This document shows positions 1-32,000 of a DNA stretch of 32,000 bases, one piece after another (positions within the stretch are counted from its first letter, which is position 1; every line of letters starts with the position of its first letter). The notes beneath the pieces were generated by a model, which saw only the letters and a program-made list of their open reading frames with translations, was not told the origin of the DNA and made no database searches. Source of the stretch: Candidatus Jordarchaeales archaeon (GTDB lineage: Archaea; Asgardarchaeota; Jordiarchaeia; Jordiarchaeales; Freyrarchaeaceae); contig JAWAHN010000001.1 of NCBI GenBank assembly GCA_038889235.1, forward strand, positions 1,064,499-1,096,498, given 5' to 3'. The position numbers and the translations under genes were made by a program.

Positions 1-456
1 TATTTGTCGAGAAAGGTAATCGCCCTCTATGTCGCTTTTTGTCCTTCCCTTTACTACAACAACATGGTCAGCCATTTTGCCAAGGGGTGAGTCTGGATAC
101 GAAGTGATGGCCACGACTTTTGCTCCTATTTCTTCCTTCGCTATCTTCGTGGTTTCCAGTACAAGTTTTGTAGTGCCAGATCCACTAATTGCTATAAGAA
201 TATCTCCTTCTCTAACTGCAGGGGTTATTGTTTCCCCAACAACAAAGACTTCGTATCCGAGGTGCATGAGGCGCATTGCAAAAGCGCGCCCCATTAACCC
301 TGATCTCCCCGCCCCTGCGACAAAAACCCTCTTTTTCTTCCTCCAAACTTCAAGCAAAAGCTCAACTAGTTTATCCACTTCCTCATCATTAATGTTTTCT
401 ATGCAGTCCGAAATTGACCTACAAATTTCAAGCATAGCCCTTTTTAAAGTTCTCAA
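1..456 (-). CDS. hxlB: 6-phospho-3-hexuloisomerase (SIS domain, RuMP pathway); 3' end runs off the window
   Basis: Not in the ORF track; my minus-strand translation reads LRTLKRAMLEICRSISDCIENINDEEVDKLVELLLEVWRKKKRVFVAGAGRSGLMGRAFAMRLMHLGYEVFVVGETITPAVREGDILIAISGSGTT...AITSYPDSPLGKMADHVVVVKGRTK, with the GAGRSG, FAMRLMHLG and SGSGxT motifs of PHI/HxlB. Start TTG 456 or ATG 435. Confidence 0.92.
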   Translation of the reverse strand, partial: MRTLKRAMLEICRSISDCIENINDEEVDKLVELLLEVWRKKKRVFVAGAGRSGLMGRAFAMRLMHLGYEVFVVGETITPAVREGDILIAISGSGTTKLVLETTKIAKEEIGAKVVAITSYPDSPLGKMADHVVVVKGRTKSDIEGDYLSRQI

Positions 457-586
457 GGCTATGACGCTCTTCAGCGTTTTTCGACCTCTTATCGAGGTAA
501 TCCCTAATAAAAACTTTTTTATTAAGCAGGTAATCCCTTCCACGTAGAAGGGGGCCGCCTTCCTACCAATTTCTCGGTGACTGGAT

Positions 587-1060
587 ATGGGACGTGGTAA
601 ATCAAAGTTCTTCGAGGCCGAGCTTAATTGGGTTAAAAACTTCATTTTCGAAATCTCAGTAAACAATTTCCCTAAATTTTACATGGATGAACTTCAACCA
701 GTTGGAGAAGACTCCGCCCCTAATCCTGCAGATTACTTACTCGTCTCCGTGGGAGGCTGTATAGCGTCTTCTTTCTTATATTCCGCGCTAAAGTTCAGAA
801 TCCCTCTTAAAAAGTTGCAGATTAAGGTTCGAGGCGAGTACGTTCGAAAGAACAACCTAATACGGGTTGGTAGAATAAACGTTGAATTACATGCAGACTT
901 AGACGTCGAAAAGACTTCTTTTGAAGATCTAGAGTTTTGTGTAAACTCTTTCAGGAAGTACTGTTTTATTTCAGAATCAGTGAAAGAAGGAATCCCGATA
1001 GATATCTCACTCATAATAGGAGATCGCGTCTTGAAAGTACCTTCTCACGAAGAGGAGTGA
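587..1060 (+). CDS. OsmC/Ohr family protein
   Basis: PNPADYLLVSVGGCIASS and later FRKYCFISES give the two-cysteine OsmC pattern. Confidence 0.85.
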   Translation: MGRGKSKFFEAELNWVKNFIFEISVNNFPKFYMDELQPVGEDSAPNPADYLLVSVGGCIASSFLYSALKFRIPLKKLQIKVRGEYVRKNNLIRVGRINVELHADLDVEKTSFEDLEFCVNSFRKYCFISESVKEGIPIDISLIIGDRVLKVPSHEEE

Positions 1061-1410
1061 ATGATTTCCTTGTAAAGTCTTTTAAGTTTTGGACAAATTT
1101 CCTTTAATTCTCTCCTAGTAACTGTATGGCTGTTCGGACAAAGTTCGTCGCGAATGCACTTCCTTCCATCTTCCGAGAGGACAACCGGGTAGTAACGGCA
1201 TCCTTCTGGCCTGTCCTCATAAACACTGCATAATCCATCTTTCAGAAAGAAGCAAGCTCCATTTACATTCCTCAGTTGGTAGACTCCGCTTGGAAGCCTA
1301 ATAGCGAACTCTTCTCGTTTGAATCCTCTTCGTTCAAGTCTCTTAATATCTCTTATAGAAAGGAGCATTTGTGTGTCGTGGCAACACTTAGCACACTTGC
1401 TACACTTCAT
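1045..1410 (-). CDS. YkgJ family cysteine-cluster (Fe-S/Zn) protein
   Basis: CxxCxxCC at the N-terminus, then C-x-FL, CSVYEDRPEGCRYYP; 16-bp convergent overlap with the OsmC gene. Confidence 0.85.
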   Translation of the reverse strand: MKCSKCAKCCHDTQMLLSIRDIKRLERRGFKREEFAIRLPSGVYQLRNVNGACFFLKDGLCSVYEDRPEGCRYYPVVLSEDGRKCIRDELCPNSHTVTRRELKEICPKLKRLYKEIIHSSS

Positions 1411-1422
1411 AGTCTCCCGCCG

Positions 1423-2397
1423 CTAACTCTTCACGCTTCCGTATTTTTCTACAAGCCACCTCACGTATCTCTTTATACCCTCCTCAGTCGACACCTTGGG
1501 TTTCCACCCTGTCTCCTTCAGTTTAGAAATGTCCAAGATTACCAAAGGGACGTCCCCAATCCAACCTCTCTCTCCCCCAGTGTAGCAGAACTCAACGTCA
1601 GTAAGCCCAAGCTCGCTGACGACTATTTTCGCTATCTCTCTCACCGTGGTAACCTCTTCGGAGCCAACATTGTAAACGTCAAACCCGGTAAATCGCTCCG
1701 TTAAGTGAATGGTAGCATCAACGCAGTCAGAAACGTATAGGTATGATTTAGTTTGGCTTCCATCACCCAGTATCTCTAACTTTTTAGGGTTCTTCTTAAG
1801 CTTCCAGTAAAAGTCATAGATGACCCCATGCGTTGATCGCGGCCCTATGATGTTTGCATACCTTAATGATAACGACGAAATACCGTAGCACGCATGGTAG
1901 GCTGAAAGGTACATTTCGCATGCAGCCTTAGCCGCTCCGTATGGACTTATGGGGCGCGGAGTCAGGTTTTCAGGTGTAGGAACTTGTTTCGCGTCGCCAT
2001 AAAGCGTGCCTCCACTCGAAGCAAAAACCATTTTTCTAGCATCACTGTTCCTCATAGCTTCGAGCACATTTATGGTGCCCTGAACATTGATCTCATAATC
2101 CAAGCGTGGCTCAGATACGCTTCTTCTGACGTCCGCTTGGGCAGCAAAGTGAAAGACAATATCAACGTCTCTAACGCATTTCTCAACCTTCTCGTAGTCA
2201 CGTAGATCACCCACAACAAGCTTAACCTTACCGCTCTTAATGTGCCCCTCGATATTTTCAACAGTTGATCCAGACAGGTTGTCTAGTACGACTACCTCGC
2301 ACTCTCTTACAACTAACGCGTCAACCAAATGGCTACCTATAAAACCACATCCACCGGTAACCAGCGCCTTTATCCCTTCTATTCTCAAGGAGAACAC
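1423..2397 (-). CDS. NAD-dependent epimerase/dehydratase (UDP-glucose 4-epimerase-like extended SDR)
   Basis: GGCGFIGSHL Rossmann motif, HFAA, FASS, YGAAK (YxxxK), RYANIIGP, GDGSQTKSYLYVSD. Confidence 0.9.
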   Translation of the reverse strand: MFSLRIEGIKALVTGGCGFIGSHLVDALVVRECEVVVLDNLSGSTVENIEGHIKSGKVKLVVGDLRDYEKVEKCVRDVDIVFHFAAQADVRRSVSEPRLDYEINVQGTINVLEAMRNSDARKMVFASSGGTLYGDAKQVPTPENLTPRPISPYGAAKAACEMYLSAYHACYGISSLSLRYANIIGPRSTHGVIYDFYWKLKKNPKKLEILGDGSQTKSYLYVSDCVDATIHLTERFTGFDVYNVGSEEVTTVREIAKIVVSELGLTDVEFCYTGGERGWIGDVPLVILDISKLKETGWKPKVSTEEGIKRYVRWLVEKYGSVKS

Positions 2398-2439
2398 ACC
2401 CTTCTTACTTTAACCCGTCTACATCCTTATCAATCCGAA

Positions 2440-3303
2440 TTACTTACCCGTTCTTGCCGCGAGGTAATTAAAGGTTATCGTGAAGGAAAATGAGATGAAC
2501 ATAAGTATGGATGCCGCAAATGCCGCTGCAGGCCAAAGATGCTGTTCTACTAAGTCTACTATTAGCACAGGGACTGTCTTAACCGGTCCCATCACAACCA
2601 ATGTAGCCCCGGTTTCCCCAAGACTTCTCGTAAACGCCAGTATTGCTCCCGATATTATGCCGGGCCTTATTACCGGTAGCGTCACTGTTGTAAAAGCTTT
2701 GAACGGGCTAGCTCCAAGCACTCTCGCAGCTTCTTCGAGCGATATGTCATAGTTCATGAGCTGAGCATAGACGGATCTTATCACGTAAGGTGTTGTGAAA
2801 ACAGTGTGCGCAAGTATTATCAGCCAGAGTCCGGGGGGTATTAGTGAAAGCCCTTTAGCTGACCCCCAAAATAGATAGACTGCAAATCCTAGCGCCGATG
2901 AGGGGACTATTAAGGGTACATTCGTCAATGTGTCCAAAAAGGTTATTCCTCGAACTTTCTTTCGTGCTAAGAAAAATCCTGCCGGCACCCCTACCGCCAA
3001 ACCGATCATCGTGACTACTGTTGCAATCAGGACGGAGTTTATTAGGCTTTCAATAAAGTTTCTACTTACGTTAGCCGTGGAATAGAAAAACTGATATTGT
3101 ACTCCCTCAGTGGGGTCTAGTGTATATGGTGAATAGCTCCACCACCGCCAAGTGTAGTAAAAAATGTAGAATATCGGGGCGAAAACCACAAAGCACACTA
3201 CTATGAATGTCAACGCGTACCCTATGAATCTAACCGGCTTATAAGACATCACTTCATCAACCTTAAGCATTAACCTCGTCACTTTTCCTGGCAATTCACC
3301 CAC
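2440..3303 (-). CDS. ABC transporter permease, ModB/CysT/WtpB class
   Basis: Multiple TM helices, EAA loop LEEAARVLGAS, FTRSLGETGAT motif. Start uncertain (GTG 3303, TTG 3294 or ATG 3270). Confidence 0.88.
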   Translation of the reverse strand: MGELPGKVTRLMLKVDEVMSYKPVRFIGYALTFIVVCFVVFAPIFYIFYYTWRWWSYSPYTLDPTEGVQYQFFYSTANVSRNFIESLINSVLIATVVTMIGLAVGVPAGFFLARKKVRGITFLDTLTNVPLIVPSSALGFAVYLFWGSAKGLSLIPPGLWLIILAHTVFTTPYVIRSVYAQLMNYDISLEEAARVLGASPFKAFTTVTLPVIRPGIISGAILAFTRSLGETGATLVVMGPVKTVPVLIVDLVEQHLWPAAAFAASILMFISFSFTITFNYLAARTGK

Positions 3304-3308
3304 CTCTC

Positions 3309-4223
3309 TTAAACAGCTCTTGCGAAGGCCGCACCCATAATTTTCCTGAAAATAAAGATAGAAACGCACGCTATCCCTACTAATATAATGCTGAGAAAGG
3401 CTGCCGGTGTGATCAAGAGCCCTGCTTTCCACTCTACGACCAGTATTGGGGCTGTGGTGAACACTCCCGCAACCACTATTGTCGCTCCAGTTTCCCCCAA
3501 ACTCCTAGTAAAAGCAAGAATTGAGCCAGCAAATATACCTGGGGCCATTAGAGGGAGGGTGATCGTCCTAAACCTTGTAAAGCTTTTTGCTCCAAGGGTT
3601 TGTGCTGCTTCAGAGTACGCTGGGTCTATGCTTTCAAGTACAGCGGAAAGCGTTCTCACAATGTATGGAAAAGTAAATGAGACGTGAGCGAGCAAAAGTA
3701 ACGGTGGGATTCCCAGCACGTTACCTCCTATAATTTGATCGAGGCTAAACATTCCAGTGGTTGATCCTAAAAACCCGCTAACCCCCTCACGCGTCCCCCA
3801 GAAAATCAGCGTAGCAAATCCTAATGCACTGGTTGGGGTGGCAAGTGGTATGTTGACCAAAGTGTCCAAGAAGCGGCGACCCGGGATATCTTTCTGAAGG
3901 ACAAAGGCCACGGGAGTTCCTATAATGACATCTACAATAGTGGCATAGAAGGCCAGTTTAAATGAAAGAATCAAGCTCTCTTTTAGCATCTCCCACCTGG
4001 TTGAGTGTAAAATTGGGTGGTTGAATACATTATAGTCTACTTCCCACCAGTCAATTATGATGTAACTTGCGAGGTGTAGTATGGGTGCTAGTAGTAGCAC
4101 AAATATAGCCAATAAAATGAGTGAATCTTTCAGTATTATGAACCACCTGGCGTAAAGGATTTTGTTCGTTATTTTTTCAATAGTAACTCTCGTGCTTGAA
4201 GTTTTGCCCTCCTGGTCATTCAT
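3309..4223 (-). CDS. ABC transporter permease, ModB/CysT/WtpB class (paralogue of the neighbour)
   Basis: EAA loop YSEAAQTLGAK, FTRSLGETGAT, DTLVNIPLATPTSALGFA; ATG 4223 overlaps the upstream stop. Confidence 0.88.
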   Translation of the reverse strand: MNDQEGKTSSTRVTIEKITNKILYARWFIILKDSLILLAIFVLLLAPILHLASYIIIDWWEVDYNVFNHPILHSTRWEMLKESLILSFKLAFYATIVDVIIGTPVAFVLQKDIPGRRFLDTLVNIPLATPTSALGFATLIFWGTREGVSGFLGSTTGMFSLDQIIGGNVLGIPPLLLLAHVSFTFPYIVRTLSAVLESIDPAYSEAAQTLGAKSFTRFRTITLPLMAPGIFAGSILAFTRSLGETGATIVVAGVFTTAPILVVEWKAGLLITPAAFLSIILVGIACVSIFIFRKIMGAAFARAV

Positions 4224-5413
4224 GCTGCTTGCACCCCTCTGTTCCGTACGGCATCCCACGTAATTATTGCGAGTTCTAGGATGAACCCAGGAGGTGGAGA
4301 CAGTATCTTTGAGGGTATTTCGGGGCTTACGCCTCTCTCGGGGTTGAAAATTGAGGGATCTAATTCAACACTCTTATTGGCTGGCCTAAAACCATACTTT
4401 TGAGCGGCTTTTTGTGCTTCCGGGCGCATAAGGTACTCGTAAAGCTTCTCAGCTGCAAAAACTTGGAGCGGAGTAACCCACGGTGCGTTCAGTATCACAA
4501 AAGGATGGTCTGAGAGCAGAACCCCCTCCTCTGGATATACCGCTATTAATGAATCACCCCAAACTTGCCTTGCAGCCTTCGACTTTGCAATGACTACGCT
4601 TTCATAAACCGCGAAAACAGATATTACGCCAGGTCCACCTTCAACGGCCCAGTCGCCGAAAAACCCTGTGCTTTCACCATACTGAACTGCTTCAGCCTCT
4701 AGGGCGGCGACCATGCTTTGAACACTCAGGTTTGCGAAGTCTAGGACAGTTAGCTCGCTAGGCTCCTTGCCTGCGGCGGCAGCAAATTGCAGGAGCACGA
4801 TCATTGCCCCACTATTCGAGAGGTGAGGATTTGTGTGGCCATACTTCAATACCCCTGCGCTCCCGTCCGGGTCCCTCATCGCGATGCTTATAAGCTCTTT
4901 TATTCCTTTAAACGGATATAGTTGGTAAAAACTATTGTTCCAAGTAGCCAAGACTATGGGAGAAATTACTAGCGGTCGTATGTTTACTTCATCCGCTATG
5001 TTCCATCCGTATATTTCCCTCCACTTTTCATTTAGATAAGGAATCCATATCGACGATGCAGGGCTCCATACCACAGGACGTAGTTGTCCATTGACTATTT
5101 GCTTAACTGACTCTATACTCCCCATAGCTATAAAATTGCACTCAACATTTATGAAAAAGGTGCTTTCAAACCATTTCTCGAAACCTTCTTTTACCTCATC
5201 AATCCACTTCCTTTTCTCACTACCATAAACAAACGTCAATTTTACAGTCGGAATAGTTCCCTCAACGTTAACCAGTTTAGCCTGGGAAAACGCATACATC
5301 ACAAAATAACCGACCATGAAGCCAACGAGAAATACGAGCAATATGAAAGCAAGGCTGTACCGCCGTCTCCTATACATCACAACACCATCCAACTCTTGAA
5401 ATCTATCGCCCAA
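4220..5413 (-). CDS. Membrane-anchored extracellular solute-binding protein (resembles the SBP_bac_11 / vWA-associated type)
   Basis: Basic N-terminus plus one TM helix, then YGSEKRKW, GSIES, PVVWSPASSIW, SPIVLATW, GHTNPHLSNSG, VYESVVI, YPEEGVLLSDHPF, YGFRP. Start TTG 5413 or ATG 5377. Confidence 0.8.
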   Translation of the reverse strand: MGDRFQELDGVVMYRRRRYSLAFILLVFLVGFMVGYFVMYAFSQAKLVNVEGTIPTVKLTFVYGSEKRKWIDEVKEGFEKWFESTFFINVECNFIAMGSIESVKQIVNGQLRPVVWSPASSIWIPYLNEKWREIYGWNIADEVNIRPLVISPIVLATWNNSFYQLYPFKGIKELISIAMRDPDGSAGVLKYGHTNPHLSNSGAMIVLLQFAAAAGKEPSELTVLDFANLSVQSMVAALEAEAVQYGESTGFFGDWAVEGGPGVISVFAVYESVVIAKSKAARQVWGDSLIAVYPEEGVLLSDHPFVILNAPWVTPLQVFAAEKLYEYLMRPEAQKAAQKYGFRPANKSVELDPSIFNPERGVSPEIPSKILSPPPGFILELAIITWDAVRNRGVQAA

Positions 5414-5433
5414 TTACCCTTGTTAGGCATGCC

Positions 5434-5449
5434 TCTAAAAACGTTTCTT
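5434..5449 (-). promoter_or_regulatory. BRE/TATA promoter of the ABC transporter operon
   Basis: Minus strand AAGAAACG-TTTTTAGA about 25 nt upstream of 5413. Confidence 0.55.
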
Positions 5450-5511
5450 AGAAATACAAGTAATGCAGGTCCCCTGACTCTATCAAGACTTTTAAACATG
5501 ACAAGGCAAAG

Positions 5512-7134
5512 TCATCCTTTCTTACACAATATTTTCTTCCCTTTACTAATTTCTCTTAATATAGCTTCACCATAGCTCGTGTTTTTTCTTAGTTTAATTT
5601 TACCCGTTCCATTCGCTTTCAACGTGAAAAGGTATTTATCGTCAGCGTAAACATCGACGTTTGCCCCTGCATAATCTTCAGGTAGCGTAATAACAACATG
5701 TTTCTTCCTTTCCTCGATCTCCACGGGTACCTCTTCTCTAGTTGCCGCCCTCTCCCTTTTCTTCTCAGCCTTCCTTATTCTTTCCTGAAAGATGGGAACT
5801 ACAACCGTTTGTTCGCCAAAAGTATATATCTCGTATAGCAGTTTGCCAGTTTCAAAGTCTCTCACTTCTATCACGGGTCTCGCAAGGTCTGCTTCAGTCA
5901 TCCCTGTTGGAACTTTAACTGTGATGTTTAATGAAAGAACTTGTTGCACTTTTCCATCTTCAATAAAGATAACAGTGTCTATCACTCTGCATATGAGGCC
6001 CAAATCCACCCGTCCTATGAACCTCTGAATGGCGTCTATAGGCTTAGACGCGTGGACGACACCTACAAGCCCTACTCCTGCAAATCTTAAGTCGGCGAAT
6101 ATCTGGAAGTCCTTTGTCTTCCTAAGCTCGTCGTATATACAGTAGTCCGGCCTTACAAGTAGGAGGACGTCTGCGGTTCGTTCCATGTCTCCTCCCAGAG
6201 CTGTGTATTGTGTTATCTCCGGGCTAACTTGCAAGTCTCTTGGCTTCTCAAGTGTCTTGACGATTTTTCCCTGTTTCTGGTAAAACTCTGCTAGGGCACT
6301 TGCGAATGTAGACTTCCCCGCGCCCGGTCTCCCAGCAATAAGTATTCCCTCCGCCTCCTCCATCAACCTCTTCTTCAGTTTTTCGGAGGGAGCATAGTCG
6401 TCTAGTGTCACTTTCAGTATTGGACGTACAGCTGTGATCTCCATTCTCTCAGAGAATGGTGGCCTAGTTATAGCTATGCGGTACTCTCTCAGTTGTATAA
6501 CGGTTGCCCCCTCCTCGTCTATTTCAATAAAACACCTAGGTGTACTTTTGGCTTCCTCTATTATTTGTGAAGCCAGCTCTTCCAGCTCCGCTCTAGTTAA
6601 CGGTTTATCTGACAGTTTTTCGAGTCTCCAGTTTCCAGGGGCCCCACGCTTAGTTAGTGGGGGCACATCTTCTTTTAGGTGAACCGAAAGCGAGTCCTCC
6701 AAAAAGAAGTCTTGAATCCTCTTCTTTTCTCTCTTCTCTTCCTTTATTAGTAGCACATTTATTCCTTCAGCCTCACACATCGCTGCCTGGATGTAATCGC
6801 TAGTAATAAGGGTCGCAGAGTGTTTTTCAGTCTCGCGCCGAATCAGATTGTCAAGTTCTCCTCCAGGAGCTAGTTTTACTTGTTGAAGCGTAGGTCTCTC
6901 ACCAACGATCTTTATCTTAACCTTCCCATTCTTCTCAAGCTGTCTGAGCCTTCTCAACTCTTCAAGGCCATGAAAACCCGTTGCTTTGGCCATATTTGCC
7001 TGGTGTTCTATTTCAGCCAAAACAACCTGAGGTATTATAATCTCGACTTCATCCCCAAACTTTCCAGCTTCAATGTCCCTCGAAATTCCTGAGCCAACAA
7101 GCACACTAGTATCCACGACGTATCGTGCAACCAA
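5512..7134 (-). CDS. PINA-type PIN domain + PilT/VirB11-like ATPase (Holliday-junction branch-migration ATPase family)
   Basis: N-terminal PIN ([21 protein letters not shown]), Walker [46 protein letters not shown]. Confidence 0.88.
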
Positions 7135-7156
7135 AACTTCCTACCTCACCTTAATA

Positions 7157-7170
7157 ATTTAAAAGCGTTT
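7157..7170 (-). promoter_or_regulatory. BRE/TATA promoter of the PINA gene
   Basis: Minus strand AAACGC-TTTTAAAT about 24 nt upstream of the start codon. Confidence 0.5.
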
Positions 7171-7206
7171 ACTTAGATTGAAAAACAAAAGGAGAAGCTA
7201 TTAGCA

Positions 7207-7785
7207 TTAACGTGCGGAAAGCGCTATTCTCTCTATCTGGTCTTTCTGTCTTACAGCATAGCTTTTAAGGTCGTTGTTGGCGGCAAGTATGATTTCCTCT
7301 GCAAGACACTCATCTATCGTTTTCCTGTTGCCGAAACTTTTCTTTCTGGCTCCCTCTGTTAAGAATCTCAGTGCGAGGTCGACACGCCTCATGGGTGCAA
7401 CGTCACAAGAGGTAAAGTATATTGCTCCACCATAGATCAATCTGCTAGTTTCCTCACGAGGTGCAGAGTTCTCTATTGCTCTCACAAGCACTTGTATCGG
7501 GTTTTCCCCAGTTTTGAGCTCAATTAGCTTAAATGCGTTCCTAACAATGTTTAATGCTTTAATTTTCTTCCCAGTATTTTCTCCTGGACGCATGAGCTTA
7601 TTAGCAAGTCTCTCAACTATCGGAACATTCGCCTTCATGAACCTTCTATGCTCATGTCTTCCCCCAGTGTGTGGCACTAGAACTGGTTTAAGACTTATAT
7701 ATTGTTTAAGACCTGGATCCCGTACTTCGATGTTTGACGTGTCCCATATTCCAAAAACTTTAATTTTCGTTTCCTCGCCGCTCAA
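7207..7785 (-). CDS. rps7: 30S ribosomal protein uS7
   Basis: [40 protein letters not shown]-like [28 protein letters not shown]. Confidence 0.97.
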
Positions 7786-7802
7786 AGTTGCGTGTCCTCC
7801 CT

Positions 7803-8243
7803 TTACCGTATAGGTTTTTCTTTCTTGCCAGCAAGAAGCGCTTCGAGGGAGACTCCGTTAACTTTAATAACCTTCCAGCGTATCCCTGGGAGGTCTCCCA
7901 TGGACCGCCCTTTCCTACCTCCAATACCCTCAACTATCACTTCATCGTGTTCGTCCACAAAGAGGAGGGCTCCGTCTCCGGGGAGAAATGCTGTTATCTG
8001 TTTTCCATTCTTGGCGAGCTGCACACGAACGGCCTTCCGTATAGCAGAGTTAGGCTGCCTAGCCTCTATACCTACCTTCTCAATCACTATTCCTCGCGCC
8101 TGAGGGGCTCCCATGAGAGGGTCTACTTTAAGCTTAAGTTTCAAGGCTCTCCTCTTAAAGTATATGCTGCTCCACTTAAACTTCTTACGTTTCTTGGCCA
8201 GTGTACGGGCGGCGAACTCGCCTTTAGGTGCCTTTTTGCCCAT
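7803..8243 (-). CDS. rps12: 30S ribosomal protein uS12
   Basis: [45 protein letters not shown]. Confidence 0.98.
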
Positions 8244-8292
8244 CTCTCGTACCTCTCTTCAGAGGTTATCATTATCAAGCTGAGATCATCTA

Positions 8293-8307
8293 CTTAAATA
8301 CTTGTCG
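8293..8307 (-). promoter_or_regulatory. BRE/TATA promoter of rps12-rps7
   Basis: Minus strand CGACAAG-TATTTAAG about 50 nt upstream of the rps12 ATG. Confidence 0.55.
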
Positions 8308-8446
8308 CGTCCTCCCTGTAAGCATGCCATTTAATTATAGCAAATAAATGTTAGAGCCCCTCAAAGGGAACAAGGTTTAAAATGTTGCTTTTCCCTCTGT
8401 TTTGCAAGTCTCGGAAAAAGGCGGCGTCATGACGGCTGTGATATGC

Positions 8447-9166
8447 ATGAGTATCAAAATTCATCTAAAAAAAGAATACAATTTTGAGGGGTGCACTTTC
8501 ATAACAGGATTCCATAGTGCAATAGGCGAAGTAGGCTACATCGCTATCAGGCACATTGTTAAAACCCTAAACCCTGAAAGAATAGGTGTAATCGAGACGA
8601 AGCTTTTCCCTCCGTTCGTCTGGTTTAAAGGCGACGGCATTGCGTTCCCTTTCGAGCTCCTTAAGCATGACGACTTCGTCATACTTTTCCCTAGAATTTT
8701 ACCTCATGGAGATGAGCACAAGGACTTCGCTTTTACAGTCGCGGACTGGGTTATAAAAGAAAAGTTTAGTAGAGCAATTCTAATAGGTGGGCTTGACAGT
8801 CGATTTAGGCAAGAAAATGAACTTTTCAGAGTGGTTTCTACTAAAGCAGGTTATTCGGAGGCGTTAAAACTTGGCGCATCTTTTTTAGACGAAGAACTAG
8901 GCATTTTTGGCCCCTTAGCTCTAATGCTGGCATGCTTCGAACTAAACAGCTTCCCAGCTGTAGCTATCCTACCCTTTGCTGAGCGAGGCCGGCCAGACCC
9001 TAGAGCAGCAGCGGTCGCCGTTGACATTTTAAGAGAAAAGTATGGCCTATCGGTGAAAAGCGACCCACTAATACAAGATGCGAGGGAAATAGAGGCAGAG
9101 ATCGAAAAAATATTGAGGCAGCAAGAGAAAGTCTCCGGCGGCGGAGAAGAAGGAATGTACATTTAA
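8447..9166 (+). CDS. PAC2-family proteasome assembly chaperone / activator (PbaA/PbaB-like) with C-terminal HbYX
   Basis: ITGFHSAIGEVGYIA, ILIGGLD, IFGPLALML, PDPRAAA; ends EEGMYI (hydrophobic-Tyr-X). ATG 8447 preferred. Confidence 0.85.
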   Translation: MSIKIHLKKEYNFEGCTFITGFHSAIGEVGYIAIRHIVKTLNPERIGVIETKLFPPFVWFKGDGIAFPFELLKHDDFVILFPRILPHGDEHKDFAFTVADWVIKEKFSRAILIGGLDSRFRQENELFRVVSTKAGYSEALKLGASFLDEELGIFGPLALMLACFELNSFPAVAILPFAERGRPDPRAAAVAVDILREKYGLSVKSDPLIQDAREIEAEIEKILRQQEKVSGGGEEGMYI

Positions 9167-9599
9167 TCACCCACATATCCACTACCGGGAGCAAAGGTAA
9201 CTTGTCTCCGCCTTACCAAAAGCAAGCTCTTGCTGGCCACTGTTATTTTTGAGTACCTTTTTCGATCTCCTTGTTGACTTTTGTTTGCCGCCTCGCCCTT
9301 TAAAATATCAATTTTTACATTTTTCACGCCACTTCTCAAACTCACTTTCCCCCCTAAGTGTGTCGTGTGTCTTTCGTCACGGAATCTCATTTTTGTCCCG
9401 GAAAGCCGCCGTCTGAATTTTGGCACTATGCGAATAGTCTGAGGCAAGGCTTCACGGAATCATCTTGCAAGTAATAGTTCTTCTCGTAGTGAAAATGTGT
9501 ATCGTGAAAGACGAGAAAACGTATCTCTCCCGGCTTCCAGTCTACTTTTAAGTTAACCTTGTTCGTTAAGTGTGTAAATATCGGGATGAGTTGCTTTCT

Positions 9600-9613
9600 G
9601 AAAGAATTTAAAT
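9600..9613 (+). promoter_or_regulatory. BRE/TATA promoter of tRNA-Arg
   Basis: GAAAGA-ATTTAAAT; implies a transcription start near 9634-9638. Confidence 0.65.
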
Positions 9614-9659
9614 CCCCTCACTGCTCTACTCATATGTAGGCGGGTCGTTAGGGTCTGTA

Positions 9660-9678
9660 ACCCTGTAAAGGGGGATAA
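9660..9678 (+). other. tRNA-Arg intron 1, position 9/10 (or 8/9), 19 nt
   Basis: ACCCTGTAAAGGGGGATAA must be removed to join the acceptor stem to the D-stem. It contains a CCCT-GTAA-AGGG hairpin but no local BHB central helix. Confidence 0.75.
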
Positions 9679-9708
9679 GCTCAGCTTGGATAGAGCGCCG
9701 GCCTTCGG

Positions 9709-9724
9709 AGCTTATCCCGGAGAA
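9709..9724 (+). other. tRNA-Arg intron 2, canonical 37/38, 16 nt
   Basis: BHB: central helix CTTC/GGAG, bulges GG|A and AA|A. Confidence 0.9.
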
Positions 9725-9746
9725 AGCCGGAGGTCGAGGGTTCAAA

Positions 9747-9768
9747 TCCTATGGAAAAAGGGTGGAAA
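9747..9768 (+). other. tRNA-Arg intron 3, position 59/60, 22 nt
   Basis: BHB: T-stem as outer helix, central helix TTCA/TGGA, bulges AA|T and AA|T, inner helix CCT/GGG. Confidence 0.88.
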
Positions 9769-9868
9769 TCCCTCCAGACCCGCCACATTATCTCCCTCTT
9801 TATTCAGGTAATCTTCAACTCTATTTCTCACCTCTACCCTCCTTAACATGTGATACCATTAGCCAGAA

Positions 9869-10390
9869 GTGGTTGTTATGGTGGTTGGAGGGGTGCTTAG
9901 CGGGCAAGAGATACGAAGGCTGATATCAGAGTGCGGGTTGGTTAAAGAGTATCTAGATTTAGATGTTCAAGTGACCTCTAACGGATTTGACCTCTCTCTT
10001 AAAGAGATTTACTCTTTCAGAAACCCTGGGCGCGTCGATTTCTCAAACGCGAAAAGAGTGCTGTCGGAAGCTGTTAAAGTCGAGCCTGAAAACTCTGTTT
10101 ACTTCTTAAAGCCTGGTGCCTACAAGGTGGTGTATAACGAGGTGCTATGCCTGCCGAATGACATCATAGCTCTCGGTTTTCCTAGGTCCTCTCTTCTGAG
10201 GTGCGGAGTTACTGTGCACTGTGCGGTTTTCGACGCAGGATACTATGGAAGAAGCGAGTCTTTGATGATCGTAGGCAACCCGCATGGTTTCTTTCTGGAA
10301 AAGAATGCGAGAATAGTTCAGCTGGTGTTCTTTAGACTTGAGAAGCCATCAGAAGGCTATAAAGGACAATATCTAGGTGAAAACATTTAA
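9869..10390 (+). CDS. dut: Archaeal dUTPase (Dcd/dUTPase trimeric superfamily)
   Basis: GFDLSL, PRSSLLRCG, VFDAGYYG, ARIVQLVF, YKGQY. It is short and lacks the TLE catalytic motif of dCTP deaminases. Start could be 9878 or 9893. Confidence 0.75.
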   Translation: MVVMVVGGVLSGQEIRRLISECGLVKEYLDLDVQVTSNGFDLSLKEIYSFRNPGRVDFSNAKRVLSEAVKVEPENSVYFLKPGAYKVVYNEVLCLPNDIIALGFPRSSLLRCGVTVHCAVFDAGYYGRSESLMIVGNPHGFFLEKNARIVQLVFFRLEKPSEGYKGQYLGENI

Positions 10391-10476
10391 CTAGCTTTAA
10401 ACGAATAAAAAAATCGAAATTACGCGCTCTATTTTCAACATTCTTGTGAAAAGTGCCTCTCGGTGGTGAAGTGTTT

Positions 10477-11220
10477 TTGAGCAGAAAGCCACACATGTTA
10501 GACATTCAGAGACGTATAGAAGCTGTCGAACTCCTTAAACTCATGAAAGAACGCTACACTTACAAGGAACTTTGCGAAATCACAGGTCTTCCAGCAACCG
10601 TGCTTAACAGATACGTTAAAGGTCACGTGCTTCCCAGCAGAAGCAGAGCCGAGGAACTCTTTAGCGTTTTCTCAAGAACAATCAACCTTAAAGAAGAGGT
10701 CATGGCACGGATAAAATTTGACGAGGGAGGATATTTCGACAACACTGCACTAATAAGTGATACGCTTCTGCTGAGATTAATAGCAAAAAGAGTCGCCAAA
10801 GTTTTTGCAGACAGAGAAGTCACTGCAGTTCTCACAGCAGCAGTTGACGGGATCCCCATAGCTGTTCATGTCGCAAACGTGCTTGACGCCAGGGTAGCCG
10901 TTGCTAAACGAGAGCGGGAGATCGGCGTTAAAAAATTTCTCGAAGAAAGCTACACCCCTTCGTTCTCAGGCATAGTTATGAGTCTCTATCTTCCCCAAAA
11001 CGCTTTATCAAGTAAAGACAACGTCCTCATAGTAGATGACGTAGTCAGAACTGGAGAAACTCAGAAGGCTTTAATCTCCCTAGTAGAGAAAGCCAGAGGA
11101 AAACTTGTAGGAGCCTTCTTCCTAATAGCAATAGGCAATGCCTGGATTAAACACGTAAACCTGCCTAGTGACTGCAAGCTCGAAGTTCTAGTAAATCTTG
11201 CAGAACCCAAAAATGAGTAG
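10477..11220 (+). CDS. N-terminal HTH + type I phosphoribosyltransferase (PurR/Apt-like regulator or PRTase)
   Basis: TYKELCEITGLPATVLNRYVKGHVLPS HTH; VLTAAVDGIPIA; PRPP loop VLIVDDVVRTGET. Confidence 0.8.
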   Translation: MSRKPHMLDIQRRIEAVELLKLMKERYTYKELCEITGLPATVLNRYVKGHVLPSRSRAEELFSVFSRTINLKEEVMARIKFDEGGYFDNTALISDTLLLRLIAKRVAKVFADREVTAVLTAAVDGIPIAVHVANVLDARVAVAKREREIGVKKFLEESYTPSFSGIVMSLYLPQNALSSKDNVLIVDDVVRTGETQKALISLVEKARGKLVGAFFLIAIGNAWIKHVNLPSDCKLEVLVNLAEPKNE

Positions 11221-11229
11221 CCTCTTTCC

Positions 11230-12024
11230 CTATTTACCCCGCAATATGCTACATATCTTCTCATGAAGGACTCTATTCCCTGCAGCTATTATGCTCCATC
11301 GCTCGCTCAAATCTATCTTGCCTTTAATCTCTTTTCCATTCTCGTCCGTTATGATTCCTCCCGCCTCCTCTAGAATGACCTTTGCGCCCAGAAAACTCTC
11401 ACAGGTTAGCACACCTCTTATGTCGACAAACGCATCGAGCCCTCCGTGAGCCACATAAGATATCTCCAGGGCGTTAGTCCCTATCTTCCTAATCTTCTTC
11501 ACGGATTTTATTAACGGGAGAACCTTGTCCAGCATGTTTTTATCGGGGAAGTCTAAATCAACTCCTATTACTGCCTCACGCGGCTCCATAACACTAGATA
11601 CTCTAATGCGTTTACCGTTTAGGAACGCCCCCACTCCTCTAACTCCCACATATATGTCCCCAGAAATCAAATTTTTAACCATACCTATATTCACTTTCTC
11701 AATGTACGGCTCATCTGCCACAGCAATAGAGACGGAGCAAACTCCAATCTTCCTAAGGAAGTTCGTTGAACCGTCAACAGGATCCAGTATGAAGAAAGGT
11801 CCTTCTCCCCTTATCTCCCCCTCTTCCTCAGCAAAGAAGGCAGCGTTCGGTAAGCGTTCCTTAATTTCATTAATAAGAAATTTTTCAGCTGTTATGTCGA
11901 ACGCCCTAGTTTCATCACCTTTAACGTTAAAACCTAAAAGGCCCCCCTCATCCCGCCACTCACTTAGCAACTTTTCCCTAAGTCTCTCTAAAATATCATC
12001 GAGGAAAATTACAAGTTCTTCCAC
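11230..12024 (-). CDS. Inositol monophosphatase / bifunctional FBPase-IMPase family
   Basis: FFAEE, ILDPVDGSTNF, RKIGTNALEISYVAHGGLDAFVD, ILEEAGGIITD. Confidence 0.9.
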   Translation of the reverse strand: MEELVIFLDDILERLREKLLSEWRDEGGLLGFNVKGDETRAFDITAEKFLINEIKERLPNAAFFAEEEGEIRGEGPFFILDPVDGSTNFLRKIGVCSVSIAVADEPYIEKVNIGMVKNLISGDIYVGVRGVGAFLNGKRIRVSSVMEPREAVIGVDLDFPDKNMLDKVLPLIKSVKKIRKIGTNALEISYVAHGGLDAFVDIRGVLTCESFLGAKVILEEAGGIITDENGKEIKGKIDLSERWSIIAAGNRVLHEKICSILRGK

Positions 12025-12110
12025 CTACAATCGCCTCCAGCAAGGGAAAGTCAAAGTTTTTCAAACAAGTTTTGGAGGGTTGTTTCTCAGAGAATAATTT
12101 GGTGATGTCT

Positions 12111-12551
12111 TTAACTGATTATGATGTCTTCTATCCCGAAGTGTCTGCGCACAAGCAACCGCGCTTTGGCTATTGTACGTCCGTTTTTTCCTATTGCTAA
12201 TCCTTTATCCTTCGGGTCAACATTAACTATAGCTACCTTTTTCCCATCTTTCTTTTCAGCAATGTATACAGACTTTACCTTCGCGGGAGCCAACACGTTT
12301 TGGATGAAGTTAACCGGCGAATCTGAATACTCAACGACCTCAACTTGTTTCCCAAGTATGCTTCGAACTTTCTTTATGTTCGCGCCGCGCTTCCCTATAG
12401 CCAACCCAAGGTTGCCCTGCTTAATTACAAATATCAACCGTCCATCCTCGTTATCCACTACACAGTCCTTAGCGGTGGCTCCAGTTAGTGTTTCGAACAG
12501 CGCAATATACCTCATTTCCTCAGCAGTTAATTTAACACCCTGACCGGCCAC
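12111..12551 (-). CDS. nusA: Archaeal NusA (KH domains)
   Basis: EEMRYIALFETLTGA, GLAIGKRGANIKK, VEVVEYS, KGLAIGKNG. Confidence 0.95.
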   Translation of the reverse strand: MAGQGVKLTAEEMRYIALFETLTGATAKDCVVDNEDGRLIFVIKQGNLGLAIGKRGANIKKVRSILGKQVEVVEYSDSPVNFIQNVLAPAKVKSVYIAEKKDGKKVAIVNVDPKDKGLAIGKNGRTIAKARLLVRRHFGIEDIIIS

Positions 12552-12555
12552 ACGA

Positions 12556-12858
12556 TCACCCCCTTTCAACTAGTTTTAGGATATCAGAGTCACCTGGATC
12601 GAGAATGGACAAGACGGCTACCATGTGCGGTCTACCACAAAGAGCTCCAAGATCCCAACTTGACCCTGAGTAGACGATGAATGGAACCCCGGTGAGCTTA
12701 CAATAATACATTATTTCTCGCCTTATATCTTCGGGACAGTTTCCAGCTAGAATAACTAGTTTAGGGTTGTCTGTTTTAAGGAGTCGTATGGCTTCTTTAT
12801 ACCCCATTTTAACTTTACCCGACCTAACAGCCACTTGGATGGATCTATTCAAATCCAA
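12556..12858 (-). CDS. rpl30e: 50S ribosomal protein eL30
   Basis: GKVKMGYKEAI, KLVILAGNCP, YSGSSWDLGALCGRPHMVAVLSILDPGDSDIL; GAGGTGAG RBS before TTG 12858. Confidence 0.96.
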   Translation of the reverse strand: MDLNRSIQVAVRSGKVKMGYKEAIRLLKTDNPKLVILAGNCPEDIRREIMYYCKLTGVPFIVYSGSSWDLGALCGRPHMVAVLSILDPGDSDILKLVERG

Positions 12859-12859
12859 A

Positions 12860-14056
<1,197 letters not shown>

Positions 14057-14115
14057 TTACAGCAAAATGAGGCGGAACAAGGGTTAGATTTGACAATGGT
14101 ATATCTTCGTTCAAT

Positions 14116-14133
14116 CGTGAGTTAACACTCACG
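14116..14133. promoter_or_regulatory. Perfect 7-4-7 palindrome (candidate operator) just downstream of the rpoA2 TATA box
   Basis: CGTGAGT-TAAC-ACTCACG. Confidence 0.4.
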
Positions 14134-14134
14134 G

Positions 14135-14149
14135 CTTAAATACCTTTTC
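14135..14149 (-). promoter_or_regulatory. BRE/TATA promoter of rpoA2-rpl30e-nusA
   Basis: Minus strand GAAAAGG-TATTTAAG, with the same TATA as the rps12 promoter. Confidence 0.6.
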
Positions 14150-14542
14150 GTCGCCGCTCGCTCCCTCGACGACCACCATTCCCAGCCCATCCACCTCTTT
14201 TCTCCGTCCATCTGCCGTAAAGACCCCCAAATCTTTTCTGTGCCTTTATGAAGACAGTGACGGAATAGGTAGAATAAAAGCCAAATTGGCCTTAAACTTC
14301 TGGAAAAGTCGACGCAAAACGGCGTTTTTCATGTATCCCTCATTGTCAAAGACAATCTCTCACTTCCGAATCCCTTCGCTTCCTCCACAAACCATTACAA
14401 GAAGGAACAACGCTCTAACCTACACTACCTAATCCAGCTTCACAGAGACTTTTCGCTCCCGCAACTTTTATGTGTACCCCTTGGGACATTTTGCCTAGCT
14501 TTAATATAGTTTTTTTTTGACGAAATGTGGGGGTAATTTGTA

Positions 14543-15763
14543 ATGAAATGGTGTTTTTCTGTGATAGGCGGCGTTCCTGTAGGTGATGGTTATCCTGTTA
14601 GAATAATGGCCATTCTTAACGTGAGTTCCGAGTCTTTCTATAAGGGATCGATTTTTACTGACGAAAAAGAAATCGAATCCTATGCGTTAAAAGTGGAAGA
14701 CGCAGGTGCGTCATTCATCGATGTAGGAGGGGTTTCGTCAGCCCCACCGGAGATTTACGGGCCGAGGCCTCCAGTGTCTGAAGCCGAAGAGTTGGAGCGT
14801 GTCATGCGCGCTATTAGAACGCTTAAAGATGTTACGAGTTTGCCAATCTCCGTGGATACCAGGAGGGCGTCTGTCGCTGAGGCTGCATTAAAAGAAGGCG
14901 CGGAGATAATTAACGATATCAGTGGATTTAAGGAAGACAATAGGATGGCCCATGTCGTAGCCGATTTCGACGCCTCATGTGTCCTCATGGCTACAATAAA
15001 TAAGCCGGGAGATGCCAAAAGCATACCCGAGGTAAGGCGCGCGCTCAAAGAAAGCATAAACTTGGCTTTGGACGCCGGGGTATCTGCGGAAAAAATTCTC
15101 ATAGACCCGGGTATTGGTTTCGGCAAGCCTTACGAGTGCGACTTAGAACTACTGAGAGGTCTTCGCAGGTTAAGAGTCCTTCGCAAACCAGTGTTAATCG
15201 GTGTTTCGAGGAAAAATTTCGTGGGGCGCGTCCTTGGACTGCCAAAACCAGAAGATAGGCTTGTCGGAACGGTGGCCGCTACAGCGGTTGCCGTCTACAA
15301 TGGTGCCGACGTCGTGCGAGCTCATGATGTTGTTGAAGCTAAGCAAGCCGCTCTCGTAGCGCAAGCTATTCTAGGCGAGCGAAACTGTGTCGTAGAGCGG
15401 GGGGACTATTTCGCTATAGACTTGAGCCAAATCATCGAAGACAAAAGCGACGTTGAAGAATTAATGGAGCACGCTGACGTGAGCGAGATGGGTTCCAAAC
15501 TGATGTCTGAAAAAGGAGTTCACCACGTCATTTTTTTAGGAAACATTTCCACATCCGCGGCGCTGGCATTGAAACAACACTTACTCTCGGTCGGTGGTGA
15601 AGCGGCAACTCCTCGTGGAGCAATAGACTTCGAAATTAAAAGGTGTAACTTGCTGATAATGGCAACCCTTAAACAGTTGAAATCCATTATCCCGAAGTTA
15701 CAGATGAACTCCTTTGACCTTCCTACGATAGCGGACCTCCTACTAGAGTTCCTGGAAAAGTGA
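14543..15763 (+). CDS. folP: Dihydropteroate synthase (FolP-like TIM barrel) with an extra C-terminal domain
   Basis: ILNVSSESFY, IDVGG, ISVDT, INDISG, IDPGIGFGK, IGVSRKNF, VRAHDV; about 115-aa C-terminal extension containing ALKQHLLSVGGEAA. Confidence 0.88.
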   Translation: MKWCFSVIGGVPVGDGYPVRIMAILNVSSESFYKGSIFTDEKEIESYALKVEDAGASFIDVGGVSSAPPEIYGPRPPVSEAEELERVMRAIRTLKDVTSLPISVDTRRASVAEAALKEGAEIINDISGFKEDNRMAHVVADFDASCVLMATINKPGDAKSIPEVRRALKESINLALDAGVSAEKILIDPGIGFGKPYECDLELLRGLRRLRVLRKPVLIGVSRKNFVGRVLGLPKPEDRLVGTVAATAVAVYNGADVVRAHDVVEAKQAALVAQAILGERNCVVERGDYFAIDLSQIIEDKSDVEELMEHADVSEMGSKLMSEKGVHHVIFLGNISTSAALALKQHLLSVGGEAATPRGAIDFEIKRCNLLIMATLKQLKSIIPKLQMNSFDLPTIADLLLEFLEK

Positions 15764-15785
15764 CTTGCCGGCGTGGTGGTATTCG

Positions 15786-18700
15786 ATGGGTGACGGGGGT
15801 GAATGGCTTAACAACTACTTCTCATCATTGGAGACAGCTTTCAATATGCTTTACGAGATCGCGAGTAGAGCCAAGGCTAAGGGCTTAGATCCCTCACTTG
15901 AACCAGAAGTCAAGCCGGCCAAAGATATAGCTGCAAGAGTCGAGGGCATGACAGGTCTCGAAGGTATAGGGGACAAAATAAGGGAGCTGCTTGAGGAGGC
16001 TTCAAGAGAGGAGGTCGCTTTCAAGATCGCTGAAGAAGTTGTCTATGGTAGCTTCTGCCAGTTTGTATCGGAAGAAGAGGCCGCCGACAAAGCGCTTAGA
16101 GCAGCACTAGCCATACTAACCGAAAGCGTCACAGCAGCCCCAATAGAGGGCATTGCTGGAGTTAAAATTAAAAGCAATCCAGACGGAACGAGCTACCTTG
16201 CAGTCTACTATGCTGGCCCCATAAGATCCGCTGGTGGGACAGAGCAAGCCGTATCGGTCCTAATAGCCGACTTTATAAGGCGACTCCTTCGCCTTGACAG
16301 ATACAAGCCGTCTGAGGAAGAAGTTGAAAGATACGTTGAAGAAATAGATCTTTACGAGCGTTACGTCGCTCACCTCCAATACCCTTCAACCCCTCAGGAA
16401 GTACGGTTTGCGGTCAGAAACATTCCAATAGAAATTACTGGAGAACCCACGGATCCATTTGAGGTTTCAGGCCACAGGAACTTAGCCCGCGTCGAGACCA
16501 ATCAGCTCAGAGGGGGCGCATTATTAGTACTCAACGACGGTATATTGGGAAAAGCCAAAAAGCTGAAAAAGTTTGTCGAGCGCCTCGGCTTAACAGGGTG
16601 GGAGTGGCTATCCGAGCTTGAGAAATTAAAGGAAGGAGAGGATAAAGCGAAAGAGGAAAAAAAGGAAGAGAAGGGCGTCGCTCCAAACGAGAAATACCTC
16701 TCCGATGTCGTAGCAGGCCGCCCTATTTTAGCCATGCCGTCTACTGCCGGCGCATTTAGGTTGAGGTACGGCCGCTCCCGAAACACTGGACTGGCTGCCG
16801 TGGGAATACACCCAGCCACCATGATACTCCTCGACGGGTTCCTAGCTCCAGGAACGCATATAAGAACAGAGAGGCCCGGAAAAGGTGCCGTCGTAATGCC
16901 CGTAGACAGCATAGAGGGGCCCGTAGTTAGGTTAAGGGACGGTAGCGTGGTGAGAGTCGAGACAGTCCAGGAAGCTATTGAACTAGTGAACGCCAACAAG
17001 GTCGAGAAAATACTGTTCCTCGGCGACATCCTAGTTGGTTTCGGCGAATTTCTCGAAAACAACCACGTTCTCCTTCCGTCTGGTATATGTGAGGAGTGGT
17101 GGGTTCAAGAGGTACGTTTAAAGGTAGACCAGCTTGGTGGACTAGAAAATGCAAGCCGCATATTGGAGTTGAGTGAAGAACGACTGAACTCGTTACTCGA
17201 AAAACCCTTCGAAGTTAAACCCACAGCGCAGGAAGCCGTGAATATAAGTAAAAAGCTGAAAGTCCCCTTACACCCGAAGTACACTTACAACTGGCAAGAC
17301 GTAAACATTCAATCCATCCTAGAACTTAAGGAATTCGTGGAACGTTTTAAAATGGGCTCCATAGTAAGGGCCCCCCTCTCTCAACGTATAAAACAACTTT
17401 TAGAAACTTTGGGAGTCCCGCACAAAGTCGAAGGTGGCGAATTAGTTCTAGGAGAAGAAGAAACCTTCATACTCTCAACGTGCCTAGCAGCGGGGCGAGT
17501 CATAGGGCACAACAGTCTTCTACTTTACTCCTCTAACACACCGAACGATTTCCTTTCAGTTCTCGCAGGATTCCCCATCAAGCCAAAATCGACTGTCTAT
17601 GTAGGCGCGAGAATGGGCAGACCAGAGAAGGCTGACGTGAGAACTCTGAGTCCACCCGTCCACGTCCTTTTCCCTGTCGGGCTCCAGGGAGGGCGTGAGA
17701 GGGATATCGTAAAGGCAGCAGCGAGTGGGACAGTTAAAGTGGAGATTGCAAGAAGGCGCTGCCCTGAATGCGGCGACTACACATTCAACGTTTACTGCAG
17801 AAACTGCAACTGTAGAACAGTCCAAATAATGAGCTGCCCCAAGTGCGGCTTCCCAACGAGTAACAGTAAATGTCCAAGCTGCGGAACCGAGGCAAAACCC
17901 TACTCCAAAACAACAATAGACCTGAAAAGGGAGCTTGAAGCCGCTATGAAAAACCTAGGCATGAGCTCGCCGCCAAAAAGCCTTAAAGGTGTCATAGGGC
18001 TATCTAGCGCTACAAAGCTTCCCGAACCCTTGGAAAAGGGCCTGCTGCGTGCTAAGTACGGATTATACGTTTACAAGGATGGGACGGTTAGATTCGACGC
18101 CACGGACGCACCCTTAACACACTTTACTCCTAGGGAAGTGTCGGTCCCCGTTGAAAAACTAAAACAGTTAGGATACACTCACGACTACAAGGGTGCCCCC
18201 CTAACGAGGGACGACCAAATACTGGAGCTAAAACCGCAGGACATAGTTATACCCTTCAACTGCGCAAGCTACTTCGTTAAGGTTGCCAAGTTCATCGATG
18301 AGCTTCTCACCAAGTTCTACGGGCTGCAACCCTATTATAACGTAGAAAAAGAAGAAGACTTAGTCGGTCACTTAGTCATAGGCCTAGCTCCACACACATC
18401 AGCGGGAATCCTGGGGAGAATAATTGGTTTCACGAGAGCCAGCGTTTGCTTCGCCCATCCTTACTGGCACGCCGCTAAAAGAAGAAATTGCGACGGGGAC
18501 GAAGACGCCATAATGCTAGCCCTAGACGTGCTCCTCAACTTTTCAAAAGCATACATCCCCGACAAGAGAGGTGGAATGATGGACATCCCCCTCATAGTCA
18601 CCGTGTTCCTAAACCCCTCTGAGGTGGATAGTGAAGCGCATAACCTAGACACAGGCTTCATTTACCCACTCGAGTTCTATCATGCGACATACTCCTTTCC

Positions 18701-19241
18701 TAGCCCGGACGAGCAAGCGAAGAAGCTTGACATAGTTGCGCACAGGTTGGGAACACCGAGACAATACTACGGTTTCGGCTTCACGCACCCTACAACTAAC
18801 ATAACCGAGGGACCTGAAACAACTTCTTACAAGAAGTTGAACAAGATGAGCGAAAAAATTGAAGCTCAGCTTTCCCTTGCATCCAGAATAAGAGCGGTAA
18901 CAGAACACGACGTGGCAGAGAAAATACTGCAAAAACATTTGCTAAGAGACATAGTTGGAAACCTCAAAGCATTTTCCACACAAAGTGTAAGATGCATAAA
19001 CTGTAACGAAAAGTATAGGAGGCCGCCCCTGAAAGGGGTGTGCCTGATGTGTGGTGGAAAACTTGTTCTCACCGTTCACCAAGCAACCATAGAGAAATAC
19101 CTTCCATACGCAGTTGACCTAATCAAACGCTATAACCTCAGACCTTACATAGCCCAAAGAGTAAAACTTGTGCAAGACACCATAAGTCTCCTTTTCCGGA
19201 AGAGCGGAAAGCAAAAACAATTAACCCTCATAGACATTTAA
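15786..19241 (+). CDS. polC: DNA polymerase D large subunit DP2
   Basis: DIAARVE, YYAGPIRSAGGT, RLRYGRSRNTG, RMGRPEKA, HAAKRRNCDGDEDA, GGMMDIPL, C-terminal zinc finger CINC...CLMC; no intein. Confidence 0.98.
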   Translation: MGDGGEWLNNYFSSLETAFNMLYEIASRAKAKGLDPSLEPEVKPAKDIAARVEGMTGLEGIGDKIRELLEEASREEVAFKIAEEVVYGSFCQFVSEEEAADKALRAALAILTESVTAAPIEGIAGVKIKSNPDGTSYLAVYYAGPIRSAGGTEQAVSVLIADFIRRLLRLDRYKPSEEEVERYVEEIDLYERYVAHLQYPSTPQEVRFAVRNIPIEITGEPTDPFEVSGHRNLARVETNQLRGGALLVLNDGILGKAKKLKKFVERLGLTGWEWLSELEKLKEGEDKAKEEKKEEKGVAPNEKYLSDVVAGRPILAMPSTAGAFRLRYGRSRNTGLAAVGIHPATMILLDGFLAPGTHIRTERPGKGAVVMPVDSIEGPVVRLRDGSVVRVETVQEAIELVNANKVEKILFLGDILVGFGEFLENNHVLLPSGICEEWWVQEVRLKVDQLGGLENASRILELSEERLNSLLEKPFEVKPTAQEAVNISKKLKVPLHPKYTYNWQDVNIQSILELKEFVERFKMGSIVRAPLSQRIKQLLETLGVPHKVEGGELVLGEEETFILSTCLAAGRVIGHNSLLLYSSNTPNDFLSVLAGFPIKPKSTVYVGARMGRPEKADVRTLSPPVHVLFPVGLQGGRERDIVKAAASGTVKVEIARRRCPECGDYTFNVYCRNCNCRTVQIMSCPKCGFPTSNSKCPSCGTEAKPYSKTTIDLKRELEAAMKNLGMSSPPKSLKGVIGLSSATKLPEPLEKGLLRAKYGLYVYKDGTVRFDATDAPLTHFTPREVSVPVEKLKQLGYTHDYKGAPLTRDDQILELKPQDIVIPFNCASYFVKVAKFIDELLTKFYGLQPYYNVEKEEDLVGHLVIGLAPHTSAGILGRIIGFTRASVCFAHPYWHAAKRRNCDGDEDAIMLALDVLLNFSKAYIPDKRGGMMDIPLIVTVFLNPSEVDSEAHNLDTGFIYPLEFYHATYSFPSPDEQAKKLDIVAHRLGTPRQYYGFGFTHPTTNITEGPETTSYKKLNKMSEKIEAQLSLASRIRAVTEHDVAEKILQKHLLRDIVGNLKAFSTQSVRCINCNEKYRRPPLKGVCLMCGGKLVLTVHQATIEKYLPYAVDLIKRYNLRPYIAQRVKLVQDTISLLFRKSGKQKQLTLIDI

Positions 19242-19261
19242 CTTATATTTGGTGAAAAACG

Positions 19262-19570
19262 GTGCGGATAGCTAGGTGGAGAAAGATTCCGCACATCCCG
19301 CAAGCGGTTCTTAAATTGAAGAGAAACGTACAGCAAGGAGTGTCGACGAGAAGCAAGATAATACAAGCTCTTAAGGCGGGGCCTAAAACTGCTAGAGAAA
19401 TAGCAGACGAATTAGGCATGAATTACAGCACTGTTTTAAGACACCTTAAGTTAATGGAAAAGGAAAAAATAGTCTTTTGCGAGCGTGGGGTTGGTTTTCG
19501 CTGGAAGCTGACAGGGCTAGGGCAACAACCTCTCCAGCAACACCAAGACAGCAGCGAAAAAACATTGTAA
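19262..19570 (+). CDS. Winged helix-turn-helix (ArsR-like) protein
   Basis: RSKIIQALKAGPKTAREIADELGMNYSTVLRHLKLMEKEKIV, followed by a wing ending WKLTGLGQ. Confidence 0.75.
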   Translation: MRIARWRKIPHIPQAVLKLKRNVQQGVSTRSKIIQALKAGPKTAREIADELGMNYSTVLRHLKLMEKEKIVFCERGVGFRWKLTGLGQQPLQQHQDSSEKTL

Positions 19571-19582
19571 GTGGCTGTTGAA

Positions 19583-19689
19583 TGGTGGGCGGGCCAGGAT
19601 TCGAACCTGGGACCTCCGCCGTGTGAGGGCGGCTTCTCGCCCCTAAGTGAACCTTTCAGAGGGCGTCATAACCGCTAGACTACCCGCCC
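19583..19689 (-). tRNA. tRNA-Val(CAC) with a non-canonical intron and encoded CCA
   Basis: Mature GGGCGGG TA GTCT AGCGGTTA TGAC G CCGCC CTCACAC GGCGG AGGTC CCAGG TTCGAAT CCTGG CCCGCCC A CCA after removing 31 nt. Confidence 0.92.
19634..19664 (-). other. tRNA-Val intron, position 25/26 (up to 28/29 because of a GCC repeat), 31 nt
   Basis: GCCCTCTGAAAGGTTCACTTAGGGGCGAGAA; relaxed BHB (bulges AC|G and AA|G, central helix with one A-A mismatch) and a strong inner hairpin. Confidence 0.8.
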
Positions 19690-19952
19690 AGCTGTTGCAC
19701 AAGAGAGTAAAGGGGTGTGGCGTTTTTTAAGCATTACGTTACTTGTTGATCGGGAAACCATTCTGTATGTCCCAATTTCCTCTCTAGAAGCTTGAGCCCA
19801 TCTTGCCTTTAAGAGGCTAAGCTTTCTTTGAGAAAGATGCGGAATTTTTGCTTCCGAGTTTTCGGTAGGGGCTGAACGCGTAAAACTTAAGAAATCAGAA
19901 GGTTAGTTAGCTTACACGTTTCACCACCCCTTCTTTCAAAAGGGGGACAAGT

Positions 19953-21131
19953 TTGACGTCGGCCAAAAGCGCTAAGTCCATCGGATATTACGGAATACTG
20001 TTCTTCGGCCTCATGAGCCTACTAGCAGACATCGTCTACGAAGGTGGGCGGAGCATAATACCGGAGCTTTTAAGAACGCTAGGTGCCTCCGCAGTCGTTG
20101 TTGGAGCCATAACAGGTCTAGGGGAGCTCATAGGATATGTTTTCCGCCTCCCAAGCGGGCTTCTAGCGGATCGAAGTGGCAAGTACTGGCCTTTCCTCGC
20201 CTTAGGATATGGCTGCATATTCTTCATACCTGCATTGTCTCTCACCGATAAATGGGAGCTGGTAGCACTTTTCATCCTCATGGAACGTTTTGGGAAGGCG
20301 GTGAGAACACCGTCAAGAGACGCCACTATATCGTTCATCGCTAGGGACATTGGCACCGGAAAAGCCTTTGGAATCCATGAAGTACTGGACCAGATAGGCG
20401 CGCTTATAGGACCAGTGCTCGTCTCGGTGGCTGTTGCATTATCGATGAACAACATCCGTTTATCACTTTCAACACTAGTGGTACCCGCCCTGGCGACAAT
20501 GCTAGTGATATGCGTTGCTTACTTCAAACTTCGCAACACTATAGGCCTCCGTCCCCGCTACGAGGCTGCCCCTCAATTGCTGAAAACACTGGACAAGCGT
20601 TTCTGGATGTACAACCTGATAGCCGCGCTTAGCGTAGTTGGCTTCCTTCACTACTCTCTCATAGCTTACCGCGCTGGTGGGGTCATCGAGCCTTGGCTCA
20701 TCCCCCTACTCTATGCGGCAGCTATGGGCGTTGACGCGTTGGCGGCTGGAGTTTTGGGGTTTGCATACGACCGCTTTAAGCTGAAGATTTTCTGGCTGAT
20801 AATACCTCTATCCGCTCTGCCAGCCGTTCTTTCTGTTAAAGGCAACGCCCTTCTCTTATCTCTTGCAATATTGATGTATGGTGTAGGAATAGGAGCTCAA
20901 GAATCGATCTACAGATCTGTAATAGCCGACCTGTCACCCTTGGAGGCACGCGCAACGGCGTACGGTGTTTTCAACATGATCTATGGTTTTGCATGGCTGG
21001 CGGGCGGCTTCATTATGGGTTTAATGTACGACTTAAGCGCCGCTGTTGGACCACTGCTCGTCGCCATCTTCAGCGTCACCTGCCAACTAACTGCTGCCCT
21101 CGCCTTTTTCTTCCTGCTTAAGAAGTCCTAA
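19953..21131 (+). CDS. MFS transporter
   Basis: About 12 TM segments, SGLLADRSG (motif A-like), ERFGKAVRTPSRDA, GKAFGIHEVLDQIGA, RATAYGVFN. Confidence 0.9.
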   Translation: MTSAKSAKSIGYYGILFFGLMSLLADIVYEGGRSIIPELLRTLGASAVVVGAITGLGELIGYVFRLPSGLLADRSGKYWPFLALGYGCIFFIPALSLTDKWELVALFILMERFGKAVRTPSRDATISFIARDIGTGKAFGIHEVLDQIGALIGPVLVSVAVALSMNNIRLSLSTLVVPALATMLVICVAYFKLRNTIGLRPRYEAAPQLLKTLDKRFWMYNLIAALSVVGFLHYSLIAYRAGGVIEPWLIPLLYAAAMGVDALAAGVLGFAYDRFKLKIFWLIIPLSALPAVLSVKGNALLLSLAILMYGVGIGAQESIYRSVIADLSPLEARATAYGVFNMIYGFAWLAGGFIMGLMYDLSAAVGPLLVAIFSVTCQLTAALAFFFLLKKS

Positions 21132-22183
21132 AATGCCTTCTGGTCGAGCTTTTCAGGGAGATACTTGTCCGTCACGTAGCTTAGCCCGTGTACGCTCAAA
21201 GCCTGTTGCTCCGTTTTCTTCCCTTCTTCCTCAAACTTCTTAAGTTGCTTCCTCCAGAAAGGCGACTGGTACCTTGGATCGGCCATAAGCTCACCCAGCC
21301 TCTTCCAGTCCTTTTCGTTAAACTTTTCGTACGGAAGCCTGTACTCTTCTATATCTGTTGGAAGAACTCCTATCCACTCAGCGTCCGGTATGACTATGTT
21401 GTCGACGTGGGCAGCGTTAGCTGAACCACTTATTATCACCATTGCTATGTGTGCCCCCCAAGGGTCGCCATCAGTAAACACGTAAACCGGTAAACCCAGT
21501 TCCCTTCTTATCCTATAGGCTAGGTGCCTCGCCAGCCTTGGTGCTTGCCCAGCTGTGTGAATCAGTAACGCCTTAAACTTCTTGTGGGCTTTCTCCTCTA
21601 TTAGTCGCGTGAACATTCCTCCACTTTCAACCATAATTACCTTTTCAGCCCCACAGTCGCAGAACTCAGCTTCGGCTAGCGCTGGACCTATAGCTACTCC
21701 ATCAGGGCTTGCCGTCAAGTTAAGCTTTGTTTTTTCGTATCCGGGAATGTTGTATCTTATTGTGAGGTCCCCGTATATTGTCGCCCTCTCTTCAGGAAAA
21801 ATTCTCAGTTGCTCCCTTGAAACTCCAAGGAGAGCTTCTAGGTCTGCCACTATGCTGTCCGACTCTTGCTGATCTCTAAACTTCAACCCGTAAGACTCAG
21901 CCATGTAGTACAAGTCTCTTAGCGTGGTACTCTTTCCCTCCTCTATGAGTCGCTTTGCAATCCAGGCGATCCAAAGGGTTTGCGTAAATACACGGAGGTG
22001 TTTCATATTCGACACAGTCCTCCTCGCTTTAGCTTCGCCGAGAACAAACTTTCTCTCCTTCTCATCGTAAACTATGTTTGAGGACGCCCTGCTAGGTATA
22101 TCTAAGAACGGCATCTCTCCACGTTCAAGCTGGGCACAGATACCCTCCCCTAGGGCTGCTAACTTAAGCAAGACGTTATTCAA
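21128..22183 (-). CDS. top6A: DNA topoisomerase VI subunit A
   Basis: TLRDLYY (catalytic Tyr), QQESDSIVADLE, VESGGMF, FTDGDPWG TOPRIM motif; TTG 22183 overlaps the top6B stop. Confidence 0.93.
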   Translation of the reverse strand: MNNVLLKLAALGEGICAQLERGEMPFLDIPSRASSNIVYDEKERKFVLGEAKARRTVSNMKHLRVFTQTLWIAWIAKRLIEEGKSTTLRDLYYMAESYGLKFRDQQESDSIVADLEALLGVSREQLRIFPEERATIYGDLTIRYNIPGYEKTKLNLTASPDGVAIGPALAEAEFCDCGAEKVIMVESGGMFTRLIEEKAHKKFKALLIHTAGQAPRLARHLAYRIRRELGLPVYVFTDGDPWGAHIAMVIISGSANAAHVDNIVIPDAEWIGVLPTDIEEYRLPYEKFNEKDWKRLGELMADPRYQSPFWRKQLKKFEEEGKKTEQQALSVHGLSYVTDKYLPEKLDQKAF

Positions 22184-23672
22184 ACCGTCCCCTCCCCGAG
22201 ATTTTTTCGATAATCGGGGTGATGTCCGGCTCCTTCTGTCTACCCGCGAGCTCAGCGGCAAATCTAGCAATCTTAGGGAGATACTTGTTGTACACGTTAA
22301 CCCTCTGGTTCATCTTTTCATGGCAAGCCCTCCCTGTCAGATATGCCTTCAACCGTCTACAGCACTCTTTTAAGGCCAACTCGATTTCCCTCTCAATTTC
22401 TGGAACATCGGCAATGCATTCTTTCCCCGCGGTCTTGAATGGAACCTTCGTCGAGCATACGTGAGTGAAGACCGCTAGGGGCTGCGCTCGGTCGAATAGA
22501 TAGTTACCCCAGTTAAATCTTTTAACAACGTCCATGGAAACGTCGCTGTGAGCGTCATAAAGGAGTGGTATCTTGTTCGCAAATCTGAAAAGGGCAACCT
22601 CCCCATCAATTCCCTTACACCCGTACGCCACGGCGACCTCCACTATAAACGGGTGTCCAGAGTACGCGGATGGCGGCCTCTGACACACTGCGACGAACTC
22701 AGGGTTGAAGACTTTCACGATAGCTTTCTTCAAGGATTCCTCGCCTATAGGCGAAAGACACCTGGCGTCTGGAGGGGGAAAATCGTATTTCTTCATAGCC
22801 TCCCATAGCTCTACTATGTCGCTGTTCGTGAGCGACGAAACAGGTTGATGTGGACTAAACCCAGCGAACTCTAGGAACTTTTTAGCAGTAGCCTGGCCGA
22901 CCCTCTGGAAGTTTGCAACCATGAACGCGAGGAGGTTTTTTCCCTCACTTTTCCTAAGAAGCCTTCTCAGCATTTCTATATCTACTCCGTGAGGGTGAGG
23001 TAGCACCTCTACAGGTGGGCTAGACATCTTGTCCTCGCTTCTCCCGAACACGTAGACGTTTCCCGTGGGGTCGGTGAACTCTATTTCAGCGTACGGAGAA
23101 GATATACTCGTCAGCTTGAAATACTCAAGAATCTTTTTCTCAGCCCTAGAGTAGTCACCCTCAAAGCACAACTCCACAACTGTCCCATGCCATCCTTCCT
23201 TGTTCGAGAAGCGCTTTCGCCCCTCCACTATAGGCGTATTTCTTTCAATATCTATCCTGAGCTTCACTTCGAATATGTCTCCCCCGTCACTCACGAGTAT
23301 CTTTGCAGGCTCACCCGTTGTGACTTGGCTGTAAAGTAGCGCCATGGAAATTCCTAAGCCAAAAACCCCCCTACTTTGCTTAATCCCAAACTTAGAACCA
23401 TAAAGAAACTTTCCAAAAGCGTATGAGACTTCTTCTGGTGGGACCCCCAATCCGTTGTCTTCAACCCTCAAATGGTATGCTTTCCCCTCAAAGTTGCTAA
23501 TAGCAACCTTAATGTTTGGAAGAATTCCAGCCTCCTCGCATGCATCCAAACTGTTCTCCACAGCTTCACGAACGATCATGTAAGTTGCACGTGAGGGGTT
23601 AGAGAAGCCTGCAAGCTCCCTGTGTTTATAGAAAAAGTCTGAGACACTGATTTCCCCAAACACCGGTTTCAT
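22176..23672 (-). CDS. top6B: DNA topoisomerase VI subunit B
   Basis: GHKL boxes EAVENSLDA, DNGLGV, GSKF..SRGVFGLG, GTVVEL; H2TH region; RFANKIPLLY switch lysine; STKVPFKTAGKE. Confidence 0.95.
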   Translation of the reverse strand: MKPVFGEISVSDFFYKHRELAGFSNPSRATYMIVREAVENSLDACEEAGILPNIKVAISNFEGKAYHLRVEDNGLGVPPEEVSYAFGKFLYGSKFGIKQSRGVFGLGISMALLYSQVTTGEPAKILVSDGGDIFEVKLRIDIERNTPIVEGRKRFSNKEGWHGTVVELCFEGDYSRAEKKILEYFKLTSISSPYAEIEFTDPTGNVYVFGRSEDKMSSPPVEVLPHPHGVDIEMLRRLLRKSEGKNLLAFMVANFQRVGQATAKKFLEFAGFSPHQPVSSLTNSDIVELWEAMKKYDFPPPDARCLSPIGEESLKKAIVKVFNPEFVAVCQRPPSAYSGHPFIVEVAVAYGCKGIDGEVALFRFANKIPLLYDAHSDVSMDVVKRFNWGNYLFDRAQPLAVFTHVCSTKVPFKTAGKECIADVPEIEREIELALKECCRRLKAYLTGRACHEKMNQRVNVYNKYLPKIARFAAELAGRQKEPDITPIIEKISGRGRFE

Positions 23673-23775
23673 GTTTTAATCTTCGCTGTAAAGGCTTTTC
23701 TACGATGGTAATACAAACATAAATACCAAAGTAATACGCCGCACCGCTGGGGTATTAGAGCAACCGAGCTCCGTA

Positions 23776-23792
23776 AGAAAACGTTTTAATAG
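23776..23792 (+). promoter_or_regulatory. BRE/TATA promoter of tRNA-Ala
   Basis: AGAAAACG-TTTTAATA about 30 nt upstream of the tRNA. Confidence 0.55.
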
Positions 23793-23822
23793 GGGCGTTT
23801 TCTCGAGTGTTTAGTAGGAAGT

Positions 23823-23915
23823 GGGCCCCTAGCTCAGCCTGGTAGAGCTTAGAGCGCTAAAAGCACCCGGTTTGCACCCGGGAGGCCGCGGGTTCAAATC
23901 CCGCGGGGTCCACCA
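23823..23915 (+). tRNA. tRNA-Ala(UGC) with a D-arm intron and encoded CCA
   Basis: Mature GGGCCCC TA GCTC AGCCTGGTA GAGC A CCCGG TTTGCAC CCGGG AGGCC GCGGG TTCAAAT CCCGC GGGGTCC A CCA; G3.U70 Ala determinant present. Confidence 0.93.
23846..23861 (+). other. tRNA-Ala intron, position 22/23, 16 nt
   Basis: AGCTTAGAGCGCTAAA; BHB with central helix TGGT/GCTA, bulges AG|A and AA|A, inner helix GCT/AGC. Confidence 0.82.
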
Positions 23916-24760
23916 CCTTCTTTTACACCAATAAACCTCCATAACGGGGTAAACCATTTTAGGAAGAAGTGTTTTGCGTAAACTTCCACCAGTCCTGGAA
24001 AGTACTTAGCTAGGATCCTTCTCACCTTGGAGGAAAGTTTTCTGCCCTGCGGCTCGTAGAACGCTTTAAGCTTCATGCTTAACTCAACGGAGTAGAGTTT
24101 TATTCCAAGCTTCCTGAAGCGCTCCACGAGCCCGGTGAACGTCGGCTGGTAGGGGACGTTGTCGTGCACCGCTCTTCTAGCCGCTCTAACGTACGCGTCA
24201 GCCAGCTTCTTTGGCATGAGTGATTGAAGGGGGAGGCCGTAGTGTCCGTCTCTGGCGACAATTAAGGGTGCAATCCTATTAGGGCAAGTTACGTAAAGGA
24301 TCCCGCCGCGTTTAAGGGTTCTACTTATTTCTTCAGAGCATTTCCCAGCCTCCTTCACGTGTTCTATCACGTCATTGCATATTACTAGGTCGAACACTTC
24401 GTCTCTAAAGGGCATACTAGTCCCACTTGCCAGTATGGTGTCCACCTCTACACCGTTATCCTTCGCCCAGGAACGCGCAATTCTGGGATAGTGTTTCTCC
24501 ACGTCTAAGCCGACCACCCTAGCGCCCTTAAGGGAGAACGCTATCGAAATACCTCCTGAGCCGAGGCCCAAATCGAGTGCCAGCCTACCCTTAACGCGAA
24601 TGCCTGCATAGCTAAGCAGCCCTATTATCTCGTTCCCCCTCTCCACTCCCCTGAAAGTATATTCGGTGTACGGCCGGTAGAGGAAGTGCTCCTTAGGGAG
24701 GAAGGGCGTCACAAATTCTTCCCATAATTTCATGGTTTCCTCGCTAACTTTGATCTTCAT
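23894..24760 (-). CDS. Class I SAM-dependent methyltransferase
   Basis: LDLGLGSGG motif I, VVGLDV, PFRDEVFDLVICNDVIEHV, LKRGGILYVTCPN. Its stop lies inside the tRNA-Ala T-loop on the opposite strand. Confidence 0.85.
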   Translation of the reverse strand: MKIKVSEETMKLWEEFVTPFLPKEHFLYRPYTEYTFRGVERGNEIIGLLSYAGIRVKGRLALDLGLGSGGISIAFSLKGARVVGLDVEKHYPRIARSWAKDNGVEVDTILASGTSMPFRDEVFDLVICNDVIEHVKEAGKCSEEISRTLKRGGILYVTCPNRIAPLIVARDGHYGLPLQSLMPKKLADAYVRAARRAVHDNVPYQPTFTGLVERFRKLGIKLYSVELSMKLKAFYEPQGRKLSSKVRRILAKYFPGLVEVYAKHFFLKWFTPLWRFIGVKEGGGPRGI

Positions 24761-24812
24761 AGCGACCCCCTTTAAGAAGCGTGCTCCTTCAACAATAAAA
24801 AATCTCCGTCCA

Positions 24813-25847
24813 CTAAGCGCTACCTCGAGTGCTACCGCGTGCAACTGGATTCCTGAGCGCCATCCACAGCTCCTCTATAATCTCTTCTCCGACATCAACG
24901 CTTCCCCCCTCCCTGATAATCACCCTACCCCTCTCGGTAACTTCCCCTATTACACTCCATCGGACACCCAGCCCATCGAGCACCTTAGCCGCCTTCTCAA
25001 CATCCTCCCTTGCAACCGTTGCCAATAAGACCCCGCTTGAGATAAGCCTGAGAGGGTTAACCGAAAGCACCTCACATATCCTTCTTGTCTCGTCAGCAAC
25101 AGGGATCTTCCTTTCGTCAACCCGGAACCCTGATCTCGAAGCAATTGAAAGCTCGATTAAGCCTCCTATAACTCCCCCTTCTGTCGGGTCATGCATGGCT
25201 GTCACATTACACCCCTTGCAGAGGGCGAGGGCCTCACGTACCACGCTCAATTCCTTTGAAAACACCTTAGCCCTCTCAAGTAAATCCACACCCAGAACCT
25301 CGCGTAGCTCATCATACCTTTCCCGCGCAAGGATGGAAGCCCCCTCAAGCCCTGCATGCTTGGTAACGATGATCACGTCACCAGGCTTAGCGCCACCCGT
25401 AGTCACAACTTTACCCCTTTCAGCCTCACCAACCATCGTACCGCAGACTATCGGTTGCTCCAGGTAAGGGGTAACCTCAGTGTGTCCGCCAACTATAGAG
25501 ACCCCAAGTTCCCTAGCCGCAACATCAGCCCCTTGCATAATCTCCTCAAGCAGCTCCTCATCAGCCCCCCTTGGGAGAAGTACGGTTAAAGTTAGAAAGA
25601 GCGGCGTAGCCCCCCTGACGGCGATGTCGTTAGCGTTAACATGAACAGCGTACCATCCGACATCCATACTGGCCCCCGTTATAGGGTCAGAAGATATAAC
25701 CATAACTCTGTCGCCCGCATCAATAACGGCCGCATCCTCTCCAACAGCGGGTCCAAGAACCACACGCTTGCTCTCAGCTCCACGATACCTGAAAACAACT
25801 CTCTCCAAGACATCAATTGGAACCTTACCGATGGGAAGAACATTCAA
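24813..25847 (-). CDS. AIR synthase-related protein (PurM/HypE/ThiL superfamily)
   Basis: GPAVGEDAAV, SSDPITG, VNANDIAVRGA, IVGGHTE, AKPGDVIIVTK, AMHDPTEGG, PLRLISSG. Confidence 0.85.
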   Translation of the reverse strand: MNVLPIGKVPIDVLERVVFRYRGAESKRVVLGPAVGEDAAVIDAGDRVMVISSDPITGASMDVGWYAVHVNANDIAVRGATPLFLTLTVLLPRGADEELLEEIMQGADVAARELGVSIVGGHTEVTPYLEQPIVCGTMVGEAERGKVVTTGGAKPGDVIIVTKHAGLEGASILARERYDELREVLGVDLLERAKVFSKELSVVREALALCKGCNVTAMHDPTEGGVIGGLIELSIASRSGFRVDERKIPVADETRRICEVLSVNPLRLISSGVLLATVAREDVEKAAKVLDGLGVRWSVIGEVTERGRVIIREGGSVDVGEEIIEELWMALRNPVARGSTRGSA

Positions 25848-25940
25848 CCCTAAAACCCTCCGGCTGCAAAAATAGTCTCGTATCGAAAGCTTTTAAAACT
25901 AAACATATAAACTTAAATACTGAGCGACCGTGGTCTAGCC

Positions 25941-25956
25941 AACTCTGGCTCTAGAA
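25941..25956 (+). other. tRNA-Gly intron 1, D-loop position about 17/17a, 16 nt
   Basis: AACTCTGGCTCTAGAA; perfect central helix CTAG/CTAG, bulges CC|A and AA|T. Confidence 0.85.
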
Positions 25957-25994
25957 TGGTCTAGGACCCAGGCCCCCCAAGCCTGTGACCCGGG

Positions 25995-26014
25995 AGGCAC
26001 ATGAAGCCCGGGAA
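25995..26014 (+). other. tRNA-Gly intron 2, position 53/54, 20 nt
   Basis: AGGCACATGAAGCCCGGGAA; strict BHB with outer TGA/TCA, central CCCG/CGGG, inner GGC/GCC, bulges GG|A and AA|T. Confidence 0.92.
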
Positions 26015-26201
26015 TTCAAATCCCGGCGGTCGCACCACAAATTTTTCCCAACAATTTTTTCTCCACTGAATCCCTGTTTTTGCCATTTAGAGAAATCCTT
26101 ATATTGTTAGATGTCTTTTAGTTCTCGGCACAAGTGTTTTCTTGAAAATTGAAGTGTAGTTAAGTAAACTTCACTGATAATTTGGTGTGATGGTGATTTG
26201 A

Positions 26202-27203
26202 TTGGATGCTGTCTGTGTGAGGACGCCTGCCCGCCTCCATTTTACCTTAATAGATTTGAACGGTTCTCTTGGTAGAGTGGATGGTGGGATAGGCGTTGCA
26301 ATAGATAGACCTAACGTTGTTTTGAGGGCAACTTTGTCTGATAGTTTTGAAGTGTACGGGCAGAAAAGGGATCTAGTTGAAGAGATACTCTGGAGAGTAG
26401 CTAGGACCTTTAACATTAACCCGAGGGTTAAAGTGGAGGTCTTAAAGATCATCCCGGAACATGTTGGTTTGGGCTCTAAAACTCAGCTTTCGCTCGCAGT
26501 TGCTAAAGCTTTTTCCTTGCTTTTCAACTTGGACTGCAACGTGCGGCGTTTGGCTATGATAACTGGAAGGGGTGGAACGTCAGGTATAGGTGTTGCGGCC
26601 TTCGAAAAGGGGGGCTTTATCCTAGACGGGGGGCATAGCTTCGGGAAGGGGAAGCAGAAAGAGAAGTTTCTCCCCTCATCAGCATCCACTGCCCCGCCGG
26701 CACCAGTGCTGGTGAGGTACGACATGCCAGAGGACTGGCTTTTCGTGGTGGCAATTCCAGCAGTGGAGAAGGGGGCGCACGGCACTAAGGAAGTGAGTAT
26801 TTTCGAGAAGTTTTGCCCCATTCCGAGGGACGAAGTGGAAGCTATTTGCCGCCTCGTTTTAATGAAAATACTCCCTGCGGTAGTTGAAAGAGACTTGTCG
26901 TCTTTCGGCGAGGGGTTGACTGAGGTCCAAAAGCTTGGTTTCAAAAAACTTGAAATCTCACTTCAACACCCGATAGTAAGAGAGCTCATTCAGGCGATGT
27001 TGAAATGGGGGGCTGCCGGAGCAGGAATGAGCTCATTTGGCCCCGCAGTTTTCGGTGTTGTCGAGGGAAAAAGAGCTGCAGAGTCCCTACTTTCGGAGGT
27101 TGAAAAATACCTGGCGCCTATAGGCGGAGAGTGCTTCATAGCTAAGGTTAATAATACTGGAGCCCAAGTTTCCAGAGAGGCGGTTATAGCTGTTCAAAGT
27201 TGA
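26202..27203 (+). CDS. mptG: beta-ribofuranosylaminobenzene 5'-phosphate (beta-RFAP) synthase, GHMP family
   Basis: TPARLHFTLIDLNGSLGRVDGGIG, HVGLGSKTQL, GRGGTSGIG, FILDGGH, GAGMSSFGP. Confidence 0.9.
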   Translation: MDAVCVRTPARLHFTLIDLNGSLGRVDGGIGVAIDRPNVVLRATLSDSFEVYGQKRDLVEEILWRVARTFNINPRVKVEVLKIIPEHVGLGSKTQLSLAVAKAFSLLFNLDCNVRRLAMITGRGGTSGIGVAAFEKGGFILDGGHSFGKGKQKEKFLPSSASTAPPAPVLVRYDMPEDWLFVVAIPAVEKGAHGTKEVSIFEKFCPIPRDEVEAICRLVLMKILPAVVERDLSSFGEGLTEVQKLGFKKLEISLQHPIVRELIQAMLKWGAAGAGMSSFGPAVFGVVEGKRAAESLLSEVEKYLAPIGGECFIAKVNNTGAQVSREAVIAVQS

Positions 27204-27234
27204 AGTCTTCCATTGCCTTCCCGGGGGAAAGCTG

Positions 27235-28314
27235 TTGGTTCGCGTGTGTGGCATAGATCCGGGTACTGGTTCGTGGGATATCGTCGGCCTAGATGATGAA
27301 GACTTGGTTCTGGACACTTCAATACCTACCAGAGAGGTTTTGGAGAACCCTTCCCGCATTGTGAAGATTGTCAAGTCAATGGGCTCATTGGATTTGCTCG
27401 TAGCCCCGAGCGGCTACGGTCTGCCACTCGTAAAGCTCAGTGAGCTAAACGAAAAACACTTTTTTCTCCTAACGCTGAAAAAGGAGAGGGAGACACAAGT
27501 CGTAGGGTTGGAGCAGGTTTTGCGTCTTCTAATAAATGAAGGCTTTGAAGGCTACGTTATACCTGGAGTTAAACATCTCCCGTCCATCCCACCCCACAGG
27601 AAAGTTAACAAGATAGATATGGGGACATCCGACAAGCTTTGCAGCGTAGCTCTAGCCCTCTGGGAGTCCGCTAACGACAACAATGCAGACTATAGTGACA
27701 TCTCGTTTATCCTGGTGGAAATGGGGGGAGGGTTTACCTCAGTAATAGGGGTAGAACGGGGAAAAATAGTGGACGCCATAGGAGGAGCTGAAGGGTGTAT
27801 GGGCTTCATGGCGTGTGGCTGCATGGACGCAGAAGTAGCATACTTGCTGGGCGGCTTTGAAAAAAAGCTGATCTATACCGGTGGGGCAGTCTACATAGCT
27901 GGATACGAAGGAATCACCCCTGAAGAGTTTGCCCTCATGGCGGACAGGGATGAACGCTTCAAGCTCGCTTGGGACGCCCTTATCGAGGGAACGGTGAAAG
28001 ACGTGATGTCTGTGAGCGCCTCATTAGAGCACTTCGACACAATACTTCTTTCAGGACGCCTCTCAAGGGTCGAAAAGATCAGAAACGAGTTGGAAAAGCG
28101 TCTCTCACGTTTCGCTCCAACGCGGAGAGTTAGGGGCTTCGCTAGAATAGCCAAGGAAGCAGCCCAGGGCGCCGCGCTCATAGCTAACGGGTTAGCGGGA
28201 GGAAGCTGCGAGCCCCTTGTTGAGAGCCTAGGAATAAGAAAGGCTAGTGGTTCCGTGTTGGACTACGTTTACTTTGACAAGATACGCGAGCTGAGGAGGA
28301 AGCTTGGTGCTTAG
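27235..28314 (+). CDS. DUF1464-type ASKHA-fold (sugar/acetate kinase-like) protein
   Basis: GIDPGTGSWD phosphate-1 motif, APSGYG, KIDMGTSDK, LVEMGGGFT, VDAIGG, ILLSGR, KEAAQGAA. Confidence 0.8.
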   Translation: MVRVCGIDPGTGSWDIVGLDDEDLVLDTSIPTREVLENPSRIVKIVKSMGSLDLLVAPSGYGLPLVKLSELNEKHFFLLTLKKERETQVVGLEQVLRLLINEGFEGYVIPGVKHLPSIPPHRKVNKIDMGTSDKLCSVALALWESANDNNADYSDISFILVEMGGGFTSVIGVERGKIVDAIGGAEGCMGFMACGCMDAEVAYLLGGFEKKLIYTGGAVYIAGYEGITPEEFALMADRDERFKLAWDALIEGTVKDVMSVSASLEHFDTILLSGRLSRVEKIRNELEKRLSRFAPTRRVRGFARIAKEAAQGAALIANGLAGGSCEPLVESLGIRKASGSVLDYVYFDKIRELRRKLGA

Positions 28315-29038
28315 GCTCGCCTGGGGGATTACGGGAGCAGGTCACTTCATGGTGGAAACTTTCGAAGTCTTCCTCCAGTTGAAGAAAAGCTACAACGTCG
28401 CAGTTACCACCTTCCTATCTAAAGCCGGGGAAGAAGTAGCAAGGATGTATGGCGTCTTCGAGAAGCTAAAGGAGATTTCCCCTGGAGGGTATTACCAGGA
28501 GGTTGTACTGGAAAGGGAGGAAGGGGCAAGCTTCCCCAAGGCTGGGAGATTCGCCTCCGGCAAGTACAGTGCCTTCATAGTCTCCCCGGCGACGTCCAAC
28601 ACTGTTGCTAAAATGGCGCTCGGCATCTGCGACACCTTGATCACGACAGCCTTCGCTCAGGCCCTGAAAAACAAAGTGCCAGTTTACATAGTCCCGACAG
28701 ATTACAAAGAGGGCGAAGTCGAGACCACCCTACCAGTAATAGTTGACAGGGATAAGTGCGTTGGTTGCAGCTTCTGCCCTCCAGAAGAGTGTTGCCCTAA
28801 AAGCGCCCTCGTAAGGGTTGAAGGAAAACCCAGCGTGAACTTGTTAAAATGCGTCGGCTGCCTGGCATGCGTTAAAGCTTGCCTTTACGAGGCTGTGGTC
28901 TTCGGTAGGAGAGTGAAAACGTTCGTTCGAAGCGTAGACGTGGAAAACGTCAAGAGGTTGTCAGCAATAGGCGGAGTTCATGTTTTAAGTGATCCCAAGG
29001 AAATAATCCCCCGCCTAAGGAGGGACCTCCAGCTTTGA
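28304..29038 (+). CDS. dmrX: Dihydromethanopterin reductase-like iron-sulfur flavoprotein (DmrX/AfpA family, 2x[4Fe-4S])
   Basis: AWGITGAGH, SPATSNTVAKMALGICDTL, ferredoxin insert CVGCSFCPPEECCP ... CVGCLACVKAC. Confidence 0.8.
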   Translation: MVLRLAWGITGAGHFMVETFEVFLQLKKSYNVAVTTFLSKAGEEVARMYGVFEKLKEISPGGYYQEVVLEREEGASFPKAGRFASGKYSAFIVSPATSNTVAKMALGICDTLITTAFAQALKNKVPVYIVPTDYKEGEVETTLPVIVDRDKCVGCSFCPPEECCPKSALVRVEGKPSVNLLKCVGCLACVKACLYEAVVFGRRVKTFVRSVDVENVKRLSAIGGVHVLSDPKEIIPRLRRDLQL

Positions 29039-30570
29039 GAGTGCTGCTTGTTACAGGCCGTCTCGCCGAAAAGCTAGTTAAGAAATACTGTGAAGGCCTC
29101 GGCCTCGAGGTTGATGTCGCAACAATGCCCGTATCTGTTGCCGCTTTGATCACCCCCCAGATGCTCATAGAGCACCTCAAAGATAAGGTCTCAAAGGAGA
29201 AATACGACGCCATAATAGTTCCGGGACTTATGCGGGGCAGCGTTAGGGTAGTTGAAGCCGCGCTCGGAATCCCTGTTTTTAAGGGAACAAAGTATGCGTG
29301 CGACATACCGTTAATTTTCAAGAACTTCGACCTCCTATCGAAGGAAGAAGCGCTAGACACGGTAATTTCTAGGCTCAGAAGCGACGCATGGAACAGGTTG
29401 GAATCTCTCACGGGCTCAGGCTTCACCATTGGAAGGGAAGGTGTTAAACCCGTCTACGTTGGTGTAGATGGACCGGTAAGGGTGCTCGCAGAGGTCGTTG
29501 ACGCCCCAGCGCTCCCCCGCAACAAAGTGTTGTCGAGAGCAGAGTACTTTTTGAGGTCTGGAGCTGACATGATAGACATAGGAGGAGTGGTGGGAGAGGA
29601 GCACCCCAGCATAATATCTGAGTTGGTGCACTGTGTAAGGGAAAAATTTAAGGTCCCTGTAAGTGTGGACAGCCTAAACCCTGCCGAAATAGAAGCCGCC
29701 GTGGCTGCTGGCGCCGACATGGTTCTCAGCTTAGACTACGGAAACTTCCACGAGGTCAAGCTTCCACCCGACGTAGCAGTAACCGTTCTACCAACTAACG
29801 AGAAGAAAGGGGAGATCCCGAGGGATCCAGCCGAGAGAGCGCGGAAAACGCTTGAAATAGTTGAGAAAGCCAAGAAAGCTGGACTAGTCAAAGTAGTAGC
29901 TGACCCGCTGCTTGAGCCACCCATAACCCCCGGTCTCGTCAATTCCCTTAAATCCTACATCTTTTTCAGGGAAGCTGACACGGTTACACCTCTCCTCTTT
30001 GGAGTTGGAAATGTGACCGAGTTCATTGACGTCGACAGCATAGGGGTAAACGCTCTCCTAACCATGCTGGCACAGGAGCTGGGCGCCGCTATACTCCTAA
30101 CAACTGAGCACAGCATTAAGTGCCGTGGAAGTGTGAGGGAGCTTGACGCCGCAAGGAAAATGGCATACCTAGCGAAGTCCTTGTCTACTCCGCCAAAAGA
30201 CCTTGGTATAGCGTTCTTCGCCGCAAAGAGTAAAAAGGAGTACTTTGTACCTCCAAACGTGGATGGATTGAAAGCAGTGGCTGAGGCGAGAAACGACAGC
30301 TACTCCCCCGACCCCCTCGGCTACTTCACAATATGGGTTGACCACGAAAAAGGCAAGATATTCGTGCTGTACAAAGGCGTCAAGGGGGAAAAGCTTTTCG
30401 TTGGGGAGAGCTCCGAGTACATAGGCAAAGCCATTCTTTCAGAAGGAGTAATAAGCTCGCTGGAGCACGCCGTATACCTCGGCAGGGAGCTTGGAAAGGC
30501 AGAAGCCTGCCTGAAGCTCGGTAAAAGCTACGTTCAAGATCTCGACGTTTTCGGTGATAAAAATGAGTAA
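29035..30570 (+). CDS. Archaeal dihydropteroate-synthase-like protein (N-terminal DUF6513-like, pterin-binding barrel, C-terminal DUF4346-like)
   Basis: LLVTGRLAE, VAALITP, FKGTKYACD, AEVVDAP, GADMIDIG, VSVDSLN, ADPLLEP, FGVGNVTEFIDVDS, LTTEHS, DPLGYFTI, HAVYLGRELGKAE. Confidence 0.85.
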   Translation: MRVLLVTGRLAEKLVKKYCEGLGLEVDVATMPVSVAALITPQMLIEHLKDKVSKEKYDAIIVPGLMRGSVRVVEAALGIPVFKGTKYACDIPLIFKNFDLLSKEEALDTVISRLRSDAWNRLESLTGSGFTIGREGVKPVYVGVDGPVRVLAEVVDAPALPRNKVLSRAEYFLRSGADMIDIGGVVGEEHPSIISELVHCVREKFKVPVSVDSLNPAEIEAAVAAGADMVLSLDYGNFHEVKLPPDVAVTVLPTNEKKGEIPRDPAERARKTLEIVEKAKKAGLVKVVADPLLEPPITPGLVNSLKSYIFFREADTVTPLLFGVGNVTEFIDVDSIGVNALLTMLAQELGAAILLTTEHSIKCRGSVRELDAARKMAYLAKSLSTPPKDLGIAFFAAKSKKEYFVPPNVDGLKAVAEARNDSYSPDPLGYFTIWVDHEKGKIFVLYKGVKGEKLFVGESSEYIGKAILSEGVISSLEHAVYLGRELGKAEACLKLGKSYVQDLDVFGDKNE

Positions 30571-31516
30571 CCTACCGGACGTTCAAAGCGAGAAACCCAA
30601 AATACTCCTCTCACTAGACGAGGTAGGAGTAACGGGTCTCGTGAAAAGGGTTCGGATAGTTAAAGGGGGAAGCGAGATATTTTTAACGCCAAAAATTTCT
30701 GCATTCATAAATCTCCCCGCATGGCAGAGAGGGGTGCATCTTTCAAGAAGTAGTGAAACAATTGAAAGTGTGGTTGAGGACATAGCTTACTCCCCAGTTA
30801 GAAGCTTCGAGGAGCTTTGTAGAAAGATGCTAACGGTCCTCTTGGAAAAACATGACTACGCTGACAGGGCGAGAGTGCTCTTGGAAGGACTTGTAGTTCT
30901 CGACGTGAGGGCTGGCGAGAGTGAAGTTAAGCGTCAAAAAGCTTACAACGTACGTGTCGAAGGCGTAGCCTCGCGGAGCAGGGAGGGAATCGAAACCAGG
31001 GTTTTCCTAGGAGTGGAGGTTGAGGGGATAATTGCTTGCCCTTGCGCTCAGGAACTTATAAGAAACTACGCGGAAAGCATGATTAAAAGCAGGGCTGAAG
31101 AGCTCTCACTAGACGAACCTGTGATACACAAGATCCTAGATTTGGTTCCCCTCGCATCTCACAGTCAGCGCTGTAAAGGTGCGCTTATAGTGGAGGTGAA
31201 AGACAACAGCGTAGACCTCTTCGAGCTAATTAGAGTGGTCGAGGACTCGATGAGCGGCACGATATATGACGTCTTAAAGAGGCCAGACGAAGCTAGCCTC
31301 GTAAGGCTCGTTCACTTAAACCCGCTTTTCGTCGAGGATGTCGCGAGACTAATAATACTAAACGCCCTGACAAGGCTTAAACAGCTCTCCGACGACGACG
31401 TTTTAGAGGTCAGAGTTGAAAGCATGGAGTCCGTACACCCTCATAACGCTGTGGCATTCAGGAGAGCCAAAGTCGGGGAACTTAAGAAGGAGCTGCAGGC
31501 TGGTTGTGTAGATTGA
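30563..31516 (+). CDS. mptA: GTP cyclohydrolase MptA (FolE2 / GTP cyclohydrolase IV family)
   Basis: LPDVQ, LDEVGV, GVHLSR, IACPCAQ, SHSQR, LKRPDE, NPLFVEDVAR, ESMESVHPHNA. Confidence 0.9.
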   Translation: MSNLPDVQSEKPKILLSLDEVGVTGLVKRVRIVKGGSEIFLTPKISAFINLPAWQRGVHLSRSSETIESVVEDIAYSPVRSFEELCRKMLTVLLEKHDYADRARVLLEGLVVLDVRAGESEVKRQKAYNVRVEGVASRSREGIETRVFLGVEVEGIIACPCAQELIRNYAESMIKSRAEELSLDEPVIHKILDLVPLASHSQRCKGALIVEVKDNSVDLFELIRVVEDSMSGTIYDVLKRPDEASLVRLVHLNPLFVEDVARLIILNALTRLKQLSDDDVLEVRVESMESVHPHNAVAFRRAKVGELKKELQAGCVD

Positions 31517-32000
31517 TCGTAGAAGGCTTCTTTGTTGAAGACGTCAATGGGTTTATATTCGACGTTAAAGGTTTGCTTCATCCACCGGATAGGATTATAG
31601 CTTACTTGCGTTATTTCCCCGACTTGGAAGGGGATCGGGAGAGAAGGGGAGTAAAGTACCGCAAAGTTTACTCCCTCGCAGAAAGGGACGCTATACTCAA
31701 GGCTAGAAAGCCTAACTACTTATACTTCGACCCGGTCTTCGGCATGTTCCTGGAAGGCGTTCCAAGAAATGAGATAGCTAGAATTTACGACCCCCGCGAA
31801 AAACTCCACCACCTTTTGAGGAGTGAGCGAAACAGCTTGGAGGAAGCCGCAGTCTTCCTCGCGCTCGAGGTAGTTAAGACAGCCAAAATATCTCTCAGCT
31901 CTCTTGGCGTATCTGGCTCAATCCTCGTAGATCTAGCGGGGGAGGGTTCTGACGTCGACATAGTGGTTTTCGGTGAGAAGAACTCTCGGAAGGCTTACGA
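31513..32000 (+). CDS. Predicted nucleotidyltransferase (COG1665-like, Pol-beta fold); 3' end runs off the window
   Basis: Not in the ORF track; TTG overlaps the mptA stop (TTGA). Reads IVEGFFVEDVNGFIFDVKGLLHPPDRIIAYLRY...GVSGSILVDLAGEGSDVDIVVFG, with the GS-x-DxD NTase motif; open to the window end. Confidence 0.78.
   Translation, partial: MIVEGFFVEDVNGFIFDVKGLLHPPDRIIAYLRYFPDLEGDRERRGVKYRKVYSLAERDAILKARKPNYLYFDPVFGMFLEGVPRNEIARIYDPREKLHHLLRSERNSLEEAAVFLALEVVKTAKISLSSLGVSGSILVDLAGEGSDVDIVVFGEKNSRKAY

Follow-up and report, generated by a model that had tools for sequence, protein, structure and literature searches.

Results

Organization of the gene

In the window, namely the whole stretch of 32,000 nucleotides that was analyzed, a gene for tRNA-Arg(UCG) lies on the forward strand at 9651–9785 and is laid out as GGGTCTGTA/19 nt/30 nt/16 nt/22 nt/22 nt/17 nt, i.e., four exons alternating with three introns. 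Exon 1 (9651–9659, +; GGGTCTG TA) supplies tRNA positions 1–9 and forms a perfect 7-bp acceptor stem with 9775–9781. Exon 2 (9679–9708, +) covers positions 10–37, namely the D arm with A20 and the anticodon stem/loop up to G37, and carries the anticodon TCG at 9705–9707 (+); exon 3 (9725–9746, +) covers positions 38–59, and exon 4 (9769–9785, +) covers positions 60–76 with the rest of the T arm, the 3′ strand of the acceptor stem (CAGACCC), G73, and the encoded CCA. When 9660–9678, 9709–9724, and 9747–9768 are excised, a 78-nt tRNA-Arg(tcg) with a perfect cloverleaf, from which the assignments of exons 2 and 4 are taken, is called by ARAGORN (score, 124.1), and the same three excisions give a perfect tRNA-Arg cloverleaf in all four species of the genus. 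In the spliced product, UCG occupies positions 34–36 of a 7-nt anticodon loop, which places the gene in tRNA-Arg(UCG). The Arg identity nucleotides are A20 in the D loop (AGCTTGGATA), C35 and G36 in the anticodon, and G73 before the encoded CCA; A20, C35, G36, and a purine at position 73 are those of bacterial ArgRS, and the same set is assumed here for archaea.

A preliminary description of this DNA had proposed three insertions of 19, 16, and 22 nt, the removal of which would yield a flawless tRNA with Arg identity elements; the lengths are right, the insertions are present in all four species, and the excised product is as described. The expectation that standard finders would miss the gene was also borne out by both ARAGORN and Rfam; the unspliced gene gave no ARAGORN call even with the intron option, and the Rfam tRNA model matched only the core at 9678–9752 with 23 bits, the gathering score being 29. 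Two other models of the locus were rejected. When GGCGGGT upstream is taken as the true acceptor strand (a register shift of 3), CAG is stranded between the T and acceptor stems and the tRNA is invalid, and a splice-and-scan model starting at 9642, with 35 nt including the D arm removed, scored 101.4 in ARAGORN with a defective D arm.

Conservation and reality of the locus

The three congeneric species carry all three inserts as well, at ~81% identity. Among these four species, the invariant columns amount to 9/9 in exon 1, 26/30 in exon 2, 21/22 in exon 3, and 17/17 in exon 4, i.e., 73/78 in the exons overall vs ~10% in the intergenic flanks, and to 14/19, 7/16, and 8/22 in introns 1, 2, and 3, respectively, and 4/33 in the trailer. 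The length across the four species is 16/16/15/15 nt for intron 2 and 22/18/15/18 nt for intron 3. Of the five variable columns in the exons, two form the D-stem pair 12-23, with covariation between T-A in the present gene and C-G in its three orthologues. Upstream, a BRE/TATA-like element (GAAAGAA TTTAAAT; 9600–9613, +) is invariant in 13/14 columns, compared with 2/20 upstream of the promoter and 2/23 from the TATA to the leader, and sits 32 nt ahead of a conserved GGC; from the usual archaeal TATA spacing, transcription should start near 9636–9640. A scan for sigma-70 promoters and terminators gave no hits, as expected for an archaeal promoter. The earlier view that the promoter is intact and the gene is not decaying is thus upheld by the invariance of this element, by the conservation of the exons and of the bulge–helix–bulge (BHB) motifs described below, and by the compensatory change at 12-23.

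An assembly artefact is excluded because the inserts occur in the three other species, in two DNA assemblies, and in an RNA-library contig of a third study. The two DNA assemblies belong to different studies and share 1.00 and 0.99 of their words with the stretch, the former being identical to it, and both may represent the source DNA. The RNA-library contig (266 nt, depth of 4) contains the inserts, and its differences are confined to the trailer and to introns 2 and 3. The preliminary description had allowed that the insertion at 9660–9678 might turn out to be unsupported; its presence in all congeners and in the RNA-library contig disposes of that doubt.

Archaea read CGA with the UCG anticodon, and CGA amounts to 2.7 per 1000 codons in the source genome (942 long ORFs). 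A second Arg(UCG) gene was searched for by BLAST of the gene against the genome, by scanning for anticodon arms with a regular expression that proved far too loose, and by running ARAGORN once one to three BHB introns had been excised in silico across the genome. In this 95% complete genome, only the locus itself, an Arg(CCG) paralogue, and false positives were found, and this census is noisy, incomplete for genes with several relaxed motifs, and leaves the absence unproven. Two other loci labeled as tcg were rejected, one as a tRNA-Ala(GGC) with G3:U70 and introns at 33/34, 53/54, and 59/60 and the other as a coding region of Gly/Ala repeats. The suggested check for another Arg(UCG) gene hence came out in support of the gene: three types of search gave no second copy, and CGA codons are in use. 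We take the Arg(UCG) gene to be real and essential, no other UCG decoder having come to light in these searches.

Lineage of the source genome

The source genome is assigned to a hot-spring Asgard archaeon, which is in the same order as Freyarchaeia and not in Thermoproteales. The Asgard placement follows from the relatives, in which the coordinates of the matches to the Arg gene coincide with those published for Arg(TCG) in the tRNA tables of Atabeyarchaeia-1, Atabeyarchaeia-2, and Freyarchaeia; also, a clean tRNA-Thr(cgt) resulted when the introns of Freyarchaeia tRNA-Thr(CGT) were taken out of the genome of a same-order relative at their published coordinates. A 1158-aa protein was uninformative for the taxonomy, with no more than 51% identity to a Methanosuratincola MAG. 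Introns are present in 92–95% of the tRNA genes in the Freyarchaeia/Atabeyarchaeia lineages, with several introns in more than half (PMC11291895), and 2.0–2.4 intervening sequences per gene, with a maximum of five in one gene, are reported for Jordiarchaeaceae and Freyrarchaeaceae (preprint 10.64898/2026.10.13.758758). In the source genome, ~40 tRNA-like genes span 90–210 nt. Given that 92–95% of the tRNA genes in the lineage bear introns, up to five per gene, three introns in a tRNA gene are ordinary for this lineage. The preliminary description had framed such tRNAs as known mainly from Thermoproteales/Thermofilales, a frame that does not apply here; the genome is Asgard, and the multi-intron state is already published for the lineage and is not new.

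Introns 2 and 3

The search for BHB motifs covered all four orthologues at homologous columns, and a strict BHB (i.e., a 4-bp central helix, two 3-nt bulges, a flanking helix, and the right product) is formed in each of the four species at both intron 2 and intron 3. Intron 2 (16 nt; 9709–9724, +) is located at position 37/38 in a canonical BHB, where CUUC (C32–C35) is paired with GGAG, the bulges are 3 nt, and the anticodon stem serves as the outer helix of 5 bp; the intron strand reads GGGG in one congener (G001) with the pairing kept. Intron 3 (22 nt; 9747–9768, +) is located in the T loop with a canonical hBHBh′ motif, in which UUCA is paired with UGGA, the bulges include AA/U, the T stem is the outer helix, and CCU is paired with GGG inside. 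In another congener (G003), the corresponding strand is UGAA, and again the pairing is kept. Since AAATCC is present at both borders of intron 3, sequence alone leaves its placement ambiguous, and it is the BHB motif that fixes the register at 9747–9768, i.e., Sprinzl 59/60; the placement given earlier for the third insert is corrected accordingly. Position 59/60 is a known archaeal intron position in the text of a review (PMC4090602). Introns 2 and 3 are considered to be older than the genus, because both 37/38 and 59/60 are occupied by introns also in Freyarchaeia Arg(TCG).

Intron 1 at the junction between the acceptor stem and the D arm

Intron 1 (19 nt; 9660–9678, +) is located at 9/10 or, equivalently, at 8/9; A is present at both of its borders, and the two placements are indistinguishable by sequence and give the same product. 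It is flanked by a relaxed BHB kept in all four species: the central helix pairs G3U4C5U6 with GGAU (9673–9676), the outer helix pairs G1G2 (plus G-1 in three species) with C11Y12(C13), and the inner helix pairs CCC with GGG within the intron, while the 5′ bulge is 4 nt (G7 U8 A9/R) and the 3′ bulge is 3 nt (A A/G10). The four species agree at every helix and bulge position and differ in the hairpin loop. A motif of this quality was found in 0.57% of shuffled inserts, compared with 25% for a bare 4-bp central helix. The central helix has two G-U pairs, and its exon side never varies and hence offers no compensatory change.

When tested as a strict BHB, intron 1 fails, and the correct product needs the variant with a 4-nt bulge on the 5′ side; the strict 3/3 register would cut out 9659–9678 (20 nt), lose A9, and have no inner helix. 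Among the ~40 tRNA-like genes of the source genome, an insert at this junction is confined to Arg(UCG), and the D stem starts at position 10 in all except two or three, which probably do not represent tRNAs. Given that the strict register would leave one connector nucleotide, unlike the other tRNA genes, one of the two cuts at intron 1 must depart from the canonical geometry by 1 nt. The motif of intron 1 thus appears to behave like that of a BHB intron, albeit outside the strict definition. The preliminary description had not counted 8/9 or 9/10 among known intron sites; in the text of the review (PMC4090602), indeed, neither is given, but 8/9 is published for Freyarchaeia tRNA-Thr(CGT), so the junction intron is rare and not new, being tabulated yet undiscussed for Freyarchaeia. 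In the sister genus and also in the Arg(CCG) paralogue of the source genome (C1:487191–487347, −), a D-loop intron takes the place of intron 1. Intron 1 is a gain at the level of the genus.

A copy of exon 1 in the 5′ leader

Ahead of the gene, the 5′ leader of 12 nt (9639–9650, +) consists of GGC and a degenerate tandem copy of exon 1 (GGGTCGTTA vs GGGTCTGTA), which is how we read it because the sister-genus gene and the Arg(CCG) paralogue have GGC or GC directly before GGGTCTG. The predicted front of the transcript, GGCGGGT (9639–9645), is complementary to the 3′ end of the tRNA and invariant in the four species, and GGCGGGTC is the exact complement of GACCCGCC (9777–9784), i.e., acceptor positions 68–72 and G73, C74, and C75. 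This helix between the leader and the 3′ end has eight Watson–Crick pairs and ranks first among 38 tRNA-like genes examined here, the runner-up having five; pairing of the leader with N73-C74-C75 is not general among the tRNA genes of the source genome. In the minimum free energy folds, furthermore, the leader is paired with the 3′ end of the tRNA in 4/4 species. The leader front (TAGGCGGGT) is invariant in 9/9 columns, beyond the neutral expectation given by the ~10% in the flanks, and 1/6 columns are invariant in the remaining copy and spacer. The leader accordingly has the makings of a spare acceptor strand, in that the 5′ acceptor strand is engaged in the motif of intron 1 and the leader offers both a copy of this strand and complementarity to the 3′ end.

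Conservation at the transcription start could add to the invariance of the leader. The 9–10 nt between the two GGGT copies were considered as a fourth intron and rejected, as a BHB is formed in no register and the spacer varies in both length and sequence. A BHB between the leader and exon 1 at 9647–9659 and one across introns, namely between the 5′ site of intron 1 and the 3′ site of intron 3, pair on paper and would give nonsense products. Tandem Repeats Finder gave no hits, as expected for copies of 9 nt.

A second case in Freyarchaeia tRNA-Thr(CGT)

In Freyarchaeia tRNA-Thr(CGT), intron 1 is at 8/9 and starts at nucleotide 9 of the gene (Supplementary Data 4, PMC11291895), and it is the only one starting at nucleotide 9 in the published Freyarchaeia table. 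This intron forms a canonical hBHBh′ by using acceptor nucleotides 1–6: G1C2 is paired with G10C11, C3–G6 with CGAG, and CCUC with GAGG, and the bulges are G7 U8/N and A N/A9. The leader of this gene is GGA GCCTTCGGT GA, a near-copy of its own exon 1 (GCCTCGGT), and can pair with positions 66–75. All of its 14 nt are identical in 6/6 genomes despite the divergence of the promoter-proximal DNA, and its pairing with the 3′ end ranks first among 36 annotated tRNA genes. The chance of the top rank in both genomes is ~1/38 × 1/36, a figure drawn from two independent lineages only. No copy of exon 1 accompanies the genes that serve as controls without a junction intron, namely Thr(CGT) of the source genome (C1:662213–662327, −) and the Arg(UCG) genes of the sister genus and Freyarchaeia.

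The two genes are hence alike in having an intron right after the acceptor stem, with the central helix built from nucleotides 3–6 and the outer helix from nucleotides 1–2 and the D stem, and in having a fully conserved leader composed of GGN and a degenerate exon-1 copy complementary to the 3′ end. They differ in the tRNA and the family concerned; also, Thr(CGT) has a canonical BHB with 3-nt bulges and takes A9 from the 3′ exon, whereas four nucleotides make up the 5′ bulge of the Arg(UCG) gene, with the register displaced by one. The leader copy, which goes with the junction intron in both genes, is conserved and gene-specific and recurs in parallel.

Energetics of the competing folds

Because its motif needs acceptor nucleotides 1–6, intron 1 competes with the 7-bp acceptor stem. 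We compared the splice-competent conformer with the acceptor conformer by constrained folds at 37 °C, where a positive value means that the splice-competent one is disfavored. In Arg(UCG) of the four species, the difference was +9.5 to +15.5 kcal/mol without the leader and −2.6 to +0.6 kcal/mol with it; in Thr(CGT) of the six genomes, it was +4.9 to +9.8 kcal/mol without and −2.9 to −7.1 kcal/mol with the leader. These folds suggest that the leader would offset a penalty of 5–15 kcal/mol against the splice-competent fold. The nearest-neighbor model, which ignores the tertiary structure of tRNA, favors the leader helix over the cloverleaf even after splicing; the energies do not, therefore, explain how the leader would be displaced later.

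Discussion

Our results are best summarized by a single-copy, functional Arg(UCG) gene whose intron 1 is removed through a relaxed BHB and whose leader stands in for the acceptor strand during splicing, and we give this explanation as a whole a probability of about 60%. Its parts differ in strength: the product is very probably a real, spliced tRNA, the splicing of intron 1 through a relaxed BHB is likely, and the role of the leader as a decoy for the 3′ strand of the acceptor stem is one that we favor by a small measure. In the proposed pathway, the primary transcript would run from ~9639 to near 9785, and the leader GGCGGGT(Y) would pair with the 3′ end (R)ACCCGCC and stand in for the real 5′ strand. 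Nucleotides 1–6 could then leave the acceptor stem to build the signal of intron 1, with nucleotides 3–6 pairing with GGAU of the intron and nucleotides 1–2 with D-stem positions 11–12. EndA would cut out the three introns and RtcB would ligate the exons; the true acceptor stem would form after the removal of the introns, and RNase P would trim the 12-nt leader. The genome encodes two EndA proteins (PF01974; 111 and 77 bits), RtcB (600 bits), and an RNase P RNA (150 bits); the EndA genes lie at C1:1056473 and C3:444309. In the RNA libraries, the 266-nt contig over the gene retains the introns and could derive from DNA or from a precursor, a second run gave no contig over the gene, and the gene drew 0 reads from a raw metatranscriptome of which ~3% was examined.

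The gene could be functional and spliced as described, with the leader copy being a relic, namely the original exon 1 stranded by a local duplication or insertion and kept only through an overlap with the transcription start or, for example, through protection of the 3′ end. The upstream GGGT lies at the same distance from the TATA as tRNA position 1 in the sister genus and was plausibly the 5′ end in the ancestor, decay has affected the 3′ half of the copy, whose spacer is invariant in one of six columns, and a leader helix energetically favored after splicing could be a burden, all of which fit a relic. A relic would hardly be expected, nonetheless, to retain nine consecutive invariant columns next to DNA with ~10%, or a 14-nt leader unchanged throughout the six Freyarchaeia genomes; furthermore, what is retained is exactly the complement of the 3′ end, and the copy is found in two unrelated tRNA genes having only the junction intron in common and is absent from their intron-less counterparts. 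We thus regard the relic as a minor possibility, with perhaps a quarter of the weight of belief, and prefer a leader that acts during splicing.

With regard to intron 1, the cut might instead follow the strict 3-nt/3-nt BHB with removal of 9659–9678 (20 nt), giving a product junction of GGGTCTGT-GCTC with a single connector nucleotide. A 4-bp helix of GUCU and GGAU, bulges of G7 U8/A and A A/G10, and an outer helix of 2–3 bp are indeed available in 4/4 species, and the geometry is the same as that of the 8/9 intron in Freyarchaeia Thr(CGT). In this register, however, the inner helix is lost and so is position 9, whereas the connector has two nucleotides in the ~40 other tRNA-like genes, bar two or three that are probably not tRNAs; moreover, Freyarchaeia takes A9 from the 3′ exon, which is impossible with the sequence here. 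The strict cut is, therefore, considered improbable. Still less credible is that the 19-nt insert is retained as an extra hairpin in the mature RNA or that the locus is a decaying pseudogene, even though the sole RNA-library contig is unspliced and intron 1 lacks a canonical BHB. Retention would break the core of the tRNA between positions 9 and 10, as judged from the established tRNA structure, and the conserved GGAUAA tail beyond the hairpin agrees with a splice motif but not with a plain additional arm. The strong purifying selection on the exons in four species, the compensatory change in the D stem, and the use of CGA codons in a genome with no other UCG decoder found all speak against both retention and decay. 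Excision of intron 1 through the relaxed BHB with its 4-nt bulge thus remains our preferred reading.

Known systems share some of these features. In the Asgard multi-intron tRNA genes (Valentin-Alvarado et al. 2024, PMC11291895; preprint 10.64898/2026.10.13.758758), several BHB-type introns occur per gene, also at non-canonical positions, and the genes are partly missed by standard tools; these papers give counts and positions, and the intron at the acceptor/D junction and the leader copy of exon 1 are not discussed in the parts consulted. Multi-intron tRNAs in archaea of another phylum (PMC4090602) likewise have protein-spliced introns, with BHB or relaxed motifs, at many positions, among them 3/4 within the acceptor stem, and with as many as three in one gene, but 8/9 and 9/10 are not listed, nor is a helper leader described, in the text of that review. 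Split and permuted tRNAs (Nanoarchaeum equitans, Caldivirga, and Thermofilum; PMC4090602 and PMC3218864) are similar in that outside sequences pair to give a precursor ready for the endonuclease. There, the additional stretches bind to one another and make up the very BHB, whereas the leader of Arg(UCG) is predicted to pair with the mature 3′ strand of the acceptor stem outside the BHB, and RNase P, instead of EndA, is the enzyme proposed to remove it. We found no paper in which acceptor-proximal introns are reported together with a leader that copies the acceptor strand.

It is a tentative idea, to which we give slightly less than an even chance, that archaeal acceptor-proximal introns (3/4 to about 10/11) generally need a leader copy born by a tandem duplication of exon 1. 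If this is general, the leader would sequester the 3′ strand, the 5′ strand would build the BHB, and RNase P would discard the leader, which together would represent a class of processing element not described before; it would also explain how introns colonized a region of tRNA that could not otherwise present a splice motif. The rule suggested here, namely that a junction intron is viable if the leader supplies a stand-in strand, is not published as far as we found. In practice, automated tRNA counts in such Asgard genomes would wrongly list an isoacceptor as missing, and an exon-1 copy in the leader, if the rule is true, would be a signature for finding hidden acceptor-proximal introns. It would furthermore add a cis-acting RNA chaperone to the maturation of archaeal tRNA and constrain the models of BHB intron gain in the archaeal relatives of eukaryotes.

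RNA-library contig over the tRNA-Arg(UCG) gene

A metatranscriptome contig assembled from run X4, a sediment sample (266 nt, depth 4), matches window 9655-9834 and spans the tRNA-Arg(UCG) gene (window 9651-9785) in unspliced form. Its match begins at tRNA position 5 and extends 49 nt beyond the CCA, after which the contig runs on into unrelated sequence. It departs from the window in intron 2, intron 3 and the trailer only, and comes from a related strain. It may represent either precursor RNA or DNA carry-over.

Other tRNA genes of the source genome

Several tRNA genes lie between C1:1043299 and C1:1090535, and close to this tRNA-rich region is one of two splicing-endonuclease genes (PF01974; C1:1056473-1056727, plus strand), which sits about 8 kb ahead of the point where the window begins. 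When one to three bulge-helix-bulge (BHB) introns were removed genome-wide before scanning with ARAGORN, thousands of false tRNA calls arose from C2:298780-299020 (plus strand), a GC-rich, highly repetitive coding stretch (GGTGCTGCTGGCGGCGCC...) with a Gly/Ala-rich repeat.

In contrast to the interrupted tRNA genes that the rest of the genome carries, tRNA-Arg(CCG) at C6:391-468 (plus strand) has no intron and scores highly in ARAGORN (125.6). Its 5.7-kb contig has a low G+C content (0.416, versus 0.47-0.51 in the three large contigs C1-C3) and is probably foreign DNA, whether as a contaminating contig or as a mobile element.

At window 23823-23915 (plus strand), the acceptor stem is GGGCCCC/GGGGTCC, G3:U70 and A73 are present, and a 16-nt insert (TTAGAGCGCTAAAAGC) follows the D stem, beyond which the anticodon loop reads TT TGC AC; the most likely identity is tRNA-Ala(UGC), interrupted near 25/26 by a non-canonical intron. 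ARAGORN calls the same stretch tRNA-Leu(taa). Its twin at C1:481105-481197 carries the anticodon CGC and would be Ala(CGC).

Outside the window, tRNA-Ala(GGC) at C1:695148-695286 (minus strand) contains three introns (33/34, 53/54 and 59/60), the 33/34 intron having a perfect BHB with the hairpin CCUCC/GGAGG; both the splice-and-scan pipeline and ARAGORN mis-called this gene as Pro, Arg or Ala. Also outside the window, a candidate tRNA-Phe(GAA) at C1:758710-758860 (plus strand) reaches an ARAGORN score of 113 after intron removal, which requires three short BHB removals (16, 17 and 17 nt) as well as that of a 25-nt anticodon-loop intron, so that the gene may contain four introns.

Follow-up and report, generated by a model that had tools for sequence, protein, structure and literature searches.

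A seven-gene H4MPT-type operon in a Jordarchaeia-type archaeon points to DUF1464 and a nucleotidyltransferase family as candidate cofactor biosynthesis enzymes

A largely translationally coupled operon of seven genes, in the order mptG-DUF1464-dmrX-DHPS-like-mptA-NT1-NT2, was identified in the genome of an Asgard archaeon. Taken as a whole, the data are probably best explained by an H4MPT operon in which DUF1464 and the nucleotidyltransferase pair NT1/NT2 also serve the pathway. Since genome comparisons tie both of these conserved families to the cofactor pathway, the operon and its relatives single them out as candidates for H4MPT steps without an enzyme. Methanogenesis, anaerobic methane oxidation, archaeal acetogenesis and bacterial formaldehyde oxidation all rest on this cofactor, whose biosynthesis was traced biochemically in the 1990s. 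To our knowledge, no enzyme has been assigned to aniline formation, the conversion of ribose to ribitol, the addition of ribosyl phosphate or the attachment of hydroxyglutarate. A full-text literature search returned no function assignment for DUF1464 or the NT family.

A check of open reading frames confirmed six same-direction ORFs at positions 26202-32000 of the window (the whole stretch of 32,000 nucleotides that was analysed), where the first-pass annotation had placed six genes from mptG to a nucleotidyltransferase. When the contig was extended to the right, the operon was found to continue past the window into NT2; the nucleotidyltransferase at the window end stands in tandem with a paralog rather than alone, and the operon has seven genes. 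Coordinates with the prefix L002 refer to the locus that includes the DNA beyond the window.

26202..27203, + strand: mptG, beta-ribofuranosylaminobenzene 5'-phosphate synthase (GHMP fold); NF040726 equivalog, 381 bits
27235..28314, + strand: DUF1464 protein, ASKHA-fold, kinase-like; PF07318, 334 bits
28304..29038, + strand: dmrX, dihydromethanopterin reductase (flavoprotein and 2x[4Fe-4S] ferredoxin domain); TIGR02700, 299.5 bits
29035..30570, + strand: MJ0107-type dihydropteroate-synthase-like (DHPS-like) protein (DUF6513, pterin-binding barrel and DUF4346); TIGR00284, 376 bits
30554..31516, + strand: mptA, Fe(II)-dependent GTP cyclohydrolase, likely to start at ATG 30563; TIGR00294, 295 bits, and PF02649
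31504..32000, + strand: NT1, pol-beta-type nucleotidyltransferase, cut by the window end; PF01909; full gene L002:6003-7019, 338 aa
L002:7024-8049, outside the window: NT2, paralog of NT1, 341 aa, seventh gene of the operon
L002:11413-12360: CitG-like gene, 3.4 kb past NT2; PF01874, 268 bits

The mptG and DUF1464 genes are separated by a 31-nt gap, while the remaining four in-window junctions, if every gene is taken as its longest ORF, overlap by 11, 4, 17 and 13 nt, in agreement with the overlaps previously claimed for four of the five junctions. With alternative in-frame starts, the overlap is kept at three of the four (8, 8 and 4 nt) and the dmrX/DHPS-like junction becomes a 2-nt gap (GTG at 29041). 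Motifs that resemble a Shine-Dalgarno sequence (GGAGG or GGTGA) precede the preferred starts by 5-13 nt; among them are a GGTGA that precedes the mptG start codon, TTG, by 6 nt and a GGTGAT that precedes the mptA ATG at 30563 by 5 nt. Beyond the window, NT1 and NT2 are spaced by 4 nt, and a convergent CooT-like gene after NT2 marks the end of the operon. A TiaS-TCKD-like gene is also located in the vicinity. All seven genes occur in the same order in Jord-, Frey- and Baldr-archaeial loci, and the full order is restricted to these types.

By their profile matches, mptG, dmrX, the DHPS-like gene and mptA belong to known H4MPT families, all four scoring above the curated cut-offs. MptG residues 6-323 align to positions 3-327 of the 327 in NF040726 (381 bits against a cut-off of 328), and the protein contains GHMP_kinases_N and GHMP_kinases_C domains and matches TIGR00144 with 351 bits. 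DmrX exceeds the TIGR02700 cut-off of 251.35 bits and shows PF02441 (Flavoprotein) and Fer4 matches, with two CxxCxxC motifs in the translation. The DHPS-like protein matches TIGR00284, a hypothetical equivalog, over residues 1-505 (cut-off 256.65 bits) and contains DUF6513, Pterin_bind and DUF4346; an assignment to classical FolP was rejected (TIGR01496, 25.5 bits against 162.6). MptA scored 294.6 bits against TIGR00294 (cut-off 220), which is above its score for FolE2, and was rejected as FolE2 (NF010200, 136.8 bits, below the cut-off of 215).

The closest loci are found in Jordarchaeia MAGs at 81-83% identity, and the host is a Jordarchaeia-type Asgard archaeon and a non-methanogen. McrA was not found in the 95%-complete assembly whereas Mch is present, which bears out the earlier suggestion of a probable non-methanogen with an H4MPT-type operon. 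Related Freyarchaeia have been reported to be H4MPT-WLP acetogens without MCR (PMC11291895). The description of the operon as near-complete was overstated: a search for mptB, mptD and mptE elsewhere recovered MptB-, MptD- and MptE-type genes in the genome, the MptE-like gene adjoining mptD, and DUF447, TIGR03123 and the CitG-like gene likewise lie outside. The host has the four known enzymes of the operon and the MptB-, MptD- and MptE-type genes in common with methanogens; unlike methanogens, it unites the four genes with DUF1464 and two NT genes in one coupled operon, in a genome without McrA. There is also a likeness to the H4MPT islands of methylotrophic bacteria, which, in work by Chistoserdova and Rasche, reportedly contain Orf5/CitG-like, Orf17/COG1548, Orf21/DUF447 and ATP-grasp genes: the host genome carries CitG-like, TIGR03123, DUF447 and ATP-grasp genes too. 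As far as we know, DUF1464 and the NT family are not part of the published methylotroph orf set.

DUF1464 is a member of the ASKHA superfamily with intact nucleotide-binding motifs, and is predicted to bind ATP. Residues 6-345 of the protein match positions 1-325 of the 327 in PF07318, and the invariant residues in 13 diverse members are D8-P-G10, E162/G164 and S273-G274. In the PDB, the model (pLDDT 85) was matched best by butyrate kinase 2 and by acetate kinases, at E 1e-14 and TM 0.62-0.65; for 1x9j, 1saz and 4ijn together the E values were 1e-14 to 1e-11 and the TM scores 0.57-0.65, with 14-19% identity, and sugar kinases were matched as well. The fold is nearest to that of the acetokinase family, with weak NCBIfam matches to butyrate kinase, but the N-terminal motif DPGT resembles those of sugar kinases and Hsp70 and is not of the acetokinase type. 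Butyrate kinase itself was rejected (TIGR02707 and NF002834, 34-39.5 bits against cut-offs of 222-289).

The distribution of DUF1464 tracks MptG and the DHPS-like gene, not MptA. Among 121 Asgard genomes, DUF1464 was present in 51, MptG above cut-off in 51 and both in 49, while the DHPS-like gene was found in every one of the 51 genomes with DUF1464; in Thermoproteota, 33 of the 35 genomes with DUF1464 (121 examined) contained an MptG-family gene, although such counts overstate independence since genomes of the same phylum are kin. Co-occurrence of the unassigned genes with mptG/mptA had been set beforehand as the decisive comparison, and the unassigned genes withstand it, DUF1464 through its association with MptG in Asgard and in Thermoproteota and NT through its association with H4MPT genes (see below). 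The gene neighbourhoods point in the same direction. Where MptG and DUF1464 are adjacent, co-directional, convergent and divergent arrangements all occur; in nearly all other Asgard loci DUF1464 adjoins the DHPS-like gene, and in bacteria the two are found in reverse order. About 20 bacterial loci, from Chloroflexota, Caldisericota, Desulfobacteraceae and Thermoleophilia MAGs, hold DUF1464 among genes for Mch, FhcA-D, MtdB-like, MptN-like, ATP-grasp_3, MptA, MptG and CitG-like proteins; the Mch, Fhc, MtdB-like and MptN-like genes recall the methylotroph islands, and rare DUF1464-ATP-grasp_3 fusions occur. It is true that kin genomes inherit gene order and that the seven-gene order is seen only in Jord-, Frey- and Baldr-type loci, as would be expected if DUF1464 and NT were passengers that owe their operon position to genome compaction and shared ancestry. 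This is highly improbable given that the linkage outlasts rearrangement, orientation change and inter-domain transfer, and that the co-occurrence extends over two phyla.

Two control genomes, M. jannaschii and M. acetivorans, gave no DUF1464 match although MptG and the DHPS-like gene are present there, and of 101 Halobacteriota genomes only 24 yielded one; DUF1464 can therefore not be a universal step of the pathway. Such a pattern is also what a lineage-specific cofactor variant would give, with DUF1464 and perhaps the NT pair giving the cofactor of Asgard, TACK and some bacteria a different side chain or a different decoration. The failure to find the gene in two methanogens with a working H4MPT pathway, its presence in the Sulfolobus acidocaldarius control and the single NT copy of Halobacteriota, as opposed to the pairs of Asgard, Bathyarchaeia-type and bacterial genomes, are all in line with a variant, and Sulfolobus contains a modified, non-methanopterin folate analogue. 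We nevertheless regard it as unlikely, since the quarter of the sampled Halobacteriota with DUF1464 includes a Methanoperedenaceae genome and non-orthologous replacement produces the same pattern.

The adjacency with the DHPS-like gene is the tightest and commonest of DUF1464, is seen in both orders and both domains, and together with the kinase fold and the presence of the DHPS-like gene in all DUF1464-positive Asgard genomes would suit a pterin-alcohol kinase that acts on 6-hydroxymethyl-7,8-dihydropterin or its monophosphate, feeds the DHPS-like enzyme and supplements or replaces MptE. This role is rather improbable: the host has an MptE-like gene beside mptD, both of which are also present in S. 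acidocaldarius, and it is MptG and not MptA that DUF1464 follows. We infer instead that DUF1464 may be an ATP-dependent phosphotransferase of the MptG/DHPS-like module, whose action would most likely fall on, or immediately beside, the aryl-C-riboside phosphate, the product of MptG and presumed substrate of the DHPS-like enzyme. One option is an ATP-dependent activation of the kind used in the conversion of phenol to aniline. Classical methanogens would use another enzyme for the step.

NT1 and NT2 are 33% identical and belong to the pol-beta-type nucleotidyltransferase superfamily. Against PF01909 (cut-off 21 bits), NT1 scored 24.3 bits as a full protein and 21.5 bits for the in-window part, while NT2 remained under the cut-off with 18.8 bits. 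The pol-beta GS...DxD motif (G138-S139 and D150-x-D152) is invariant in 29 sequences that include both paralog types. The model of NT1 (pLDDT 95) consists of an N-terminal beta domain, a nucleotidyltransferase core whose alignments to Pol X, Trf4 and TUTases gave middling Z scores of 7.3-7.6, and a C-terminal OB fold that is most like ssDNA/RNA-binding domains.

A pol-beta core with an OB fold of the SSB- or anticodon-binding type is typical of nucleic-acid enzymes, and NT1/NT2 could in principle have RNA substrates, as enzymes that modify or repair tRNA do, and merely be co-transcribed with the pterin genes. The family is indeed present in genomes without MptG, the TiaS-TCKD-like gene lies nearby, and a second NT pair in the host genome overlaps, in translational coupling, a gene for a PSTK-like kinase with a match to TIGR03574 (L-seryl-tRNA(Sec) kinase) of 192 bits, under the cut-off of 290.5. 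However, OB folds also bind ligands other than nucleic acids, and in distant lineages NT genes are found beside H4MPT genes as varied as mptA, MptG, DUF1464, CitG-like, Ftr and Mch, also in bacterial H4MPT islands that were probably transferred. A function in RNA metabolism thus seems a weak contender.

The NT family is more widespread than DUF1464. It does not strictly track MptG or MptA and is present in methanogens; it follows Mch and the CitG-like gene, agreeing in presence with Mch in 23 of 26 Asgard families, and the CitG-like gene was found in all NT-positive Asgard families except one that is represented by a single 80%-complete genome. NT pairs, the state in Asgard, Bathyarchaeia-type genomes and bacteria, adjoin MptG, CitG-like or DUF1464 in 8 bacterial loci, and in an Asgard family without MptG (L097) the pair lies beside Ftr, with Mch and the CitG-like gene within about 12 kb. 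The gene is single in Halobacteriota, where it adjoins mptA in 6 of the 13 loci fetched, and McrA was found in all four genomes tested from these mptA-NT loci; the methanogen neighbour is accordingly a gene of the pterin branch and not CitG-like. The association of the NT family with H4MPT genes, in presence as well as in position, holds for Asgard, Thermoproteota, Halobacteriota and bacteria. That both families belong to the H4MPT pathway is well supported by co-occurrence and neighbourhood across archaeal phyla and bacteria, and to this extent the original nomination of genes for missing steps stands, while their assignment to specific steps is put forward with reserve.

In three complete Thermoproteota genomes DUF1464, NT and the CitG-like gene are contiguous, with NT in the middle. 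The CitG-like protein of the host is 24% identical to E. coli CitG over its full length (E 8e-9), but its scores of 56-73 bits against TIGR03125 and TIGR03132 (cut-offs of about 272-282) indicate that it belongs to the family without being orthologous to CitG and MdcB, which serve CoA-type prosthetic groups. In citrate lyase (CitG and CitX) and malonate decarboxylase (MdcB and MdcG), a CitG-family enzyme is likewise paired with a nucleotidyl- or phosphoribosyl-transferase, and the pairing with NT is seen in the abutting genes of the three Thermoproteota and in the nested distributions of the two families. By analogy with CitX after CitG and MdcG after MdcB, the CitG-like enzyme and NT1/NT2 may act on the ribosyl-phosphate tail: the former would add a 5-triphospho-alpha-ribosyl unit from ATP, and NT would next link it through a phosphodiester to the terminal alcohol, which in methanopterin is 2-hydroxyglutarate, and release pyrophosphate. 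The likeness is one of proposed function only, namely alpha-ribosyl triphosphate from ATP followed by a phosphodiester and PPi loss. In sequence, hhalign detected no similarity of the NT profile to E. coli CitX (probability 0.2%). NT also differs by its additional domains, one N-terminal and one an OB fold, and by its proposed acceptor, a small hydroxy acid instead of an acyl carrier protein.

We tentatively suggest that DUF1464, for an ATP-dependent activation between MptG and the DHPS-like condensation, and NT, as a CitX-like transferase in a tail built with the CitG-like enzyme, could be two unrecognised H4MPT-type enzymes; NT would be a heterodimer in Asgard, TACK and bacteria and the tail an alpha-ribosyl-phosphate-hydroxyglutarate. 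If true, enzymes would be in hand for two or three pathway steps that have long lacked one. Studies of extracts by R. H. White reportedly favoured PRPP over ATP as the ribosyl donor of the tail, in which case the part of the model that concerns the CitG-like enzyme would have to be revised.

Some Asgard families carry NT pairs without MptG, DUF1464 or the DHPS-like gene. More broadly, Mch, CitG-like and NT are present in many Asgard and Thermoproteota lineages in which MptG, DUF1464 and the DHPS-like gene are absent, and the C1 carrier of such lineages may therefore differ from methanopterin.

Searches with Pfam and NCBIfam profiles identified six open reading frames, all in one direction, in window positions 26202-32000. 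The window itself corresponds to G000:C1:1064499-1096498. In gene order the six are:

mptG, matching NF040726 (381 bits, cut-off 328)
the gene for a DUF1464 protein, PF07318 (334 bits)
dmrX, TIGR02700 (299.5 bits, cut-off 251)
a DHPS-like gene of the MJ0107 type, TIGR00284 (376 bits, cut-off 257), with DUF6513, Pterin_bind and DUF4346
mptA, TIGR00294 (295 bits, cut-off 220)
NT1, the sixth reading frame, with a weak pol-beta nucleotidyltransferase domain

The mptG, dmrX, DHPS-like and mptA genes show nothing unusual for their families. A gap of 31 nt separates mptG from the DUF1464 gene, and the four junctions from DUF1464 to NT1 overlap by 11, 4, 17 and 13 nt, confirming the six-gene operon with four overlapping junctions described in the first-pass annotation. 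Motifs resembling GGAGG or GGTGA are located 5-13 nt ahead of the preferred starts; if alternative in-frame starts are used, overlap persists at three of these four junctions and the one between dmrX and the DHPS-like gene becomes a 2-nt gap. Sequence read beyond the window gave a full length of 338 aa for NT1, which is followed after 4 nt by NT2, a paralog of 341 aa with 33% identity to NT1.

The closest named loci are those of Jordarchaeia MAGs, in which the DUF1464 proteins are 81-83% identical. Mch is present in the host genome and no match to McrA was obtained in the 95%-complete assembly, while four Halobacteriota genomes searched alongside were positive. The use of tetrahydromethanopterin (H4MPT) by Asgard archaea is already established, and the Freyarchaeia, which are related to the host, have been described as H4MPT-Wood-Ljungdahl acetogens without MCR (PMC11291895). 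Genes of the mptB, mptD and mptE types were all located outside the operon: an MptB-type gene on contig 2 (TIGR00295, 221 bits) and, on contig 1, the following cluster with a DUF447 gene about 3 kb away:

G000:C1:814049-816616 (L096:6049-8616), minus strand: three overlapping genes for mptD, a PfkB-like kinase and an MptE-like protein

A cluster of HisA/F-related, ATP-grasp and TIGR03123 genes is found elsewhere in the genome. Since the MptB-type, mptD, MptE-like, DUF447 and TIGR03123 genes are thus dispersed, to call the operon near-complete was an overstatement; the earlier interpretation was largely right. The PfkB-family sugar kinase of the mptD cluster is 459 aa long with an N-terminal extension of 160 aa and is, in this pterin context, another candidate enzyme.

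The DUF1464 family has more than 4000 matches, which come from Asgard, TACK, Altiarchaeia, Methanoperedenaceae and several phyla of bacteria. Across 121 evenly sampled Asgard genomes, DUF1464 was present in 51 and MptG scored above its cut-off in 51, with both in 49, and the four discordant genomes were either incomplete or contained fragments. All 51 DUF1464-positive genomes also carried the DHPS-like gene. Among 121 Thermoproteota genomes an MptG-family gene was present in 33 of the 35 with DUF1464, and 24 of 101 Halobacteriota genomes contained DUF1464. Control searches recovered DUF1464 in Sulfolobus acidocaldarius and found none in M. jannaschii or M. acetivorans. MptG adjoins DUF1464 in co-directional, convergent and divergent layouts, and the DHPS-like gene directly follows DUF1464 in most other Asgard loci; the order of these two is flipped in bacteria, with adjacency retained.

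We clustered every reading frame from 79 loci with DUF1464 and annotated those that recurred as neighbors, which in archaea included DUF447 and MptD. About 20 loci from bacterial MAGs contained Mch, FhcA/B/C/D, an MtdB-like protein, an MptN-like ligase and an ATP-grasp_3 protein, in addition to MptA, MptG, DmrX, CitG-like genes and an NT pair. Rare fusions of DUF1464 (P0241-P0244) joined it to ATP-grasp_3 in three cases and to an AhbD/NirJ-like radical SAM/SPASM domain in one, which may have been called in error. From these associations, membership of DUF1464 in the H4MPT-type cofactor pathway is well supported and very probable.

The AlphaFold model of DUF1464 (pLDDT 85) has an ASKHA fold, with butyrate kinase 2 and acetate kinases as the nearest structures (E 1e-14, TM 0.62-0.65), and its phosphate-1, phosphate-2 and adenosine motifs do not vary. 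The protein scores far under the profile cut-offs for butyrate kinase. Sequence searches of the PDB with DUF1464 or NT1 gave nothing useful, and complex prediction for DUF1464 and the DHPS-like protein returned a score of 0.00, which bears neither way on binding. We read DUF1464 as an ATP-dependent enzyme of the MptG/DHPS-like module that is replaced or unneeded in classical methanogens. It would act at the aryl-C-riboside phosphate, a step suggested by its place between the enzyme that makes this compound and the one that uses it up. At that point, White (2011) reportedly described an ATP- and aspartate-dependent conversion of a phenol to an aniline in M. jannaschii, with no gene named. A similar ATP-dependent conversion would be the likeliest type of reaction for DUF1464, and we offer this specific assignment as a tentative hypothesis. 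We also considered DUF1464 as a replacement for MptE or for the TIGR03123 ASKHA protein, which is unlikely because both are present in the host.

Homologs of the NT proteins are unnamed "predicted nucleotidyltransferases" in Asgard, Bathyarchaeia, Thermofilum, Methanomethylicia and others, and fall only into unnamed clusters of the protein atlas. The seven-gene order including both NT genes is kept in Jord-, Frey- and Baldr-type loci, and a Helarchaeota locus has DUF1464 followed by mptA-NT1-NT2. At eight bacterial loci the NT pair adjoins MptG, DUF1464 or a CitG-like gene of the family (PF01874) that is also found downstream of the operon, and DUF1464, NT and CitG-like genes are contiguous in three complete Thermoproteota genomes. 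In an Asgard family lacking MptG (locus L097) the pair abuts Ftr, with Mch and CitG-like genes within about 12 kb. A single-copy NT gene is present in 75 of 101 Halobacteriota genomes; it abuts mptA in 6 of the 13 loci fetched, and the four genomes with this adjacency that were tested all contained McrA.

The NT family occurs in 81 of the 121 Asgard genomes, including families without MptG, DUF1464 and the DHPS-like gene. That NT tracks MptG was ruled out by the NT pairs in MptG-less families, and that it tracks MptA by one Asgard family with NT and no MptA and two with MptA and no NT. The presence of NT agreed with that of Mch in 23 of 26 Asgard families, and by family its distribution was nested inside that of the CitG-like genes. 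Within the sample genomes of families f7, f15, f16, f20 and f26 (e.g. G029:C6:119000-142300), Mch, CitG-like genes and the NT family were present; most had an MptA- or FolE2-type gene (f16 had none), and Ftr was seen at one locus that was checked. MptG, DUF1464 and the MJ0107-type DHPS-like gene were not found in the sample genomes of these five families, except in one f7 genome (G005). Taken with the gene neighborhoods, membership of the NT family in the H4MPT-type pathway is well supported and likely, and we read it as serving the biosynthesis of such cofactors generally, methanogens included.

Both NT paralog types retain the catalytic GS...DxD motif, together with an HP motif in the N-terminal part and several more invariant residues. 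The NT1 model (pLDDT 95) consists of an N-terminal beta domain, a pol-beta core (Z 7.3-7.6 against Pol X, Trf4 and TUTases) and a C-terminal OB fold (Z 8-8.8 against SSB and MCM N-terminal domains); Foldseek gave no whole-chain match, only matches to domains. The host has a second paralog pair, 25-35% identical to NT1/NT2:

G000:C1:372772-375595 (L095:6716-9595), minus strand: second NT pair

This pair overlaps a PSTK-like gene whose match to L-seryl-tRNA(Sec) kinase stays under the cut-off (TIGR03574, 192 bits versus 290.5), and the pair and the kinase gene look translationally coupled. A role directed at RNA would fit this coupling, the OB fold and the adjacency to mptA in methanogens, and we consider it improbable. 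The second pair is located about 5 kb from the TIGR03123 cluster.

For a role of NT in H4MPT synthesis, the recurrent pairing with CitG-family genes suggests the logic of CitG/CitX. A CitG-like enzyme would first attach a 5-triphospho-alpha-ribosyl unit using ATP; NT, releasing pyrophosphate, would next form the phosphodiester with the terminal alcohol. Such a scheme would explain both the alpha-ribosyl linkage and the phosphodiester, and also why ATP is needed. The resemblance is no more than an analogy of function: comparison of the NT profile with E. coli CitX showed no sequence similarity, and the CitG-like protein of the host is distantly paralogous to CitG. This specific reaction is proposed as a speculative hypothesis. 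In the literature searched we found no published link of DUF1464 (COG2441) or the NT family to the methanopterin pathway, and no nucleotidyltransferase or CitG-like enzyme tied to methanopterin synthesis. To our knowledge, both families are absent from the methylotroph orf set and the methanogen Mpt set.

The operon is bounded upstream by a tRNA region and divergent genes and is closed by a convergent CooT-like gene. The flanking features (L002 being a stretch of the host genome) are:

Window 23894-25847, minus strand: AIR-synthase/HypE/ThiL-like gene and class I methyltransferase gene, divergent from the operon
Window 24813-25847, minus strand: the AIR-synthase/HypE-like gene
Window 25921-26037: tRNA-like sequence directly upstream of mptG, with no ARAGORN call
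L002:8052-8369, minus strand: CooT-like gene (nickel chaperone of CO dehydrogenase) running toward NT2, the two stop codons lying 2 nt apart
L002:9150-10262, minus strand: TrmB-type HTH and TiaS-TCKD/methanogenesis-marker-11-like protein (TIGR03280, 155 bits, below cut-off)

The AIR-synthase/HypE-like and methyltransferase genes were rejected as members of the system, since their synteny extends no further than the closest Jordarchaeia loci and they were not found at the other DUF1464 loci. Farther downstream on the minus strand, the TrmB-HTH/TiaS-TCKD-like gene is accompanied by a coiled-coil gene and the CitG-family gene (PF01874, 268 bits). Downstream of the NT pair, a CooT-like gene recurs in loci of Frey-, Baldr- and Helarchaeial genomes as well as in the MptG-less Asgard family (L097), and the TrmB-HTH/TiaS-TCKD-like gene, about 2.7 kb past the window end, has the same downstream place in Jord- and Freyarchaeial loci.
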